Source of the DNA: Nitrospinota bacterium
GTDB taxonomy: Bacteria; 2-12-FULL-45-22; JACOWJ01
Direction of reading: 5' to 3'
Assembly: GCA_016176845.1 (NCBI GenBank)
Contig: JACOWJ010000025.1
Location: 5,364-69,363, forward strand
Length of the DNA stretch: 64,000 bases
Shown: piece after piece, positions 1 through 64,000 of the stretch
Layout: each line of letters starts with the position of its first letter
Position numbering within the stretch: position 1 is the stretch's first letter
The notes under the pieces: model-generated
The model's input: the letters and a program-made list of their open reading frames with translations, nothing else
Told to the model about the DNA's origin: nothing
Databases searched by the model: none
Program-made: the position numbers and the translations under genes

Positions 1-10323: not shown

Positions 10324-11538
10324 TCCCTCCAGGAGCAGCAGGTCGGGCTCCTCGAGGTACTCTCGGACTCTGCCCAGGAACAAGACGGCCTCCCGGCCAT
10401 CGATGGCCCGATGATCGAAGGAGAGACACAGGTACATGAGAGGGCGCACGACCAGCTCTCCCTTCCGGACTACCGGCCTTTCCACCACCTTATGGACTCC
10501 CAGAATGGCCACGTTGGGCTGGTTAATGATCGGCGTGGAGAGGAGGGCGCCAAAGACCCCAGCGTTGGTGATACTGAAGGTGCTCCCCACGACCTCGTCC
10601 GGGGTTAGCTTCCGTTCCCGAGCGCGGAGGGCCAGGCCTTCCAGCTCCCGGGATAGCTCCACGATCCCTTTCTTATCGGCCCTTTTGATGACCGGTACGA
10701 TCAGCCCCTCTTCCACCGCCACGGCCACTCCAATATGGTAATATCGCTTGAGAACGATCTCTTCGCCTTCGATCGAACTGTTGGCGGCAGGATACTCCTT
10801 CAGGGCATTCACGGCGGCCCGAATGATAAAGGGCAGGTAAGTGAGATGGGTGCCATACCGCTCCTCCACCAGAGGCCGATATCGTTCTATCAGTCCCTGT
10901 ACCGCGCTCATATCGGCCTCGTCTACCGTGGTCACGTGGGGGGAAACGCGCTTGCTCATCACCATATGCTCCGCAATGCGCCTGCGCATGGGGCTGAGTG
11001 GGACCCTTTCTTCCAGCCCTTCCGCGACGGCTGGGGGGCGTTTCCCCGGTGCAGGGCGTTCCTTCTCCAGGTATTCCAGGACGTCCTTTTCGGTAATCCG
11101 GCCACCGGCCCTTTCTCGGGTGATCTCCCGGAGGTCTACCCCGCGCTCTTTGGCCAGCCTTCTGGCCGCCGGGGAGGCCTTGATCTCCTCGATCTCCCTC
11201 CCTGCAGGGGCCCTCTCGACCCTCTCCGGCGCCTTCTTTTCGATCTCCTCTCTTTCGAGGGCCGCCAGCCTCTCCATCTCTTCTTGAGAGATCTCCTCCC
11301 CTTCTAACGCGATGATGCCCAACTTCTGCCCGATCTGGACCTTTTCCCCCTCTAGCACGATGATCTTTGCCAGCGTCCCCCCCTTAAAGGCCGTGACCTC
11401 CACGCTGATCTTCTCCGTCTCCAACTCCGCCACCGGCTCATCCCGCTCGACCCTCTCGCCTTCCTTTTTCAGCCACTTCGTTACCGTAGCCTCCACCACG
11501 CTTTCCCCCAGCGGGGGAACCACAACCACAACCGGCAT
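10321..11538 (-). CDS. 2-oxoacid dehydrogenase E2, dihydrolipoamide acyltransferase
   Basis: Lipoyl domain ELETEKISVEV, E3-binding ASPAARRLA, catalytic DHRAIDG. Confidence 0.93.
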   Translation of the reverse strand: MPVVVVVPPLGESVVEATVTKWLKKEGERVERDEPVAELETEKISVEVTAFKGGTLAKIIVLEGEKVQIGQKLGIIALEGEEISQEEMERLAALEREEIEKKAPERVERAPAGREIEEIKASPAARRLAKERGVDLREITRERAGGRITEKDVLEYLEKERPAPGKRPPAVAEGLEERVPLSPMRRRIAEHMVMSKRVSPHVTTVDEADMSAVQGLIERYRPLVEERYGTHLTYLPFIIRAAVNALKEYPAANSSIEGEEIVLKRYYHIGVAVAVEEGLIVPVIKRADKKGIVELSRELEGLALRARERKLTPDEVVGSTFSITNAGVFGALLSTPIINQPNVAILGVHKVVERPVVRKGELVVRPLMYLCLSFDHRAIDGREAVLFLGRVREYLEEPDLLLLEG

Positions 11539-11622
11539 AGGGATTCTCCTTGATCTCTTGGCTAGTTTGTGATGATTTTGCGGCCTTGGGGGAAGGTGAT
11601 TCTCGATCGTGCCCTCTGGCCC

Positions 11623-12600
11623 TCACGCCTCGCAGGTCTCCCTGACCCCCTGCACGATCTTTTCGGTGCTGGGCAGGTAGTAGTTCTCCATGGTAGGAGC
11701 AAAAGGGAAAGGGGTATCCAGGCCAGCGATCCTCTTCACCGGGGCATCCAATTTCCAGAAGAGCTCCTCGGCCAACATGGCTGCGATCTCTCCCCCGATC
11801 CCCCCCATTTTAGGGGCCTCGTGGATCACGACCGCCCTCCGCGTTCGGCCCACGGAGTCAAAGATCGTCTCCTTGTCCATCGGGTAGAGGGTCCGCAGGT
11901 CGATGACCTCCGCCTCGATGCCCTCTTCTGCCAGCTTCAGGGCGGCCTCAAGCGACCGATAGAGCATCAGGCCGAAACTGATGAGGGTGACATCCTTTCC
12001 CTTCCGGGCGATCCTGGCCTTTCTGATGGGCACGATATACTCCTCCTCCGGGACCTCCTCTTTGATCGAGCGGTAAAGCTTCTTATGCTCGAAGTAGAGG
12101 ACAGGGTCTTCACACCGGATGGCCGCCTTCAGCAGTCCCTTGGCGTCGTAAGGAGTTGAGGGGGAGACCACGATCAGCCCGGGGATCTGGAACCAGGCCT
12201 CGACGCTCTGTGAATGGTAGACGCCGCCCCCTACTCCCCCTCCATAAGGACAACGAACGGTCATCGGGACATTCAAGGCCCCATTGTTGCGCCAATGGAG
12301 CTTGGCCGCCTGCTGGACCAGTTGGTCGAAGGCGGGGCTGATGAAATCGGCGAACTGGATCTCTGCCACGGGTCGCAATCCGGACAAGGCCGCTCCCACG
12401 GAAACCCCAATAATCATAGACTCGGCGATCGGGGTATCGATGACCCGCTCCTCCCCAAACTTCTCCAGGAGGCCGTAAGTGGCCTTAAAAACCCCTCCAT
12501 AGATCCCCACGTCTTCTCCCAGGATGATCACCGAAGGGTCCCTCTCCATCTCTTCATGCAGGGCATCGTTAATGGCCTGAATGTAGGTGACCTCTTTCAT
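11623..12600 (-). CDS. 2-oxoacid dehydrogenase E1 beta subunit
   Basis: GEDVG..GGVF, DTPIAE, EIQFADF, IDLRTLYP. Confidence 0.93.
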   Translation of the reverse strand: MKEVTYIQAINDALHEEMERDPSVIILGEDVGIYGGVFKATYGLLEKFGEERVIDTPIAESMIIGVSVGAALSGLRPVAEIQFADFISPAFDQLVQQAAKLHWRNNGALNVPMTVRCPYGGGVGGGVYHSQSVEAWFQIPGLIVVSPSTPYDAKGLLKAAIRCEDPVLYFEHKKLYRSIKEEVPEEEYIVPIRKARIARKGKDVTLISFGLMLYRSLEAALKLAEEGIEAEVIDLRTLYPMDKETIFDSVGRTRRAVVIHEAPKMGGIGGEIAAMLAEELFWKLDAPVKRIAGLDTPFPFAPTMENYYLPSTEKIVQGVRETCEA

Positions 12601-12657
12601 TCCTTTTTCTCGCTTTTAGAAGCAGGGGTTAGGGCCTAGCCGAAAAATTAATCCCTT

Positions 12658-13626
12658 TTAAAGAGCGGTCGCATAGACGTCTTTCAGCACGTCCTCGGGG
12701 TCGGGCCGCGGGCTATTCTCGGCATAATCGATCGCCTCATCGATCTCTGCCGCGATCCGGCGGATGATCTCGGCCTCCTTCTCTTCCGTGAGGATGCCTT
12801 CCTCGAAGAGGTACCTTTTGAAGCGAGGGATGGGGTCCTTCTTCTTCCAGGCTTCCACCTCCTCCTGAGGCCGGTAGGGCGCCAGATCGATATCGGAGTG
12901 GCCATACCAGCGATAGGTCGTGCACTCGATCAGGGTGGGACCTCCGCCGCTCCTGGCCCGTTGGAAGGCCTCCCGGCAGGCCTCGTAAACCTTCAGCACA
13001 TCATTGCCATCGACGCTCACCCCGGGAAAGCCATAGGCTACGGCCCTCACCGAGATATCTTCCGCCGCCGTCTGGAGCCGCAGGGGGACCGATTCAGCGT
13101 AGAAGTTGTTCTGGCAGATGAAGACCACCGGCAACTTATGGACTCCGGCGAAGTTGAGGGCCTCGTGAAAATCCCCTTTGCAGGTGGCCCCCTCTCCGAA
13201 GAAGGTAACGGCGAGGTTATCCCGCCGATGGTTCCTGTATCCCAGGGCGACCCCTACCGCCACCGGGATCTGCATGGCCATCAAGGTGGCGGGGACCAAG
13301 ATGTGGTAGCGGGGGTGGCCGAAGGTGCAAGGGTGCATCTTGCCCCCGTCGGGGCTTTCCTTGCGAGCGTAGACCTGGCACACGACCTCCCGAATGGGGA
13401 CCCCGCGGGTGATCATCGCCCCGATCTCCCGATGGGCGGGGCCGATAAAATCGTCCTTTTTCAACAAGTAGGTGGGAACTACGGTGGTGGCTTCCTGTCC
13501 GATGGCTGAGAAGTAAGTTCCTTCGAAACGGCCTTGCCGGAATAATCTCCGGAGTCGGTCGTCCAGCGTGCGGGTCAACAAGAGGAGATCATATAGCCGC
13601 TCCAGATCCTCTCGGGTTAGTTCCAT
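12658..13626 (-). CDS. 2-oxoacid dehydrogenase E1 alpha subunit (TPP)
   Basis: FFGEGA..GDFHEALNFA..NN TPP motif; TYRWYGHS. Confidence 0.93.
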   Translation of the reverse strand: MELTREDLERLYDLLLLTRTLDDRLRRLFRQGRFEGTYFSAIGQEATTVVPTYLLKKDDFIGPAHREIGAMITRGVPIREVVCQVYARKESPDGGKMHPCTFGHPRYHILVPATLMAMQIPVAVGVALGYRNHRRDNLAVTFFGEGATCKGDFHEALNFAGVHKLPVVFICQNNFYAESVPLRLQTAAEDISVRAVAYGFPGVSVDGNDVLKVYEACREAFQRARSGGGPTLIECTTYRWYGHSDIDLAPYRPQEEVEAWKKKDPIPRFKRYLFEEGILTEEKEAEIIRRIAAEIDEAIDYAENSPRPDPEDVLKDVYATAL

Positions 13627-13715
13627 TCTCTCCCTCCTGCAAAAGGCTGCGGGTCATCGATCATGAACCCGAGGAACGATTCATGACCCATGACCCTCTC
13701 ACGAATAGGATCCTC

Positions 13716-13759
13716 TTTCATGCCCGGGGGCGGCCAACTTAGCTTGGCCATGTCGGTTT
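13716..13759 (+). repeat. Partial copy of the ~80-nt repeat arm (family X)
   Basis: TTTCAT..GGGGCGGCCAACTT..GGCCATGTCGGTTT matches the copies at 14245, 14395, 47144 and 54528. Confidence 0.7.
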
Positions 13760-14231
13760 AGGCCGCCATTTTAGAGCCAAATTTCCCTTGCTTCGGATTG
13801 ACCAGCCTCTCGAAATCGGCATATTTCATCCGGATGCTCTCGCCGTGGGTGCCCGCATTAAACGTGATGTACTCATCCCTCTGCAACGCCTCGTCCGCAT
13901 AAACCTCTAGATTGTAAAGGTTGCCAAAGGGGGGCATGGCCCCGACCTCGCAGTCCGGGAAGAGGCCTTTAAACTCCTCTTCCGTGGCCAACCAGGTCTC
14001 TTTCCCGATAAAGGCTTGGAGTCGATCGAGATCGATCATGTAATGGGCGGGTGCCACCACCATGACATATTTGTCCTCTCCGACCTTGACGATCACCGAT
14101 TTGGCCCACTCTCGCCCTGGGATGTGCTGAACGGCCGCCAATTCCTGGGCGGTATAGGCCTCCTCATGCCGGTAGGACTTGTAATTGATGTTATTTTCAT
14201 CCAGGAACTGTTTCAATTTTCTAGCCGGCAT
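13758..14231 (-). CDS. YbaK/ProX aminoacyl-tRNA editing domain protein
   Basis: AKSVIVK, LATEEE..FPDCEVGAMPPFG, FNAGTH. Confidence 0.9.
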   Translation of the reverse strand: MPARKLKQFLDENNINYKSYRHEEAYTAQELAAVQHIPGREWAKSVIVKVGEDKYVMVVAPAHYMIDLDRLQAFIGKETWLATEEEFKGLFPDCEVGAMPPFGNLYNLEVYADEALQRDEYITFNAGTHGESIRMKYADFERLVNPKQGKFGSKMAA

Positions 14232-14244
14232 CTCTTTTCCCTCC

Positions 14245-14478
14245 CTAATTTTTACCGTTAAAATGCCAGGGTCTTTCTGAAGGACCTTTTCATCCGCAGG
14301 GGCGGCAAACCCTGCTTGGCCATGTCGGTTTGTTCTTATATTCTAATTATAATTTTAATTCCCTCCCTTGCATCTTCACAAGAAAACTTTTATGAAACCG
14401 ACATGGCCGACCGAAGTTGGCCGCCCCCGGGAATGAAAACGGCCCCCGGAAGACTCGGGCATTTTCACGTTAAAATTC
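14245..14478. mobile_element. MITE-like element: two inverted ~80-nt family X arms around an AT-rich spacer
   Basis: 14245-14331 and 14395-14478 are imperfect inverted copies. Confidence 0.65.
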
Positions 14479-14538
14479 CCGGGGAGGGGGCTCTGTCCCC
14501 GCTCGGGGGGGCCTCTCCCCTTTGGGGAGTGGGCATCG

Positions 14539-15075
14539 TTACGCCTCCTCCCAGTACCTGTGGTATTCCGCGAGATAGGAAAGGGTTTTAAGGCTTTTCA
14601 TCCGATCGAGAAACACCTTCCCCACAAAGTGATCATACTCATGCTGAATTACCCGGGCCAGGAAGAGACTGGCGACGAGGTTGACCTCTTTCCCCGCCCG
14701 ATCGTAGGCCTGAACCTCCAACTGGATGTGGCGGGGGACCTTACCACGAAGATCGGTCACGCTGAGACACCCCTCCCAATCCTCTGCCATCTTCTTCTCG
14801 GGGGGAAACGTGATCCTGGGATTGATCAACACCATCAGGGGAATCTCCGGGGCGCCAGGATAGCGAGGGTTCTTCTGCACCTCGATCACCATGATCTGCT
14901 TGGATTCATGGACCTGCGGCGCGGCCAGCCCTACGCCATCATACTCCCGCATCGTCTCGACCATATTCTCAATAAGCCGCTGGACCCTTGAAGAGGGGAT
15001 CTCTTCCAGGGGAAGGAGATCGGCCGCCTTTCTCAATACCGGATGTCCCAGCTGGGCAACTTTTAGAATCGACAT
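14539..15075 (-). CDS. def: Peptide deformylase
   Basis: GVGLAAPQ, EGCLS, QHEYDH. Confidence 0.95.
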   Translation of the reverse strand: MSILKVAQLGHPVLRKAADLLPLEEIPSSRVQRLIENMVETMREYDGVGLAAPQVHESKQIMVIEVQKNPRYPGAPEIPLMVLINPRITFPPEKKMAEDWEGCLSVTDLRGKVPRHIQLEVQAYDRAGKEVNLVASLFLARVIQHEYDHFVGKVFLDRMKSLKTLSYLAEYHRYWEEA

Positions 15076-15095
15076 CCCTCTGATTTGCCTCTTTT

Positions 15096-15426
15096 CAAGT
15101 TAGGGAACAGGTTACAGGGGACAGGGAACAGGGATCGTCACTCCTTCCCCTTGTCTTTTTCCTCTTGTCTCGCGTTTATCTTCTCATCACTGTCCATCTG
15201 GTAAATCCTGTCCTTCCTGTTAAAATGGAAATTCCTATACGATCAAGTTAGCTCGTAGCTCGTAGCTCATAAAGGGCTGAGCTCCGAGCTGAAAAAGGAA
15301 ATTCGCTTAAATTAGCCCATGGCTCATGGCTCAAAGCTTTTGCTATGAACAATGAGCTACGAGCTATTTGGCTAACAGCAGGCTGAACTTCAAGCTGAAA
15401 ATAACAATTCCTCTAGGTTCAAGTGA
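15096..15426 (+). repeat. Tandem array of three different heptamer-hairpin cassettes
   Basis: CAAGTTA at 15096 and 15244; tails at 15222-15250, 15292-15314 (truncated) and 15398-15426 (degenerate). Confidence 0.75.
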
Positions 15427-15492
15427 GCACACCACCCAGCCTTTGGCTGGGTCACTCCGGGAAGGAACCGGCTCTCAGAGGTTTCAGTTCCT

Positions 15493-15699
15493 CTAATTTC
15501 TCTTGCTGAGGACCCTCAGCGTCAGCCCCTTTCAGGGTCAGTAACCGACGAGGGCCGTTGCCACCAGAAAGACCCCCATGAAGGCCAGCAACCAACGGCT
15601 TCCTCCCTCAGCGATCCAGATTGCCAGCGCGACCGAGATGAGACCCAGGAGGATCCTCAGAACCTGCTCTCCTTTCCCCACGTTCTTTGCATCGATCAT
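15493..15699 (-). CDS. Putative selenoprotein, DUF2892/YgaP-like membrane protein with two in-frame TGA codons
   Basis: GGAGG RBS; MIDAKNVGKGEQVLRILLG...ALVGY-TGA-CCC-TGA-KGLTLRVLSKRN-TAG; first TGA lies at the family GxCP cysteine; selA and tRNA-Sec are in the window. Confidence 0.75.
15505..15526 (-). promoter_or_regulatory. Candidate bacterial SECIS hairpin
   Basis: GCUGAG-GGUC-CUCAGC starts 11 nt after the second UGA; a second GCUGA arm starts 11 nt after the first UGA. Confidence 0.6.
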
Positions 15700-15861
15700 A
15701 ATCTCCTCCGCAGCTTAGTGGTTCATTTAACCTACGCGGCGTCCCCCCGACAGGTGCGGGGAAAGGAGGCCGCTTCAATGAAAACCGCTTGTCGCTTAGT
15801 TTAACAGAGACTGCTTCTGATGACAAGGTGGCGGCTGAGGTTGACTTCCATGATCTGCTCG

Positions 15862-15945
15862 CAAGTTATGGATTAGGGATTAGGGGCTAGGGATTAGCAA
15901 AAGCTCTTCTTTCTTACTAGCCCCTAGCCCCTAGCCCCTAATTTA
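15862..15945. repeat. Heptamer hairpin, GGGCTAG type, without tail
   Basis: Same arms and loop as 24720-24804 and 52249-52364. Confidence 0.85.
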
Positions 15946-15949
15946 AGGA

Positions 15950-15978
15950 TTGATTTTGTCCGATTGAGGTTATATAAT
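15950..15978 (+). promoter_or_regulatory. sigma70-type promoter for the ferredoxin-pdxA-rsmA operon
   Basis: TTGATT-17 nt-TATAAT. Confidence 0.6.
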
Positions 15979-16032
15979 CCGGCTTGGTTTTCCCAAGAGA
16001 GGGTTCAATCTGGCTCAAGGAGGTGAAAGGAA

Positions 16033-16212
16033 TTGGTAGTCGAGATCAATGCGGATGATTGTACGGGTTGCCAGGTGTGCGTGGATACCTGTCCGAACGG
16101 CGTGCTGGCCTTAGAGAATGACGTCTCGGTGGTAGAAAACCCCGATGATTGCGATGATTGTGGCTCTTGCATCGAGTCTTGTCCGATGGAAGCCATCGCC
16201 GAGACCAGCTGA
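16033..16212 (+). CDS. 2[4Fe-4S] ferredoxin, 59 aa, not in the ORF track
   Basis: GGAGG RBS, TTG start; CTGCQVCVDTCP and CDDCGSCIESCP. Confidence 0.9.
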   Translation: MVVEINADDCTGCQVCVDTCPNGVLALENDVSVVENPDDCDDCGSCIESCPMEAIAETS

Positions 16213-16239
16213 AAAACTGGCTCGCCCTTTAAAAATGCC

Positions 16240-17244
16240 ATGGGAAAATTCCCCATCATTGCCATCACCTCGGGAGATGCTGGGGGGATCGGCCCTGAGA
16301 TCCTCCTGAAGGCCTCCGTTCGAGAAGAGCTCACGGAGAGCTGTCGGCCCCTGATCATTGGGAGCTGGAAGGTCTTGGAAGAAGCGGCCTGCCGCCTGGG
16401 ACTACCCCTGAAGATGAGGCGAGCCCGGGTGGAGGACTGGCAGCCTTTGCCCCAAGGTGTAGCCACCGTGCTCGACCTGGACAACCTCGGTCCAGAGTGG
16501 GTCTTTAGGGGCCAACCTTGCCCCGAAACGGGGAGGGCGGCCGCGGAGTGCATCCTTAAGGCGGTAGATCTGGCCCTTGCGGGGGAGGTCGATGCCATCG
16601 CCACCGCTCCGCTGAACAAGGAAGGGCTGAATCTGGCGGGTTACGCCTATCCTGGCCATACGGAGCTGCTGGCCAAGCTTACCCAGACCACCGATTACGC
16701 CATGATGATGGTGGACGGGGAACTGCGCGTGGTCCTGGTGACCACCCATCTGCCCCTCAGAGAGGTCAGCGCTGCCCTTAGCCGGGAGAAGATCCTGCGG
16801 ATCGTCCGCCTTGCCAGCCGCTCGCTCTCAGCCCTCTTCGGGGTGGCCCGGCCTCGGATCGCCGTGGCCGCCCTCAATCCTCATGCCGGCGAAGGAGGGC
16901 TCTTCGGTCGGGAGGAGTTGGACCATATCACCCCTGCCATCGAAGAGGCTTGCTCTTTGGGCGTAGAGGCTAGTGGACCCTATCCGGCTGACACCCTGTT
17001 TCACCCGCAGCGGAGCCGGGAGTTCCATGCGATCGTGGTGATGTACCATGATCAGGGCCTCATCCCCATCAAGATGGCCGCTTTTGGCGATGCGGTCAAC
17101 GTGACTCTGGGGCTGCCCATCATTCGGACATCGGTGGATCATGGGACAGCGTACGATATCGTTGGACGAGGCATTGCCAATCCCGCCAGCCTGTTGAAGG
17201 CCGTCCGGTTGGCAGCCAAGATGACCTTGCACCGGGCTGGTTGA
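16240..17244 (+). CDS. pdxA: 4-hydroxythreonine-4-phosphate dehydrogenase
   Basis: GDAGGIGPE, GHTE, NPHAGE, MYHDQG, RTSVDHGTA. Confidence 0.95.
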   Translation: MGKFPIIAITSGDAGGIGPEILLKASVREELTESCRPLIIGSWKVLEEAACRLGLPLKMRRARVEDWQPLPQGVATVLDLDNLGPEWVFRGQPCPETGRAAAECILKAVDLALAGEVDAIATAPLNKEGLNLAGYAYPGHTELLAKLTQTTDYAMMMVDGELRVVLVTTHLPLREVSAALSREKILRIVRLASRSLSALFGVARPRIAVAALNPHAGEGGLFGREELDHITPAIEEACSLGVEASGPYPADTLFHPQRSREFHAIVVMYHDQGLIPIKMAAFGDAVNVTLGLPIIRTSVDHGTAYDIVGRGIANPASLLKAVRLAAKMTLHRAG

Positions 17245-18080
17245 TGCAACAGAAGGAGCTAATTCAGCGGGCCGGGATTCATCTGAAAAAGGGGCTTGGG
17301 CAACACTTCTTGGTAGTTCCGGGCGTCGTAAGAGGAATCGTTCGCCTGGCCGCCCTCACCCGTGAAGATACGGTGCTCGAGGTGGGCCCGGGTCTCGGTA
17401 TTCTGACGATTGCCCTGGCAGAAGCAGCCGGGAAGGTGATCGCCCTGGAGAAAGACGAGAAGCTTTATGGGGTGTTGCAGGAGCGATTGGCTTCCTATCC
17501 CCATGTGGAGCCAGTATGGGCCGACGCCCTCTTCTTCGACTACGCTTCCTTAGAGCCGGGGACGAAGGTGGTTTCTAACCTTCCTTATTCCATTGCCAAC
17601 CCCCTCCTCTTTCGGTTCCTCGAACAGCGCGGGCGAATTACCGAGATGGTCCTGATGTTTCAGAAGGAAGTGGCCGACCGCTTGATGGCCCCTCCTGGAG
17701 GAAAGGAGTATGGCCCCCTTTCCCTGGCTGTTCAGCTCTATTGTCGGGTGGAGAAGGGCTTCAAGGTGCCTCCCTCGGCCTTCTGGCCCCGACCAAAGGT
17801 CGACTCGATGGTGGTTCGGATTACGTTGTCGGCCATGCCCCGGGTGGAGCTGGCGAGCGAGGGGCTCTTTTCCCAGATCGTACGGGCCTCCTTTGCCCAA
17901 CGGCGCAAGACCCTGCTGAACAACCTGAAGAGGGCCAATCTCCTCAGAGGAGACCCCAGGATTTGGGAAGAGGTTTGCCATCAAGTAGGGATCGACACTA
18001 CTCGACGGGGAGAGACGCTGAGCCTGGAGGAGTTTGCCGCCCTGAGCAATTATGTGGCCTTCCGGGGGATGATTGAATGA
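17244..18080 (+). CDS. rsmA: 16S rRNA dimethyladenosine transferase
   Basis: KKGLGQHFL, LEVGPGLG, SNLPY, FWPRPKVDS; TGATG overlap with pdxA. Confidence 0.95.
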   Translation: MQQKELIQRAGIHLKKGLGQHFLVVPGVVRGIVRLAALTREDTVLEVGPGLGILTIALAEAAGKVIALEKDEKLYGVLQERLASYPHVEPVWADALFFDYASLEPGTKVVSNLPYSIANPLLFRFLEQRGRITEMVLMFQKEVADRLMAPPGGKEYGPLSLAVQLYCRVEKGFKVPPSAFWPRPKVDSMVVRITLSAMPRVELASEGLFSQIVRASFAQRRKTLLNNLKRANLLRGDPRIWEEVCHQVGIDTTRRGETLSLEEFAALSNYVAFRGMIE

Positions 18081-18889
18081 GAATTTTGACTGAGAAGGTA
18101 AAAGCCTTGGCCAAGGAATGGGGGGCGGATTTGGTGGGGGTAGCCCCCCTGGAGCGATTGACCGATGCCCCATCTCTCTTTCAACCTGCCGGCCTCTTCC
18201 CCCAGGCGGCGACCGCCCTGTCCCTGGCGGTCCGGCTGAACCGGACCATCCAGGAGGTTCATCTCGTGGGCCGGGGGGACTCTCCCTTCTCTCGGTTCGG
18301 CTCCTCCATCCTCGATGATCGGTTGGACCAGATTGCGCTTCAGGTCGCCAACTTCCTGGAAGACATGGGGTACCCGTCCTGTCCGCTACCGGCCTCCGGC
18401 CCCCTTCACCGGTTGGACGAGGGGAAACCGATCTTCTCCCACCGACACGCTGCCATTGCGGCCGGCTTGGGCCAACCGGGCTGGTCTTCCAACCTGATCA
18501 CCCCCGAGGGTGGGGCCGGTGTGAGGCTGAGCACCGTCCTGACCTCTGCCGGGCTGATCCCCAATCCCCTTCTGAGGGGCGAATGTTGTCATCGGTGTAT
18601 GGCCTGTGTGAAGGCCTGTCCCACAGGGGCAATCCACCGCCAAGAGGCGGTCTCCCTGAACGTGGGAGGCCAGAGCTATTTCCACGCCACGCTCTCTCTT
18701 TCCAAGTGCCTTTGGGGCTGCAGTGGTCTGCCCCTTCCTCCCCCTGAGATGCCCGAGGAGGCCTCCCTCATACAAGCCCTGAAGCCCTTATCGGAGGCCC
18801 TTTCCTCTCATCTCCCTCTTCGCTCGCCCTGGGATTTTTCCTTCTGTGGGCGTTGCCAGGCCGTCTGCTTCCCGCCTTCATTTCGTTAA
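18077..18889 (+). CDS. QueG-like (epoxyqueuosine reductase family) Fe-S protein
   Basis: GADLVGVA, SHRHAAIAAGLG, CHRCMACVKACP, CGRCQAVC. Confidence 0.7.
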   Translation: MRILTEKVKALAKEWGADLVGVAPLERLTDAPSLFQPAGLFPQAATALSLAVRLNRTIQEVHLVGRGDSPFSRFGSSILDDRLDQIALQVANFLEDMGYPSCPLPASGPLHRLDEGKPIFSHRHAAIAAGLGQPGWSSNLITPEGGAGVRLSTVLTSAGLIPNPLLRGECCHRCMACVKACPTGAIHRQEAVSLNVGGQSYFHATLSLSKCLWGCSGLPLPPPEMPEEASLIQALKPLSEALSSHLPLRSPWDFSFCGRCQAVCFPPSFR

Positions 18890-18986
18890 TGATTAACGCA
18901 GACAAACATGGTATATAAAAAAGCGAAGTCCCCAAGGGTCTCTTTAGGGGTGAAGAGGGAAATAATTACGTCATCAAAGGAGCGAA

Positions 18987-21900
18987 GTGAATCACGAGAA
19001 TCCTCTCCCGGAGGGAGCTTCCCAGAAAACGGGGTTAAAAAAAAGGCGGGTCTCCTGGGTCGGGGGGGGGATTATTCTTCTTTTCGCCTTGAGCGCTCTG
19101 GGGGTCGGGTATTGGTTCTGGATCTCCGGCCACCAGACCATCGCTTCCTCTCAGTTAGGAAGGGCACTGGGGACCCAATCCAAGGTAGGAGAGATTACGT
19201 TTGGCCTGAAAGAGGGGCATCTTGCGCTTACCTTAACCGATGTCTCTCTCTACGCCCCTGGCAGCCAGGAGAAGGCCATTGTGGTTCCTCAAGCAAGCCT
19301 GGAGCTGGAACCTTTGAAGCTGACCGGGGGACAACTTCACTTGAAACGGGCCATCTTTCAACGGCCGATCATCCGCCTGTTCAGGGATCGGAGCGGAGAG
19401 GTTCGGCTATTGGGCTCTCCCTTGTCGGAATTCCTCCGGAAGGCAGGAAAGGGTTGGAAAATTGGCCCCTTCTCCTTGGAAACCATTCAGGAGCTGGAGA
19501 TCAAGGAGGGAAGAATTGAACTGGTGGATCACTTCGCGTCCCGTCATCCGCCCTACCCCATCTCCGCTGCGGTAGATCTGACCGCTGTGGGGCTTTCTCC
19601 CGTCAATCCCTGGTCATTTCAAGGGAAAGGACGCCTGCTGAAGAATGGCCTGGATGAGCCTTTGCCCACCTTTCGGGTAGTTGGCCGCCTCGGGTTGACC
19701 TCTGCGGACGGCCACCCATCCGGCCTCTCTCCTGCCCAGATCGAGCTGACCCTGAAGGACTTCAGGCCAGAGTTGGTGAGGGATCTATTCCCCTCGGGTC
19801 CGTCATGGCCTCAGGTGAGGGGCCTGATGGACCTAACGGTTCGCTATGTGGGCAAATCGATCCAGGAATTTCAGTCCTCCGGAAGGGTGGATCTCAGCTC
19901 CCTCGTCCTCGATGATTCGCGGATCTTTCGAGAGCCCTTCCACCTCTCCCATCTCTTTCTCTCCTATGAGGGCCAACGTCACGGAGATCGCCTCAGCGTA
20001 AAGGGAGCCTTGGAGGGTAAGGGGCTCGCCCCGGAAGGGTTCCCCTTGAATCTGCAAGGGGGATTCACGCTGAGGGGTCTCTCCCTGAAACAGCGTTCGC
20101 TGGAAGTGGAGCTCTCTTCTTCCCCTTTCTCTCTGGAGGAAAGCAAGCGGTACCTGCCCTGGAAAGTCATGTCTCCGGGGTTGGCCGGTTTCCTGGGAGC
20201 CGAGCTCTCGAAGGGTCGCATTGTTTCCCTGGAGGTAAAAGGCTCTGGGAGGCCCGAGGACTTGTCCCACGTGGAGCGGGCCATCAATGCCGGCCTGCTC
20301 TCAGCCCAATTGACCTTCGAGGACCTGACCTACCGTTTTAGCCCCCACTTTCCCCCTGCCCAGGATCTGAGGGGCTCGGTTCTCCTCGAGAAAGGAAGGT
20401 TTTCCTTTAGCGATCTTCAGGGGACTAGCCGGAGCTCCCGGCTGATGGAGGGAAAGGGCACGCTGGCTCTTTCTGCCCATCACTCCCCGCTGGATCTCGA
20501 CCTTAAGGTCCGGCTCAACCTGGGAGAGTACCTCTCCGACATTAATTTCAATTCCCTTCCCCCCCGATTCCATTCCCTCAAACAGTTGAAAGGGCTGAAG
20601 GGTAAGGGGGAGCTCGACCTCCTTCTAGGCGGCATCATCGAGGGGGATTATCCGGAAAGCTTCCAGGGCAAGATGTCCCTGTCGGAGGGAGAGTTTCCCC
20701 AGGATCGGCTTCCTCTGCCGCTGTCACAGCTCCATGGCCCTGTCTCCTTCGATACTCAGGTCATCCAAACCCCGGCTCTCCAGGGGATGGTCGGCTCCTC
20801 CCCCTTTTCCCTTCGGGCCACGGTTGCCGACTATCAGCAGCCGCTGCCCAAGATCGACCTGGTCCTGAAGGCCTCCCTGGCGGCCCGAGATTTAAAGGGC
20901 TTGCTCCCCGCCGGCCTTTTGGTAGGTCTGGCCTCCGCCAAACCGCTCGATCTGCGACTTTCCCTCCAGGGAACCTCTGAGGAGCTGAAGGTCCGCCAGG
21001 AGTTGAACCTCAGTCCTGCCTCCTATTCGGCTTTTGGAGGAGAAAAGCCGCCCACGCTTTCCAACCGGCTTTTCCTGGAAGGCCTGTGGAAACGGGGAGA
21101 GGAGGAGCAGAGGTTGGACATCCAGACGCTCGTCTTCTCCCTACCCTCCTCTCAGGTCCGAGGAGAGGGGCGTATCCGGCTTCAGCCCCACCCCTACCTG
21201 CAGCTCTCCTTGCAGGTTCCGCGATTTGGCCTGCCCGAGCTGGCGCAGTTTGCCTGGGGGAAAGAGGGCTGGAGCGGAGATGCCCATCTGAGCGGCGCCT
21301 TTCGGTTGGATGGACCTTGGGAGGAGCCGGGAAAGATTCAAATCTCCGGTCAGCTGGAGTTACGGGGTAAAGAGCTGAACATTCCCCAGCTGGCCGCGCC
21401 CTTAGAGCAATTGAAGGCCTCTCTCAGCTCCAATGGAGAGAGGGTTTCGCTTCGCTCCGGCCAGTTGCAGTTAAGCGGTTCCCCTTTTAACATCACGGGG
21501 GAATTCCTGCGCTCTCCCCAACCCGAAGTCCGTTTTCAACTTGTCGGGACGGAGCTGAACCTGGACCAGCTGCTGCGCAAAGCCCCCCCCCAGGAAGAAG
21601 CCTTGAAGGGATTGGAGGGGTTGAGCAGGGCTCGTCCTGAGGACCCCCCAGAACCCGGAGTAGATCTGATCGGCTTCCTCTCTCGCCAATTGAAAGAAAA
21701 TCCGATCTTTCATGCCCGATGGGAAGGGAAGATTGATCTGGGCACTTTGACCTTCCGCAGCTTTCCCCTCCAAGGCGTCCGCATCGCTGGCTCTGCGGGC
21801 AGCCAGCAGTTGGAGCTCAGCGATTTGGCTTTCAGGCTGGATCAGGGCCGGGTCCAACTGAAGACCCTTTTCCGCTCCCCCTATGAAGGCCGCCCTATGC

Positions 21901-22607
21901 TGAAGTTCGCCATCCAGGCGGTTGACCTGGATACCCAGGCCGCCTTGAGGCGGCTCGGGCTGCAAGAGAATCTCCTTTCGAGCTCCTTTTACCTGGAAGG
22001 AACCCTGACCGGTATGGGGGAAACGGAGGACCAGATCCTCAATTCTTTGGAAGGGAAGGCCTCCCTGGAGCTTAAGAAGGGTCGAATTCACAGGTTTTCC
22101 TGGCTCTCTCGGATCTTCTCTCTCATGAACTTATATCAGCTGGTCCAGGCACGTCTGCCGGACCTGACGAGTGAGGGAATGCCTTTCGATTGGATTCGGG
22201 GCGATTTCACGGTCAAAAAGGGGGTCGCCCATACGGAGAACTTCCTGCTCCAGAGTACGGCCATGAGCATGTCGGCAGTCGGAGATCTCTTCCTCCGCAA
22301 GGGCACCTTAAAGATGATCGTGGGGGTCCAACCCTTTCAAACCCTGGAGAAAGTCGTGGGTTTGGTGCCCTTTGTGGGCTACATCCTCATAGGGAAAGAC
22401 AAAAAGCTGGTGGTAGCCTACTTCCAGGTTAAAGGGAAGATCGGGGACCCCGCTGTGGCCCCTCGTCCCATCCATACCCTGAGCAAAGGCATTTTGGGGA
22501 TCGTCGAGAGAACGATAAGGCTTCCTATGGAGCTCCCTCATCAGATCCCCATCATTGGCAAGGAGTCTTTCTGGAAAAGGATCTATCGGTGGATCAAGGT
22601 CTGGTAA
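18987..22607 (+). CDS. AsmA/YhdP-like large envelope protein
   Basis: N-terminal TM anchor, long beta-rich body, AsmA-like C-terminal GMPFDWIRGDFTVKKG. Confidence 0.8.
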   Translation: MNHENPLPEGASQKTGLKKRRVSWVGGGIILLFALSALGVGYWFWISGHQTIASSQLGRALGTQSKVGEITFGLKEGHLALTLTDVSLYAPGSQEKAIVVPQASLELEPLKLTGGQLHLKRAIFQRPIIRLFRDRSGEVRLLGSPLSEFLRKAGKGWKIGPFSLETIQELEIKEGRIELVDHFASRHPPYPISAAVDLTAVGLSPVNPWSFQGKGRLLKNGLDEPLPTFRVVGRLGLTSADGHPSGLSPAQIELTLKDFRPELVRDLFPSGPSWPQVRGLMDLTVRYVGKSIQEFQSSGRVDLSSLVLDDSRIFREPFHLSHLFLSYEGQRHGDRLSVKGALEGKGLAPEGFPLNLQGGFTLRGLSLKQRSLEVELSSSPFSLEESKRYLPWKVMSPGLAGFLGAELSKGRIVSLEVKGSGRPEDLSHVERAINAGLLSAQLTFEDLTYRFSPHFPPAQDLRGSVLLEKGRFSFSDLQGTSRSSRLMEGKGTLALSAHHSPLDLDLKVRLNLGEYLSDINFNSLPPRFHSLKQLKGLKGKGELDLLLGGIIEGDYPESFQGKMSLSEGEFPQDRLPLPLSQLHGPVSFDTQVIQTPALQGMVGSSPFSLRATVADYQQPLPKIDLVLKASLAARDLKGLLPAGLLVGLASAKPLDLRLSLQGTSEELKVRQELNLSPASYSAFGGEKPPTLSNRLFLEGLWKRGEEEQRLDIQTLVFSLPSSQVRGEGRIRLQPHPYLQLSLQVPRFGLPELAQFAWGKEGWSGDAHLSGAFRLDGPWEEPGKIQISGQLELRGKELNIPQLAAPLEQLKASLSSNGERVSLRSGQLQLSGSPFNITGEFLRSPQPEVRFQLVGTELNLDQLLRKAPPQEEALKGLEGLSRARPEDPPEPGVDLIGFLSRQLKENPIFHARWEGKIDLGTLTFRSFPLQGVRIAGSAGSQQLELSDLAFRLDQGRVQLKTLFRSPYEGRPMLKFAIQAVDLDTQAALRRLGLQENLLSSSFYLEGTLTGMGETEDQILNSLEGKASLELKKGRIHRFSWLSRIFSLMNLYQLVQARLPDLTSEGMPFDWIRGDFTVKKGVAHTENFLLQSTAMSMSAVGDLFLRKGTLKMIVGVQPFQTLEKVVGLVPFVGYILIGKDKKLVVAYFQVKGKIGDPAVAPRPIHTLSKGILGIVERTIRLPMELPHQIPIIGKESFWKRIYRWIKVW

Positions 22608-22664
22608 TCGGTTTTAGGTTTCAGGTTTTAAGTTTTAGGCGCTAACCCCTAGAAGGAGGAAGAG

Positions 22665-23306
22665 ATGCCGGAGCCCAGATGTGCGTCCTGTAAGGTTTTG
22701 AACTGCTTTGGAGGGAAGGCCGAAGGCAACCCCACCGCCTGCCCCACGGACAACTTCCAACCTTTGATCTCTGAGGCCCTGGGGCGTTATCAGGAGGAAG
22801 GCGAGTCCCGAAATATTGCCCTGGCTGCGGCTAAGACGGAGTCGGAGGGATACGGGAAGTGGACCCGCGTCCAGGAGACCGTGGTCTTTGCCAAAAAGCT
22901 GGGAGCCAGGAAGATTGGCCTGGCCACCTGCGTAGGGCTCATCGACGAGGCCCGAACGGCCGCAGAGGTCTTCGAGCGGAACGGGCTCGAGGTGGTCAGC
23001 GCTTGCTGTAAAGCCGGTTCCATCGACAAAACCGTTATCGGTCTGGCCGAAGAGGAGAAGGTCCGCCCCGGGCAGTTCGAACCGATCTGCAACCCCATCT
23101 CCCAGGCTCGAATCTTCAATGAGCTCGGGACAGAGCTGAACGTGGTGATCGGGCTGTGCGTGGGGCACGATATCCTGTTTTTGAAAGAGGCCGTGGCCCC
23201 TTCCACCGTCCTGGTGGTCAAGGATCGGATCCTGGGACACAATCCCTGCGCTGCCCTTTACACGAGCCGCTTCTACTATCGGAAGATCTTCTCCGAGCCA
23301 AGTTAG
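22665..23306 (+). CDS. DUF1847-like metal-binding protein
   Basis: N-terminal Cys cluster, KIGLATCVGL, CCKAG, CNPISQA, GLCVGHD. Confidence 0.8.
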   Translation: MPEPRCASCKVLNCFGGKAEGNPTACPTDNFQPLISEALGRYQEEGESRNIALAAAKTESEGYGKWTRVQETVVFAKKLGARKIGLATCVGLIDEARTAAEVFERNGLEVVSACCKAGSIDKTVIGLAEEEKVRPGQFEPICNPISQARIFNELGTELNVVIGLCVGHDILFLKEAVAPSTVLVVKDRILGHNPCAALYTSRFYYRKIFSEPS

Positions 23307-23410
23307 GGATTAGGGATTAGGGGCTAGGGATTAGGGGCTAGTAAAAAGAGCTTTCGCTAATCCCTAGTTCCTAGCCCCTCAAAAATGGAAATTCCTACGC
23401 AATCGAGTTA
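23301..23410 (+). repeat. Heptamer-hairpin cassette, GGGCTAG type, with tail
   Basis: Starts AGTTAG (overlaps the TAG stop) and ends AAAAATGGAAATTCCTACGCAATCGAGTTA. Confidence 0.85.
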
Positions 23411-23479
23411 ATTTTGATTTAGGAATTTCATCCACCACATTTTAGATCCGAGCAGCCAGATGACAGGAGGAAATCGGAG

Positions 23480-24597
23480 ATGAGCAACACCAAGCTTACC
23501 AAGATCAGGGAGCTCATAGGGGTTTACCAGGAAGGGCTCAAACAGGCGGTCCAGAGCCCGCACGCAGCGGACCAGGCGATGGCCATTAGCCCGATGGCCT
23601 CAAGGAGTTCATCAACGCGGCCGAGCAGGCGGGCCTCCCCTCAGAGATGTGCACGGTGGACAAAGGCACCATCGGCCTGCTCCTCTCGGGACAGCTCCCC
23701 GACCCAGATTTCATCGTGGGGACCAACCTTCCCTGCGACAACATCGTCATCGGCTACCAGATGTATGCCAACCTCCTGAGGGTCCCCACGTATTACTCCG
23801 ATGCCCCCTACGGGGCCGGGGTGGATGACATCGATTACTTCACCGGAGAGATGAAGCGGATCATCGCCTTTTTGGAGGCCCAGACGGGCAAAAAGATGGA
23901 CTACGACCGGCTCAAATTGCTGGTGGAGGAGGCCAATCGGGCAGCCGGCTACCTGATCGAGGCAAACGAACTGCGCAAGAATGTTCCTTGCCCCCAATCG
24001 GGCGGCCTGCTTCCTCTGATCCCTTTCATCAACTCCTTCGCCAGTGGCAATCCCAAACAGACCGAGTTCTACCGGCTGATCCGGGATGATGCCCTCAGCC
24101 GCGTGGAAAAAGGCCAGGGTGTGGTCCCGGAGGAGAGACAGCGGGTCATCTGGTTCATGGTGCCCACCTACTTCGACCTCGGGATACTGGGCTGGATGGA
24201 GCAAGAGTTCGGGGCCGTGATCGTGATGGATATGTTCAGTTACGGCTCCATCACTCCGGTCGATACCTCGAGCATGGATCGGATGATCCGGGGGTTAGCG
24301 ATCAAAACACTGAATTTCCCCATGATCCGGCAGCTCCGGGGACCGGTGGAGTTTTACACGGATGACCTGGTGCGGGTCTGCGAGGAATATAAGGGGGACT
24401 GCATCATCTATGCGGGCCACGAGGGCTGCAAGCATGGCTGGGGGATCGTGGGCCTGATCCGAGACGTCTGCAAGGAAATCGGCAAGCCCCTGCTCGTCTT
24501 CGATATGGATGCCTTCGATGGAAGCTCCCATGCGGCCGCAGAGGTCCGCCGGAAGATCGAGGAGTTTTTCCGTACCATGGCTATGGCTCCCGTTTAA
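23480..24597 (+). pseudogene. 2-hydroxyacyl-CoA dehydratase family subunit (HgdA/B, BcrB-like), frameshifted near 23590
   Basis: Frame of 23647-24597 extends back to PDGLKEFINAAEQAG, then hits TAG; N-terminus with RBS is in another frame; NLPCD and GHEGCK motifs. Confidence 0.7.
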
Positions 24598-24656
24598 TCG
24601 TTAATACCGCTCTACAGAAAAAGGTACCCAATTAAACCGCAGGGGGCGCGGAGAGC

Positions 24657-24804
24657 GCAGAATTTCCATTTTTGCTATGAGCTATAAGCTAACTTGAGGG
24701 TATAGGAATCTCCATTTTTAGGGGCTAGGGACTAGGGGCTAGGGGCTAGGGATTAGCAAAAGCTCTTCTTTCTTACTAGCCCCTAGCCCCTAGCCCCTAA
24801 CTTG
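24657..24804 (-). repeat. Two stacked heptamer-hairpin cassettes, reverse orientation
   Basis: TAACTTG at 24690 and 24798 flanks tail + GGGCTAG hairpin; truncated tail + GCTATGA unit to its left. Confidence 0.85.
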
Positions 24805-24806
24805 GG

Positions 24807-26147
24807 TCACATGTCCCCGGAAATGAAGCCGTGATATCGCCCCAGCCAGTAGGCCAGCAGGTAATCTACGCCCGCATATTCTGCCTCTCCCCGCGATCCA
24901 GGATGTCCGTCCAGCCGATAAGGGTTTGCCTTCCATTCGAAGGCATTTGCCGGTCTTTGGTAGACGGGCAAGGGCCTTTTGGCTTGAGGCTTTCCATGGC
25001 GATCGGAAAACCAGGCCTTGCGGATATCCTTTCGCCGGCTGTTTCGCACTTCTACCACTCTCTTCCCTTCCGGGAAGAGCCGTAAGGTCTCTACCGCATC
25101 ACTCCAGGCCTGACCTAAAGGGTTGGCAGTAAGCCCTATATAGACAAAATTAAAAAAAGAGTTGCCTTCATCTAGCACCACCCTCCAACTTCTCTCCAGA
25201 CCCTTGCGGTACTCGTGAAGGAGCTCGGGATCTTTTTCCAACCTCAGCAAGTTATAATAGGCCAGGAAGGCCAGGTGGTTATCGGAGTGATTGACTCCGA
25301 GGAAATACTCCCACCATTTGTCGCGAGCCTTCGCGGCTCGTCGATGGTAACCTTGTCGCTCGATCAGTTCCCGATACTTTTCCTGGAATTTTAGGGAGCC
25401 CGTTATATGGAAGGCGGTCTTCAGGAAGGAGAGGGCCAACAAGGCGTCCAGGTCCTCCCAGGAGCGCGGGCTCATCCCTCCGTGCGTGGTCACTTGTCCG
25501 TCCAGATCCACGATGGCCATGCCATGGTCAACGATATGATCCATGAGGGCCTGGACATCCTGGATGATCTTCCCCCGAACCTCTTTGTCGGCAATCAGGT
25601 CATAACAGATCCCGTAACCGAACATCACCCCGGCATATTGGTCATTACTCACATCCCCCCGCCAACTGTAACCGGAAAAGGGACCCTGGCCGCGATGCCA
25701 TTCGCCGTGGCCACTTCTGAAGGATGAGGGAAGGTCTCCCCGGATGAAAGTTCGAGCCAACAGGCCCCGGACGCCGGTCACCTCCTGGAGCAGATGCAAG
25801 GCCTTTAGGAGGCGGCGGATCTTTTCCAAGGCCGCAGGCCCCCCGGTTACCGCATAGCGAAATGCCTCGGCTGCCAGCGCGCATCCCGTCCAGGCAGCCC
25901 CATCGGGCAGGTCCAGGATCTCGATCTCCTCCACCTTCATCACCGGCAGCCTGGCCTTATAGGCCACGAGCCCATCCGAGGTGAGGTGATTCTCCTCCAC
26001 GTTCCTCTCGTACCACTCGGCCTTCTCCGAGAGGGATAAAGAGGGAGGAGCCTCAGGAGGAGAGAATCGAGGGGTAGGAGATGGAGAAACCGCCCACTGA
26101 CAGCTCATCCCGGCCAGCAAAAGGAGGAGGGGAAGCCTCAGTCGCAT
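24807..26147 (-). CDS. Uncharacterised exported/lipoprotein, probable alpha-helical barrel
   Basis: Signal peptide MRLRLPLLLLLAGMSC; long ORF with normal codon usage. Confidence 0.7.
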   Translation of the reverse strand: MRLRLPLLLLLAGMSCQWAVSPSPTPRFSPPEAPPSLSLSEKAEWYERNVEENHLTSDGLVAYKARLPVMKVEEIEILDLPDGAAWTGCALAAEAFRYAVTGGPAALEKIRRLLKALHLLQEVTGVRGLLARTFIRGDLPSSFRSGHGEWHRGQGPFSGYSWRGDVSNDQYAGVMFGYGICYDLIADKEVRGKIIQDVQALMDHIVDHGMAIVDLDGQVTTHGGMSPRSWEDLDALLALSFLKTAFHITGSLKFQEKYRELIERQGYHRRAAKARDKWWEYFLGVNHSDNHLAFLAYYNLLRLEKDPELLHEYRKGLERSWRVVLDEGNSFFNFVYIGLTANPLGQAWSDAVETLRLFPEGKRVVEVRNSRRKDIRKAWFSDRHGKPQAKRPLPVYQRPANAFEWKANPYRLDGHPGSRGEAEYAGVDYLLAYWLGRYHGFISGDM

Positions 26148-26151
26148 GGCC

Positions 26152-27639
26152 CTATGGCATCCGATGGGGCAGTTCCCCGCGGCGATCAATCGCGCCCCTT
26201 TTCGAAGGCAGGGCGGCTGACCCCGGTTCATTCATCCCCTGGGCCAGTTCCAGCACCTTCCCCTTGACCCAGTTAGCCATTCCAGGTCCATAAAAAGAGA
26301 TTCGGGCCTCGTAGCCCCCCCTCCGGTAATCCTCCTCTTCGATCAGATAGCCGATGTAATTGTTGGCTGGAGCCACGATCCAGGAAGAGGAGAATCCCCG
26401 GGACTGGAGTCTCGCCTGGAGATCCCGCCCGACCTCTACCCCGGGCTCGCAGGGCAAGGCTACCAGCAGGGCCTCGTCCACCAGGAGCATCTGAAAGTAG
26501 GCAGAATCGGGAACAAAAAGGAGATGGGCCAGGCCGTTAAACAGGAAGGAAAAATGGCCCAGGGCGCCCCGGACATCCGTCCCCGGCAGAGGAAAGGTCT
26601 CCCCGATGGTTTTGAGCCGGATCGAGCCCTTGGTGGGCAGGCCATTCGATATCTCCCTGACCCTTTCGGCCAACAGCTCTCCAAACTTCTCCACCCGATC
26701 GAACCCTTCATATCCTGGGATACGATAAGGGGCCTGGTCTCCCAGCGACCCGTTGAAGAAAAGGACCAGAGGACCCCCAAAGGTCATCGTTTCCTGTAAG
26801 GGGCCCCGCCCCGGAAGAGGTCCATCCCCCTCCCCCAGGGCGCGGGCCAGCTGCCCTGGGTAATCCGCTGAGAATTGCATGTTTCGGGGGCCTAAAAGAG
26901 TAGGATGGGCGGAGAAGTTCAACACGTAGGCCAGGGTCTTCCCCTCCTCATCATCCACGCGGATCATTCTCAGATCGGGGTCAGTAAAGTCGCCTTTCCT
27001 CCGACGATTCACATTGAGCCCCCGGGCCCGACCTCGCCCTACCCCGAGTCGGGCAGGGACCCATTGGCGTCCAGCCTGCAAAACGGCCGTGGCGATCTGC
27101 CGGACCAGGTGATCGAAGACCTCGGGATCATACGGGCCCAAGGCCGCCTTTTCGAAGACCCAATTGTCCATGTACCCCCCCACCCCCGAATGGTTGTGCG
27201 TCGCCGCCAACAGGAGGCGGTCCATGACATGGATCCCCAGCCGGTTCTCCCCCCGCTTGATCTTACGGATCACGGCCTTTCGGAGCTCCTGGGTAATGAA
27301 CAGCAGGTCTGTGGCCACCAGCGCCACCTTCTGGTGGCCATTGTCCAGCAGGAGGGCCCGAACGTAGAGGTCATCATGAACTCCCTGGCTGGGCTTCCCC
27401 CTGCGGGCTGCATATCCTGCCAGGGGGGCCTCCTTCGGAGGGGTAAGCCTTACCCTGGCCAGTCCACATCGCAGCCGACCTTCAGGGATGGAAACGGGGA
27501 TAAAAGCGGAAAGGGAAGATTCCCCTCTCGGCCTTGAAGGCCGCTCCTGCCAGGAGAGACAGCCACCCGCTAACCCGGGCAGGAGAGCCCATGCGAGGCC
27601 CAGGATCAGATATCCGAGGAGATTTACCGTCTTACTAAC
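26152..27639 (-). CDS. Neutral/alkaline ceramidase-like lipoprotein (start codon unresolved)
   Basis: PLAGY, LYVRALLL, ATHNHSG, NFSAHPT, FSADYPG; open frame to 27639 includes a LAGGC lipobox but has no ATG/GTG/TTG upstream of 27327. Confidence 0.75.
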   Translation of the reverse strand, partial: VSKTVNLLGYLILGLAWALLPGLAGGCLSWQERPSRPRGESSLSAFIPVSIPEGRLRCGLARVRLTPPKEAPLAGYAARRGKPSQGVHDDLYVRALLLDNGHQKVALVATDLLFITQELRKAVIRKIKRGENRLGIHVMDRLLLAATHNHSGVGGYMDNWVFEKAALGPYDPEVFDHLVRQIATAVLQAGRQWVPARLGVGRGRARGLNVNRRRKGDFTDPDLRMIRVDDEEGKTLAYVLNFSAHPTLLGPRNMQFSADYPGQLARALGEGDGPLPGRGPLQETMTFGGPLVLFFNGSLGDQAPYRIPGYEGFDRVEKFGELLAERVREISNGLPTKGSIRLKTIGETFPLPGTDVRGALGHFSFLFNGLAHLLFVPDSAYFQMLLVDEALLVALPCEPGVEVGRDLQARLQSRGFSSSWIVAPANNYIGYLIEEEDYRRGGYEARISFYGPGMANWVKGKVLELAQGMNEPGSAALPSKRGAIDRRGELPHRMP

Positions 27640-27663
27640 CCCTAACTCCTAATCCCTAACTAT

Positions 27664-27804
27664 TGTCTGAACGAAAACCCATCTGGAGATTTGTTGGTTG
27701 GTCCTTTGACCCTTCGACAAGCTCAGGGTGACCGGTCATGGTGAGCCTGTCGAACCATGACCGATTTTTGTGGCTACCTAAAAATCGGGGGTTTCGTTCA
27801 GACA
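27664..27804. mobile_element. MITE-like element with TGTCTGAACGAAA TIRs carrying a REP pair
   Basis: 13-bp perfect TIR; internal CCCTTCGACAAGCTCAGGG and GTGAGCCTGTCGAACC. Confidence 0.65.
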
Positions 27805-27808
27805 CGAA

Positions 27809-30688
27809 CTAATCCCGATAGAGCTCCTCATCGCTGATGCCGGGATCCATGATCACGGGGAGCAGCCGAATGCCGTTGGCCTGGCCCTTGATATCGATCA
27901 CCAGCGGGAAGTGTTTCTTCAAGAAGGGAACGGGGAAAACCAGTTCTCCGGTAGGCCCTTTGGTGCCCAGGCCCATCGTGCCCTGGGTGTCCCAGGGGCT
28001 GTAATAGATCTTGCCTAGTGCAAGCTGGTTATTCTCCCAAAAACGATAATCGAAAACGTAATCGCGGTTTCGAACTTCCCCCTTCATGGACACAGGTCGT
28101 CCCAGAAGTTCAAACTGGTCGGGTTGGTCCTTGTCCCTGTTCCCCTTCACATCCAGATTGACCAGCAGGCCAGGAAGGGGATGTGTCTTTGAGCCCATGA
28201 TCATAGGGCTCCGATCATCGCTGTCCAGGCTACTCTCCTGGTCCGGGGTCAGCAGTTCCAGCTCTACCTTTAGCCTGCTGTCCCGCTTCTGCCCGGATGG
28301 AGGGATTAAGCCGGGGAGGCTTCCAAAATGGAAGCCGGTGCTGCTGAGGTTAAACAATCCCCTCTCCTCGTATTGGGTCAGCAGCTTGATCAGCCCCCCG
28401 TCCAATCCCTTCTTGCCCTCTTCCCCCGCCTCATAGTTGGCCTCCCAGAGCAAGGCCGAGAATCGGGCCAGAAGGTCCTCTTTCACCGGGTATTCCCTTT
28501 CTTTCAGACGGTCATCGGCCATCCGATAGGCGATCTTGAGCCGATCCGGAGTGGGGAAAGCGATCCCCTTTTTGGCCAGCTCCCCATTGGAGATGTCATC
28601 GTCGAAAAGCTCGACTTTGAGGTTTAGCCCCTGTGGGCCATAGAGGAACGGGTGGCTCTTCAGGTAGGCCTTGCTGACCCATTCCTCCTTGGGGAGGGGC
28701 AAATCCTTCAGCGCTTTGGGAAGCAAAGCTTCGGGCGCCCGCCCCAGGGAGGTCTCCTCCATGGAGGACTTATCGCCGCCTCCTTTCTCCTGAGCCAGCA
28801 TCTTTTTGGCCACATCCGAGGAGGGATAGAGCTGCAAAAGGCTGGAATGGTAAAAGGTCTTCTCTCCTTCATCCCGGCTCTTCCTGGCCAGGTGAAGCAA
28901 GCTTTCGGCGGCCTTCTCTTCCAACTCCTTCATCTTTTCGGGAGAGGGTTGGCCGGCCTTTTGGTAATGAAGCCGAGCCCGGTGGTAATCCCGTTTCTTC
29001 TCGTAGGCCTCGGCCAGGACTCGATGGACCTCCGCGCTCTTCTCCGCGCTGGGGTGATTGGCCAGGTAAAACTCCCCCATGGCGATGAGAGCGCTGTTAT
29101 TTAAGGATTTCCGCAGGACAACGAGATCGAAGGTCCGCCGTAGCATGCCGTTCGGGTTGAGTTTGCGGAGCCGATTGGTCAGGCCCAGGGAGTCCCGAGC
29201 CACATCGAAGTAATCCCGGTTCTCCAAGTCCCAGTTCAACTCGAGCCTCTTTCCCAAGATTATATACTCCAGGGTGGAGCGATTCTCTCCCTTCTTTAAG
29301 GCCTCGAAAGTGGCAAAAGGGTCGTAACCCGGGTCCTTGAGGAGGGCCTGCGCGCGAAGGGCCATATTAGAGCCCCTCTTCTCGGCCGCCAGAGACTCCA
29401 ACACTTGCCGGGAGCCTTGGGGATTCCCTTCCCATTGGTAGGCCAGGGCTAAAGCCTCTTTCGCCTCATCCGCCAGGGGGTTATCCCCATGCTTTTGCGA
29501 GAAGCGCTCGGAGAGCTCTCTGAGCCTCTTTTTATCCCTGGCCGTCAGGGCATAAAGGATCTCTTCGTACTCCCGTTGCACCTCCGGCGGCTGTTGGAGC
29601 TCTATCCCTTTGTCGGATACCGCCTCGGTTTGCCGTAGCTTCTCTTGGAAGGACTTTTCCTTCTCCTCGGTTGCCCTTAAGCCCTGGTGAGCCTTCCTCG
29701 ACCCCGGACGTAGCGCCAGGGCTTTCCGGGAATAATAGAGACTTTGGTGGGTTTCTCCTTCCTTCAGGGCTTCCTGTGCCCTCCGGAGCTCTCTCTGGAA
29801 GAGATATTGGTCCATCTTTTGCCGCAATCTCTCTGCCCTGGCTTCTGCCGTGGCGGCCTCTTTGCTTTGAGGCCATTTCCTGAGGAAGGTATCGTATAGG
29901 TGCAGGGCCTTTCTCTCCCGTGGGTCGATCTGATCCAATTCGCGGAAGAACCTCTGAAAATCTCCCAAAAAGGAGAAGGCCCTCTCCCCTATCTTGGGGA
30001 GGGCGCCAAAAGGGACCGTGGCCAGGTCGGCCAATCCAAAGCCGTTGATGATATTCAGATTGTAAGCAAAGATATTATAGAACTTTCCGATCTTGATGCT
30101 GCGATCCTCTCGCAGGAGTCGATCCGCCTCGTTCAACTCGTCCTCCCGCAGTCGCTTCAGAACAAGCCTCTCTAAGGCGGGGTCCCGGGCTATTTTCAGG
30201 CTCTCCCTCTGGGCCGCAAGATATTGATCCCGGTCCTTCCACCGAAGGCTCCTCAGATCGAGCAGATCGGCGGCCAAGGCGGACATCTCCCCCGAATCAT
30301 TCTTCCTCTGGCGATCCGGGTCGCGCAGGGAAAGGTAGCCAGTCTCCACCTTGGCCCAATCGCCCAGGAGGGCAGCCTCCATGGCCTCCTTCAGTTTCAC
30401 CTCCATCTCGTCAGATCCGGCAGGAGGAATGGGGATCGCCGGCCCTTCTGCAAACGGAAAGGCCAGCGGATCCGCAGGCCTGAGATCACTCCCTGGGGAG
30501 GAAAAGGCCGGCAAAGGAAACCAGATGACTACCAGAAGACAAAACCCCCATAATCCCCATTTTCTCAAAGGCCTTCCGCGCTTTTTTGTCTCTTTTATCC
30601 CACACATGCTGACCACCCCATAAACGAGAACCTCTTGGGCCTTCCGATTGGATCCCCTGAAACGCCTTGCCGTCTTCCTTCCGCTCAA
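27809..30688 (-). CDS. Large exported TPR-repeat protein (paralogue of 42434-44938)
   Basis: Signal-like hydrophobic stretch, helical TPR-like repeats, shared GLNLKVELFDDD..NGE motif. Confidence 0.75.
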   Translation of the reverse strand: MSGRKTARRFRGSNRKAQEVLVYGVVSMCGIKETKKRGRPLRKWGLWGFCLLVVIWFPLPAFSSPGSDLRPADPLAFPFAEGPAIPIPPAGSDEMEVKLKEAMEAALLGDWAKVETGYLSLRDPDRQRKNDSGEMSALAADLLDLRSLRWKDRDQYLAAQRESLKIARDPALERLVLKRLREDELNEADRLLREDRSIKIGKFYNIFAYNLNIINGFGLADLATVPFGALPKIGERAFSFLGDFQRFFRELDQIDPRERKALHLYDTFLRKWPQSKEAATAEARAERLRQKMDQYLFQRELRRAQEALKEGETHQSLYYSRKALALRPGSRKAHQGLRATEEKEKSFQEKLRQTEAVSDKGIELQQPPEVQREYEEILYALTARDKKRLRELSERFSQKHGDNPLADEAKEALALAYQWEGNPQGSRQVLESLAAEKRGSNMALRAQALLKDPGYDPFATFEALKKGENRSTLEYIILGKRLELNWDLENRDYFDVARDSLGLTNRLRKLNPNGMLRRTFDLVVLRKSLNNSALIAMGEFYLANHPSAEKSAEVHRVLAEAYEKKRDYHRARLHYQKAGQPSPEKMKELEEKAAESLLHLARKSRDEGEKTFYHSSLLQLYPSSDVAKKMLAQEKGGGDKSSMEETSLGRAPEALLPKALKDLPLPKEEWVSKAYLKSHPFLYGPQGLNLKVELFDDDISNGELAKKGIAFPTPDRLKIAYRMADDRLKEREYPVKEDLLARFSALLWEANYEAGEEGKKGLDGGLIKLLTQYEERGLFNLSSTGFHFGSLPGLIPPSGQKRDSRLKVELELLTPDQESSLDSDDRSPMIMGSKTHPLPGLLVNLDVKGNRDKDQPDQFELLGRPVSMKGEVRNRDYVFDYRFWENNQLALGKIYYSPWDTQGTMGLGTKGPTGELVFPVPFLKKHFPLVIDIKGQANGIRLLPVIMDPGISDEELYRD

Positions 30689-30691
30689 GGA

Positions 30692-31651
30692 CTACTGGCT
30701 GATCTTCCTGATCGTCCGGATATAAGAAACCAAAGCCTTCACCTTCTCTTTGGCTTCCAGTTTCTCTGAGATTCCATCTCTGTTGGCTACCGACTCATAC
30801 AGCTCCAAGGCTGCATCGGCAAATTTCTCGAACTCCTTTAAATCAAACTTCAGTCCGTGGGGATCCTTCTCCTCCGCATAGCGGGAGGCCATGCTGACGT
30901 AGAAATCACCAAAACGGAGCAGGTACCGATTGATGTTCTTGCTCTCCGCATGTCTGGAGATCAGGGTGTTATAGTGCTGGATAGCCAGCCCCGCATCCTT
31001 CCAATCGCCCATATGGGACTGGATAACTGCGACCTTCTCCCCCTCCACCTTTTCCTGTTGCTCCCGGGCCAGATATTCGTAAGGGGTTCCCTTATGTTTC
31101 TCGATCATCTGCTCCCATCCCTGGATCTTCTTTTCAAGTGCGCCCAGGTACTCCTGTGGAAGCGAATCATCCTGAGCCCTTTGGATCATTTCCTTAAACT
31201 CCAGGCAGATGGCGTGGTTCTTTTTGGCCAACTCTGCCAGGGGAGAAGGAACCTTCAAGACATCTTCGTAGCTTTGGATGGCCAGGTCGTATTCGTGCAG
31301 CTTCTCGTACGCCTTGGCCTTATTGAAGCTAATGATCGGTTTAAATTTGTTGTTCGGATAGATCTTCTCGTAGTTGTTGAGACGAATGAGAGTAACCTTA
31401 TAAAGGCTCCTTCCCGATACGTCTCTCACCACTTGAAACCGGTAGGTGTCGTCTTCCAAATGCCTTTGAAAATCGCTCAGGATCTCTACCAACGTCTCCG
31501 AGGGGCGATATTTGATCTCCCGCCTGTAGGCCGTGCACCCCACCCCTATGCCCACGACGATCAGGATAATCACCCATCCCCAGGGAATCCAAGCCCCCGC
31601 GGCTCCCCTTAAGAAGCGAAGTTTCTGCGTAATGCCTCTGATGATCTCCAT
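30692..31651 (-). CDS. TPR lipoprotein (paralogue of 45151-46122)
   Basis: GVGC lipobox; YRPSETLVEILSDFQRHLEDDTYRF. Confidence 0.8.
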   Translation of the reverse strand: MEIIRGITQKLRFLRGAAGAWIPWGWVIILIVVGIGVGCTAYRREIKYRPSETLVEILSDFQRHLEDDTYRFQVVRDVSGRSLYKVTLIRLNNYEKIYPNNKFKPIISFNKAKAYEKLHEYDLAIQSYEDVLKVPSPLAELAKKNHAICLEFKEMIQRAQDDSLPQEYLGALEKKIQGWEQMIEKHKGTPYEYLAREQQEKVEGEKVAVIQSHMGDWKDAGLAIQHYNTLISRHAESKNINRYLLRFGDFYVSMASRYAEEKDPHGLKFDLKEFEKFADAALELYESVANRDGISEKLEAKEKVKALVSYIRTIRKISQ

Positions 31652-31754
31652 GTCTTGTCAGTAATTTAAGAGATTTTATCCGTCTGTCAACTTCTCAACC
31701 TTGGGCCATTCGCAGCGGTTCGAAGATTTTTTGGAAGGCTTCAGAAAAATTTTC

Positions 31755-31783
31755 TTGCTTTTTAGGATCGCTTCGGCTATAAA
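31755..31783 (+). promoter_or_regulatory. sigma70-type promoter
   Basis: TTGCTT-17 nt-TATAAA upstream of the PxxKW gene. Confidence 0.55.
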
Positions 31784-31957
31784 TAACGTTTATTTTGTCT
31801 CAAATTCTGGCTGAGCAGGGCCTCGTCCGGGATTCCAGATGAAATCGAATTTTTCAAGCTTCCAGGGTGAGAGCATTACCCCATGCGCTTGCTCGTTGCG
31901 GGGAATCTGTGGGAAATCCTCACCCTCTCGTTCAATTAAGAAGGAAGAGGCGAAAAG

Positions 31958-32239
31958 ATGGATTGTAACACCGTTAAGCCAGGAGTCGATTGTCTGTTTA
32001 TGAGCAATAGTGGCTGCGCTTACAATGGCGGCAGTTGCCACCAAATCGTGGAGCAATGCCAGGGCTGCAACCATGTGATTACCTATCCGGCCGGACAATA
32101 TTGTCGGACTTATTCGGATCCTTCCGTAAAATGGATCGATGCGCGCTGCAATTTCGCCACCCATAACCGAATCGAAACCAGGGAAGAACGAAAGAAGCTA
32201 AACCCCCTCAAGGCCTCCAAAAGGAGCCGTGGAAAGTAG
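31958..32239 (+). CDS. PxxKW family cysteine-rich protein
   Basis: Eight Cys, PSVKW, CNFATH, KKLNPLKASKR tail. Confidence 0.85.
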   Translation: MDCNTVKPGVDCLFMSNSGCAYNGGSCHQIVEQCQGCNHVITYPAGQYCRTYSDPSVKWIDARCNFATHNRIETREERKKLNPLKASKRSRGK

Positions 32240-32245
32240 ACCAGG

Positions 32246-32333
32246 CGTTGGGTTCAGGGCTCTGGGTTTGGCAACCCCGAAGGCTGGAGCCCTGAACCCG
32301 ACGACCTGGCATACAGATCGTATAGGAATTTCC
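32246..32333. terminator. Hairpin between convergent genes plus a copy of the cassette tail motif
   Basis: GGGTTCAGGGCTC...GAGCCCTGAACCC, then GATCGTATAGGAATTTCC. Confidence 0.6.
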
Positions 32334-32338
32334 GCCAT

Positions 32339-32755
32339 CTATGAGGTATCCTGATCAGCAAAATTGCTGACCTTCCACGCCCCGCCTTTTTCCCGAAGGG
32401 TGATCAAACACCGCTTCTTATAAGTTCCCGCCTTGGGCACCCGAACCTCTCCCTCGAAGAGAAACACCTTGCGAAGTTTTCCTCTCTCCTTGAAATCGAC
32501 CAGCCGGTAACGGACATCAGGCTTCCGAGTATCCAAGTTAATCTCTACCCCCCGGGTCAGCTCTAGCTGTTGGTCGATCTTGCTCAAGGCGAGGCCTGTA
32601 CAGAGTTCCCTGGCCCCCCGAAGGTCTATGGCAACGTAGTAACGGTCCATGAAACGTCGGGCTATCCCCTCAGGGGTACTGGCTCCCGGGCCACAGGCCC
32701 AGAGCCCCAGGATCCCCACCGCAAGCCCAACCCGAATACTTCGCAAGTGAGCCAT
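32339..32755 (-). CDS. Hypothetical lipoprotein
   Basis: LWAC lipobox after a hydrophobic segment; RBS. Confidence 0.7.
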   Translation of the reverse strand: MAHLRSIRVGLAVGILGLWACGPGASTPEGIARRFMDRYYVAIDLRGARELCTGLALSKIDQQLELTRGVEINLDTRKPDVRYRLVDFKERGKLRKVFLFEGEVRVPKAGTYKKRCLITLREKGGAWKVSNFADQDTS

Positions 32756-32760
32756 CCGTC

Positions 32761-33261
32761 TCAGTTCTCCTTCCCCGATGGGGGCCCCGCCTCTGAAGAG
32801 GTCCCTCCCGCCCCACCGGGTGGGGTCTCCTTCTTTGCCCTGTTGCAATCCTGGAGTCTTCGGCGGTCCTTCCTGGAAAGCTTCTCCACGAGCTTCAAGC
32901 CGCCCAATGGCTGAGAAGTCACCTTGAACTCTCCCTCTCCTCCCCCATGAGAGTTGGGCTGGAAATTGTAGACCTCGTTCTCGCAAAGGTAGATCCAGCG
33001 CTCCTGGTAACCCTCGCTTTTAAAGACCACATAGTCCGGCTTTCCCTCCTCCAGGTAAATCTTGAACTTCTCCATGTGCTGGGGGTAAGGGGAATAGAGG
33101 GTGTCGAAATGGATTAGGCCGCCTTTCCTCGGGGAACATCCACCCAACAGAAACAGCAGGCCCAACCATAGCAAAGCCTTTCCCTTATTGCAGACTCGGT
33201 GTTTTAACACAATTGACTCAAGAACTCCAAAGATTTGCGCGTTGCCCTCCCCTTTGGCCAT
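32761..33261 (-). CDS. Hypothetical lipoprotein
   Basis: LLGGC lipobox; exact start uncertain. Confidence 0.6.
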   Translation of the reverse strand: MAKGEGNAQIFGVLESIVLKHRVCNKGKALLWLGLLFLLGGCSPRKGGLIHFDTLYSPYPQHMEKFKIYLEEGKPDYVVFKSEGYQERWIYLCENEVYNFQPNSHGGGEGEFKVTSQPLGGLKLVEKLSRKDRRRLQDCNRAKKETPPGGAGGTSSEAGPPSGKEN

Positions 33262-33591
33262 GCAAGCTTCAGGGGCTACGATACGGGACTCCTCTCAAGT
33301 GCGCGGTTGCCCTGATTGCGAATCATCATTCAAGGCGAACATCCCCCCGGGAAAGGCGAATCCGGATGCCTTAATTCATCCATATGATAGCACAAATCCG
33401 TTCCCTTGGCCCGATCTGCCCTGTCTCCTCAGGAAAGTAGACAAATTTTGGGGTTTGTCCGGGTTTTATGATATATTATTTTGGTCGCTAAATCGAGACC
33501 GATGCTGTAAAGCTGCGAAGTTTGCCGGGGGATTATGAGGCTCAAATAGATAGAAGGACGAGGTGGCTAACGGGGAGGAAAGGGAAAGAAG

Positions 33592-34617
33592 GTGCTGAAC
33601 AGCTGGCTGTCGGGGCTGATTATCAAGGGAATCGCAATCGATTTGGGTACGGCCAACACCCTAATCTATATCAAAAGCAAGGGCATTGTCTTGGACGAGC
33701 CTTCGGTTATCGCAATTTCTGAGAAAAATAGCTCCGTGTTAGCTGTAGGCCGGGAAGCCAAAGAAATGTACGGAAAGACCCCCGAGTTCATTCGGACCCT
33801 TCGACCTATAAAGGACGGGGTCGTCACGGATTTTGAGGTCACTCAACAGATGATCTCTTCCTTCATCCTGAGGGTCCTGAAAATCCCCTTCCTCAAGCGA
33901 ATTCGGATGATTATCGGCGTCCCCTCCGGTATCACCGAAGTGGAGAAACGGGCCGTGATCGAGGCAGCCAAAAAGGCCCAAGCATGGGAGGTTTACCTGA
34001 TCCCGGAGCCGATGGCCGCGGCCATTGGCTCCGGCCTTCCCATCCACGAGCCCACCGCCCATATGATTGTGGATATCGGAGGCGGGACCACGGAGGCCGC
34101 TGTTATCTGTTCTTACGTCGTCTCCTGTTGGCAATCAATCCGGGTGGGGGGAGATGAGATGGACGAAGCGATTGCTCATTATGTCCGGGAACGGTTCAAC
34201 ATAGACATCGATATTTTCGAGGCCGAGCGGGTCAAAAAGGCCATCGGTTGCGCGATATCCTTGGAAGAAAAGTCGGAAATTGATGTCCGGGGGAAGGATC
34301 TCTCCACCGAGATGCCGAAAATCATCCGGGTCGATAGCGAGATGATCCGTGAAAGCCTTCGGCCCACCCTGATGAGCATCGTTGAGGTAGTTCGCAGAAC
34401 CTTGGAACATATCTCTTCCGCCGTGGCGGCGGATATCTATGACAGGGGACTGACCATTGCCGGCGGTGGCTCCCTCTTGCGAGGCCTGGCTCCTTTCCTG
34501 GAGACAGAAATCAGCCTTCCCGTTCAAATCGCCAAGGATCCCCTGGTGGCCATTGTACGAGGAGCAGGCTTCGTCCTGGAGAATTTCTCCAGGTATCGAC
34601 GGGTCTGCATGCCCTAG
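33592..34617 (+). CDS. mreB: Rod shape-determining actin MreB
   Basis: IDLGTANT, EPSV, EPMAAAIG, DIGGGTT, GGDEMD. Confidence 0.9.
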   Translation: MLNSWLSGLIIKGIAIDLGTANTLIYIKSKGIVLDEPSVIAISEKNSSVLAVGREAKEMYGKTPEFIRTLRPIKDGVVTDFEVTQQMISSFILRVLKIPFLKRIRMIIGVPSGITEVEKRAVIEAAKKAQAWEVYLIPEPMAAAIGSGLPIHEPTAHMIVDIGGGTTEAAVICSYVVSCWQSIRVGGDEMDEAIAHYVRERFNIDIDIFEAERVKKAIGCAISLEEKSEIDVRGKDLSTEMPKIIRVDSEMIRESLRPTLMSIVEVVRRTLEHISSAVAADIYDRGLTIAGGGSLLRGLAPFLETEISLPVQIAKDPLVAIVRGAGFVLENFSRYRRVCMP

Positions 34618-34644
34618 GGCTAAGTACAGCTTATTTCTTGTTCC

Positions 34645-35025
34645 CTATAAGTCGTCGCCCAGGTCGCCTGAGCCCAAGTCCGGCATGGAGGCTTCGATCT
34701 CCTCAGGGCTTTCCCCAGTTTCCAGCCGCTCAACCATCTCGCCGAACTCTTCCCCTAGCTCTTCTCCCGACTCCTGTCCCATCTTCTTCATCCAGCGGGC
34801 GAGACTGCGAGGGTCGTTCTCGTCCAAGTCCCCCAGGTTCCCGGGATCCGCCAGGGCATCCAGCCGGCTTTCCTCCGATTTGATCACGCTCACTCGGGAG
34901 ATAAGCCGCCGCAGGTCCCCACCGCCACAATGAGGGCAGGAGGCCTCACGGCTGGCGGAAATCGTCTTCCATAACTTGGAGAAACGCCTCTGGCAGCTGT
35001 TGCAGACATATTCATAGATCGGCAC
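34645..35025 (-). CDS. FmdB family zinc-ribbon protein
   Basis: (M)PIYEYVCNSC..CPHCG. Confidence 0.85.
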   Translation of the reverse strand: MPIYEYVCNSCQRRFSKLWKTISASREASCPHCGGGDLRRLISRVSVIKSEESRLDALADPGNLGDLDENDPRSLARWMKKMGQESGEELGEEFGEMVERLETGESPEEIEASMPDLGSGDLGDDL

Positions 35026-35071
35026 CTGTGGACTCCCCTTTGCTAAGTACCGCTCCACCGCGATCAAGATA

Positions 35072-35169
35072 TGGCGGAAGCGCGTGGGAGTCGAACCCAC
35101 CGAGGACTTTATTAGAGCCCGCCACTGGATTTGAAGTCCAGGAGGGACACCGGAACCCTTTGCGCTTCC
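35072..35169 (-). tRNA. selC: tRNA-Sec (anticodon UCA)
   Basis: 8-bp acceptor GGAAGCGC/GCGCTTCC, GGACTTCAAATCC anticodon arm, long variable arm, GGTTCGACTCC, encoded CCA. Confidence 0.95.
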
Positions 35170-35285
35170 TTGCCGGTTATTTTAAGGACCTTTCCTGCTC
35201 CTGTCAAGTCTTCTCCATCGAACCCCCACCAAGGACCTCCATGACCGAAAAAGCCAAGGAGAACAGGGAGTTTCGGGATAGACCG

Positions 35286-36329
35286 TTAAAGCTGCTGCCA
35301 ATACTCCAGGGGCATGTCCATGGCCAACTTCAAGGCACCCTGGGCCCCGGCATAGATCGGATCGTCCACCACGATGACCTTTCCCCCGCCCAGATCCGCC
35401 ATGTTCTCTTCCAGAAGCTTATCCAGCCTCCGGATCTGGCTGCATCCCCCGGCCAGGATGACATTGTTGCGGAGCGTGGTCTGGAACTCCGGATCGAAAC
35501 TGCCGACCAGCTCACGGATAGCCTCCACGATGTCGGGCACGATGCTTTCGCAGGCCCGTTTCATCTCGTCGGTGACATCGTAGGGGACCAGCTTCCCCCT
35601 TACGGGGAATTCCGCCACCACGCCGTCCGGGGTATGAGAGACGAATCCGTGCTTTTCTTTGCAGAGGCGGGCCATATTCCGGGTTAGTTGGGCCTCCTTG
35701 CATTTCTCCTGCAGGAGCCGATAAAGCAGCTCGTCGATATAGTCCCCAGCTTTGAGGACCGTGCGCTGATCCTCCTCCTCAGGGATCGTACCATGCATCC
35801 GGCATAGATCGGTCGTTCCCGCTCCGATGTCAATGATCAGCCCGTACTTGAGGAAATCACGTCCGTAGGCCACAGTAAAGGGCTCGGAGACCACCATGGC
35901 CGCGTCCAGCACCTCCCGACTCGCATCGATCAGGGCCTCTTTGTTGAAGAGATTGGCACGAGCTGGCGCTCCGATCACCCCGTAGACCTTCTCGCCAGGT
36001 GTGGGCTCCGCCAGGCTGACCAGGTGTCGAACCAACTCCTTGGCCGCCTGGCGGGCCTGCCCCTTCTCTTCGGGGCTGGCGCTGCTCTCATCCTCCAGGG
36101 TGTGCTTGATTACCCCTTTCTCCAGAGGGCGGCAGAGATTCAAGAGCAGGCGGTTTTCCAAGGCCTCTTCCCCAAAAACGATGGACCGTTGGTTCATTAG
36201 CCTTTGAGCAATGGCATCTTTGGGCCACCCCACCAGGCTGAGCAAGGTCTTTTTCCCCCCTTTGCTGGTACAGATGGAGCTCCGAAAGGTCCCCAGGTCG
36301 ATCCCAATGTAGAGGTTCTCTCCTCTCAT
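35286..36329 (-). CDS. MamK-like actin ATPase (alternative start 36380)
   Basis: IGIDLGT, SLVGWPKD..FGEEALE..RPLEKGVI, VVSEPF, IDIGAGTTD, GGCSQI. Confidence 0.8.
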   Translation of the reverse strand: MRGENLYIGIDLGTFRSSICTSKGGKKTLLSLVGWPKDAIAQRLMNQRSIVFGEEALENRLLLNLCRPLEKGVIKHTLEDESSASPEEKGQARQAAKELVRHLVSLAEPTPGEKVYGVIGAPARANLFNKEALIDASREVLDAAMVVSEPFTVAYGRDFLKYGLIIDIGAGTTDLCRMHGTIPEEEDQRTVLKAGDYIDELLYRLLQEKCKEAQLTRNMARLCKEKHGFVSHTPDGVVAEFPVRGKLVPYDVTDEMKRACESIVPDIVEAIRELVGSFDPEFQTTLRNNVILAGGCSQIRRLDKLLEENMADLGGGKVIVVDDPIYAGAQGALKLAMDMPLEYWQQL

Positions 36330-36405
36330 CGCCCCTTCCTCCTTCATCGAAACAGGAGAGCCTTCTCCCTGCTCTACCATCGTCCTGTTCCTCCTATGGC
36401 CTCTG

Positions 36406-37097
36406 TCATTTCGGTTCCCCTTCGACATGGTTCAAACAAGAACGGATCTGCTCCAGGCCCTCCCTGAGGACTGCCAGGGCCTTTCGGACTTCTTCCTCTC
36501 GGCCGGGTCCTTTCCCCCGCAATTCGAGAGGAGCCTCTTTGGCCAGATTATTCTCTCCGCCCACTGGACGAGTTTTTTTTTTGTGCTGGCGACCACCCCT
36601 AACTTTTCCAGCTTCCAAAGACCTCCTTTCGGGCCTGGAGGATTTACCCCTCCTTGAATAGGCTCGCTCCCCTCGTCAGAACTGATGGGAACTTGCTCCA
36701 GAGATTCGGGGAAACCCCCCTCCACGCTGGGAGAATCCACCGAACCTTTTTTTCCCGTGAAAATGACCGAGTCTTCCATGAGCCCATTTTCCTGCTTGGG
36801 GGCGGTCAACTCGACTTTGCCATGGTTTAGTTCGCCCCTCTGAGGAGGTAGATCGCCCTGGCTGTCGCGGGCTCCGACCCCCTCCCCATTTCGGCTCAAG
36901 TCGATTCCGATACGGAGGCCTTCAGGCTCGCACCAGATACGGACGCAAACCTCCCTTTTCCCGTCGAGGAGCTCCTTCAATAGCTCTAACCATTCCATCA
37001 GGATCAGATCCCTCTGGACGGCGCTCCATCGAGCGAAGGCGACCGTCGCGTAAGGTTCCCTGGCGCGAGGAAGAGGACCCAAAATGGTGAGGGCCAA
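36406..37097 (-). CDS. Hypothetical protein upstream of the MamK-like gene; possible slippage at an A10 tract
   Basis: Overlapping ORFs 36432-37097 and 36406-36618 meet at T10 (36573-36582). Confidence 0.45.
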
Positions 37098-37359
37098 AGA
37101 CCCTTCATCCTCCCTCTCAGATAAAAAGTTAAAGTATAGCTAGCTAAGCTAGAAAATTTCTCGCTATTTGTCAAGCTTTTCCCTTTCACCTTGTGGGGTG
37201 GCTGATCCTGTGCTATATTTTCTCCTAGATTTTAGGCGGCCTTACTCCGTTCCGGAGGTCGGTCAGGCCGCTCTCACCTCTGGCTTACATCCGAGGGTTT
37301 TTACCACAAACTTTCGAAATGGACCAACCCCGCTTTGGACGTAAACATCTGGCAAATCG

Positions 37360-40245
37360 TTGCGCGGCCTCAAGCACATGAAGGTAAGATTGGAGACTTC
37401 TCACAGGACAGCGACCAGGACCGGATTGAAAGCCCTGGCGATCTTTGTGGGCCTTTTGGCCATCTATTTGGTCCCGATGATCCATAGAGACCGGGCAGCG
37501 GCTTCAGCCCGCGTAGAGCCCTTGGTGAAGAGGATATCGGGAGAAGGGGGAATAGAGATCTTAAAATATCAGCTAACAAACGGCCTAACAGTAATCCTGC
37601 AGGAAAATCATGCCACCCCCGTGGTCGCCCTTAACATGTGGGTTAAGGCAGGCAGTGCTAATGAGACCGACAAGGAGGCGGGGATCTCCCACGTCTTCGA
37701 GCACATGCTCTTCAAAGGCACGAAGAAGAGGCCGGTAGGGATGATCGCCAAAGAGGTAGAGTCTGCCGGAGGCATCATCAATGCCTTCACCTCTTTTGAT
37801 CACACGGTCTACTACCTGATCCTGGCCAGTCGCTTCTTTGATACCGGGCTGGATATCCTGGCGGACGCCATCCAGAGCTCCTCGTTTGATCCAGGAGAGT
37901 TGGAGAAGGAGAAGGAGGTAGTCCTGGAGGAGTGGAGGCGCTCTCAGGACATCCCTTCCAGCTTCCTCAGCGATCGGCTCTTTTCCACCAGCTACCAACG
38001 GCATCCTTATGGCCGGCCGGTGATCGGGTACAAAGATACCATCGTCAGTCTCACCCGAGAGCAGATGCTCAACTACTTCCGGAAGTGGTACATCCCCAAC
38101 AACATGGCCCTGGTGATCGTGGGGGATTTCAATGCCCGGGAGATTATGCCAAAGGTCGAGCAGGCCTTCCAGGGTTTCGATCGAAAGTCGGATCCCCACC
38201 AAAAGAGGGTCGTCGAGCCTCCACAGGAGGAGCTCAAGAGCATTATCCTCAACAAGAACATCAGCCAGACTTATATGAGCCTGGCCTTTCACATCCCCGA
38301 CATCAAGAACATCGATACCTATCCCCTGGACGTCCTCTCTCTGATCCTGGGACAGGGCGAGAGCTCTCGCCTTTACCACCGGGTCAAGACGGAGAGACAA
38401 TCGGTCCACACCGTTTACGCAGCTGCTTATACGCCCAAGGACCCGGGTCTCTTGATCATCGGGGCCATTATGGAAGCCAAGAAGGTGGGCCGGGCCCTGG
38501 AGGATATCCTGCGGGAAGTCTACCGCCTAAGGACCGAGGAGGTCAGCCCCCAGGAGCTGGAGAAGGCCAAGGTGAACCTGGAGAGCGATTTCGTCTATCA
38601 ACGGGAAACCGTCCAGGGCCAGGCCCGAGCCTTGGGCTACTTTGAAACAACCACGGGGGATGTGGGGTATCAGCAGGAATACCTGAAGCAGATCGCCAAG
38701 GTGACGCCTGCGGACATCCAAAGAGTGGCCAATCTCTACTTGAAGCACTCCAACCTGACGGCAGGCTTGCTGTTACCTCAGGATAGCCCTTCTGTGATCG
38801 ATTCCGTCGAGATTAAGCGGATCGCCGAGAGGACCTCCGCGGAGATGGAGACCGTCAGGGCACAGCCCCAAACCCTTCCAGAGGCCTTGGCTCAGCCCAA
38901 GGAGGTGAAAAAGGTCGTCCTGGAGAACGGGATCACCCTCTTGATCAAAGAGAGCCATGCCATCCCCATAACGGCCATGACGGCGGTCTTTCTGGGGGGG
39001 ATCCGCTTCGAGACCCGGGAAAACAACGGCATCAGCAACTTCATGGCCTCCATGCTCACCAAGGGGACCCACGCCCGCACTGCCCTGGAGCTCGCTATCG
39101 AGGTGGAATCGATGGCTGGGAGCATCGACGGTTTCTCTGGCATGAACAGCTTCGGGGTAACGGGCAAGTTCCTCCAGAGCTATTTTGTCAAAGGCTTGGA
39201 GCTGATGGCGGATATCTTGACCAACCCCTCTTTCGACGAGTCGGAATTGGAGAAGAAGAGGACGGACATTTTGGCGGCCATCAAACGACAGGACGATGAT
39301 CTGACCAGCTGCGTCTCCAACCTCTTCTCGAGCACCCTCTACGGCCAGCATCCGTATGGCATGACCATCCTGGGCACCGAGGAGAGCACAAAGAAGCTGA
39401 CCCGCCAAGACTTGCTGGAGTTCTATCGCCGCTATACAGTCGCTGAAAACCTCGTCCTGGCAATTGTGGGGGACGTCAATGCGGGAGAGGTCATTGACAA
39501 GGTCAAGAGGGTCTTCCGCTCATTCCCCCGGGTCCCCTTGAAGACCCCGGAAATCCCCCGTGTGCTTCCTCCCTCGGAGACCCGGGTCAAAGAGGCCAAC
39601 AAGGAGAAGAACCAGGCCCACTTGATCTTCGGGTTCTTGGGCACCACATTGGACGACAGCGATCGCTACCCTCTGGAGATCCTCAATGCCATCCTCTCGG
39701 GTCAAGGGGGAAGGCTCTTCTTGGAGCTGCGGGACCGCCAAAGCCTGGCCTATTCCGTCTCCTCTTTCTCCCGGGAGGGCCTCGAGCCAGGGTCCATTGG
39801 GGTCTATATCGGGACAAGCCCCGACAAGGTGGAGAAGGCCCTGGCCGGGATCCAGGAGGAGCTGAGGAAGGTCATTACCGAGCCGGTCAGTGCGGAAGAG
39901 CTGGAACGGGCCAAGAAGTACCTGGTAGGAACTTACGAGATCGGTCTCCAGAGCGGCGCCTCTCAGGCCTCGGACATCGCCTTCAACGAGCGCTACGGCT
40001 TGAGCCATGATTTTTACCGACGTTATCCTCAGAAGCTCTTTGGGGTGACGGCAGAGGACGTGCTGCGGGTGGCCCGCAAATATATCCAGCTAAGCAAGTA
40101 CACCATGGCCATAGTTCGCCCTAAACTTGAAAGAGAGAGACCCGAAGCTGAAACGGAGGAGCTCTTGGAGGAGGAGGCTCAACCGGTAGGAAGCGTTGAG
40201 CTCTTGAAGCCGGATGAAGGGAGCGCCGATGGAGTCCCCCGTTGA
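37360..40245 (+). CDS. M16 (pitrilysin) family zinc protease, two-module
   Basis: HVFEHMLFKGT HxxEH motif, NAFTS; inactive second M16 module. Confidence 0.93.
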   Translation: MRGLKHMKVRLETSHRTATRTGLKALAIFVGLLAIYLVPMIHRDRAAASARVEPLVKRISGEGGIEILKYQLTNGLTVILQENHATPVVALNMWVKAGSANETDKEAGISHVFEHMLFKGTKKRPVGMIAKEVESAGGIINAFTSFDHTVYYLILASRFFDTGLDILADAIQSSSFDPGELEKEKEVVLEEWRRSQDIPSSFLSDRLFSTSYQRHPYGRPVIGYKDTIVSLTREQMLNYFRKWYIPNNMALVIVGDFNAREIMPKVEQAFQGFDRKSDPHQKRVVEPPQEELKSIILNKNISQTYMSLAFHIPDIKNIDTYPLDVLSLILGQGESSRLYHRVKTERQSVHTVYAAAYTPKDPGLLIIGAIMEAKKVGRALEDILREVYRLRTEEVSPQELEKAKVNLESDFVYQRETVQGQARALGYFETTTGDVGYQQEYLKQIAKVTPADIQRVANLYLKHSNLTAGLLLPQDSPSVIDSVEIKRIAERTSAEMETVRAQPQTLPEALAQPKEVKKVVLENGITLLIKESHAIPITAMTAVFLGGIRFETRENNGISNFMASMLTKGTHARTALELAIEVESMAGSIDGFSGMNSFGVTGKFLQSYFVKGLELMADILTNPSFDESELEKKRTDILAAIKRQDDDLTSCVSNLFSSTLYGQHPYGMTILGTEESTKKLTRQDLLEFYRRYTVAENLVLAIVGDVNAGEVIDKVKRVFRSFPRVPLKTPEIPRVLPPSETRVKEANKEKNQAHLIFGFLGTTLDDSDRYPLEILNAILSGQGGRLFLELRDRQSLAYSVSSFSREGLEPGSIGVYIGTSPDKVEKALAGIQEELRKVITEPVSAEELERAKKYLVGTYEIGLQSGASQASDIAFNERYGLSHDFYRRYPQKLFGVTAEDVLRVARKYIQLSKYTMAIVRPKLERERPEAETEELLEEEAQPVGSVELLKPDEGSADGVPR

Positions 40246-40413
40246 AGGAATCATGATCCATGGCCCGTCTATTACAATTGCTGGGTCTTTCCGAGGTCAC
40301 TCTGGCCCTCATCCTCGGCCTCAATCCCCGCACTTCGATGGGGACTTATATGACCATGGCGGCCGTCGGCGCTGTCCTTTTTTATTTAGGACGCTGGTTG
40401 GAGAGGTAATCAT

Positions 40414-40478
40414 TAGCTCGTAGCTCATGGCCCATAGCTGATAGCTGCTATGAGCCATGAGCTACGAGCTATGGGCTG
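40414..40478. repeat. Heptamer hairpin, TAGCTCA type, overlapping the PHP gene stop
   Basis: TAGCTCGTAGCTCATGG...CCATGAGCTACGAGCTA. Confidence 0.8.
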
Positions 40479-41022
40479 ATTTGGAGGGCGGCCTTTTCCC
40501 GTTGGCTTTTGAATACAGCTCGGCCAGGGAGACCTCGTTGAAAAAGAGGCCGAGGTCCTCCAGATAGTGGGCATCGCTGTTGTGAAGCAAAATCAGCTCC
40601 TCTCTGCCGGCTACCTCTCCTACCAGTTCCTTGTCGATGTGGTAGTTGTGCATCTCGTTATCGATTTCGATTCCGTGGATCCCCGTGTAATCCTTGATCG
40701 AAAACTTTAAGTAGGGGTGAGCAACGAAACGAAAAGTGACCTCTTCCTCCAGATAAAGCTCCACCACGGATCCATATTCCCGGGTCACAATCTCCTGCCC
40801 GGGAAGGAGGATGATCTCGTCCTGGAACTCCTTCCGCAGGATATCCTGGGCCAGGAAGCCATAATCCTTGTTCCAATGTTCGGTAATGCCCAGGCCATCC
40901 AAGCCTTTTGCCTTGACCGCTTCTACAATCTGCCCGACAGCGGCTGCCGTCGGCCGGGTCCGCAGGGCCTCGAAACAATGGGTATGAAGATCCAGCTTGA
41001 GCTTTTTATTCAATTCTCGCAT
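40462..41022 (-). CDS. PHP domain protein
   Basis: DLHTHC, GITEH, AHPY, NSDAH. Confidence 0.85.
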
Positions 41023-41202
41023 TTTTGCTTTTCGCTCCCAATTGCCTGTCGTAATCGCCTCGACGCGAGAGTTATCCCATCGGCGTCCCGGAAGGCTTCT
41101 CTCGGCGCGATTCTCCCCTCTGGTAAAAATAATGTCGATTATAGCAGAAATCGTGAGCTTTCGTAGAGCCAAAATGGTTGTCGTGAGCCGGGAAATTCTC
41201 CC

Positions 41203-41231
41203 TTGACGCCGCTCTTCACCCTCCGTATAAT
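41203..41231 (+). promoter_or_regulatory. sigma70 promoter
   Basis: TTGACG-17 nt-TATAAT. Confidence 0.8.
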
Positions 41232-41302
41232 CGGCTCTAAGGTGACTTGGGCATTTTGCACGGCTGGGGGCTCTTGGGTCTCACAAATAGGAAGGGAGAA
41301 AA

Positions 41303-41614
41303 ATGCGCCGTATATCCGCCGCGATCGTGATTTTCGCTTTGGCCCTGTCCGGAAGTCCCGGGGCCTGGGCCGACGAGTATGATGTGGAGCAGGCTGGTAA
41401 CCCTTGGAGGCTGATGGCTTACCTGATCCATCCCGTGGGGGTCGCCCTGGACCGCTGGGTTGCCAGACCCCTGCATCAGTTCATCCACCAACACAAAACG
41501 ATCGACGAGTACACCGGCCACAGCAAATTCACCAGCACCCGGGAATCGGCCCAATCCATGGGGGGGAGGGCGACGCTAAAGCGCGATGCGAGGGAGAGGG
41601 GGGTTTCCAAATAG
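41303..41614 (+). CDS. Small exported hypothetical protein
   Basis: Signal peptide ending AWA; RBS. Confidence 0.7.
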   Translation: MRRISAAIVIFALALSGSPGAWADEYDVEQAGNPWRLMAYLIHPVGVALDRWVARPLHQFIHQHKTIDEYTGHSKFTSTRESAQSMGGRATLKRDARERGVSK

Positions 41615-41641
41615 GCGGTTCGTTTGGGAGTGAAAAAAGAG

Positions 41642-42307
41642 ATGATCGTTGATATCCATGTTCACACGAAGATGGGCTCTTCCGACAGCCTGATCGAAGC
41701 GGAAGAGCTCGCTGGATGGGCTGCACAAAAAGGGTTGGGCGGGGTTTGCATCACCGAGCATGACTGCCGGTACGCTCAAGAGGTGGCCCAATTAGCCCGA
41801 GGGGATGGGGTCCTTTGGATTAGCGGCATCGAAGTGAGGACCAATTTGGGAGACATCCTGGCCTTTGGGTTGGATGGCTATCGGACCGAATGGGCGGATG
41901 CCGAGGAGCTGAAAAGGGCCGCAGAGAAGGTGGGGGCCCTTCTGGTGGCCGCCCATCCCTTTCGGCGTGACTTCTCTCCGGTGGGCTATGGAGGCTCCCT
42001 CTTCTTCAAACCCACCATTACCCTGGGGGAAGCCTGCCGCCGCCCCATCTTCCAATTGGTGGATGGCATGGAGGTCATGAACGGCGGCTCCACCGAGGAC
42101 GAAGTGGAGTTCTGCTTTCGAGTAAGCGAGCGGCTGGGGTTGTTGGGCCTGGCTGGAAGCGATGCCCATTCGCTCAAGACGGTGGGCAGTTGCGTGACCA
42201 TCTTCGAGCGACCTTTGAAGGACGAAGGAGATTTCCTGGAGGAGCTTCAGGGCGGACGCTTCCATGTAGAGGATCGCCGGAGCCAAATCTTCGGGACGCG
42301 GGGGTAA
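41642..42307 (+). CDS. PHP domain protein
   Basis: DIHVHT, ITEHD, AHPFR, GSDAH. Confidence 0.88.
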   Translation: MIVDIHVHTKMGSSDSLIEAEELAGWAAQKGLGGVCITEHDCRYAQEVAQLARGDGVLWISGIEVRTNLGDILAFGLDGYRTEWADAEELKRAAEKVGALLVAAHPFRRDFSPVGYGGSLFFKPTITLGEACRRPIFQLVDGMEVMNGGSTEDEVEFCFRVSERLGLLGLAGSDAHSLKTVGSCVTIFERPLKDEGDFLEELQGGRFHVEDRRSQIFGTRG

Positions 42308-42323
42308 GGGAGCGAACCCAAGA

Positions 42324-42436
42324 AAGGTAAGTTTTAGGTGTTAAGTTTTAGGTTTCTTGCTTAACACTTAAAACCTGAAACCTAAAACTTTCCCGTAAAT
42401 CCTGTCCAAAAAGAAAATTCCTATGCGATTGAATTA
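42324..42436 (+). repeat. Heptamer-hairpin cassette, TTTTAGG type, with tail
   Basis: Near-identical to the 10203 and 63645 copies; terminal TTA is the stop of the TPR gene. Confidence 0.85.
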
Positions 42437-44938
42437 TTCCCGGTAAAGGTAGGCCTTATCCGGAGGAAGGTCTTGGTGACGGATGGTCGGGTCGAGCGTT
42501 ACCCCCTGGGGGCGGATATTGAGCCTGAAGTTTAAGGGGAGGATCTTGTCCAAGAGGGGCAAGGGCAGTTGGAGGCCCACATGAGGACTGTGACTATCCG
42601 CCCCCAGGGCGATTCCGGCTTTCTCCTTGAAGAGAAGCTTTCCCTCCAGGTTCACGTCTTTGGCCGATAGGTCTCCCCCGAATTCGTAGAAAAACTTGTC
42701 CCCTTGGCGATTGGGCTCTCCCTCCCGGGTGAGGGCCGTCCGGTACTTTTGTTGCAACAGCAGGATCTGTAGCCGCCGGAAGATGTCCTTGTCCACCGGA
42801 TAAAACTTCTCTTGAGGGCCTGTTTCGGCCTGATAGCAGATCTTCAAGAGGTCTTCGGCAATAAAGGTAATCCCCTGGTCGGCGATCTCCCGGTTCCGCA
42901 AGTCCTCATCCAACAGCTCCGGTTTGATGTTAATCCCGTTAGCCCCGTAAAAATCGGGGTTGCGCTTCAGCTCCTCCTTGGAGATCCGCAACAGCCCCTC
43001 CTCTTCTCGAAGGATCTTGACCAGCTCCGGCGTAGCCTTCCGGGCAGCCTGAGTTTCGGGATAGCTCTTCATGATCTCTTCCAGGTAAAGCCTCTTCTCT
43101 GCCTTCCCTTCCGCCTTCTCCCCGGCATATTCCAGGAGATTTCCGGCCAACTTCTCTCGGTTCTTGGCCTTCTCCTCCTCGGTGAGCTCCTTGCCGGCCA
43201 GTTTGTCATGTTCCATCGCTTTTTCCAGGTTGCCCTCCTTCCGGTAAGCCTGGGCGAGGGTCCGGTGGATCTCCTCCGAAGAGGCCAGGCCGGGGAAGCG
43301 GTTCAGGTAAGCCTCCCCGATCTCGATGGTCTTCCGAGGAGAGGAGGAGCCCTGGAGCAGGGTGGTCAGGGTCCGATACCCGATGGCCATCACGTTGAAG
43401 ATTCCCATCGTCTCTAAGGCATTGGCCCCTTCCATCGCCAGCTCGGAAGTGCCTAAAGCTGCGTTGTCCTTGGCGAAATGCTCTCCCAAAAGGACATAAC
43501 GCAGCCTCTCCCGCCTTTGCTCTCTCTCGACCTGCTTTACTTCTTCCTTCCAATCGTAAGGGGGCTGGGAGAGAACCAGCTGGGCCCGAAAGCTCATATT
43601 GGAATTCGACCCCTGGCGGGCCAACCTCCCCAGGAGGGAGCGGGAATGGTCGTACTCCTTCTGCTGATCATAGGCCTTGGCCATCAGGTAGCTTGCTTCA
43701 TCGGCCAAGGGACCGTCGGGATAGCGGCCCCGGAGCTCCTCCTCTTGCTGGAAGACCCCCCGGGCATCTTTCGAGTAAAAGGCGTAGAGGAGATCCTCAT
43801 AACCCTCCTTCAGACCTGGCTCTCGGGTGGAAGGGTCTGTCAGGAGAAGATCGGCGGTCGCCGAGAGGGTCAGCTGCTTTTCTCGTTCTTGTTGGGCCCG
43901 ATTCCCTTGAGCCGCGGTCAGTTGGCGGGATGCGTCCCGGGAGTTGGGTTGGATCTTCAAGGCCTCCTGAAAGGCCTCCACCGCCCCCCGGTAATCCCCT
44001 TCCTTCAGGGAGCTCTTTCCCGCCTCCAAGAACAGCCGAGAATCATGCTCCGCTTTCTTCGCCAGGATCCGAGCCGCCTTCTCTTCCGCGCTCCGACTCT
44101 GGCGGCTATCGGGGTAACGGCTTACGAAGGCCTGGTAATCCACCAAGGCCATCTTCTCTCGGTCGGTCAGCTGGTTTTGGCGCTTATAGGAAAGGATGGA
44201 GTAAACCACCGTATCGATCACGGCCGGGATGAAGAAGCCGAAGCTCCAGGCGGCCATATTTAAGGGACGGAGGAAGCTGTTGGCGATATTGCCTGTCTTG
44301 TTGGTCTTGTCCCCCTTGAGCAACCCCTGGGCCCGGTTGAACTCGTCGTTTTTGATGCGGTAGCGGACCCGGGCCTCCAGCTCGGGTTCCAGGTAAGGGG
44401 CCTTCAGGGAGGCCTCCAGGGCCCTCTGGTGAGCATCGCGCCCCTCTAGCATCCCATTGGCCAGATCCAGGAGGTTATCCGATAGCCCGGTGATCGGTTT
44501 TCCCGCCTTCTCCAGCTCCTGATCCTGAGCCAGGAGGGAGCGATACCGGGCCAGGATGGCCTCTCGGTCTTCCAGGTAGCCCTCGATCAGGGCCTCCTCG
44601 ACCGCCTTCTCCACCGCATCCGGGAAATAGAGGGGGCTGGAGCGCTCCTTCTCGAAGGGGGAGAAGGTCTCTCCCGAACCGCCAAGGGGCTTTCCTCTCG
44701 GATCGAGGGGGAAATCCTGAGAGGAAGCCGGGGGGTGGGGCAAGGCTGGAGGCTCTTGGGTGGGGCTTCCGGCCGCCACCCCCCAAAGGGCAAAGAGCAA
44801 AAAACCGAAAAAGGGAACGATGGCGCGCTTCGCGCGAATTGAAAATTGAAAATTGAAAATTGAAAATTTTAAAAGGAAAAAATTCAATGACGCCCCTCCA
44901 GCCAGCCCGGGCAATCCCGGATAGCATCCAGAGTCCAC
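42434..44938 (-). CDS. Large exported TPR-repeat protein (paralogue of 27809-30688; start uncertain)
   Basis: Shared GINIKPELLDED..N motif and overall layout; N-terminus runs through a heptamer repeat. Confidence 0.75.
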   Translation of the reverse strand: MDSGCYPGLPGLAGGASLNFFLLKFSIFNFQFSIRAKRAIVPFFGFLLFALWGVAAGSPTQEPPALPHPPASSQDFPLDPRGKPLGGSGETFSPFEKERSSPLYFPDAVEKAVEEALIEGYLEDREAILARYRSLLAQDQELEKAGKPITGLSDNLLDLANGMLEGRDAHQRALEASLKAPYLEPELEARVRYRIKNDEFNRAQGLLKGDKTNKTGNIANSFLRPLNMAAWSFGFFIPAVIDTVVYSILSYKRQNQLTDREKMALVDYQAFVSRYPDSRQSRSAEEKAARILAKKAEHDSRLFLEAGKSSLKEGDYRGAVEAFQEALKIQPNSRDASRQLTAAQGNRAQQEREKQLTLSATADLLLTDPSTREPGLKEGYEDLLYAFYSKDARGVFQQEEELRGRYPDGPLADEASYLMAKAYDQQKEYDHSRSLLGRLARQGSNSNMSFRAQLVLSQPPYDWKEEVKQVEREQRRERLRYVLLGEHFAKDNAALGTSELAMEGANALETMGIFNVMAIGYRTLTTLLQGSSSPRKTIEIGEAYLNRFPGLASSEEIHRTLAQAYRKEGNLEKAMEHDKLAGKELTEEEKAKNREKLAGNLLEYAGEKAEGKAEKRLYLEEIMKSYPETQAARKATPELVKILREEEGLLRISKEELKRNPDFYGANGINIKPELLDEDLRNREIADQGITFIAEDLLKICYQAETGPQEKFYPVDKDIFRRLQILLLQQKYRTALTREGEPNRQGDKFFYEFGGDLSAKDVNLEGKLLFKEKAGIALGADSHSPHVGLQLPLPLLDKILPLNFRLNIRPQGVTLDPTIRHQDLPPDKAYLYRE

Positions 44939-45150
44939 AGGGTTAGTTTTGGGCTATTGCAAAATATTCGTGTCAACTTAAAGTTTAGCCCTGGGAGCGC
45001 GGCCATCCTGGCCGCTCTTTGCCGGCGGGGACGCCGGCGTTCCCATAGGTTAGATTGACACGAATGATTGCAAAAAGTCAATTTCCCATTTCCGGTTTGC
45101 ATTTTGCATTTTTCATTTTGCATTTTCCATTTGGGCTCGCGAAGCGAGCC
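44826..45150. repeat. Nested repeat: (AATTGAA)n / (CATTTTG)n arms enclosing a MITE
   Basis: Arms at about 44838-44866 and 45090-45130, with palindromic caps. Confidence 0.7.
44965..45066 (-). mobile_element. CAT-ended MITE with REP-like core (copy 2)
   Basis: ATTCGTGTCAA/TTGACACGAAT TIRs; 9-bp direct repeat ATTGCAAAA on both sides. Confidence 0.8.
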
Positions 45151-46122
45151 CTAGTTGGCCTGCCCCACTGTCTTATCGACAAAGGCCCGCAGGGCCTCAA
45201 GCTTCCCCTTGGCCTCCAGCCTCTCCGGCTTGCCGTAGCGGGCCCTGGCGAGGGTCGCGTAAATCTGCAGGGCCGAATTGGCGTACTGGTTAAAGATATG
45301 TGCATCGAACCCTGCCCCCGTAGGATCATGCTCCTGGACGTACTCCTTGGCCAGCGAGAAATAGAAGTCCGCCAACCCCAACAGGTGCTCGTCGATCTTC
45401 TTGCTTTGGGCATGCTTATTGATGATCTCTTGATGGGCAAGGAGGATCATGGCGTCTCCATCCTGGAGAGAGCGGCGGTGATCCTCCAGGAAAAGGACCC
45501 GTTCCTGATCCACCCGCTCCTCCTCTTCCCGGGCCAGGGATTCATAGGGGGTGCCGCTGTACTTCTCAACCAGATCGCGCCAACGGGTCCGTTTCTTCTC
45601 GATCTCGGTCAGATGATCTTGGAGGGAGTGTTTCTCCAGAGAAAAGCTCCGAGCCTCCTGAAACTCCTGGCAGGTTTTCAACCCCTTTTCCGCCTGTTCC
45701 TTCAGCTTGGAATCCACCTGCGTCAGGGGCCGATAGTTCCGCATGGCGCCCCCGTAATCGCGCAGCCTCTCCAGGGCCTTGGCCCGGCTAAAAAAAACGA
45801 TGGGCTTCAAGCTGTTGGGATTGGCCTTTTCGTAACTCTCCAACCTCAGGAGAGTGGCCCGGTAGATATTCTTGCCGGTGATGTCTTGGGGCGGCTCGTA
45901 GCGGTAAGTATCATCGGACAGATGGTGCTGAAAGTCGGCAAGGATATCCAGCAGGTTCTCCGCCGGCTGGTAGCGCGGGTCCTTCCGGGGCAGCGACGAG
46001 GCACAGCCCGGAGCAAGGGCCCACAAAATCACCCAGAGCAGGGCTAATGCGCAAATTTCCCGGAAGGCCTCTCCTGCTCGAGGGGGACAAGGAGGGGGAA
46101 GAGGGTTCCCGATGGGCGCCAA
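45151..46122 (-). CDS. TPR lipoprotein (paralogue of 30692-31651)
   Basis: LAPGC lipobox; YQPAENLLDILADFQHHLSDDTYRY. Confidence 0.8.
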   Translation of the reverse strand: MAPIGNPLPPPCPPRAGEAFREICALALLWVILWALAPGCASSLPRKDPRYQPAENLLDILADFQHHLSDDTYRYEPPQDITGKNIYRATLLRLESYEKANPNSLKPIVFFSRAKALERLRDYGGAMRNYRPLTQVDSKLKEQAEKGLKTCQEFQEARSFSLEKHSLQDHLTEIEKKRTRWRDLVEKYSGTPYESLAREEEERVDQERVLFLEDHRRSLQDGDAMILLAHQEIINKHAQSKKIDEHLLGLADFYFSLAKEYVQEHDPTGAGFDAHIFNQYANSALQIYATLARARYGKPERLEAKGKLEALRAFVDKTVGQAN

Positions 46123-46200
46123 GAGCCTATCCGAGCTCCTCCCAAAGGCCTTCCTCGACCGAAAAAACAGGTGAGAAAAGAGAATTTTCGGATAGTACAG

Positions 46201-47055
46201 TTAAAACTCCCCCCATTTGAGCTTGGCTCTGAGAATCTGGTAATAGTTCCGGTTGGGAGACCGGATGAGCTTGATCTCGTTGGCCGATTTGCGGATCTCC
46301 ACCACGTCCCGGTACCTCAAGGCAAAGCCCACCTGTCCATCAAAAGTGGCATGGACATCCACGTTCTCCGCCTTCAGGATCACCTCGATCTTGACGTTGT
46401 TGGGAACTACGATGGGTCGATGTGTCAGCGTGTGCGGGCAGATGGGCGTCAGGATCAGGGCCCCCATGGCCGGGTGGACAATGGGACCCCCGGCGGCCAA
46501 CGAATAGGCGGTGGAACCGGTCGGGGTGGATACGATCAGGCCGTCGGATCGGAAGGTGGTCACGAAACACCGGTCGATGAGGACATCGAGCTCGATGATG
46601 CGAGCCAGGGCCCCTTTGTTGATGACCACGTCATTAACCACCGGGTATTGCGTGATTCTTTCTCCCTGGCGGTGGATATGGGTATTGAGAAGGATTCGCT
46701 CATCCAGCTGATAATCGCCGGCCAGCACTTGCTCCAACATGGGATAGAGCTCCTCGAGCGCGACCTCCGTCAAGAAGCCCAACCCCCCCACGTTCACCCC
46801 CAGGATGGGGATATTCCTTCCCTCTACCAGGCGCGCCACGCTCAACAGCGTCCCATCTCCCCCCAGGACGATGATCATCTCCACATGAGAGGGGATGTCG
46901 GACTTCAGGTAACGGGGCTCCTCGCCGATCAGGGCCGCGGTATCCATATCCAGGAAGGTCTCGATCCCCTTGTCCTGCAACCATGCCTCCAGGGGCTGGA
47001 TGACCTCTCCCAGTTCCTTTTTACCCGTCTTCGCGATCAGGCCGACCTTCTGCAA
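46201..47055 (-). CDS. nadK: NAD(+) kinase
   Basis: LGGDGT, GGLGFL, VNDVV, DGLIVSTPTGSTAYSLAAGG. Confidence 0.95.
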   Translation of the reverse strand: MQKVGLIAKTGKKELGEVIQPLEAWLQDKGIETFLDMDTAALIGEEPRYLKSDIPSHVEMIIVLGGDGTLLSVARLVEGRNIPILGVNVGGLGFLTEVALEELYPMLEQVLAGDYQLDERILLNTHIHRQGERITQYPVVNDVVINKGALARIIELDVLIDRCFVTTFRSDGLIVSTPTGSTAYSLAAGGPIVHPAMGALILTPICPHTLTHRPIVVPNNVKIEVILKAENVDVHATFDGQVGFALRYRDVVEIRKSANEIKLIRSPNRNYYQILRAKLKWGEF

Positions 47056-47111
47056 CGAGCTCTGTCTCCCTGGCGTGACAAGCGGAAGCACCGGGAGCCC
47101 TCCCCTTTCCC

Positions 47112-47140
47112 TTGACTCCGGCGATCCTGGGGATTAAAAT
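47112..47140 (+). promoter_or_regulatory. sigma70-type promoter toward selA
   Basis: TTGACT-17 nt-TAAAAT. Confidence 0.55.
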
Positions 47141-47143
47141 TAG

Positions 47144-47229
47144 AAACCGACATCCCCAGGCAAAGTTGACCGCCCCCGGGCATAACAATGGACCTTCGAT
47201 AGACTTTGGCATTTTCACGTTAAAATTAG
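47144..47229 (-). repeat. Family X repeat arm
   Basis: AAACCGACAT..AAGTTGACCGCCCCCGGG..GGCATTTTCACGTTAAAATT. Confidence 0.75.
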
Positions 47230-47270
47230 CTAAATGTTAGCACAATCCATTTTGCGGGACAAGGTTTTAC

Positions 47271-47372
47271 CATTTGTGTCAACTTAACACCCCTGGGAAC
47301 GCGGGCGTCCCGCCCGCAAAGAGCGACCAAGATGGCCGCGCTCCCAGCACCAACCTTAAGTTGATACAAATG
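47271..47372 (+). mobile_element. CAT-ended MITE with REP-like core (copy 3)
   Basis: 16-bp TIR with one mismatch; exact 11-bp target duplication CAAGGTTTTAC (47260-47270, 47373-47383). Confidence 0.88.
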
Positions 47373-47416
47373 CAAGGTTTTACCGTTGAGCACTCATCTC
47401 GCAGGACCCGGCAAAA

Positions 47417-48877
47417 ATGGCTGAGATCACCTTAGAACAGGCCAAGAGGAGGCAGTTGCGCGGCCTTCCATCGGTCGACGAGCTCCTCCAGAAGCTGAGC
47501 TCGCTGGAAGGCATCGGGGAACGATCCCGCCGGCGGATGGTCGAGTCGATCCGGGAGGTGCTGGAGAGGCTGAGGCGGTCCATCTTGCAGGCCGATACCC
47601 TGTCCCGGTTGAACGATATCGACCTGTCAGAAGGCCATCTCCTTCAGGAGGTGGAGGGACAAGTAGCCCGCCAGGAGGCCCCCAGCCTGAGGCGGGTGAT
47701 CAACGCCACCGGCATCATCCTCCACACGAATTTAGGCAGGGCCCTCCTCCCCCAGGCAGCCTTGGAGAACCTGGTTGCCATTGGCAAATATTATTCCAAC
47801 CTCGAGTATGACCTGCTCAGCGGCGAGCGGGGCTCTCGGCACAGCCACGTCGAGGAGCTCATGCGGCGCCTGACGGGGGCTGAGGCCGCCCTCTCGGTCA
47901 ACAACAATGCCGCCGCCGTCCTCCTCTCGCTGGACACCTTGGCCCAGGGCCAGGAGGTGATCGTCTCCCGGGGGCAACTGGTGGAGATCGGGGGCTCCTT
48001 TCGGATCCCGGACATCATGAAGAAGAGCGGGGCCCGGCTGGTGGAGGTGGGAACCACCAATAAGACCCGCATGGAGGATTATCGGGCGGCGATCACTCCC
48101 GAGACCGCCCTGCTCCTGAAGGTCCACACCAGCAACTTTCGGGTAGTGGGGTTCACCGCCGAAGCGAGCCGGGAGGAGCTGGTGGAGCTGGGCCGCCAGC
48201 ACCAGCTGCCGGTTATGGAGGATCTGGGCAGCGGCAACTTCATCGATCTCGCCCGGTACGGCCTTGCCGCGGAACCCACGGTCCAGGAGGTAGTCCGGGC
48301 CGGGGTCGATTTGGTGACCTTCAGCGGCGACAAATTGCTGGGAGGGCCCCAGGCGGGCGTTATCCTGGGCCGGCAAGATTTGATCGGTCGGATCAAAAAA
48401 AACCCTCTCACCCGCGCCCTGAGGATCGATAAGCTCACCCTGGCGGCGTTGGAATCCACGCTCCGCCTATACCTGGACGAAGAAGTGGCCATCCAGCAGA
48501 TCCCCACCCTCCGGATGCTCACCGCATCCCCTCAGGCGGTGGAGAAGCGGTGCAAGGCCCTCCTCCGGAAGACGCAACGCCTGAATGGGAGGAGGATCGC
48601 TGAGAATAGGTATCCTCTCGAGGTCCTCATCCTGGACGAACACTCCCAGGCAGGGGGAGGCTCCCTGCCCCTGGAGCTCCTGCCCACCAAGGTCCTGGCG
48701 TTACGATCCCCCACCGCTTCCTCGGAGACCCTGGAGCGACTCTTCCGGGCGAACGAGCCGCCCATCCTGGGCCGTCTCCAGAAAGACTTCCTCTACCTCG
48801 ATCTTCGTACCGTGCAAGAGGAAGAGGAGGTCGAGCTCCTCCAGGCCATCGAGCGGGTGGCTCAGGAATTGGGGTGA
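47417..48877 (+). CDS. selA: L-seryl-tRNA(Sec) selenium transferase
   Basis: VINATGIILHTNLGRA, VNNNAAA, EIGGSFRIPD, FSGDKLLGGPQ. Confidence 0.96.
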   Translation: MAEITLEQAKRRQLRGLPSVDELLQKLSSLEGIGERSRRRMVESIREVLERLRRSILQADTLSRLNDIDLSEGHLLQEVEGQVARQEAPSLRRVINATGIILHTNLGRALLPQAALENLVAIGKYYSNLEYDLLSGERGSRHSHVEELMRRLTGAEAALSVNNNAAAVLLSLDTLAQGQEVIVSRGQLVEIGGSFRIPDIMKKSGARLVEVGTTNKTRMEDYRAAITPETALLLKVHTSNFRVVGFTAEASREELVELGRQHQLPVMEDLGSGNFIDLARYGLAAEPTVQEVVRAGVDLVTFSGDKLLGGPQAGVILGRQDLIGRIKKNPLTRALRIDKLTLAALESTLRLYLDEEVAIQQIPTLRMLTASPQAVEKRCKALLRKTQRLNGRRIAENRYPLEVLILDEHSQAGGGSLPLELLPTKVLALRSPTASSETLERLFRANEPPILGRLQKDFLYLDLRTVQEEEEVELLQAIERVAQELG

Positions 48878-48967
48878 AATCTTGCGATCCAGATTTCAAA
48901 GATCAAATATTTTCCCCTTTTCCCGGTTTTTGTCAAGGCTTTTCTGGGCTGAAGCCCCAAAATCCCC

Positions 48968-48996
48968 TTGACTTCTTCCGCCTCCTCATGTACCTT
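48968..48996 (+). promoter_or_regulatory. sigma70-type promoter
   Basis: TTGACT-17 nt-TACCTT with extended TG. Confidence 0.45.
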
Positions 48997-49079
48997 TCCT
49001 CCGCAATATCCGCTGCGATCCTTGGAACAGGCGCCATCATGAGGCACAATGGGAAAAATCCCCGAACAGGAGGAACCTT

Positions 49080-49841
49080 ATGCCAAGCATCTATATCAAC
49101 GAATGGCCTCCCTATTCCCCGCCGGACCAGGCCCGCAAGGAGAACTCCCTGGTCGCGGCCCGGCTGATGATGAACGCCGCCCTGACCGCCCCCTTCGCCG
49201 GAGGGATTCCTCAGATCGAGGGGCATATCCTCTATGGGCACGACGAGCTGGAGCAGCTCGCCCGGAAGATGGAGGAGCTGGCCTACACCCTCAACAATGA
49301 GCGGACAGCCCACATTTACAAGTACGAGGCGGTCATGATGCGCGAATCGGATGTGGTCCTCTTTATCGGAAACTACCGGGCCGCCCAGTCGCCCCTGGAT
49401 GCCAACTGTGGCCTATGCGGCGGCCCATCCGGCTGCGGCTATGTCTATGGGAGGCGGACCGTCGTGGCCGGACAGATCGACCTTACCGACCGCCGGTGTG
49501 ACACCGCGGTCAACGGCCCCCTCTGCTCGGCCCGGGTCAACGATCTGGGCTACGCCGTGGGCTCCGCCCTCTGGATGGCCACCCGGCTGATGGTGGATTG
49601 CCGCCCCATGATGACGGTGGGGGTAGCCGGCCAGAAGCTGGGTTATTGCCCTAACTCCATGATGGTGGTGGGGCTTCCTGTGGCCACGCTCTCCAAGAAC
49701 CCCTATGTGGATGTGGGAACCCAGTACCACGTGATCAACATGGGGCAGATGGTGGACGCCGTCCGCAAGACCTACACCATCGCCCGGCAGTTTGGCCCGG
49801 ATTATCGCAAGACCATCCCCCCCAAAGTAGAGGAGGCGTAA
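49080..49841 (+). CDS. DUF2148-like ferredoxin-domain protein
   Basis: ALTAP, NCGLCG..C, DLGYAVGSA. Confidence 0.7.
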   Translation: MPSIYINEWPPYSPPDQARKENSLVAARLMMNAALTAPFAGGIPQIEGHILYGHDELEQLARKMEELAYTLNNERTAHIYKYEAVMMRESDVVLFIGNYRAAQSPLDANCGLCGGPSGCGYVYGRRTVVAGQIDLTDRRCDTAVNGPLCSARVNDLGYAVGSALWMATRLMVDCRPMMTVGVAGQKLGYCPNSMMVVGLPVATLSKNPYVDVGTQYHVINMGQMVDAVRKTYTIARQFGPDYRKTIPPKVEEA

Positions 49842-49846
49842 GGAAA

Positions 49847-50689
49847 ATGGCCCTTTACGAAGGTAGGAGCACCGCTTACGAGGCCCTGGTCGATATCGCC
49901 AAGCACTGTATTCATGCGGTCTACAAGGCCCCCCAGGTCACGGCGCGGCTGGAGCTGAAGACCGCCATCATCACCAACGAGGAGCTTCATCCGGTCATGG
50001 AGGTCCTCTCCACCCTGGCGGGAGCAGAGTTCGTGATGGAGATGGATTATCTCACTTACAAGGATGCCGCAGCGATGGGCCAGCAGCCGGTCGTGGTGGC
50101 GATCGGGGCGGACGTTACCTATTCGGAGCTGGGGTGGGATTGTGGGGCCTGTGGCTTTCAAACCTGTTCCGAGTTCAACCGTTACAGCAAGGAGAACAAG
50201 GGCCTCGGCCTGCTGGGCACCGGGCCCTCCTGCAACTGGAAGATGCTCGACCTGGGGATCGCCTGCGATTGGGCCTGTGCTGCCGCCTGGCAGTACAACA
50301 TCGAGAACCGGGTAGAGTTCACCGTGGGGGCGGTCATCAACCTGTTGGAGTACCTGGACGGTTGCAGCTGCGTCCTGGCCCTCCCCCTGGGCCCTCTGAC
50401 CGACCTCTGGTACTATAACCGGCCCATGTTCACCCGCCGGTTCAACTACGAGCAGTGGCTGAGCCAGATGCGCAACGTGGCCCCGGTAGCCTTCCAGGGC
50501 TTCAGCGGGGGCCAGCACCCGATGATCAAGGGGGCTGGGGCCTGGTGGCAAAAGGCCCCTGAGATGGTCAAAGTCGAGGGCGATCCCCAGATGATGCAGG
50601 AGAAGCTCGATCTCCAGGGCCGGCTGATGCAGCAGGTCATGGAGAAGCGACAGGTGGTGGCCCAGATGAAGGAGAAGTCCCGCGCGTAA
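49847..50689 (+). CDS. DUF2148-like ferredoxin-domain protein (paralogue)
   Basis: DCGACGFQTC, DLGIACDWA. Confidence 0.7.
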   Translation: MALYEGRSTAYEALVDIAKHCIHAVYKAPQVTARLELKTAIITNEELHPVMEVLSTLAGAEFVMEMDYLTYKDAAAMGQQPVVVAIGADVTYSELGWDCGACGFQTCSEFNRYSKENKGLGLLGTGPSCNWKMLDLGIACDWACAAAWQYNIENRVEFTVGAVINLLEYLDGCSCVLALPLGPLTDLWYYNRPMFTRRFNYEQWLSQMRNVAPVAFQGFSGGQHPMIKGAGAWWQKAPEMVKVEGDPQMMQEKLDLQGRLMQQVMEKRQVVAQMKEKSRA

Positions 50690-50727
50690 TCGGCCACATT
50701 CTAAGGGAGGATCAAGGGGGAGACCCA

Positions 50728-52137
50728 ATGGACGCTCTAGCTGCCCTTTTGCAACCGCTCGGTGGAACCCTTCGCATTACAGGCGAAAAGGTCACCGTAC
50801 TTGACGAGAGCTCTCTGCGTGATCGGATGGACCGGTTGGTCCGGGAGGCCGTCTTCGGCGATCGCTCGACCCGGGATGTCGCGCGCTGGCTGATCTGGGA
50901 GATCGCCCAGGATCTGGAGATCCGCCCGGCCTCGATCCATGAGCTTTACCTGGCCCGTGGCCGCGGCGAGATCTCCCGGCCCTTCACTGTGCCGGCCCTG
51001 AACCTGCGCATGTTGGCATACGACTCGGCCCGGGCCGCCTTCCGGGCTTCCTTGGGGTTGAAGGCCGCTGCCATGATCTTCGAGATTGCGCGCAGTGAGA
51101 TCGCTTACACCGACCAGCGGCCGGCCGAGTACGTCAGCGCGGTTCTGGCTGCCGCCATCCGGGAGGGCTTTCGCGGCCCCGTCTTCATCCAGGGGGACCA
51201 CTTCCAGGCGAGCGCCAAGCGGTATGCCGTCGATCCCGAGGCGGAGCGAAAGGCGATTCGCGAGCTGATCGCCGAATCGATCGATGCCGGATTCTACAAC
51301 ATCGACATTGATACCTCCACGTTGGTGGACCTCACTCGACCCTCCCTGGACGAACAACAGTGGGCCAATTATTCGCTGTGCGCCGAGCTGACGCGAGCCA
51401 TCCGCCAGCACGAGCCCGAGGGCATCACGATTTCCGTGGGGGGGGAGATCGGCGAGGTGGGCGGCAAAAACAGCACGCCCGAGGATCTGCGGGCCTTCAT
51501 GGGGGGCTATCACCGAATGCTCGGCGGGGGGGTCGGCATTAGCAAGATCAGCATCCAAACGGGCACCTCGCACGGCGGCGTGGTCTTGCCCGATGGCACA
51601 TTGGCCCAGGTCGCCATCGACTTCGAGGTGTTACGAACGCTCTCAGAGATCGCCCGTCGCGAGTATGGCATGGCAGGTGCCGTTCAGCATGGTGCCAGCA
51701 CCCTTCCCGAGCAGGCCTTCGGCAAGTTCGTCGAGGCCGATTGCTGCGAAGTCCACCTGGCGACGGCGTTTCAGACGATGATCTTCGAGCACGAAATGCT
51801 GCCCGGAGAGTTGCGCGAACAGATGTACGCCTGGTTGAGGGAGAACGCTGCCGAGGAGCGAAAACCCCAGGACACCGAGGCCCAGTTCCTTTACCGGACC
51901 CGAAAAAAGGCCGTAGGCCCGTTCAAGCGACAGGCCTGGGAGCTGCCGGAGGAGAGGCGGGCAGCCTTGCGCGGGAGCCTGGAAAGGGTGTTCGCCTTCC
52001 TGTTTGAGCAACTGGCGGTTGCCGACACGTCCGGCCTGGTGCGGCAATATGTCAGAGCGCCCGAGGTCCACAGACCGTTGCCAACCGCGACGTCGGAGGC
52101 CAGAGCCGCCGACGGGGTCGAGGGGCTGGCCGATTGA
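50728..52137 (+). CDS. Class II fructose-bisphosphate aldolase family protein
   Basis: QGDH, GEIGEVGG, GTSHGG, VQHGASTL. Confidence 0.85.
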   Translation: MDALAALLQPLGGTLRITGEKVTVLDESSLRDRMDRLVREAVFGDRSTRDVARWLIWEIAQDLEIRPASIHELYLARGRGEISRPFTVPALNLRMLAYDSARAAFRASLGLKAAAMIFEIARSEIAYTDQRPAEYVSAVLAAAIREGFRGPVFIQGDHFQASAKRYAVDPEAERKAIRELIAESIDAGFYNIDIDTSTLVDLTRPSLDEQQWANYSLCAELTRAIRQHEPEGITISVGGEIGEVGGKNSTPEDLRAFMGGYHRMLGGGVGISKISIQTGTSHGGVVLPDGTLAQVAIDFEVLRTLSEIARREYGMAGAVQHGASTLPEQAFGKFVEADCCEVHLATAFQTMIFEHEMLPGELREQMYAWLRENAAEERKPQDTEAQFLYRTRKKAVGPFKRQAWELPEERRAALRGSLERVFAFLFEQLAVADTSGLVRQYVRAPEVHRPLPTATSEARAADGVEGLAD

Positions 52138-52248
52138 TTCGATCGAACGAATCGAATCCTCTCGATCCCGAGCGTGATGCTCCGTCATCATTTGATTTAT
52201 GTGATGGACGATGATAGATTAGATTTAAGGTTCGGAGATAAACCATGG

Positions 52249-52364
52249 TCAAGTTAGGAGTTAGGGATTAGGGACTAGGGGCTAGTAAGAAAGAAGAGCT
52301 TTTGCTAATCCCTAGCCCCTAGTTCCTAGCCCCTAAAAATGGAAATTCCTATACGTTTGAATTA
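52249..52364 (+). repeat. Heptamer-hairpin cassette, GGGCTAG type, with tail
   Basis: CAAGTTA...AAAAATGGAAATTCCTATACGTTTGAATTA. Confidence 0.85.
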
Positions 52365-52383
52365 ATGGTTCAAGAAGGGGCTG

Positions 52384-54219
52384 ATGCGGATGGAACGGGA
52401 AGCAAGCGCTCTCCAGGAGATTGCCCGGGTCATCAGCGACGGGCGGGACCTCAACGAGATTCTCCATGGACTCATCGAAGTGGTCCCCCGGGCCATGGAG
52501 ATCCCTCGATGCATGATCTTTCGGGTGGGTCGGGAGTGCGGGGAGCTGGTGATGCCGGCCAGTATAGGCCTTAGCGCGGGAGCGGCCCGGTCGATCGAAA
52601 GGCGGAAGCAGCCGTTGGATGCGCTCACCCCCATCCAGCGCGAAGTGCTGATGGAAGGGCGTACGGTTGCCGTGGAGGACGTGGCGGCCGATCCCCACCT
52701 GCATCCCGAGGATCGCGAGTACCTCGGATTCCTCGGGATGCGCTCAATCTTGGGCGTGCCCCTGCGCATGGGCGGCAAAAGCATCGGCTACTTTACGCTG
52801 GATGATCCCCATCGGCCGCGCGCCTTCTCCGAGGGCGAGATCCGCCTCGCGGAAGTCATCGCGGCGCATGCCGCCCTGGCGATCGATCGCGCTGAGGCAT
52901 GGGAAGAGGCCCAAAAGGCCTCGGGGGAGCTGGAATGGTTGAAGCATGCCTTTGATGCCCGGGTGGAAAAATGTACGGGGGCATGGTCCACGGTTCAAAA
53001 CCAACGGGTGAGGGATCTGGCTGCGTTGGTCGAGGCCGGCATCGCCATTACCTCCGAGTTATCGCTGGACAAAGTGCTCCAGCGCATCGTGGATGTCGCC
53101 CGTGGGGTGCTGCGCGCACACTACGCGGCATTGGGCGTGGTTGCCGAGGGAGATGCGCAGCTCGAGCGCTTCTTCGTCTCCGGCATCGATGCAGAAACGC
53201 AGGCACAAATCGGCCTTCTGCCGGTAGGGCGCGGCATCCTGGGGGCGCTCCTGCGCGAGGGCAAGCCCCTGCGCTTGCGCGACCTGACCAAGGATCCGCG
53301 ATCTGTCGGCTTCCCCCCGCATCACCCGCCCATGCGCTCCTTCCTGGGCGTGCCCATTATCTCCCGCGGGCGCGTCTTCGGACGTCTCTATTTTACCGAG
53401 AAGCAGGACGAAGACGAGTTCAGCGAGGAAGACGAGAGCCTGGCCCTCAGCCTGGCGGCGCAGGCGGCCGTCGCGATCGAGAACGCGCGCTTGTTCCAGG
53501 AAACCCAGGAGCAGCAAGAGCGCCTCCTTCGCGCCGAAAGATTGTCCGCCATTGGCACCCTTGCGGCCACGGTGAGCCACGAGCTGCGCAATCCGCTGTC
53601 GGTCATCAACAATGCGGTCTTCTTCCTGAGCACCAAGGTGCCCCGGGACGATCCGCGCGTCGTTCGCAACCTGGAGATTATCCGCCGCGAAGTACAGACG
53701 GCCACGCACGTCATCGAAGACCTGCTGGACTTCGCGCGCTCCCGTCCCCTCCACGTCACGCCGGTAGAGGCTGAACTGCTGGTGCGGGATACGTTGATCC
53801 GCCAGCAGATGCCGGTGAACATGCATGTGGAGAATCTGGTGCCGAAAGAGCTGCCGCCTCTGTGCGTGGACCCGGGGCAGATGCAGCAGGTGCTGAGCAA
53901 TCTCATCGAAAACGCAATGCAGGCGATGCCGGATGGCGGCACCCTGCGCCTGGAGGGGGCAGCCGGGGGCGGGCGGGCGACCTTGCGCGTGTCCGATACC
54001 GGCGTGGGCATCGCGCCGGAGAACCTCTCGCGCATCTTCGAGCCGCTCTTCACGACCCGGAGCCGCGGGGTGGGCCTGGGGTTGGCCCTCGTGCGGCGCA
54101 TGGTGGAGGCTCATGGCGGTCATGTGAGCGTCGAGAGCGAGGTGGGCAAGGGCACCACCTTCATCCTGGAGCTGCCAACGGCAGAAGCGGATCGCAAGCC
54201 CATTTCCTCTGGGGCATGA
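52384..54219 (+). CDS. GAF-GAF sensor histidine kinase
   Basis: Two GAF domains, SHELRNP, NLIENA, DTGVGI, GVGLGL. Confidence 0.92.
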   Translation: MRMEREASALQEIARVISDGRDLNEILHGLIEVVPRAMEIPRCMIFRVGRECGELVMPASIGLSAGAARSIERRKQPLDALTPIQREVLMEGRTVAVEDVAADPHLHPEDREYLGFLGMRSILGVPLRMGGKSIGYFTLDDPHRPRAFSEGEIRLAEVIAAHAALAIDRAEAWEEAQKASGELEWLKHAFDARVEKCTGAWSTVQNQRVRDLAALVEAGIAITSELSLDKVLQRIVDVARGVLRAHYAALGVVAEGDAQLERFFVSGIDAETQAQIGLLPVGRGILGALLREGKPLRLRDLTKDPRSVGFPPHHPPMRSFLGVPIISRGRVFGRLYFTEKQDEDEFSEEDESLALSLAAQAAVAIENARLFQETQEQQERLLRAERLSAIGTLAATVSHELRNPLSVINNAVFFLSTKVPRDDPRVVRNLEIIRREVQTATHVIEDLLDFARSRPLHVTPVEAELLVRDTLIRQQMPVNMHVENLVPKELPPLCVDPGQMQQVLSNLIENAMQAMPDGGTLRLEGAAGGGRATLRVSDTGVGIAPENLSRIFEPLFTTRSRGVGLGLALVRRMVEAHGGHVSVESEVGKGTTFILELPTAEADRKPISSGA

Positions 54220-54391
54220 CCTTCGCTCGATTTCTCCATCCCTTTGCCGGCGGGGATCGTCATCCGTTTGGCGCCGATTGCCACAGTCTCCTCAAGGAGG
54301 AGCCCCTCGCCATGCCGCGCCAGGGAGCCCTCCAGTGGTTCTTTCTCCTTCTCCTTAATAAAACAGGGCTAAGAAGGAGTTTTTTAAATCC

Positions 54392-54490
54392 TAATTTAAT
54401 CGCAAGGAATTTCTTTTTTTAGGGATTGGGGCCTGGGATTAGCGAAAGCCTTTCTTAACCAATCCCTAGTCCCTGGTCCCTAATCCCTGC
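54392..54490 (-). repeat. Heptamer-hairpin cassette, reverse orientation
   Basis: TAATTTAATCGCAAGGAATTTCTTTTTTT + GGGATTR/CCCTAGT hairpin. Confidence 0.75.
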
Positions 54491-54527
54491 GAACTCAAAA
54501 TTAAATATTAAATTAAGCATAGGAGGC

Positions 54528-54608
54528 TTTAACGTGAAAATGCCCGAATCCCTCTGGAGCCCGTTTTCATCCAGGGGGCCGGCCAACTTTGCCGGGCCAT
54601 GACGGTTT
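54528..54608 (+). repeat. Family X repeat arm
   Basis: TTTAACGTGAAAATGCCCG..TTTTCAT..GGCCAACTT..GGCCATGACGGTTT. Confidence 0.75.
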
Positions 54609-54765
54609 ACTGGGGGTTCCCCTCGGAACCTGGCGGGGAGCTTCCCCGAGACCACCCACCGGATTAGGGATTGGATATCTCTGTATAAACTGACGGATAG
54701 ATACTATAATAATATGTCAGGCAGAATATGAAGATAGAGAAGGCCAAAAGAAGGAGGAGAAAACC

Positions 54766-55533
54766 ATGGCCTATCCACTCAACGTGCTCGTGGTAGATGA
54801 TGACATTCACCTCACAGAGACCCTATCCGATATTTTGGAGGGAGAAGGCTATGAGGTGGAGGTAGCTCATGATGGGTTCGAGGCCGTTGAGAAAGCGAGG
54901 GTCCGTTTTTTCGACTGTATCCTGATGGATATCCGGATGCCGGGGATGAATGGCGTGGAGGCCTTCAAAGAGATCAAACGGATCTCGCCGGAGACCCCCG
55001 TAGTGATGATGACGGCCTATTCGCTTTACAATCTTATCGAGGAGGCCAAGCAGGAAGGAGTCCTGGCTGTCCTGCCGAAGCCTTTGGACCTAAGAAAGAT
55101 CCTCTCCTCTCTGGAGGAGATGAGGGAGCCCTCTCCCCTGCTCATCGTGGACGACGACCCGCACTTCTGTGAAACCCTCAAGGGCTGCCTGGAGGAGGAG
55201 GGCTACCGAGTCGCCTGCGCCGCGGATGGGCAGGAGGCGATCGACCTGCTCTCGAATTCCCGCTATTCAGCGGTCTTCCTGGATATGAAGCTCAAAGGGA
55301 TCAGCGGAATGGACACCTTCGTGGCCATTCGGAAGATCGATCCGCGGGTGGCGGTGATCCTCCTCACCGGTTACACCGACGGAACGGAGAAACAGATCGA
55401 AGCCAGGAGCCCATATCGACCTCACCGTGTACTCTTCAAGCCCTTTGCGGTAGAAGAGATCCTGGAGATGCTGAAAGATTTACGCCGGGAACGCTTCCAG
55501 AAGAACCTGGAGGCCAGGATCACCGAGGTTTGA
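54766..55533 (+). CDS. Response regulator with two receiver domains and no output domain
   Basis: VVDDD..LMDIRMP..KP twice (second: IVDDD..FLDMKL..KP). Confidence 0.9.
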   Translation: MAYPLNVLVVDDDIHLTETLSDILEGEGYEVEVAHDGFEAVEKARVRFFDCILMDIRMPGMNGVEAFKEIKRISPETPVVMMTAYSLYNLIEEAKQEGVLAVLPKPLDLRKILSSLEEMREPSPLLIVDDDPHFCETLKGCLEEEGYRVACAADGQEAIDLLSNSRYSAVFLDMKLKGISGMDTFVAIRKIDPRVAVILLTGYTDGTEKQIEARSPYRPHRVLFKPFAVEEILEMLKDLRRERFQKNLEARITEV

Positions 55534-55561
55534 TGGGGCCAGGCAAAAGGGTACCCTGATA

Positions 55562-56809
55562 ATGTACGATTCACCCCTGTACCGGATGGCACTGCGTCAG
55601 TTGGATCGGGTGGCGGAGAGGATTCACCTCGACCCGTGGATCCACCAGAGGCTGCAGGTCCCCAAAAGGGCCTGGATCGTGGCGGTCCCCACTTTGATGG
55701 ATGACGGGAGCCTGTCCGTTTTTACGGGTTACCGGGTCCAACACGATTTTTCCCTGGGCCCCTCCAAAGGAGGGGTGCGTTACTCCCCCAACGTGAACCT
55801 GGCGGATATGACCGCCATGGCGATGTCGGCGACCTGGAAATGTGCCTTGATGGATCTGCCCTTTGGGGGCGCGATGGGGGGAGTTCGGTGCGATCCGGAG
55901 AGGATGTCCCTCGGAGAACTGGAGCGCATGACGCGCCGTTACATCTCGGAGATCATCCTCAGCATCGGGCCGGAGATCGATGTTCCGGCCCCCGATCTAT
56001 GCACGGATGAGCAGACGATGGCCTGGATGCTGGACACTTACAGCCTGCAGAAAGGCTATACCCGATCCGGTGTGGTTACCGGCAAGCCCTTGATCTTGGG
56101 AGGGACCCAAGGGGGCTCGAGGGCCACCGGGATGGGCGTGATCTTCGCCCTGGAGGAGACCTTAAGGGCACTCCGGTGGAAGACCCAGGCCCCCACCCTC
56201 GCCGTCCAGGGCTTCGGCAAGGTGGGGGCAGCCGCTGCCAGCCTGCTATACCAAAAGGGGTTCAAGGTCATCGCGGTCAGCGACGTCCGGGGTGGGATCT
56301 ATAGTCCCAGAGGGTTGGATATCGAGCTCCTCAAAAAACACCGTGAGGAAAGCGGCGCCGTGGTCAATTTCCCTGGGGCCGAGCCCCTCACTGGCCAGGA
56401 GTTGTTGGAGATCCCCTGTGACATTTTGATTCCGGCCGCCTTGGAGAATCAGATCACGGAGGAGAACGCTGATCGGCTGCGGTGCAAGATCGTGATCGAA
56501 GGGGCCAGCAGCCCAACCACCCAGGAGGCCGACGAGATCCTCGAAGGGAAAGGGATCTTCGTGATCCCCGATATCCTGGCCAACGGGGGTGGAGTGGCGA
56601 TTTCCTACTTCGAGTGGGTCCAAGACACCCAGCACCTCTTTTGGACAGAGGAAGAGACCACGTGGCGCCTCCGGGACATCATGAGCCGGGGGTTCCACAA
56701 GGTTTATCAGTACGCCCAGCGCGAAGGGGTCTCTATGCGGCTGGCCGCCCATATCTTGGGCATCTCCCGTTTGGCAGAGGCCCACAAGCTGCGGGGGCTC
56801 TATCCTTGA
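55562..56809 (+). CDS. Glu/Leu/Phe/Val dehydrogenase homologue, probably non-catalytic
   Basis: GPSKGGVRY, GFGKVG and ANGGGV present, but GGAKGG reads GGAMGG. Confidence 0.85.
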   Translation: MYDSPLYRMALRQLDRVAERIHLDPWIHQRLQVPKRAWIVAVPTLMDDGSLSVFTGYRVQHDFSLGPSKGGVRYSPNVNLADMTAMAMSATWKCALMDLPFGGAMGGVRCDPERMSLGELERMTRRYISEIILSIGPEIDVPAPDLCTDEQTMAWMLDTYSLQKGYTRSGVVTGKPLILGGTQGGSRATGMGVIFALEETLRALRWKTQAPTLAVQGFGKVGAAAASLLYQKGFKVIAVSDVRGGIYSPRGLDIELLKKHREESGAVVNFPGAEPLTGQELLEIPCDILIPAALENQITEENADRLRCKIVIEGASSPTTQEADEILEGKGIFVIPDILANGGGVAISYFEWVQDTQHLFWTEEETTWRLRDIMSRGFHKVYQYAQREGVSMRLAAHILGISRLAEAHKLRGLYP

Positions 56810-56810
56810 C

Positions 56811-56905
56811 AAAGTTTTAAGTTTTAGGTTTTAAGTTGAAACCTAAAACCTAAAACCTAAAACCTAAAACCTAAAACCTATTTTATAAGGTATAGGAATT
56901 TACAT
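56811..56905. repeat. TTTTAGG/(CCTAAAA)n hairpin with truncated tail
   Basis: AAACCTA x6 followed by GTATAGGAATTT. Confidence 0.8.
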
Positions 56906-56921
56906 AGTAAGGGGGACCGCC

Positions 56922-58055
56922 ATGGCTGATGCTTACGTTCCCGGGCTGGAGGGGGTGCCGGTTACCGAATCCAAGATCAGCTTCATCGATGGGAAGAAAG
57001 GAATCTTGGAATACCGGGGTGTCCCCATCCAGGTGTTGGCAGAAAAGAGCACTTTCGAAGAGACCGCTTACTTGCTCCTGTGGGGAAAATTTCCTGCTCG
57101 GGGCGAGTTGGAGCAGTTCGATCAGGAGCTTAGAAGCCACCGAAGGGTGAAATACGGCATCCTCGACCTCATCAAATGCCTCCCCAACACATCCCATCCC
57201 ATGGACATCCTTCAGGCCTGTGTGGCGGCCCTGGGAACTTACTATTCCGCCAGGGATGTCGCTGACAAGGAGGAGAACCATCGCTCTGTGATTCGCCTCA
57301 TCGCCAAGCTGCCCACCATTGTGGCCGCCTTCGAACGGATACGCCGGGGCGACGAGCCCGTCCGCCCGCGGGATGACCTGAGCCACAGCGCCAATTTTCT
57401 CTGGATGCTCACCGAGCGGGAGCCTGACCCCCTCGCCGTCCGGATCATGGATGTCTGCCTGGTCCTGCATGCCGAGCACACCATGAACGCCTCCACCTTC
57501 GGCGGCCTGGTGACCGCCTCCACGCTGGCCAACCCTTACTCCGTGGCCTCCTCGGCGGTCGGGGTGCTCAGTGGTCCGCTGCACGGCGGGGCCAACGAGG
57601 AAGTGGTCATCATGCTGCGGGAGATCGGCAGCGTGGAGAAGGTTCGGCCGTATATCGAGGAGCTGATCCGCGCTAAGACGCGGATCATGGGCGTCGGGCA
57701 CCGGGTCTATAAGGTCAAAGATCCCCGGGCCCCCATCTTACAGAGGCTGGCCGAACAGCTCTTCTCCCAAAAGGGCGAGAGCCCCCTCTACCGAATCGCC
57801 TCTGAGGTGGAGCGGGTGGTGGTGGAACACTTGGGCGCGAAGGGGATCTACCCCAATGTGGATTTTTATTCCGGGATCGTTTACGACAAACTGGGAATCC
57901 CCTTGGACCAGTTCACCCCGATCTTCGCCATCTCCCGAGTAGCCGGCTGGATGGCCCATTGGCTGGAGCAGATGGAGCGTAACCGCCTCTTCCGTCCGGA
58001 GGAGATTTACACGGGCGAGCACGACCTGCCTTATATCCCCCTCGAGCGGCGTTAG
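56922..58055 (+). CDS. gltA: Citrate synthase (type I/archaeal-like)
   Basis: GLEGV, LHAEH, GPLHGGAN, GHRVYK, PNVDFYSG. Confidence 0.93.
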   Translation: MADAYVPGLEGVPVTESKISFIDGKKGILEYRGVPIQVLAEKSTFEETAYLLLWGKFPARGELEQFDQELRSHRRVKYGILDLIKCLPNTSHPMDILQACVAALGTYYSARDVADKEENHRSVIRLIAKLPTIVAAFERIRRGDEPVRPRDDLSHSANFLWMLTEREPDPLAVRIMDVCLVLHAEHTMNASTFGGLVTASTLANPYSVASSAVGVLSGPLHGGANEEVVIMLREIGSVEKVRPYIEELIRAKTRIMGVGHRVYKVKDPRAPILQRLAEQLFSQKGESPLYRIASEVERVVVEHLGAKGIYPNVDFYSGIVYDKLGIPLDQFTPIFAISRVAGWMAHWLEQMERNRLFRPEEIYTGEHDLPYIPLERR

Positions 58056-58083
58056 ATCCCAAACGCCCGCGAAGAGATCGAAC

Positions 58084-58116
58084 GGGAAGGGGAAGCCGAC
58101 TCCGGTTTTCCCTTCC
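58084..58116. terminator. GC-rich hairpin after citrate synthase
   Basis: GGGAAGGGGAAGCCG-ACTC-CGGTTTTCCCTTCC. Confidence 0.55.
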
Positions 58117-58273
58117 ACTCAAGCGCAGCTGCTCAGAACTCGTTCACCTTCAAGCCCAAGATGCTCATGCCTTCAGCAACTTTGGATTCCCCTGATCCCC
58201 CTTCTACCCCCACCCCACGGGGAAACCCTTAGTTACCACGAAAAAGAGGGGACTGGACCTCCCTCCTGAGGGA

Positions 58274-58289
58274 TGGCACACAAATTGCT
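58274..58289 (+). promoter_or_regulatory. sigma54 promoter of amtB
   Basis: TGGCAC-ACAAA-TTGCT; amtB is a typical sigma54/Ntr target. Confidence 0.85.
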
Positions 58290-58363
58290 TATTTTGAGGC
58301 AAGGAACAAAGGCAAAGGTGCTTTTTTTTCACCCCTTTCACCTCAATGAGGAGGTCCAGGATC

Positions 58364-59809
58364 ATGACTAAGAAATGGGCAAGCATCGTCTTGGGGGCTC
58401 TCTTCCCGCTTGGGTGGGGAGCCATGAGCTCAGTCTGGGGCGCTGAAGCCCCCCCTTCCCCCATCAATGCGGGAGATACTGCATGGGTCCTCACCTCTAC
58501 CGCCCTGGTGCTGATGATGACGGCTCCGGGACTGGCCCTTTTCTACGGCGGCATGGTACGGCGAAAGAACGTTCTGGGCACGATCATGCACAGCTTCATC
58601 ATCCTGACCTTGATTAGCGTCCAGTGGGTCTTGTGGGGGTATAGCCTGGCCTTCGGGCCGGACCATGGGGGGGTTATCGGGGGACTGGAGTGGTTGGGAT
58701 TGAGAGGGGTGGGATTGGACCCCAACCCCGATTATGCCGCCACCATCCCGCACCAGGCCTTCATGATCTATCAGGCCATGTTTGCTGCCATCACGCCTGC
58801 CCTCATCACGGGGGCCTTTGCCGAACGGATGAAGTTCAGCGTCCTCCTGATCTTTACCCTGCTCTGGGCCACCCTCATTTATGACCCGCTGGCCCACTGG
58901 GTCTGGGGGACCGGAGGATGGATGCGCAACCTGGGAGCCCTGGACTTTGCCGGGGGCACGGTCGTCCATATCAGCTCGGGTGTCTCGGCCCTGGCCGCTG
59001 CGCTCATCATCGGGAAGCGACAGGGGTATGGCCATCATCCCATGCCTCCCCACAACCTGACGCTCACCGTCCTGGGGGCCTCCCTACTCTGGGTGGGCTG
59101 GTTCGGGTTCAACGCCGGGAGCGCGCTCTCCTCGGGGGCTTTGGCCACCAGTGCCTTCGTGGTGACCAACACGGCCACGGCGGCGGCGGCCCTCTCCTGG
59201 ATGTTTGCCGAATGGATCACCCGGGGCAAGCCTACGGTCCTGGGGGCCGCCAGTGGGGCGGTGGCCGGCCTGGTGGCAATCACACCGGCCTCGGGATTCG
59301 TCGGGCCCCTTTCGGCCATCCTGATCGGGATGGGAGGAGGAATCCTCTGCTGCTTTGCTTGTAATCTCAAGGCAAAACTAGGCTATGATGACTCCTTGGA
59401 CGTGGTGGGGGTCCATGGGGTGGGGGGAACCTGGGGGGCCCTGGCCACCGGGCTCTTCGCCTCCAAAGCGATCAACCCGGCGGGCAATGACGGCCTCTTC
59501 TTCGGCAACCCCGGACTCCTGGGGACGCAAGCGGTCGTCGTGCTTACCACCTGGGTCCTGGCCTTCGTCGGCAGCCTGGTGATCCTCTACGTCCTCAAGG
59601 CCACCATGGGGCTGAGGGTGTCAGACGAGGAGGAGCAGCTGGGTCTGGACCTGAGCCAGCACAATGAGAACGCCTACGTTCTGGAAGTGGCCTACGGGGA
59701 ATCTTTCTCGTCCGAGGCCCTGGGGATGCGGCTCGAGGAGCCCCTGCGATCGCCCATCGCCGGCGCCCGGCCCGCCACGGAGCCGGGAGGAAGCCTTTCG
59801 GGATTTTAA
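58364..59809 (+). CDS. amtB: Ammonium transporter
   Basis: GLALFYGGMVR, DFAGGTVVH, WFGFNAG, DDSLDVVGVHG. Confidence 0.96.
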   Translation: MTKKWASIVLGALFPLGWGAMSSVWGAEAPPSPINAGDTAWVLTSTALVLMMTAPGLALFYGGMVRRKNVLGTIMHSFIILTLISVQWVLWGYSLAFGPDHGGVIGGLEWLGLRGVGLDPNPDYAATIPHQAFMIYQAMFAAITPALITGAFAERMKFSVLLIFTLLWATLIYDPLAHWVWGTGGWMRNLGALDFAGGTVVHISSGVSALAAALIIGKRQGYGHHPMPPHNLTLTVLGASLLWVGWFGFNAGSALSSGALATSAFVVTNTATAAAALSWMFAEWITRGKPTVLGAASGAVAGLVAITPASGFVGPLSAILIGMGGGILCCFACNLKAKLGYDDSLDVVGVHGVGGTWGALATGLFASKAINPAGNDGLFFGNPGLLGTQAVVVLTTWVLAFVGSLVILYVLKATMGLRVSDEEEQLGLDLSQHNENAYVLEVAYGESFSSEALGMRLEEPLRSPIAGARPATEPGGSLSGF

Positions 59810-60014
59810 TAATGTCTAAGGTTGAAGGAATCTTGCAAAGAGGGATCCTATTTGCTACCATAGGGGCTGTCTCCGAGAAGAGTTTTTACTGTCTATCCGG
59901 GAACCCTCCTTCTTCCTTTGTTTTTTCGGTCAAGGCAGGCCCTTTGGGGAGGTTTTCGGATAGGCTCTCAGGACGAAGAGTGTCCTTTCGCCACCTTCGG
60001 AATGGAGGGACCCT

Positions 60015-61550
60015 ATGCGCGTATTGCTCTTGAATCCTCCCAGGAGGATCTCTCCCCAAAGGCAGGAGGTGATCGTCAATGCTCCCCTGGCCGCCTGCCT
60101 GATCACGGGCTACATCGCCGCCACGCTCAGGGCGGCTCGGATTCCCGTGGAGGTCCTGGAGGCAGACCTGGAGGGCTGGGATCTCGATCAGACCGCCTCC
60201 GCTATCGCTTCAACGCGAGGCATGGGAGAGAGGCTCCTCCTGGGGGTCCACCTGGTCTACCAGTGGGAGGAGACCCTGGATATCCTCCGGATGTTGGAAG
60301 GGCTCAAGGCGGAAGGGAACCTCGATCACTTGAGCCTCTATGGGTTTTTTCCTACCTTTGCCTGGCGGGAGCTGTTGGGCCTTTTCCCTTTCGTGGATTC
60401 GATCGTGCGGGGAGAGCCCGAGCTCACCTTTTTAGAGTTGGTCCGCCGGCTATCCGGAGGCCATGAGTGGAGGGATGCGCGGGGGCTGGCCTGGATGGAC
60501 CAGGGGAGGCTTCAGCTCAACCCCGCCCGGCCCCTCATCGATCCCTTGGATCCGCTCCCCTTTCCGTTGCGCCCGCCCCCTTCCCTGCTCCAGGGGCGAA
60601 ATCCGGATAACTACCTGTTGGGAAGTCGCGGATGTTATAATCACTGCTCCTTCTGCTATCTCACCCCCTTCTATCAGGGGCAGCGGCGCTGGCGGGGCAG
60701 GACCCCGCAGAATATCGTCTCCGAGATTGGGCAGGTGCTGGAGGAGACGGGCTCCTCTTCCTTCTATTTCGCGGATGCCAATTTCTTTGGTCCGGGCGAA
60801 AAGGGACAGGAGAGGGCCCGAGAGCTGGCCCGGATTCTTCGGGGGGAGGGTCTCTCCATCCGTTTCGGGCTGGAGTGTCGGGCCAACGACGTCCAAGAGG
60901 AGACCCTGGCCCAGCTGCAGGAGGCCGGTCTGACCCACCTGTTTGTCGGGATCGAGAGCGGCTCCGATGAGGTCCTCGGGCTGATCGAGAAGAACACCAC
61001 CGCTTCGATCAATGAGGAGGCCGTCCGGACGGCTCAACGGTTGGGATTGAAGCTCTCTACCGGCTTCATCATGTTCGAGCCCGATGCCCGGTTGGGCCAT
61101 ATCCGCGAGAGCTTCGAGTTTTTGAAAAGGCTCGGCCTGCTGCGCTCCCCTTCGATCACGGCCCACCTGCTGCACCATCCCCTCGTCGTCCTGCGCGGCA
61201 CCAAGTCCTTCTCCCGCTTGCTCTCCCAGGATCGGCTGGCGGTAGATCCCCTCTTGCAATACGAGGGGCGATATCGGTTCGTTGACCCCCGGGTGGAGTC
61301 CCTGGCACAGCTCATGACGCGAATAAGTTGCCGGGCCTTGCAGACCAATGAAGACCAGGACTACGATCCCCAAGAAGGCTGTTATCGCATTCCCCATGCT
61401 TTGGAAGGGGAGCGGCTTCGCCGTCTGAACGACTTGCTGATCGATACCTTCGCCCGGGCATTGGAATGGCTGGAAGCAGGAGGAGACGGACCGGCCCGGG
61501 AAGGATTGGTTCCCCTGGAGGAGGCGTTCTCCAGAGAGATTGTAAAGTGA
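60015..61550 (+). CDS. Cobalamin-binding radical SAM protein
   Basis: N-terminal B12-binding domain, RGEPE, SRGCYNHCSFC. Confidence 0.9.
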   Translation: MRVLLLNPPRRISPQRQEVIVNAPLAACLITGYIAATLRAARIPVEVLEADLEGWDLDQTASAIASTRGMGERLLLGVHLVYQWEETLDILRMLEGLKAEGNLDHLSLYGFFPTFAWRELLGLFPFVDSIVRGEPELTFLELVRRLSGGHEWRDARGLAWMDQGRLQLNPARPLIDPLDPLPFPLRPPPSLLQGRNPDNYLLGSRGCYNHCSFCYLTPFYQGQRRWRGRTPQNIVSEIGQVLEETGSSSFYFADANFFGPGEKGQERARELARILRGEGLSIRFGLECRANDVQEETLAQLQEAGLTHLFVGIESGSDEVLGLIEKNTTASINEEAVRTAQRLGLKLSTGFIMFEPDARLGHIRESFEFLKRLGLLRSPSITAHLLHHPLVVLRGTKSFSRLLSQDRLAVDPLLQYEGRYRFVDPRVESLAQLMTRISCRALQTNEDQDYDPQEGCYRIPHALEGERLRRLNDLLIDTFARALEWLEAGGDGPAREGLVPLEEAFSREIVK

Positions 61551-61690
61551 AAATTGTAAATTGCAAAATGCAAAATGCAAAATGCAAAATTAAATTTAGC
61601 GTATAGGAATTTCCTTTTTTTGCTATGAGCTAATTTACCAATTTGCAATTTGCAATTTGCAATTTGCATTTTTCAATTCCCCGAAGGGGT
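61540..61690. repeat. (ATGCAAA)/(TTTGCAA) hairpin containing a nested tail-bearing cassette
   Basis: Inner TAAATTTAGCGTATAGGAATTTCCTTTTTTT-GCTATGAGC-TAATTTA. Confidence 0.8.
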
Positions 61691-61701
61691 AAAGGCATCG
61701 G

Positions 61702-62211
61702 ATGGATGAGCGAAGAAAACAGTGGCTTTTGCGACAAGCAAAGGAGCTAGGGGCGCTGGATGCAGTCCTCGTCTGCCCCGAGAAGATCGTGGTATCCGAG
61801 TGGGTGAGATGGAAATGCCAGTACGGCTGCCGTGGTTACGGGGGCCGTTTGACCTGCCCCCCCTTTTCCCCCTCGCCCCAACAGACCCGGCTGCTCCTTC
61901 AAGGTTACCAGGAGGCCCTTTTGATCCACGGGGAAAAGGCCTTTGCCATTCGTTATGCCCTTTCCCAGCTGGAGAGGGAGGCCTTTCTGGAGGGCTACCA
62001 CAAGGCCTTCGGGATGGGAGCGGGCCCCTGCCGGCTCTGCGAGGTCTGCGATACGGCGGGGTCCTGCCAGCACCCGTCCGAGGCCCGGCCTTCCATGGAG
62101 GCCTGTGGGATCGATGTCTTCCAGACAGCCCGCGATCATGGGTTCGAGGTGCAGGTGCTGAAAAGCCCGAGGACCCCAGGAAATTACTTCGGTCTCCTGC
62201 TGCTAGAGTAA
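61702..62211 (+). CDS. DUF2284-like metal-binding protein
   Basis: KCQYGC..CPPFSP, GPCRLCEVC, ARPSMEACGIDV. Confidence 0.85.
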   Translation: MDERRKQWLLRQAKELGALDAVLVCPEKIVVSEWVRWKCQYGCRGYGGRLTCPPFSPSPQQTRLLLQGYQEALLIHGEKAFAIRYALSQLEREAFLEGYHKAFGMGAGPCRLCEVCDTAGSCQHPSEARPSMEACGIDVFQTARDHGFEVQVLKSPRTPGNYFGLLLLE

Positions 62212-62262
62212 TTTAAAAGCATAGGAATTTTCTTTTTTCGCTATGAGCTATGAGCTAATTTA
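62209..62262 (-). repeat. Minimal cassette: tail + (GCTATGA)2 between TAATTTA direct repeats
   Basis: TAATTTA at 62209 (includes the TAA stop) and at 62256. Confidence 0.8.
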
Positions 62263-62265
62263 ACC

Positions 62266-63279
62266 ATGCCTCCACCCGACGACCGGTTAATCGGCGCCGA
62301 GCGCATCCTTCAGCTGAGCCGAGGTTACTGGGCCTCCCAGGCCCTCTTCGTCGCGGTTCGCCTGGGTCTCTTCGCACTCTTAGAGCGGGGTCCGCAGGGG
62401 ATCCCAGGGCTGGCTAGACTGCTGGGGACCGATCCCGAGGCCACCCGAAGGCTGGCGAACGCCCTGGTGGGACTGGGGTTGCTTTCCAGAAAAGAGGAGG
62501 GCTATGAGAACAGCTTACTGGCCAGGGAGCTCTTGGTCCCGGGCAAAGAGAACTACCTGGGCCATGCCATCCATCACGACGAGAACCTTTGGCCTTACTG
62601 GGAAAAGCTGGACCAGGCCATCCGGATGGGGAGCCCGGTTGCCTTCAAGGTGATGGAAAAGGGTCCCTACGATTACGGCCATCGTTTAGAAGATTACCTG
62701 CTGGCGATGAGAGATCACGCTTCCCTCCTGGCTCCACAGATCGTCCGGGCCTTCGACCTGACCGGCTGCCGGCGCCTGCTCGACCTGGGGGGGGGGCCTG
62801 GCGTCTATGCCCAGGCCTTCGCCCGACACCATCCGGAGCTGCGGGTGACCCTTTACGATTTGGACGCAGTCATCGAACTGGCAGAGAGATGGATCGAGCC
62901 GGGCCTTCTGGGAAATCGGGTCCACACCTGCCGGGGAAACTTCCTGGAAGGAGATTGGCCTCCGGCCGACGCGATCTTCTTTTCCCAGGTGATCCACATC
63001 TATGATGCCCCTATCGTAAGGCAGCTGATCGAGAAGGCCCACGATACCCTGGCCCCGGAAGGCAGGATCGCCATCCATGACTACCTCCTCCAGGCGGATG
63101 GCTCCGTCCCCTCTGCAGGATCCCTCTTTGCCCTCAACATGCTCCTGGGGACACCCAAGGGGGCTTGCTACCCGGCAGTCGAGCTGGCTGGATGGCTCTC
63201 TGAGGCCGGATTTGAGGAGATCCGGGAGCTGCCAATCTCCCCTTCTACCTCCCTAATCCTCGGGAAGAAGGGCAGATAG
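62266..63279 (+). CDS. SAM-dependent O-methyltransferase with dimerisation domain
   Basis: N-terminal AVRLGLF dimerisation region, LDLGGGPG, GNFL. Confidence 0.9.
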   Translation: MPPPDDRLIGAERILQLSRGYWASQALFVAVRLGLFALLERGPQGIPGLARLLGTDPEATRRLANALVGLGLLSRKEEGYENSLLARELLVPGKENYLGHAIHHDENLWPYWEKLDQAIRMGSPVAFKVMEKGPYDYGHRLEDYLLAMRDHASLLAPQIVRAFDLTGCRRLLDLGGGPGVYAQAFARHHPELRVTLYDLDAVIELAERWIEPGLLGNRVHTCRGNFLEGDWPPADAIFFSQVIHIYDAPIVRQLIEKAHDTLAPEGRIAIHDYLLQADGSVPSAGSLFALNMLLGTPKGACYPAVELAGWLSEAGFEEIRELPISPSTSLILGKKGR

Positions 63280-63404
63280 GGGCAAGCCCGAATGAACCTC
63301 CCCTATCCGCTAACCCGTAGTTTCGTCCTCCCCTCATCCGACAAGCGGGTACTTCCGAAGAGCCTTGGAAGCATAAATCGATCGTGTGCCTGAAAGATTA
63401 CAGA

Positions 63405-63569
63405 TCAGCTCTTCTTCGAGGTTTGAACCTGTACGTGGCTAATGATCTGTTTGATATCGCCACTATGGCACTCGGGACATTTGTAATTCCTGGCATCATG
63501 CTCCTTTACCGAAAGCTTGAGGGAGACGTTTTTCTTGCACTTTGCGCATTCAAACTCATAGAATGGCAT
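63405..63569 (-). CDS. FmdB family zinc-ribbon protein, 54 aa, not in the ORF track
   Basis: MPFYEFECAKC..CPECHS..SKKS; GGAGG RBS. Confidence 0.88.
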   Translation of the reverse strand: MPFYEFECAKCKKNVSLKLSVKEHDARNYKCPECHSGDIKQIISHVQVQTSKKS

Positions 63570-63644
63570 AACTCATCCCTCCCTTCTCTCTGCCTCCTGC
63601 CCCATCCTTTCCTGGGTGCGGCAGCTTTGCCCATCTTCAGTTTT

Positions 63645-63863
63645 CAAGTTAAGTTTTAAGTTTTAGGTGTTAAGTTTTAGGTTTCTTGCTTAACACTTAA
63701 AACCTGAAACTTAAAACTTTCTCGTAAATCCTGTCTAAAAAGGAAATTCCTATACGATCAAGTTAGGGATTAGGGACTAGGGGCCGGTGAAGAAGAATTT
63801 TGGCTAACACTTAGCCCCTGGCCTCTAGCCCCTCAAAAATGGAAATCCCTATGCATTAAAATA
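63645..63863 (+). repeat. Tandem array of two different heptamer-hairpin cassettes
   Basis: CAAGTTA (63645) - TTTTAGG unit - tail - CAAGTTA (63759) - GGGCTAG unit - tail. Confidence 0.88.
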
Positions 63864-64000
63864 ATTCTCCCAGGGCGAATTTGCAAGGGGAATCTTTCCA
63901 AGGAAGACCTTTGGGAGTGTTTTGGTTGGCTCTTAAGAGGGTTTCGGATTGGTCCGAAAGCCAGGCTGCCGGCTGATCCAGAGGGTGACCAGGGCCCCCC

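What the first reader, a model, noticed from the sequence alone, without database searches (positions are those of the whole stretch)
15096..15426. Cassettes of different type stack into ordered arrays sharing one junction
Seen: three units in tandem here (GGGACAG, TAGCTCG and TGGCTCA types), two at 24657-24804 and two at 63645-63863. In each array one direct repeat serves as the end of one unit and the start of the next, and some tails are truncated or degenerate while a neighbouring tail is intact. Inference: sequential integration at a regenerated site, giving an integron- or CRISPR-like historical record made of gene-less units.
Basis: partly seen in the sequence, partly recalled or inferred. 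Interest (0 to 1): 0.68.

Follow-up and report, generated by a model that had tools for sequence, protein, structure and literature searches.

The report
Stacked miniature IS91-type rolling-circle transposons
The "cassette arrays" are short head-to-tail stacks of tiny gene-less copies of an IS91-type rolling-circle transposon; they pile up because each copy carries at its own end the 7-base site the family inserts next to, so this is selfish mobile DNA and not an integron- or CRISPR-like recording system.

Summary
At 15096-15426 (+), 24660-24804 (-) and 63645-63863 (+), two or three gene-less units lie head to tail. Each unit has a heptamer (yAAr-TTA), a cassette (mostly a hairpin of 7-nt repeats) and a 22-nt tail AAAAWGGAAATTCCTATRCGAT. 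Neighbours share one heptamer. The genome has about 215 tails, at least 20 cassette families and 26-33 stacks.

The tail is homologous to the oriIS right end of IS91-family insertion sequences; E. coli IS91 ends ...AAATTCCTATCGAT|CAAG. The flanking tetranucleotides match IS91 targets. There is no target duplication. The left end is terIS-like: a tetranucleotide plus a hairpin. These are therefore miniature IS91-type elements.

They stack because every element carries the target heptamer at its own ter end. Such ends are occupied about as often (14%) as free non-coding heptamers (21%). A relative has the empty site, a single CAAGTTA, where array 1 sits.

"Sequential integration at a regenerated site" is essentially right. 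The integron/CRISPR analogy is not: no dedicated locus or enzyme was found, stacks are short, the array 3 and array 2 pair types recur elsewhere as composite copies, and polarity of tail decay is only suggestive. The 68%-complete assembly holds no intact transposase.

The parts
15096..15102 (+). Heptamer CAAGTTA: the ter-end tetranucleotide CAAG plus TTA of unit 1. It lies at the position of the single CAAGTTA in the empty site of relative L119.
15103..15221 (+). Unit 1 cassette, GGGACAG type (family 14; copies 88% identical at C58:31112 and C16:20199). The arms are complementary but the overall fold is weak (z = 0.0).
15222..15243 (+). Tail 1, AAAATGGAAATTCCTATACGAT. It is intact, oriIS-like, and has the maximal PWM score of 53.5.
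15244..15250 (+). Shared junction heptamer CAAGTTA: the target-type flank of tail 1 and the ter end of unit 2.
15251..15291 (+). Unit 2 cassette, a TAGCTCG-type hairpin (DNA fold -11.8 kcal/mol, z = -3.45).
15292..15307 (+). Tail 2, the short form AAAAAGGAAATTC-GCT, which lacks CTATAC. It belongs to a class of about 20 'short tails'.
15308..15314 (+). Shared junction heptamer TAAATTA. TAAA-TTA is the family-specific left end of the TGGCTCA family (also seen at C56:71060, C16:46494 and C14:18920).
15315..15396 (+). Unit 3 cassette, TGGCTCA type (family 18). It carries extra inserted bases (gaps of about 9-16 nt) relative to the other copies.
15397..15419 (+). Tail 3, degenerate: GAAAATAACAATTCCTCTAGGTT (PWM score 14.9).
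15420..15426 (+). Heptamer CAAGTGA, a decayed target-type site.
15427..15493 (+). A 67-nt block absent from the empty site of L119. It may be a fourth, very decayed unit; part of it resembles the single degenerate unit of relative L120. The conserved flank resumes at 15494 (TAATTTCTC).
   Evidence: inference
24798..24804 (-). Array 2: heptamer CAAGTTA (read on the - strand), 3 nt from the stop codon of the gene at 24807-26231(-).
24697..24797 (-). Array 2 unit A: a GGGGCTA-type hairpin (-31.2 kcal/mol, z = -6.6) plus tail AAAATGGAGATTCCTATACCCT (24697-24718).
24660..24696 (-). Array 2 unit B: shared CAAGTTA (24690-24696), a 16-nt TAGCTCA-type remnant (24674-24689), and a tail cut after AAAAATGGAAATTC (24660-24673). 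The same ordered pair type (GGGGCTA unit followed by TAGCTC unit) recurs at C40:15543, C16:48372 and C29:13511.
63645..63758 (+). Array 3 unit A: CAAGTTA (63645-63651), an AAGTTTT-type hairpin (-18.6 kcal/mol, z = -5.5), and an intact tail (63737-63758).
63759..63863 (+). Array 3 unit B: shared CAAGTTA (63759-63765), a GGGATTA-type cassette, the tail AAAATGGAAATCCCTATGCAT (63836-63856), and heptamer TAAAATA (63857-63863). The whole doublet recurs at C31:8800-9003, about 94% identical, with unrelated flanks.

Best explanation
Each unit is a miniature, gene-less derivative of an IS91-family (HUH/Y2, rolling-circle) insertion sequence.

Read on the strand shown, a unit is:
- a ter end: tetranucleotide yAAr (CAAG, GAAC, TAAA...) plus TTA plus, in most families, a hairpin;
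- an A-run;
- the last ~17 nt of an oriIS: GGAAATTCCTATRC-GAT.

On the opposite strand this reads 5'-TAA-yTTr^ATC...hairpin-TAA-yTTr^. The same short signal therefore precedes the ori nick (there it is flanking target DNA) and closes the element (there it is part of the element).

An incoming copy is joined next to any TAA-yTTr. Every resident element offers one such signal at its ter end and keeps the used one beside its ori. Insertions therefore also land flush against resident elements, which gives head-to-tail stacks in which one heptamer is shared.

Stacks can then be copied as composites when replication runs through an internal ter end, as in one-ended transposition.

What is shown: the anatomy, the oriIS homology, the target statistics, the absence of duplication, the empty site, and the recurrent doublets.

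What is inferred: the enzyme, which is not found intact in this assembly; the strand chemistry, taken from IS91; and the order of insertion within a stack.
For: 1. oriIS homology.
- E. coli IS91 ends ...GGGGATTTAAATTCCTATCGAT|CAAG about 190 nt after tnpA.
- Similarity among more than 1000 plasmid copies stops exactly there.
- A second E. coli IS91-family element ends ...CAATTTCCTATACGT|CAAG.
- The tail here is AAAWGGAAATTCCTATRCGAT|yAAr.

2. Flanking tetranucleotides next to the tail.
- Counts are CAAG 47, TAAA 20, CGAG 14, TGAA 11, GAAC 9. Their complements (CTTG, TTTA, CTCG, TTCA, GTTC) all have T at position 2.
- This matches IS91 insertion sites: CTTG 51%, GTTC 41%, with GTCC, GTAC and CTCG rare (PMC13181058).

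3. No target duplication, and a left tetranucleotide that is inherited.
- It is G[AGT]AC in 12/16 AGATT-type units against 0/42 GGGxTAG-type units (p = 2e-9).
- The right tetranucleotide is not family-specific.

4. Ter-like left end. E. coli IS91 starts CGAG-TA-GCAGCC...GGCTGC. The units here start yAAr-TTA-hairpin.

5. Precedent. 229-679-nt right-end fragments of IS801 that begin with a GAAC-like tetranucleotide transpose in vivo (PMC3189936).

6. Empty site. Relative L119 has ...CCTCTTTT-CAAGTTA-ATTTCT where the window has 391 extra bases. Relative L120 has one small degenerate unit there.

7. Behaviour typical of selfish DNA.
- 150 of 175 strong tails lie outside ORFs, although 85% of the genome is coding.
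- There is no orientation bias relative to neighbouring genes.

8. Stacking needs no special mechanism.
- Ter-end heptamers are occupied in 15 of 110 cases; free non-coding heptamers in 39 of 183.
- The same-order relative G001 has 8-fold lower element density and no two strong tails within 500 nt.

9. Composite copying.
- The array 3 doublet recurs at C31, about 94% identical including the internal junction, with unrelated flanks.
- The pairs fam3->fam9 (3 loci) and fam0->fam5 (4 loci, including array 2) recur.
- Rough chance probabilities (fam3->fam9 and the array 3 pair): about 0.002 each.
Against: - No intact Y2 transposase is in the assembly. There is only a 26-residue PF04986 match at C24:137-214 and weak tblastn fragments. 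The MAG is 68% complete, so this is inconclusive.
- A closed chromosome, CP070843.1, has 15 tails and no PF04986 match.
- None of 100 tail-bearing loci from other phyla has a Y2 gene within the stretch held for it (at most 8 kb).
- None of 80 metagenomic IS91-family tnpA loci carries this exact tail. 24 of them carry AAATCCCCATAG at the equivalent place. The cognate enzyme is therefore not identified.
- Only about 17-22 nt of ori is present, whereas the IS91 mini-derivatives used experimentally carried 82 bp.
- Some cassettes do not fold.
- Mobility is inferred from comparisons only.
Confidence: 0.75

Rival explanations
1. Integron-like system: the hairpins are attC-type sites and the gene-less units are cassettes that an integron integrase adds one after another at a regenerated recombination point.
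For: - The genome encodes a bona fide integron integrase: C26:23172-24230, TIGR02249 at 506 bits against a cut-off of 265, with Phage_integrase and SAM_4 domains.
- Some cassettes begin GTTAGGG, which resembles the GTTRRRY core.
- The units are hairpins of 50-130 nt that share a junction.
Against: - The units are about 215 dispersed intergenic copies, not one array beside intI. The nearest tail is 4.8 kb from intI, and the region upstream of intI holds other repeats and housekeeping genes.
- The core-site order is inverted (GTTAGGG...CCCTAA, not RYYYAAC...GTTRRRY) and is absent in other families such as ACTTAGATT....
- The conserved part is an IS91 oriIS.
- The flank statistics fit IS91 targets.
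- Cassette sequences fall into repeated families.
Confidence: 0.03
2. Stacks arise without site-specific insertion, either by unequal recombination or slippage between the conserved tails, or as concatemers from failed rolling-circle termination. The order of units would then carry no insertion history.
For: - Same-type doublets exist: C18:7794/7893, and two near-identical units in CP070843.1 (L051).
- Recurrent doublets show that stacks are copied as blocks.
- The tails and the shared junction heptamers (not always the same 7-mer) give short homology for deletion or duplication.
Against: - Most stacks join unrelated cassette families, so a duplication cannot have made them.
- Junctions fall precisely at the heptamer.
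- The empty site in L119 is a single intact heptamer.
- Occupancy of ter-end heptamers equals that of free heptamers, as expected for ordinary insertion.
Confidence: 0.08
3. Host-maintained repetitive extragenic elements of the REP/BIME kind, with a structural or regulatory role (protein-binding palindrome GGAAATTCC, mRNA-end hairpins). They would be spread by an enzyme other than an IS91 transposase.
For: - The location is strictly intergenic, often within a few bases of stop codons.
- The build is mosaic: variable palindromes joined by a constant linker, as in BIMEs.
- No transposase was found in this MAG or in a closed chromosome that has tails.
Against: - There is no Y1/RAYT gene (PF01797) in the genome.
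- Units lie head to tail, not in inverted REPIN-like pairs.
- There is no orientation bias toward genes.
- The tail is conserved across many phyla while cassettes are lineage-specific. That fits recognition by a mobile enzyme, and its sequence is an IS91 ori.
- The target heptamer contains TAA on the other strand, which by itself explains the proximity to stop codons.
Confidence: 0.1
4. CRISPR-like adaptive array: the 29-nt junction is a repeat and the cassettes are acquired spacers.
For: A constant ~29-nt motif alternates with variable inserts.
Against: - The 'spacers' are self-complementary, 16-170 nt long, and belong to about 20 families that repeat across the genome.
- Arrays have 2-4 units.
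- About 160 of 215 tails are solitary.
Confidence: 0.01

Closest known systems
Miniature one-ended derivatives of IS801 (IS91 family) in Pseudomonas syringae pv. phaseolicola (Bardaji et al. 2011, PMC3189936)
   Same: - Both are gene-less fragments that keep the right (ori) end of an IS91-family element and start with a GAAC/CAAG-like tetranucleotide.
- Both are mobilised in trans.
- Neither makes a target duplication.
- Both give read-through or one-ended products.
   Different: - The IS801 fragments are 229-679 nt pieces of IS801 itself, present in a few copies.
- The units here are about 65-190 nt. They keep only about 17-22 nt of ori and join it to unrelated hairpins, many built of tandem heptamers, in at least 20 families.
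- They reach about 215 copies in 1.5 Mb and form stacks.
- No parent IS was found in the assembly.
IS91 / IS1294 / ISCR rolling-circle insertion sequences
   Same: - oriIS sequence ...AAATTCCTAT(AC)GAT|CAAG.
- CTTG/GTTC-type target beside ori.
- Ter end made of a tetranucleotide plus a subterminal palindrome.
- No duplication.
- Termination read-through.
   Different: - There is no tnpA inside the units.
- The target is extended to a heptamer (yAAr-nTA).
- The ori is reduced to a single short box.
- The ter hairpin is freely exchangeable.
Non-autonomous Helitrons and their tandem arrays in eukaryotes
   Same: They work alike: rolling-circle elements with a 3' hairpin terminator, insertion at a tiny fixed site without duplication, end bypass that captures neighbours, and tandem arrays attributed to the replication mode (PMC12001565).
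   Different: The enzyme differs (RepHel against Y2 TnpA), as do the ends (TC...CTRR in an AT site). These are eukaryotic. The relationship is analogy only.
Integron cassette arrays / CALINs
   Same: Both have serial units with hairpin-forming sites, a recombination point regenerated at each junction, and gene-less cassettes.
   Different: - Integrons need IntI, attI and attC with an R''/L''/L'/R' layout, in one locus.
- Here the units are dispersed, the core order is opposite, the conserved box is an IS91 ori, and no array lies by intI.
BIMEs (bacterial interspersed mosaic elements) of enterobacteria
   Same: Both are intergenic mosaics of palindromic units joined by constant linker motifs.
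   Different: BIMEs alternate REP orientation and are linked to RAYT (Y1) transposases. Here the arrangement is head to tail, there is no Y1 gene, and the linker is IS91-type.

Membership tests
IS91 family (non-autonomous derivative) | Right end homologous to the oriIS of family members | tested here: met
   The tail GGAAATTCCTATRCGAT matches E. coli IS91 (AAATTCCTAT-CGAT) and a second element (AATTTCCTATACGT), both read directly at verified IS ends.
IS91 family (non-autonomous derivative) | Specific tetranucleotide (5'-CTTG/GTTC type, T at position 2) abutting the ori end | tested here: met
   CAAG, TAAA, CGAG, TGAA and GAAC make up most flanks of 167 strong tails. The IS91 target spectrum comes from PMC13181058.
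IS91 family (non-autonomous derivative) | No target-site duplication | tested here: met
   Left and right tetranucleotides differ within units. The left one is family-specific and the right one is not. The empty site holds one heptamer.
IS91 family (non-autonomous derivative) | terIS: a subterminal palindrome next to a cleavage tetranucleotide that resembles the target | tested here: met
   yAAr-TTA is followed by a hairpin in most families, and the IS91 left end has the same layout. It is not met by every copy: unit 1 of array 1 has z = 0.0 and unit B of array 2 has a 16-nt cassette.
IS91 family (non-autonomous derivative) | A Y2 HUH transposase (PF04986) available in the genome | tested here: inconclusive
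   There is only a 26-residue match (24.7 bits) at C24:137-214 and weak fragments. The assembly is 68% complete. A closed chromosome with 15 tails has none.
IS91 family (non-autonomous derivative) | Read-through / one-ended products | tested here: met
   Doublets recur at unrelated loci with their internal junction conserved. This is an inference from sequence, not an observed event.
IS91 family (non-autonomous derivative) | Actual transposition by a rolling-circle intermediate | not testable with these tools
   Only insertion polymorphism against relatives was seen.
Integron | Array adjacent to intI/attI | tested here: not met
   intI is at C26:23172-24230 and the nearest tail is at C26:18311. 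The three arrays lie on another contig.
Integron | attC layout: 5'-RYYYAAC ... GTTRRRY-3' | tested here: not met
   The GGGxTAG family reads GTTAGGG...CCCTAA(A), which is the opposite order. Other families lack both cores.
CRISPR | Unique spacers between identical repeats | tested here: not met
   The inserts belong to about 20 repeated, self-complementary families.
CRISPR | cas genes nearby | not tested
   No search was made, because the previous feature already fails.
REP/REPIN-RAYT | Y1 (RAYT) transposase in the genome | tested here: not met
   PF01797 has no match in the genome, while the control genomes do respond.
REP/REPIN-RAYT | Inverted pairs of REPs | tested here: not met
   Of close pairs, 29 are on the same strand and 6 on opposite strands.

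The most novel reading that the evidence does not exclude
The stacks could be partly chronological tapes. The transposase's own termination signal (hairpin + TAA-yTTr) would be its preferred landing site, so newcomers are added at the ter side and the oldest unit stays beside the original target. Array 1 looks exactly like this: intact, then short, then degenerate, then barely recognisable tails, ending at the ancestral CAAGTTA.

The same logic would make any hairpin next to a heptamer mobilisable. Stacks would then be the place where new cassette families are born, by read-through and loss of an internal tail.

Together with the cross-phylum spread of one 20-nt ori box, and its presence in genomes without a recognisable Y2 gene, this would define an unrecognised, very abundant superfamily of modular miniature rolling-circle elements in uncultivated bacteria.
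Probability: 0.2. Interest if true: 0.65.

Novelty: new variant of a known kind. Interest (0 to 1): 0.42.

Why it matters
IS91/ISCR elements matter because they capture and move neighbouring DNA, yet their end recognition is poorly understood. Here nature supplies hundreds of minimal substrates. About 20 nt of ori, a heptamer and, in most families, a hairpin appear to be enough.

The stacks show that the element's own ter end works as a target. The recurrent doublets give sequence evidence consistent with termination bypass.

This yields testable minimal-substrate rules for HUH/Y2 transposases. It also explains a class of repeats that breaks metagenome assemblies: a same-species contig ends inside one, as do at least two contigs of this assembly. 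Finally, it warns annotators against reading such arrays as integron or CRISPR relatives.

Tried and rejected
No read-level check of presence/absence polymorphism was possible.
- The exact-protein look-up for the deformylase next to array 1 found nothing. Homologues then gave two useful relatives.
- The gene flanking array 3 has no relative above 64% identity.
- Searching papers for the tail sequence gave nothing.
- BLAST of the 30-nt junction against plasmids gave only chance-level hits.
- Rfam finds nothing in the arrays; the only hit in the window is tRNA-Sec.
- I tried to tie the exact tail to a transposase gene in three ways, all negative:
  - tblastn of two Y2 proteins against 100 tail loci;
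  - 80 metagenomic IS91-family loci;
  - the own genome.
- I tried two age proxies for polarity. Cassette similarity to the nearest other copy was confounded by uncertain left boundaries. When identity alone was used, the trend was as expected but not significant: 94.5% against 92.2%, 11 vs 7, p = 0.23.
- A target-site-duplication model was rejected because left and right tetranucleotides differ.
- An IS200/IS605-type model was rejected because there is no Y1 gene and the right-hand tetranucleotide varies among near-identical copies.
- A terminator reading was rejected: an A-run, not a T-run, follows the hairpin, and there is no orientation bias.

Full report
**1. What is in the sequence**

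The three arrays exist as described (coordinates checked). A unit, read in the orientation of array 1, has four parts:
- a heptamer yAAr-TTA;
- a cassette;
- an A-run;
- the box GGAAATTCCTATRC-GAT.

The next heptamer follows directly and is also the start of the next unit.

Array 1 (15096-15426, + strand) has three units:
- Unit 1 has an intact tail.
- Unit 2 has a short tail, AAAAAGGAAATTC-GCT.
- Unit 3 has a degenerate tail.

Array 2 (24660-24804, - strand) has a strong GGGGCTA hairpin unit followed by a 16-nt remnant whose tail stops after GGAAATTC. Array 3 (63645-63863, + strand) has an AAGTTTT-type unit followed by a GGGATTA-type unit.

The cassettes range from very stable hairpins to sequences that fold no better than shuffles. 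DNA fold z-scores are -6.6, -5.5 and -3.5 at the stable end, and 0.0 and -0.3 at the other.

**2. Genome-wide picture**

The window is C61:5364-69363 of a 1.53-Mb MAG with 61 contigs, 58% GC and 68% completeness. Its only same-order relative in the genome set is a Nitrospinae MAG, RIFCSPLOWO2_12_FULL_45_22.

- A position matrix built from 141 seeds finds 215 tails at score >=10, against 4 in the reversed-sequence control.
- Conservation covers exactly AAAAW GGAAATTCCTATRC GAT yAAr TTA and stops there.
- The 32 nt upstream of the tails cluster into more than 20 families. The largest are GGGxTAG with 48 members, AAGTTTT with 24, and AGATTCC/AGATTGC with 23.
- 150 of 175 strong tails lie outside ORFs, although about 85% of the genome is coding.
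- The elements show no orientation preference relative to neighbouring genes: 45/39/29/29. This argues against a terminator or regulatory role.

**3. Stacks**

- Chaining same-strand tails no more than 260 nt apart gives 23 doublets and 3 triplets. An indel-tolerant nhmmer search gives 33 stacks.
- Of neighbouring tail pairs closer than 250 nt, 29 are on the same strand and 6 on opposite strands (p = 1e-4).
- In most stacks the next cassette starts directly after the heptamer.
- Stacks also occur in other phyla.

**4. Identity of the tail**

The 21-nt pattern occurs in at least 100 loci from many groups, always with lineage-specific upstream sequence. The groups include Brocadiaceae and other Planctomycetota, Syntrophobacteria, Nitrospirota, Nitrospinota, Omnitrophota, Latescibacterota, Verrucomicrobiota and Cloacimonadota.

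Earlier AI notes on this genome said the box is an IS91 oriIS. I tested that on real elements:
- In an E. coli plasmid the annotated IS91 tnpA is followed about 190 nt later by GGGGATTTAAATTCCTATCGAT|CAAG.
- Similarity among more than 1000 plasmid copies ends exactly there.
- A second E. coli IS91-family element ends CAATTTCCTATACGT|CAAG.
- The IS91 left end reads CGAG-TA-GCAGCC..GGCTGC, which is a tetranucleotide plus a hairpin.

The literature gives the family rules (PMC13181058):
- No target duplication.
- A target tetranucleotide, CTTG or GTTC, beside oriIS, with GTCC, GTAC and CTCG rare and T fixed at position 2.
- A single subterminal palindrome next to the terIS cleavage site.

The units obey all of these rules:
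- The tetranucleotides beside the tail are CAAG 47, TAAA 20, CGAG 14, TGAA 11 and GAAC 9. Their complements all have T at position 2.
- The left tetranucleotide is inherited with the cassette. It is G[AGT]AC in 12/16 AGATT-type units and 0/42 GGGxTAG units (p = 2e-9).
- The right tetranucleotide varies among near-identical copies. So the right one is flanking target DNA, the left one is part of the element, and there is no duplication.

Gene-less IS801 fragments that consist of the right end plus a GAAC-like start do transpose in vivo (PMC3189936). That is the closest published precedent.

**5. Empty site**

The gene left of array 1 is peptide deformylase. Two Logan contigs from relatives keep the synteny YgaP-like_TM - def - tRNA_edit. 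All three def proteins are 82-85% identical to each other.

In window orientation:
- L119 reads CCTCTTTT-CAAGTTA-ATTTCTTTTGC. This is the empty site.
- L120 has one small degenerate unit at the same point: CAAG-GGAGTCGCGAGTCC-GAAAAGGAAACCCTTGTGTGAT-CCCG-TTAATTT.
- The window has units 1-3 plus a further 67 nt (15427-15493) before the conserved flank resumes at 15494.

More generally, a target that contains TAA would explain why units so often sit within a few bases of stop codons.

For array 2, the first part is identical in a same-species contig from another sample. That contig breaks inside the heptamer repeats. Relatives at 78-81% identity have no unit there and a different neighbouring gene. 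Arrays are therefore not conserved across divergent relatives.

**6. Why they stack**

I counted the eight commonest target heptamers in non-coding DNA:
- 183 are free, and 39 of these (21%) have a tail inserted beside them.
- 110 are ter ends of resident units, and 15 of these (14%) have a tail beside them.

Resident ends are therefore used about as often as any other site. Stacking follows from target mimicry and the very high element density, about 140 per Mb. In the same-order relative the density is about 17 per Mb. There, none of the 62 strong tails lies within 500 nt of another.

**7. Is a stack a historical record?**

Array 1 shows a clean gradient. The tails run intact, short, degenerate, then a barely recognisable fourth block next to the ancestral site. 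This fits additions at the ter side.

Genome-wide the picture is weaker:
- With the gapless matrix, the last (target-proximal) tail is much weaker than the first in 10 stacks, and the reverse holds in 1 (p = 0.012).
- The indel-tolerant search also picks up cassette-less 3' half-tails to the left of units. With it the count is 18 vs 15 (not significant).
- Cassette identity to the nearest other copy trends the same way but is not significant.
- Seven stacks from other phyla are mixed.
- Several 'truncated' tails belong to a recurrent short form, GGAAATTC(C)(T) + 2-4 nt + yAAr-TTA, with about 20 copies. This may be a natural ori variant and not decay.

Some stacks are not local records at all:
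- The array 3 doublet recurs at C31:8800-9003. It is about 94% identical over both units and the internal junction, apart from heptamer copy number, and the flanks are unrelated.
- The ordered pair fam3->fam9 occurs at three loci.
- The pair fam0->fam5 occurs at four loci, including array 2.
- The rough chance probability is about 0.002 each for fam3->fam9 and for the array 3 pair; fam0->fam5 is not clearly above chance.

This is what termination read-through of an IS91-type element would produce.

**8. Alternatives**

- Integron: the genome does encode a true integron integrase. However, it lies on another contig, away from any array. The cassette core order is wrong, and the conserved box is an IS91 ori.
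- REP/RAYT: there is no Y1/RAYT gene.
- CRISPR: this is excluded because the inserts are themselves repeated families.

**9. Open points**

- No intact Y2 transposase is in the assembly.
- None was found next to this exact tail anywhere I looked.
- A closed chromosome with 15 tails lacks the domain.

The enzyme assignment therefore rests on the ends and the target rules, not on a linked gene.

**Verdict**

Its framing as an integron- or CRISPR-like record is not. These are stacked miniature IS91-type rolling-circle elements, a new variant of a known kind.

Noticed in passing
G000:C26:23172-24230 (+), outside the window; locus L118 8173-9231: A bona fide integron integrase (TIGR02249 at 506 bits, cut-off 265). 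No obvious cassette array lies upstream. Instead there are two copies of a ~120-nt repeat (GAATTTTACCGTGAAAATRCC(C)AAG ... CAACTT ... CATGTCGGTTT), followed by rsmG-like and Crp/Fnr-like genes. The motif TTTTACCGTGAAAATGCCAAGGG also occurs at C16 ~30169.
   Followed up: partly
About 20 sites, e.g. window 15292-15307; C58:12276; C56:55092; C35:42708; C35:62197; C20:14662: A recurrent 'short tail', GGAAATTC(C)(T) + 2-4 nt + yAAr-TTA, which lacks TATRC. A full-length IS91-family tnpA in a Syntrophobacteraceae MAG (L106) is followed by CATTTCC-CGT-CAAT. The short form may therefore be a natural ori variant and not a deletion.
   Followed up: partly
C33:5141, C34:6369, C22:17440 (genome coordinates): 3' halves of a tail ((T)CCTATACGAT-yAAr-TTA) sit directly left of complete units with no cassette before them. 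They mirror the 5' half-tails that end at GGAAATTC. A breakpoint hot spot at GGAAATTC|C, or imprecise termination, is unexplained.
   Followed up: no
C16:20325-20356; C29:~5154-5190; C35:69885-69925: Three convergent pairs in which two ori tails face each other, overlapping or 7-12 nt apart. An example is AAAAAGGAAATTC|GTATAGGAATTTCCATTTT.
   Followed up: no
L018/L051 (CP070843.1, closed Deltaproteobacteria chromosome); G041-G046: The same ori box occurs 15-62 times in genomes of several phyla. The closed chromosome has 15 copies and no PF04986 match at all.
   Followed up: partly
L125-L204 (metagenome IS91-family tnpA loci): 24 of 77 loci carry AAATCCCCATAG about 200 nt downstream of tnpA. 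This looks like the clade-specific counterpart of AAATTCCTATAC.
   Followed up: partly
window 63690-63705 and 63806-63820; C31:8860-8990: Unrelated cassette families share a loop core: TTGCTTAACACTTA in the AAGTTTT type and TTGCTAACACTTA in a GGGATTA subtype. This suggests that arms are replaced around a retained loop, or that neighbours recombine. Heptamer copy number varies between copies (2-8 repeats).
   Followed up: no
G000:C26:18311-18339 within the open frame C26:16561-20127 (+): One complete unit lies inside a 1188-codon open frame. 25 of 175 strong tails overlap greedy ORFs of at least 90 aa. I did not check whether these are real genes or chance frames.
   Followed up: no
window 35076-35169 (-): A tRNA-Sec gene (Rfam RF01852, 70 bits).
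   Followed up: no
L121 (Logan SRR12113428) end; C11 end; C29 end: Contigs of this species tend to end inside these repeats, so the elements fragment short-read assemblies.
   Followed up: no

What the first reader, a model, noticed from the sequence alone, without database searches (positions are those of the whole stretch)
15493..15699. Hidden membrane selenoprotein with a U-P-U motif
Seen: a 68-codon minus-strand ORF with a strong RBS, absent from the ORF track: MIDAKNVGKGEQVLRILLGLISVALAIWIAEGGSRWLLAFMGVFLVATALVGY-TGA-P-TGA-KGLTLRVLSKRN-TAG. Established: DUF2892/YgaP-type membrane domains begin with NVG..R..R and end in G[FYW]CP; the genome has selA and tRNA-Sec. Inference: the first TGA is Sec, and the second is either Sec (two selenocysteines one residue apart) or the stop. 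I cannot confirm whether this family is already listed as a selenoprotein.
Basis: partly seen in the sequence, partly recalled or inferred. Interest (0 to 1): 0.85.

Follow-up and report, generated by a model that had tools for sequence, protein, structure and literature searches.

The report
Two-selenocysteine DUF2892 membrane protein gene
This is a real gene for a tiny two-helix membrane protein in which two "stop" codons one codon apart are most likely both read as selenocysteine with the help of one RNA hairpin; it belongs to a widespread family that databases cut short and that current selenoprotein catalogues do not list.

Summary
Window 15699-15493 (-) reads MIDAKNVG...VGY-TGA-CCC-TGA-KGLTLRVLSKRN-TAG behind a GGAGGAG ribosome-binding site, and it matches Pfam PF11127 (YgaP-like_TM/DUF2892, E 4.5e-14).

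The first TGA sits where Cys-type relatives have the Cys of G[FYW]-C-P. The same TGA-CCN-TGA-AAR arrangement and tail (K-G-F/L-x-L-K/R-V-F/L-S-K) recur in 45 genome contigs and 69 of 74 distinct metagenome contigs. These come from Thermodesulfobacteriota, Nitrospinota, Methylomirabilia and Acidobacteriota.

A 6-7 bp hairpin with a GGUC loop, as in E. coli fdhF, starts 17 nt after TGA1 and 11 nt after TGA2. It shows A-U/G-C compensatory changes. The genome has tRNA-Sec, selA, selB and selD.

Evidence that the second TGA is also decoded:
- Codon 56 is never TAA, TAG or TGY.
- Codon-like periodicity continues in frame after it.
- The tail aligns with the tails of Cys-type relatives.

No experiment exists, and function is inferred only. 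A 2026 catalogue of prokaryotic selenoproteins, the deep-Sep supplements and NCBIfam do not hold this family.

Verdict: a new selenoprotein family with an unusual U-P-U site. Probability about 0.9 for the first Sec and about 0.7 for both.

The parts
15798..15826 (-). Candidate sigma-70-like promoter (TTGTCA-17-TAAACT with a TG extension), about 100 nt upstream of the start codon
   Evidence: Consensus scan only; not evidence of function.
15703..15709 (-). Ribosome-binding site GGAGGAG, 3 nt (ATT) between its last G and the ATG
   Evidence: Read directly from the sequence.
15493..15699 (-). Full coding sequence: 68 codons plus TAG, a DUF2892/YgaP-like_TM protein with U54-P55-U56
   Evidence: Homologues with the same architecture appear.
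15610..15663 (-). Predicted transmembrane helix 1 (about residues 13-30)
   Evidence: Hydrophobic stretch in the sequence. The AlphaFold model has a helix at 9-28, but its mean pLDDT is only 64.6.
15541..15594 (-). Predicted transmembrane helix 2 (about residues 36-53), ending in G-Y just before the first TGA
   Evidence: Sequence, and AlphaFold helix 34-51.
15538..15540 (-). TGA1 (codon 54): predicted selenocysteine at the position of the family's conserved Cys (G[FYW]-C-P)
   Evidence: Pfam alignment and alignment with Cys-type homologues. Conserved as TGA in all family members found.
15532..15534 (-). TGA2 (codon 56): probably a second selenocysteine; the rival reading is a stop
   Evidence: TGA in 69 of 69 family loci collected without constraining this codon. 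Coding periodicity continues after it. It lies 11 nt upstream of the hairpin, which is the E. coli fdhF spacing as I recall it.
15496..15531 (-). C-terminal tail KGLTLRVLSKRN (codons 57-68): basic and amphipathic, probably cytoplasmic
   Evidence: Conserved as K-G-F/L-x-L-K/R-V-F/L-S-K in the family. It aligns with the tails of Cys-type relatives. AlphaFold gives a helix at 55-67 with low confidence.
15505..15520 (-). SECIS-like hairpin GCUGAG-GGUC-CUCAGC (loop at 15514-15511), inside the tail codons T60-S65
   Evidence: Folding of the single sequence. The consensus structure of 18 homologues has A-U to G-C compensatory changes. selD in the same genome has the same (G)GUC-loop motif.
35072..35169 (-). 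tRNA-Sec (anticodon TCA)
   Evidence: ARAGORN.
47456..48853 (+). selA (selenocysteine synthase)
   Evidence: TIGR00474 scores 608.5 bits, over its cut-off, at G000:C61:52819-54216; coordinates converted to the window.

Best explanation
The gene encodes a 68-residue, two-helix inner-membrane protein of the DUF2892/YgaP-like_TM family.

Decoding. UGA54 replaces the family's one conserved cysteine (G-[FYW]-C-P). UGA56 lies one proline later. I propose that both are read as selenocysteine by SelB.Sec-tRNASec, directed by a single SECIS hairpin (GCUGAG-GGUC-CUCAGC). The hairpin begins 17 nt after the first UGA and 11 nt after the second, and it also encodes part of the conserved tail.

Product. The result is a U-P-U site at the break between helix 2 and a basic amphipathic C-terminal helix. 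By the positive-inside rule this site faces the cytoplasm.

What is shown:
- the sequence architecture;
- family membership;
- alignment of TGA1 with the family Cys;
- conservation of both TGAs, the hairpin and the tail in over 100 loci;
- Sec machinery in the genome.

What is inferred:
- that both UGAs are actually decoded as Sec;
- the membrane topology;
- the function. My best guess is a vicinal diselenol/diselenide centre. It would accept or pass on sulfane sulfur or selenium, or bind a soft metal or metalloid, at the membrane surface. This is by analogy with the thiol chemistry expected of the family's conserved Cys and with C-P-C sites.
For: Family and the Sec/Cys pair:
- PF11127 E 4.5e-14.
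- TGA1 aligns with the Cys of GFCP/GYCP in Cys-type homologues.

Recurrence:
- 2-TGA homologues in G001 (same order) and G007 (sequences).
- Close relatives L009 and L010 carry synonymous changes in the tail (GGG/GGT/GGA Gly, AAG/AAA Lys) and stop at the same position.
- 45 genome contigs.
- 69 of 74 distinct metagenome contigs.
- 15 hits in 14 of 401 evenly sampled genomes of one phylum, none with only one internal TGA.

TGA2 is not an ordinary stop:
- Codon 56 is never TAA or TAG.
- Terminal stops are TAG 16 / TGA 15 / TAA 14 and TAA 35 / TAG 26 / TGA 9.
- The genome's own long frames end in TGA only 38% of the time.

Coding signal after TGA2:
- Codons 58-60 are GGN / NTN / NTG.
- Entropy by codon position is 0.42/0.51/1.58 and 1.27/0.31/1.52, the same pattern as Gly and hydrophobic codons upstream.
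- HMMER aligns the tail to real tails of Cys-type paralogues (query 2-67).
- One Cys-type relative has C-P-C (P0015).

SECIS:
- A 7-pair consensus hairpin with a GGUC loop and compensatory AU to GC changes.
- selD of this genome uses the same loop motif 24 nt after its UGA, so the spacing this SelB tolerates spans at least 11-24 nt.

Machinery:
- tRNA-Sec, selB at 377.6 bits, selA at 608.5 bits, and selD at 381.1 bits with its own TGA.
- Of the 18 other carrier genomes checked, 17 have selA or selB.
Against: - There is no experimental evidence.
- Codons 60-65 are also the hairpin, so their conservation cannot separate protein constraint from RNA constraint. The coding-signal argument rests mainly on codons 57-59 and 66.
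- No orthologue with Cys at 54 or 56 and the same KGF.LKVFSK tail was found.
- Two SelB deliveries only two codons apart from one hairpin have not been demonstrated to my knowledge, and termination at UGA56 may compete.
- The hairpin has no bulged U like E. coli fdhF, and no Rfam family matched.
- The AlphaFold model has low confidence (pLDDT 64.6).
- Neighbouring genes are not conserved, so function is unsupported by context.
Confidence: 0.7

Rival explanations
1. Only the first UGA is selenocysteine. UGA56 is the real stop, so the product is a 55-residue protein ending ...G-Y-U-P. The conserved 'tail' would then be just the SECIS element lying in the 3' untranslated region.
For: The hairpin overlaps codons 60-65, so much of the tail's conservation could be RNA constraint. 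No Cys-form orthologue with this tail was found. Families with Sec very near the C-terminus are catalogued, for example KCU-star and GUXX-star (PMC13188914).
Against: - Codon 56 is TGA in all 69 unconstrained family loci and never TAA or TAG, although real terminal stops turn over freely.
- Codons 57-59 and 66 show third-position wobble with fixed first and second positions.
- The tail aligns with translated tails of Cys-type paralogues.
- UGA56 sits at the fdhF-like 11-nt distance from the hairpin, which would make it a poor terminator.
- Two contig-end variants (L169 U-L-L-KGF..., L128 U-L-KGF...) keep the tail in frame without a second TGA.
Confidence: 0.2
2. The gene really ends at the first TGA, giving a 53-residue DUF2892 fragment as annotated in databases. 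The downstream hairpin would be a terminator or other RNA element.
For: Public gene calls stop at TGA1 in over 100 protein clusters.
Against: - Truncation removes the family's one conserved Cys-Pro motif exactly at the Cys position.
- The downstream frame, the hairpin and the second TGA are conserved across phyla.
- The hairpin is not followed by a U-run.
- The Sec machinery is present.
Confidence: 0.05
3. Artefact: a sequencing or assembly error, a pseudogene, or a genome in which TGA is a sense codon (code 4/25), as three gene callers assumed when they printed W-P-W.
For: P0006, P0012 and P0053 were called with TGA=W.
Against: - Over 100 independent assemblies carry the identical double TGA.
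- In G000, TGA ends 387 of 1030 long open frames.
- selA and selB have no internal stops.
- The flanking coding sequence is under purifying selection.
Confidence: 0.02

Closest known systems
Cys-type DUF2892 / YgaP-like_TM proteins (Pfam PF11127), e.g. P0007, P0011 and the paralogues in G340, G392 and G190
   Same: Same length (about 65-70 aa). Same N-terminal K-N-[VM]-G-x-x-[ED]-R-x-x-R motif. Two hydrophobic helices. G-[FYW]-(C/U)-P at the end of helix 2, followed by a short tail rich in Lys.
   Different: Cys is replaced by Sec. The residue two positions later, normally L, A or M followed by Tyr, is a second Sec. The tail is K-G-F-x-L-K-V-F-S-K instead of [LA]-Y-x-L-[LF]-G-I-S-T, and it doubles as a SECIS.
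E. coli YgaP (membrane-bound rhodanese, namesake of the Pfam family)
   Same: Shares the two-helix C-terminal membrane domain type (the Pfam family name; what is known of YgaP is from my memory).
   Different: The window protein has no rhodanese domain, since Pfam finds only PF11127. A profile of the Sec-type family did not reach any PDB chain. It is not a YgaP orthologue.
E. coli fdhF SECIS / SelB-dependent UGA recoding
   Same: A hairpin directly downstream of the UGA, inside the reading frame. GGUC apical loop closed by A-U or G-C. 11-nt spacer to UGA56. The fdhF features are from my memory; the hairpin itself is shown.
   Different: No bulged U. One hairpin appears to serve two UGAs 6 nt apart, with spacers of 17 and 11 nt.
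Catalogued double-Sec bacterial selenoproteins with close spacing: metal-binding protein NF041115 (UxxU) and TsoB (UxxxxU), listed in PMC13188914
   Same: Two Sec residues a few positions apart in one short motif.
   Different: Different protein families. The spacing here is U-x-U, in a membrane protein. PF11127 and U-P-U are absent from that table.
C-P-C sites of P1B-type metal ATPases and of Mia40 (recalled from memory; a lead, not a test)
   Same: Two chalcogen residues separated by one proline, at or in a membrane helix (the ATPases) or acting as a redox-active pair (Mia40).
   Different: No homology. Selenium takes the place of sulfur. No transport or oxidoreductase domain is attached.

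Membership tests
Pfam PF11127 YgaP-like_TM (DUF2892) | Profile HMM score above the curated gathering threshold | tested here: met
   52.8 bits against a 25.3-bit cut-off, E 4.5e-14, residues 5-56 on profile positions 3-54 of 66.
Pfam PF11127 YgaP-like_TM (DUF2892) | Conserved G-[FYW]-C-P at the end of the second helix | tested here: met
   G-Y-U-P, with TGA in the Cys column of the alignment with Cys-type members.
Pfam PF11127 YgaP-like_TM (DUF2892) | Two transmembrane helices | tested here: inconclusive
   Two hydrophobic stretches. AlphaFold gives helices at 9-28 and 34-51, but pLDDT is only 64.6. No topology experiment exists.
Bacterial SelB/SECIS-dependent selenoprotein | In-frame UGA aligned with Cys in homologues (a Sec/Cys pair) | tested here: met
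   UGA54 against the family Cys. For UGA56 only one Cys-type relative has Cys (C-P-C in P0015).
Bacterial SelB/SECIS-dependent selenoprotein | Stem-loop with G/U in the apical loop shortly downstream of the UGA | tested here: met
   A 6-7 bp stem with a GGUC loop, 17 and 11 nt after the two UGAs. It is conserved, with compensatory changes. No Rfam model matched.
Bacterial SelB/SECIS-dependent selenoprotein | Reading frame conserved as protein downstream of the UGA | tested here: met
   The tail is conserved. Codon periodicity shows at codons 55, 57-59 and 66. The tail aligns with Cys-type tails.
Bacterial SelB/SECIS-dependent selenoprotein | tRNA-Sec, SelA, SelB and SelD in the same genome | tested here: met
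   Of the 18 other carrier genomes checked, 17 have selA or selB. selA is present in 371 of 401 genomes of that phylum, so co-occurrence does not discriminate there.
Bacterial SelB/SECIS-dependent selenoprotein | Selenium demonstrably incorporated into the protein | not testable with these tools
   Needs 75Se labelling or mass spectrometry.
E. coli YgaP-type rhodanese membrane protein | N-terminal rhodanese domain | tested here: not met
   Only PF11127 was found in the 68-aa protein.
Catalogued prokaryotic selenoprotein families | Listed in current catalogues or covered by an NCBIfam selenoprotein model | tested here: not met
   No DUF2892, YgaP, PF11127 or UxU entry in PMC13188914 or in BSepDB's text. 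None in the deep-Sep supplements or Haft's 2022 preprint. No paper holds both 'DUF2892' and 'selenoprotein'. No NCBIfam hit.

The most novel reading that the evidence does not exclude
A single bacterial SECIS hairpin programs two selenocysteine insertions only one codon apart. This would create a membrane-surface U-P-U diselenol/diselenide centre in a widespread, uncatalogued family of about 65-75-residue proteins, up to three copies per genome, in anaerobic sediment and groundwater bacteria. It would be a selenium version of a C-P-C redox or metal site.
Probability: 0.6. Interest if true: 0.75.

Novelty: new member of a known kind. Interest (0 to 1): 0.65.

Why it matters
- It would add a widespread membrane selenoprotein family to the bacterial selenoproteome. 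I found over 100 protein clusters, and about 3.5% of genomes in one evenly sampled phylum carry it. Gene callers truncate it at 49-55 residues or misread it with TGA=W, and some records label it 'predicted phage tail protein'.
- U-x-U served by one hairpin is a natural test case for how far SelB/SECIS geometry can stretch (spacers of 17 and 11 nt), and for whether a second SelB complex can reload within two codons.
- It gives the poorly understood DUF2892 family a sharp functional hint. Its single conserved Cys is important enough to be upgraded to Sec, which points to redox, chalcogen-transfer or soft-metal chemistry at the cytoplasmic membrane face.

Tried and rejected
- Rfam scan of the region at E up to 10: only chance hits, no SECIS family.
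- NCBIfam: no family.
- PDB sequence search with the family profile: nothing significant, and YgaP was not reached.
- AlphaFold2 on a 34-sequence alignment: helix-helix-helix, but mean pLDDT was 64.6, so I ran no fold search.
- Conserved gene neighbourhood: none. The window clade sits between a divergent 2[4Fe-4S] ferredoxin and def/ybaK. Other loci have flavodoxin/FMN_red within 2 kb (three of three loci in one clade), a Fer4-nitroreductase, an OYE, an amidohydrolase, an acyl-CoA dehydrogenase or a cyclophilin. This is too loose to use.
- Co-occurrence with selA within the phylum: uninformative, because 371 of 401 genomes have selA.
- My own crude genome-wide scan for UGA plus a GGUC hairpin in G000: apart from the DUF2892 gene itself, the ten hits I translated were wrong-frame artefacts, and selD was missed because its loop folds as GUC.
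- Word-based search for a Cys-form orthologue carrying the KGF.LKVFSK tail: none among 110 hits.
- Loci other than the first of each batch were not visible in the Python box. I worked around this by analysing the alignment files.

Full report
**1. What is in the sequence**

On the minus strand an ATG at 15699 follows GGAGGAG (15709-15703). It opens a frame of 53 sense codons, then TGA (15540-15538), CCC, TGA (15534-15532), twelve more sense codons and TAG (15495-15493). Standard ORF listing shows only the 53-codon piece.

With the TGAs read as Cys, the protein matches Pfam PF11127 (YgaP-like_TM, formerly DUF2892). The score is 52.8 bits against a cut-off of 25.3, over residues 5-56. NCBIfam has no model for it.

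**2. The first TGA is at the family's cysteine**

Cys-type members end their second hydrophobic helix with G-[FYW]-C-P. A tail of 10-15 residues follows, typically [LA]-Y-x-L-[LF]-G-[IM]-x-T or A-Y-A-L-F-K-V-S-T-Q-K-K-K. In a MAFFT alignment, TGA54 falls in the Cys column and Pro55 in the Pro column. This is the classic Sec/Cys signature.

**3. The arrangement is a family trait, not an accident**

- A six-frame search of 60 relatives found two homologues, each with two internal TGAs, in G001 (same order) and G007. Their sequences read Y-TGA-CCC-TGA-KGLMLKVFSSK-TAG and H-TGA-CCA-TGA-KKMLLRSSAQGNTEEK-TAG.
- Two near-identical metagenome contigs share the window's synteny (ferredoxin / this gene / def / ybaK). 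They carry synonymous changes in the tail (Gly GGG/GGT/GGA, Lys AAG/AAA) and stop at the same codon.
- Three database proteins print W-P-W because the gene caller assumed TGA=W. Two of them were looked up, and their DNA is TGA-CCN-TGA.
- A DNA-pattern scan of species-representative genomes returned 45 true family members. They come from Syntrophaceae, Desulfobacteraceae, Syntrophobacterales, Syntrophorhabdus, other Thermodesulfobacteriota, Nitrospinota, Methylomirabilia and Solibacteraceae. One MAG holds up to three copies.
- G001's contig bears the title 'Nitrospinae bacterium RIFCSPLOWO2_12_FULL_45_22'. This places the window's organism near that lineage.
- A metagenome scan used a pattern that fixed only the hairpin and AAR-GG, leaving codons 54-56 free. 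It gave 74 distinct loci, of which 69 read TGA-CCN-TGA.
- In an even sample of 401 genomes of one phylum, 14 genomes carry 15 two-TGA copies. None carries a form with exactly one internal TGA, and about 40 hits are Cys-type. The lone '1 TGA' hit was a Cys-type gene with its terminal stop included.
- More than 100 protein clusters in the public collection are truncated at G-Y. Some are labelled 'predicted phage tail protein'.

**4. Is the second TGA read?**

Evidence for decoding:

- Codon 56 is never TAA, TAG or TGY in the unconstrained sample. The genes' final stops are TAA 35 / TAG 26 / TGA 9 there, and TAG 16 / TGA 15 / TAA 14 in the genome set. In the window's own genome, TGA ends only 38% of long open frames.
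- The codons between TGA2 and the hairpin behave like codons. Pro55 is CCN with all four third bases. Lys57 is AAR. Codon 58 is GGN with all four third bases plus a few Ser, Ala, Arg, Gln or Lys. Codon 59 is NTN and codon 60 is NTG or ACG.
- Entropies by codon position are 0.42/0.51/1.58 for codon 58 and 1.27/0.31/1.52 for codon 59. This is the same signature as Gly42 and the hydrophobic codons of helix 2.
- HMMER aligns the Sec-type query through residue 67 with Cys-type paralogues. Their translated tails (A-Y-A-L-F-K-V-S-T-Q-K-K-K) have the same length and character.
- One Cys-type relative has C-P-C (P0015).
- Two variants, U-L-L-KGFLLKVFSK and U-L-KGFTLKVFSK, lack the second TGA but keep the tail in frame. 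Both lie at contig ends, so I give them little weight.
- TGA2, not TGA1, sits 11 nt before the hairpin. As I recall, that is the spacing of E. coli fdhF. A plain terminator there would be leaky.

Evidence against decoding:

- Codons 60-65 are the hairpin itself, so their conservation is ambiguous.
- No orthologue with Cys at these positions and the same tail was found.
- Nothing has been measured.

I put both-Sec at about 0.7 and Sec-then-stop at about 0.2.

**5. The SECIS**

In the window the hairpin is GCUGAG-GGUC-CUCAGC (15520-15505). Most relatives have (U)GCUGAA-GGUC-UUCAGC(A), and two Nitrospinota have GCUGAGGUC(C/A)UCAGC.

RNAalifold on 18 diverse members predicts seven pairs. Two of them keep pairing through changes on both sides, A-U to G-C.

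The genome's selD, itself with an in-frame TGA in G-A-G-U-A-C-K, has CUGGCGCAG-GUC-CUGCGCCAG starting 24 nt after its UGA. The same loop motif therefore works at spacers from 11 to 24 nt in this organism. This makes decoding of both UGA54 (17 nt) and UGA56 (11 nt) plausible. Rfam has no matching model.

**6. Machinery**

- tRNA-Sec is in the window at 35072-35169.
- selA is in the window at 47456-48853, at 608.5 bits.
- selB (377.6 bits) and selD (381.1 bits) are on other contigs.
- Among the 14 carriers of the phylum sample, 10 have selA. Of the other four, three have selB.
- G001, G007, the Solibacteraceae MAG and the Methylomirabilia MAG all have selB.
- selA is present in 371 of 401 genomes of that phylum, so co-occurrence there proves little.

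**7. Protein and likely function**

The N-terminus and the tail are basic, and the inter-helix loop (EGGSR) is short. By the positive-inside rule both ends are cytoplasmic, and U-P-U sits at the cytoplasmic end of helix 2.

AlphaFold2 gives helices at 9-28, 34-51 and 55-67, with a break at G-Y-U. Confidence is low, with a mean pLDDT of 64.6.

Neighbouring genes differ from locus to locus, so the gene stands alone. A loose recurrence of ferredoxin, flavodoxin and flavoenzyme genes is noted but not relied on.

The most likely role is a diselenol/diselenide centre at the membrane surface, acting in redox or sulfur/selenium relay or in binding a soft metal or metalloid. This is inference from three things:
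- the Sec-for-Cys replacement;
- the family's link to rhodanese-type sulfur chemistry in YgaP (from memory);
- the resemblance to C-P-C sites (from memory).

**8. Novelty**

- No paper in the library holds both 'DUF2892' and 'selenoprotein'.
- The 2026 review with a table of prokaryotic selenoprotein families (PMC13188914) has no DUF2892, YgaP, PF11127, UxU or UPU entry. It does list close double-Sec motifs in other families: UxxU in NF041115 and UxxxxU in TsoB.
- BSepDB's text, the deep-Sep supplements and Haft's 2022 preprint do not mention the family.
- Earlier notes of this scan have met the same family in other genomes and read it the same way. They are not independent evidence.

I class it as a new member of a known kind, that is, a new selenoprotein family using the known SelB/SECIS mechanism. 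The U-P-U site on one hairpin is an unusual feature.

**9. Limits**

All carriers are uncultured.

Noticed in passing
window 15102-15134, 15249-15268, 15318-15333, 15866-15897, 15917-15940: Short tandem heptamer arrays (AGGGAAC x4.7, TAGCTCG x2.9, CATGGCT x2.3, TTAGGGA x4.6, CTAGCCC x3.4) fill the intergenic DNA on both sides of the gene. The spacer to def is 417 nt here but only about 25-65 nt in the close relatives L009 and L010. The repeat-bearing DNA therefore looks recently expanded. It is reminiscent of cyanobacterial STRR heptamers (from memory).
   Followed up: partly
G000:C23:19348-20271 (-), outside the window: selD of this genome has an in-frame TGA (…SHGAG-U-ACKL…) followed 24 nt later by a 9-bp hairpin with a (G)GUC loop. 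SelD is thus itself a selenoprotein here.
   Followed up: partly
window 33592-34617 (+) and 35286-36428 (-), flanking tRNA-Sec: A canonical MreB (E 8e-122) and a divergent MreB/actin-like protein (E 6e-16, with weak Salactin and Actin hits) lie on either side of the tRNA-Sec gene.
   Followed up: no
public protein records P0056, P0058, P0063 and others; P0006, P0012, P0053: Truncated copies of this family are labelled 'predicted phage tail protein', 'ABC-type sugar transport permease' or 'VIT1/CCC1 transporter' by one source. Three copies were called with TGA=W and print W-P-W. These are annotation artefacts worth correcting.
   Followed up: yes
L032, L065, L076 (one MAG); L044, L060 (one MAG); L237, L238 (one sample): Several genomes carry two or three diverged copies of the two-TGA gene. 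Some also carry a Cys-type paralogue in the same genome (G340, G392, G190, G368).
   Followed up: partly
L182:983-1123 and L179:4083-4223 (metagenome contigs): L182 has the family's tail and hairpin (…S-C-P-L-KGFLLKVFSKGGEKKE) behind an upstream sequence that is not DUF2892-like and contains stops. It may be a remnant or a recombined copy. L179 has G-K-G-T-V-L-K-V-F-S inside an unrelated GC-rich frame.
   Followed up: no
L236, L237, L238; window 16033-16212 (+); L037:6402-7283: Small low-potential electron carriers or flavoenzymes (flavodoxin/FMN_red, 2[4Fe-4S] ferredoxin, Fer4-nitroreductase) lie within about 2 kb of the gene in several otherwise unrelated neighbourhoods. This may be chance in anaerobes.
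   Followed up: partly
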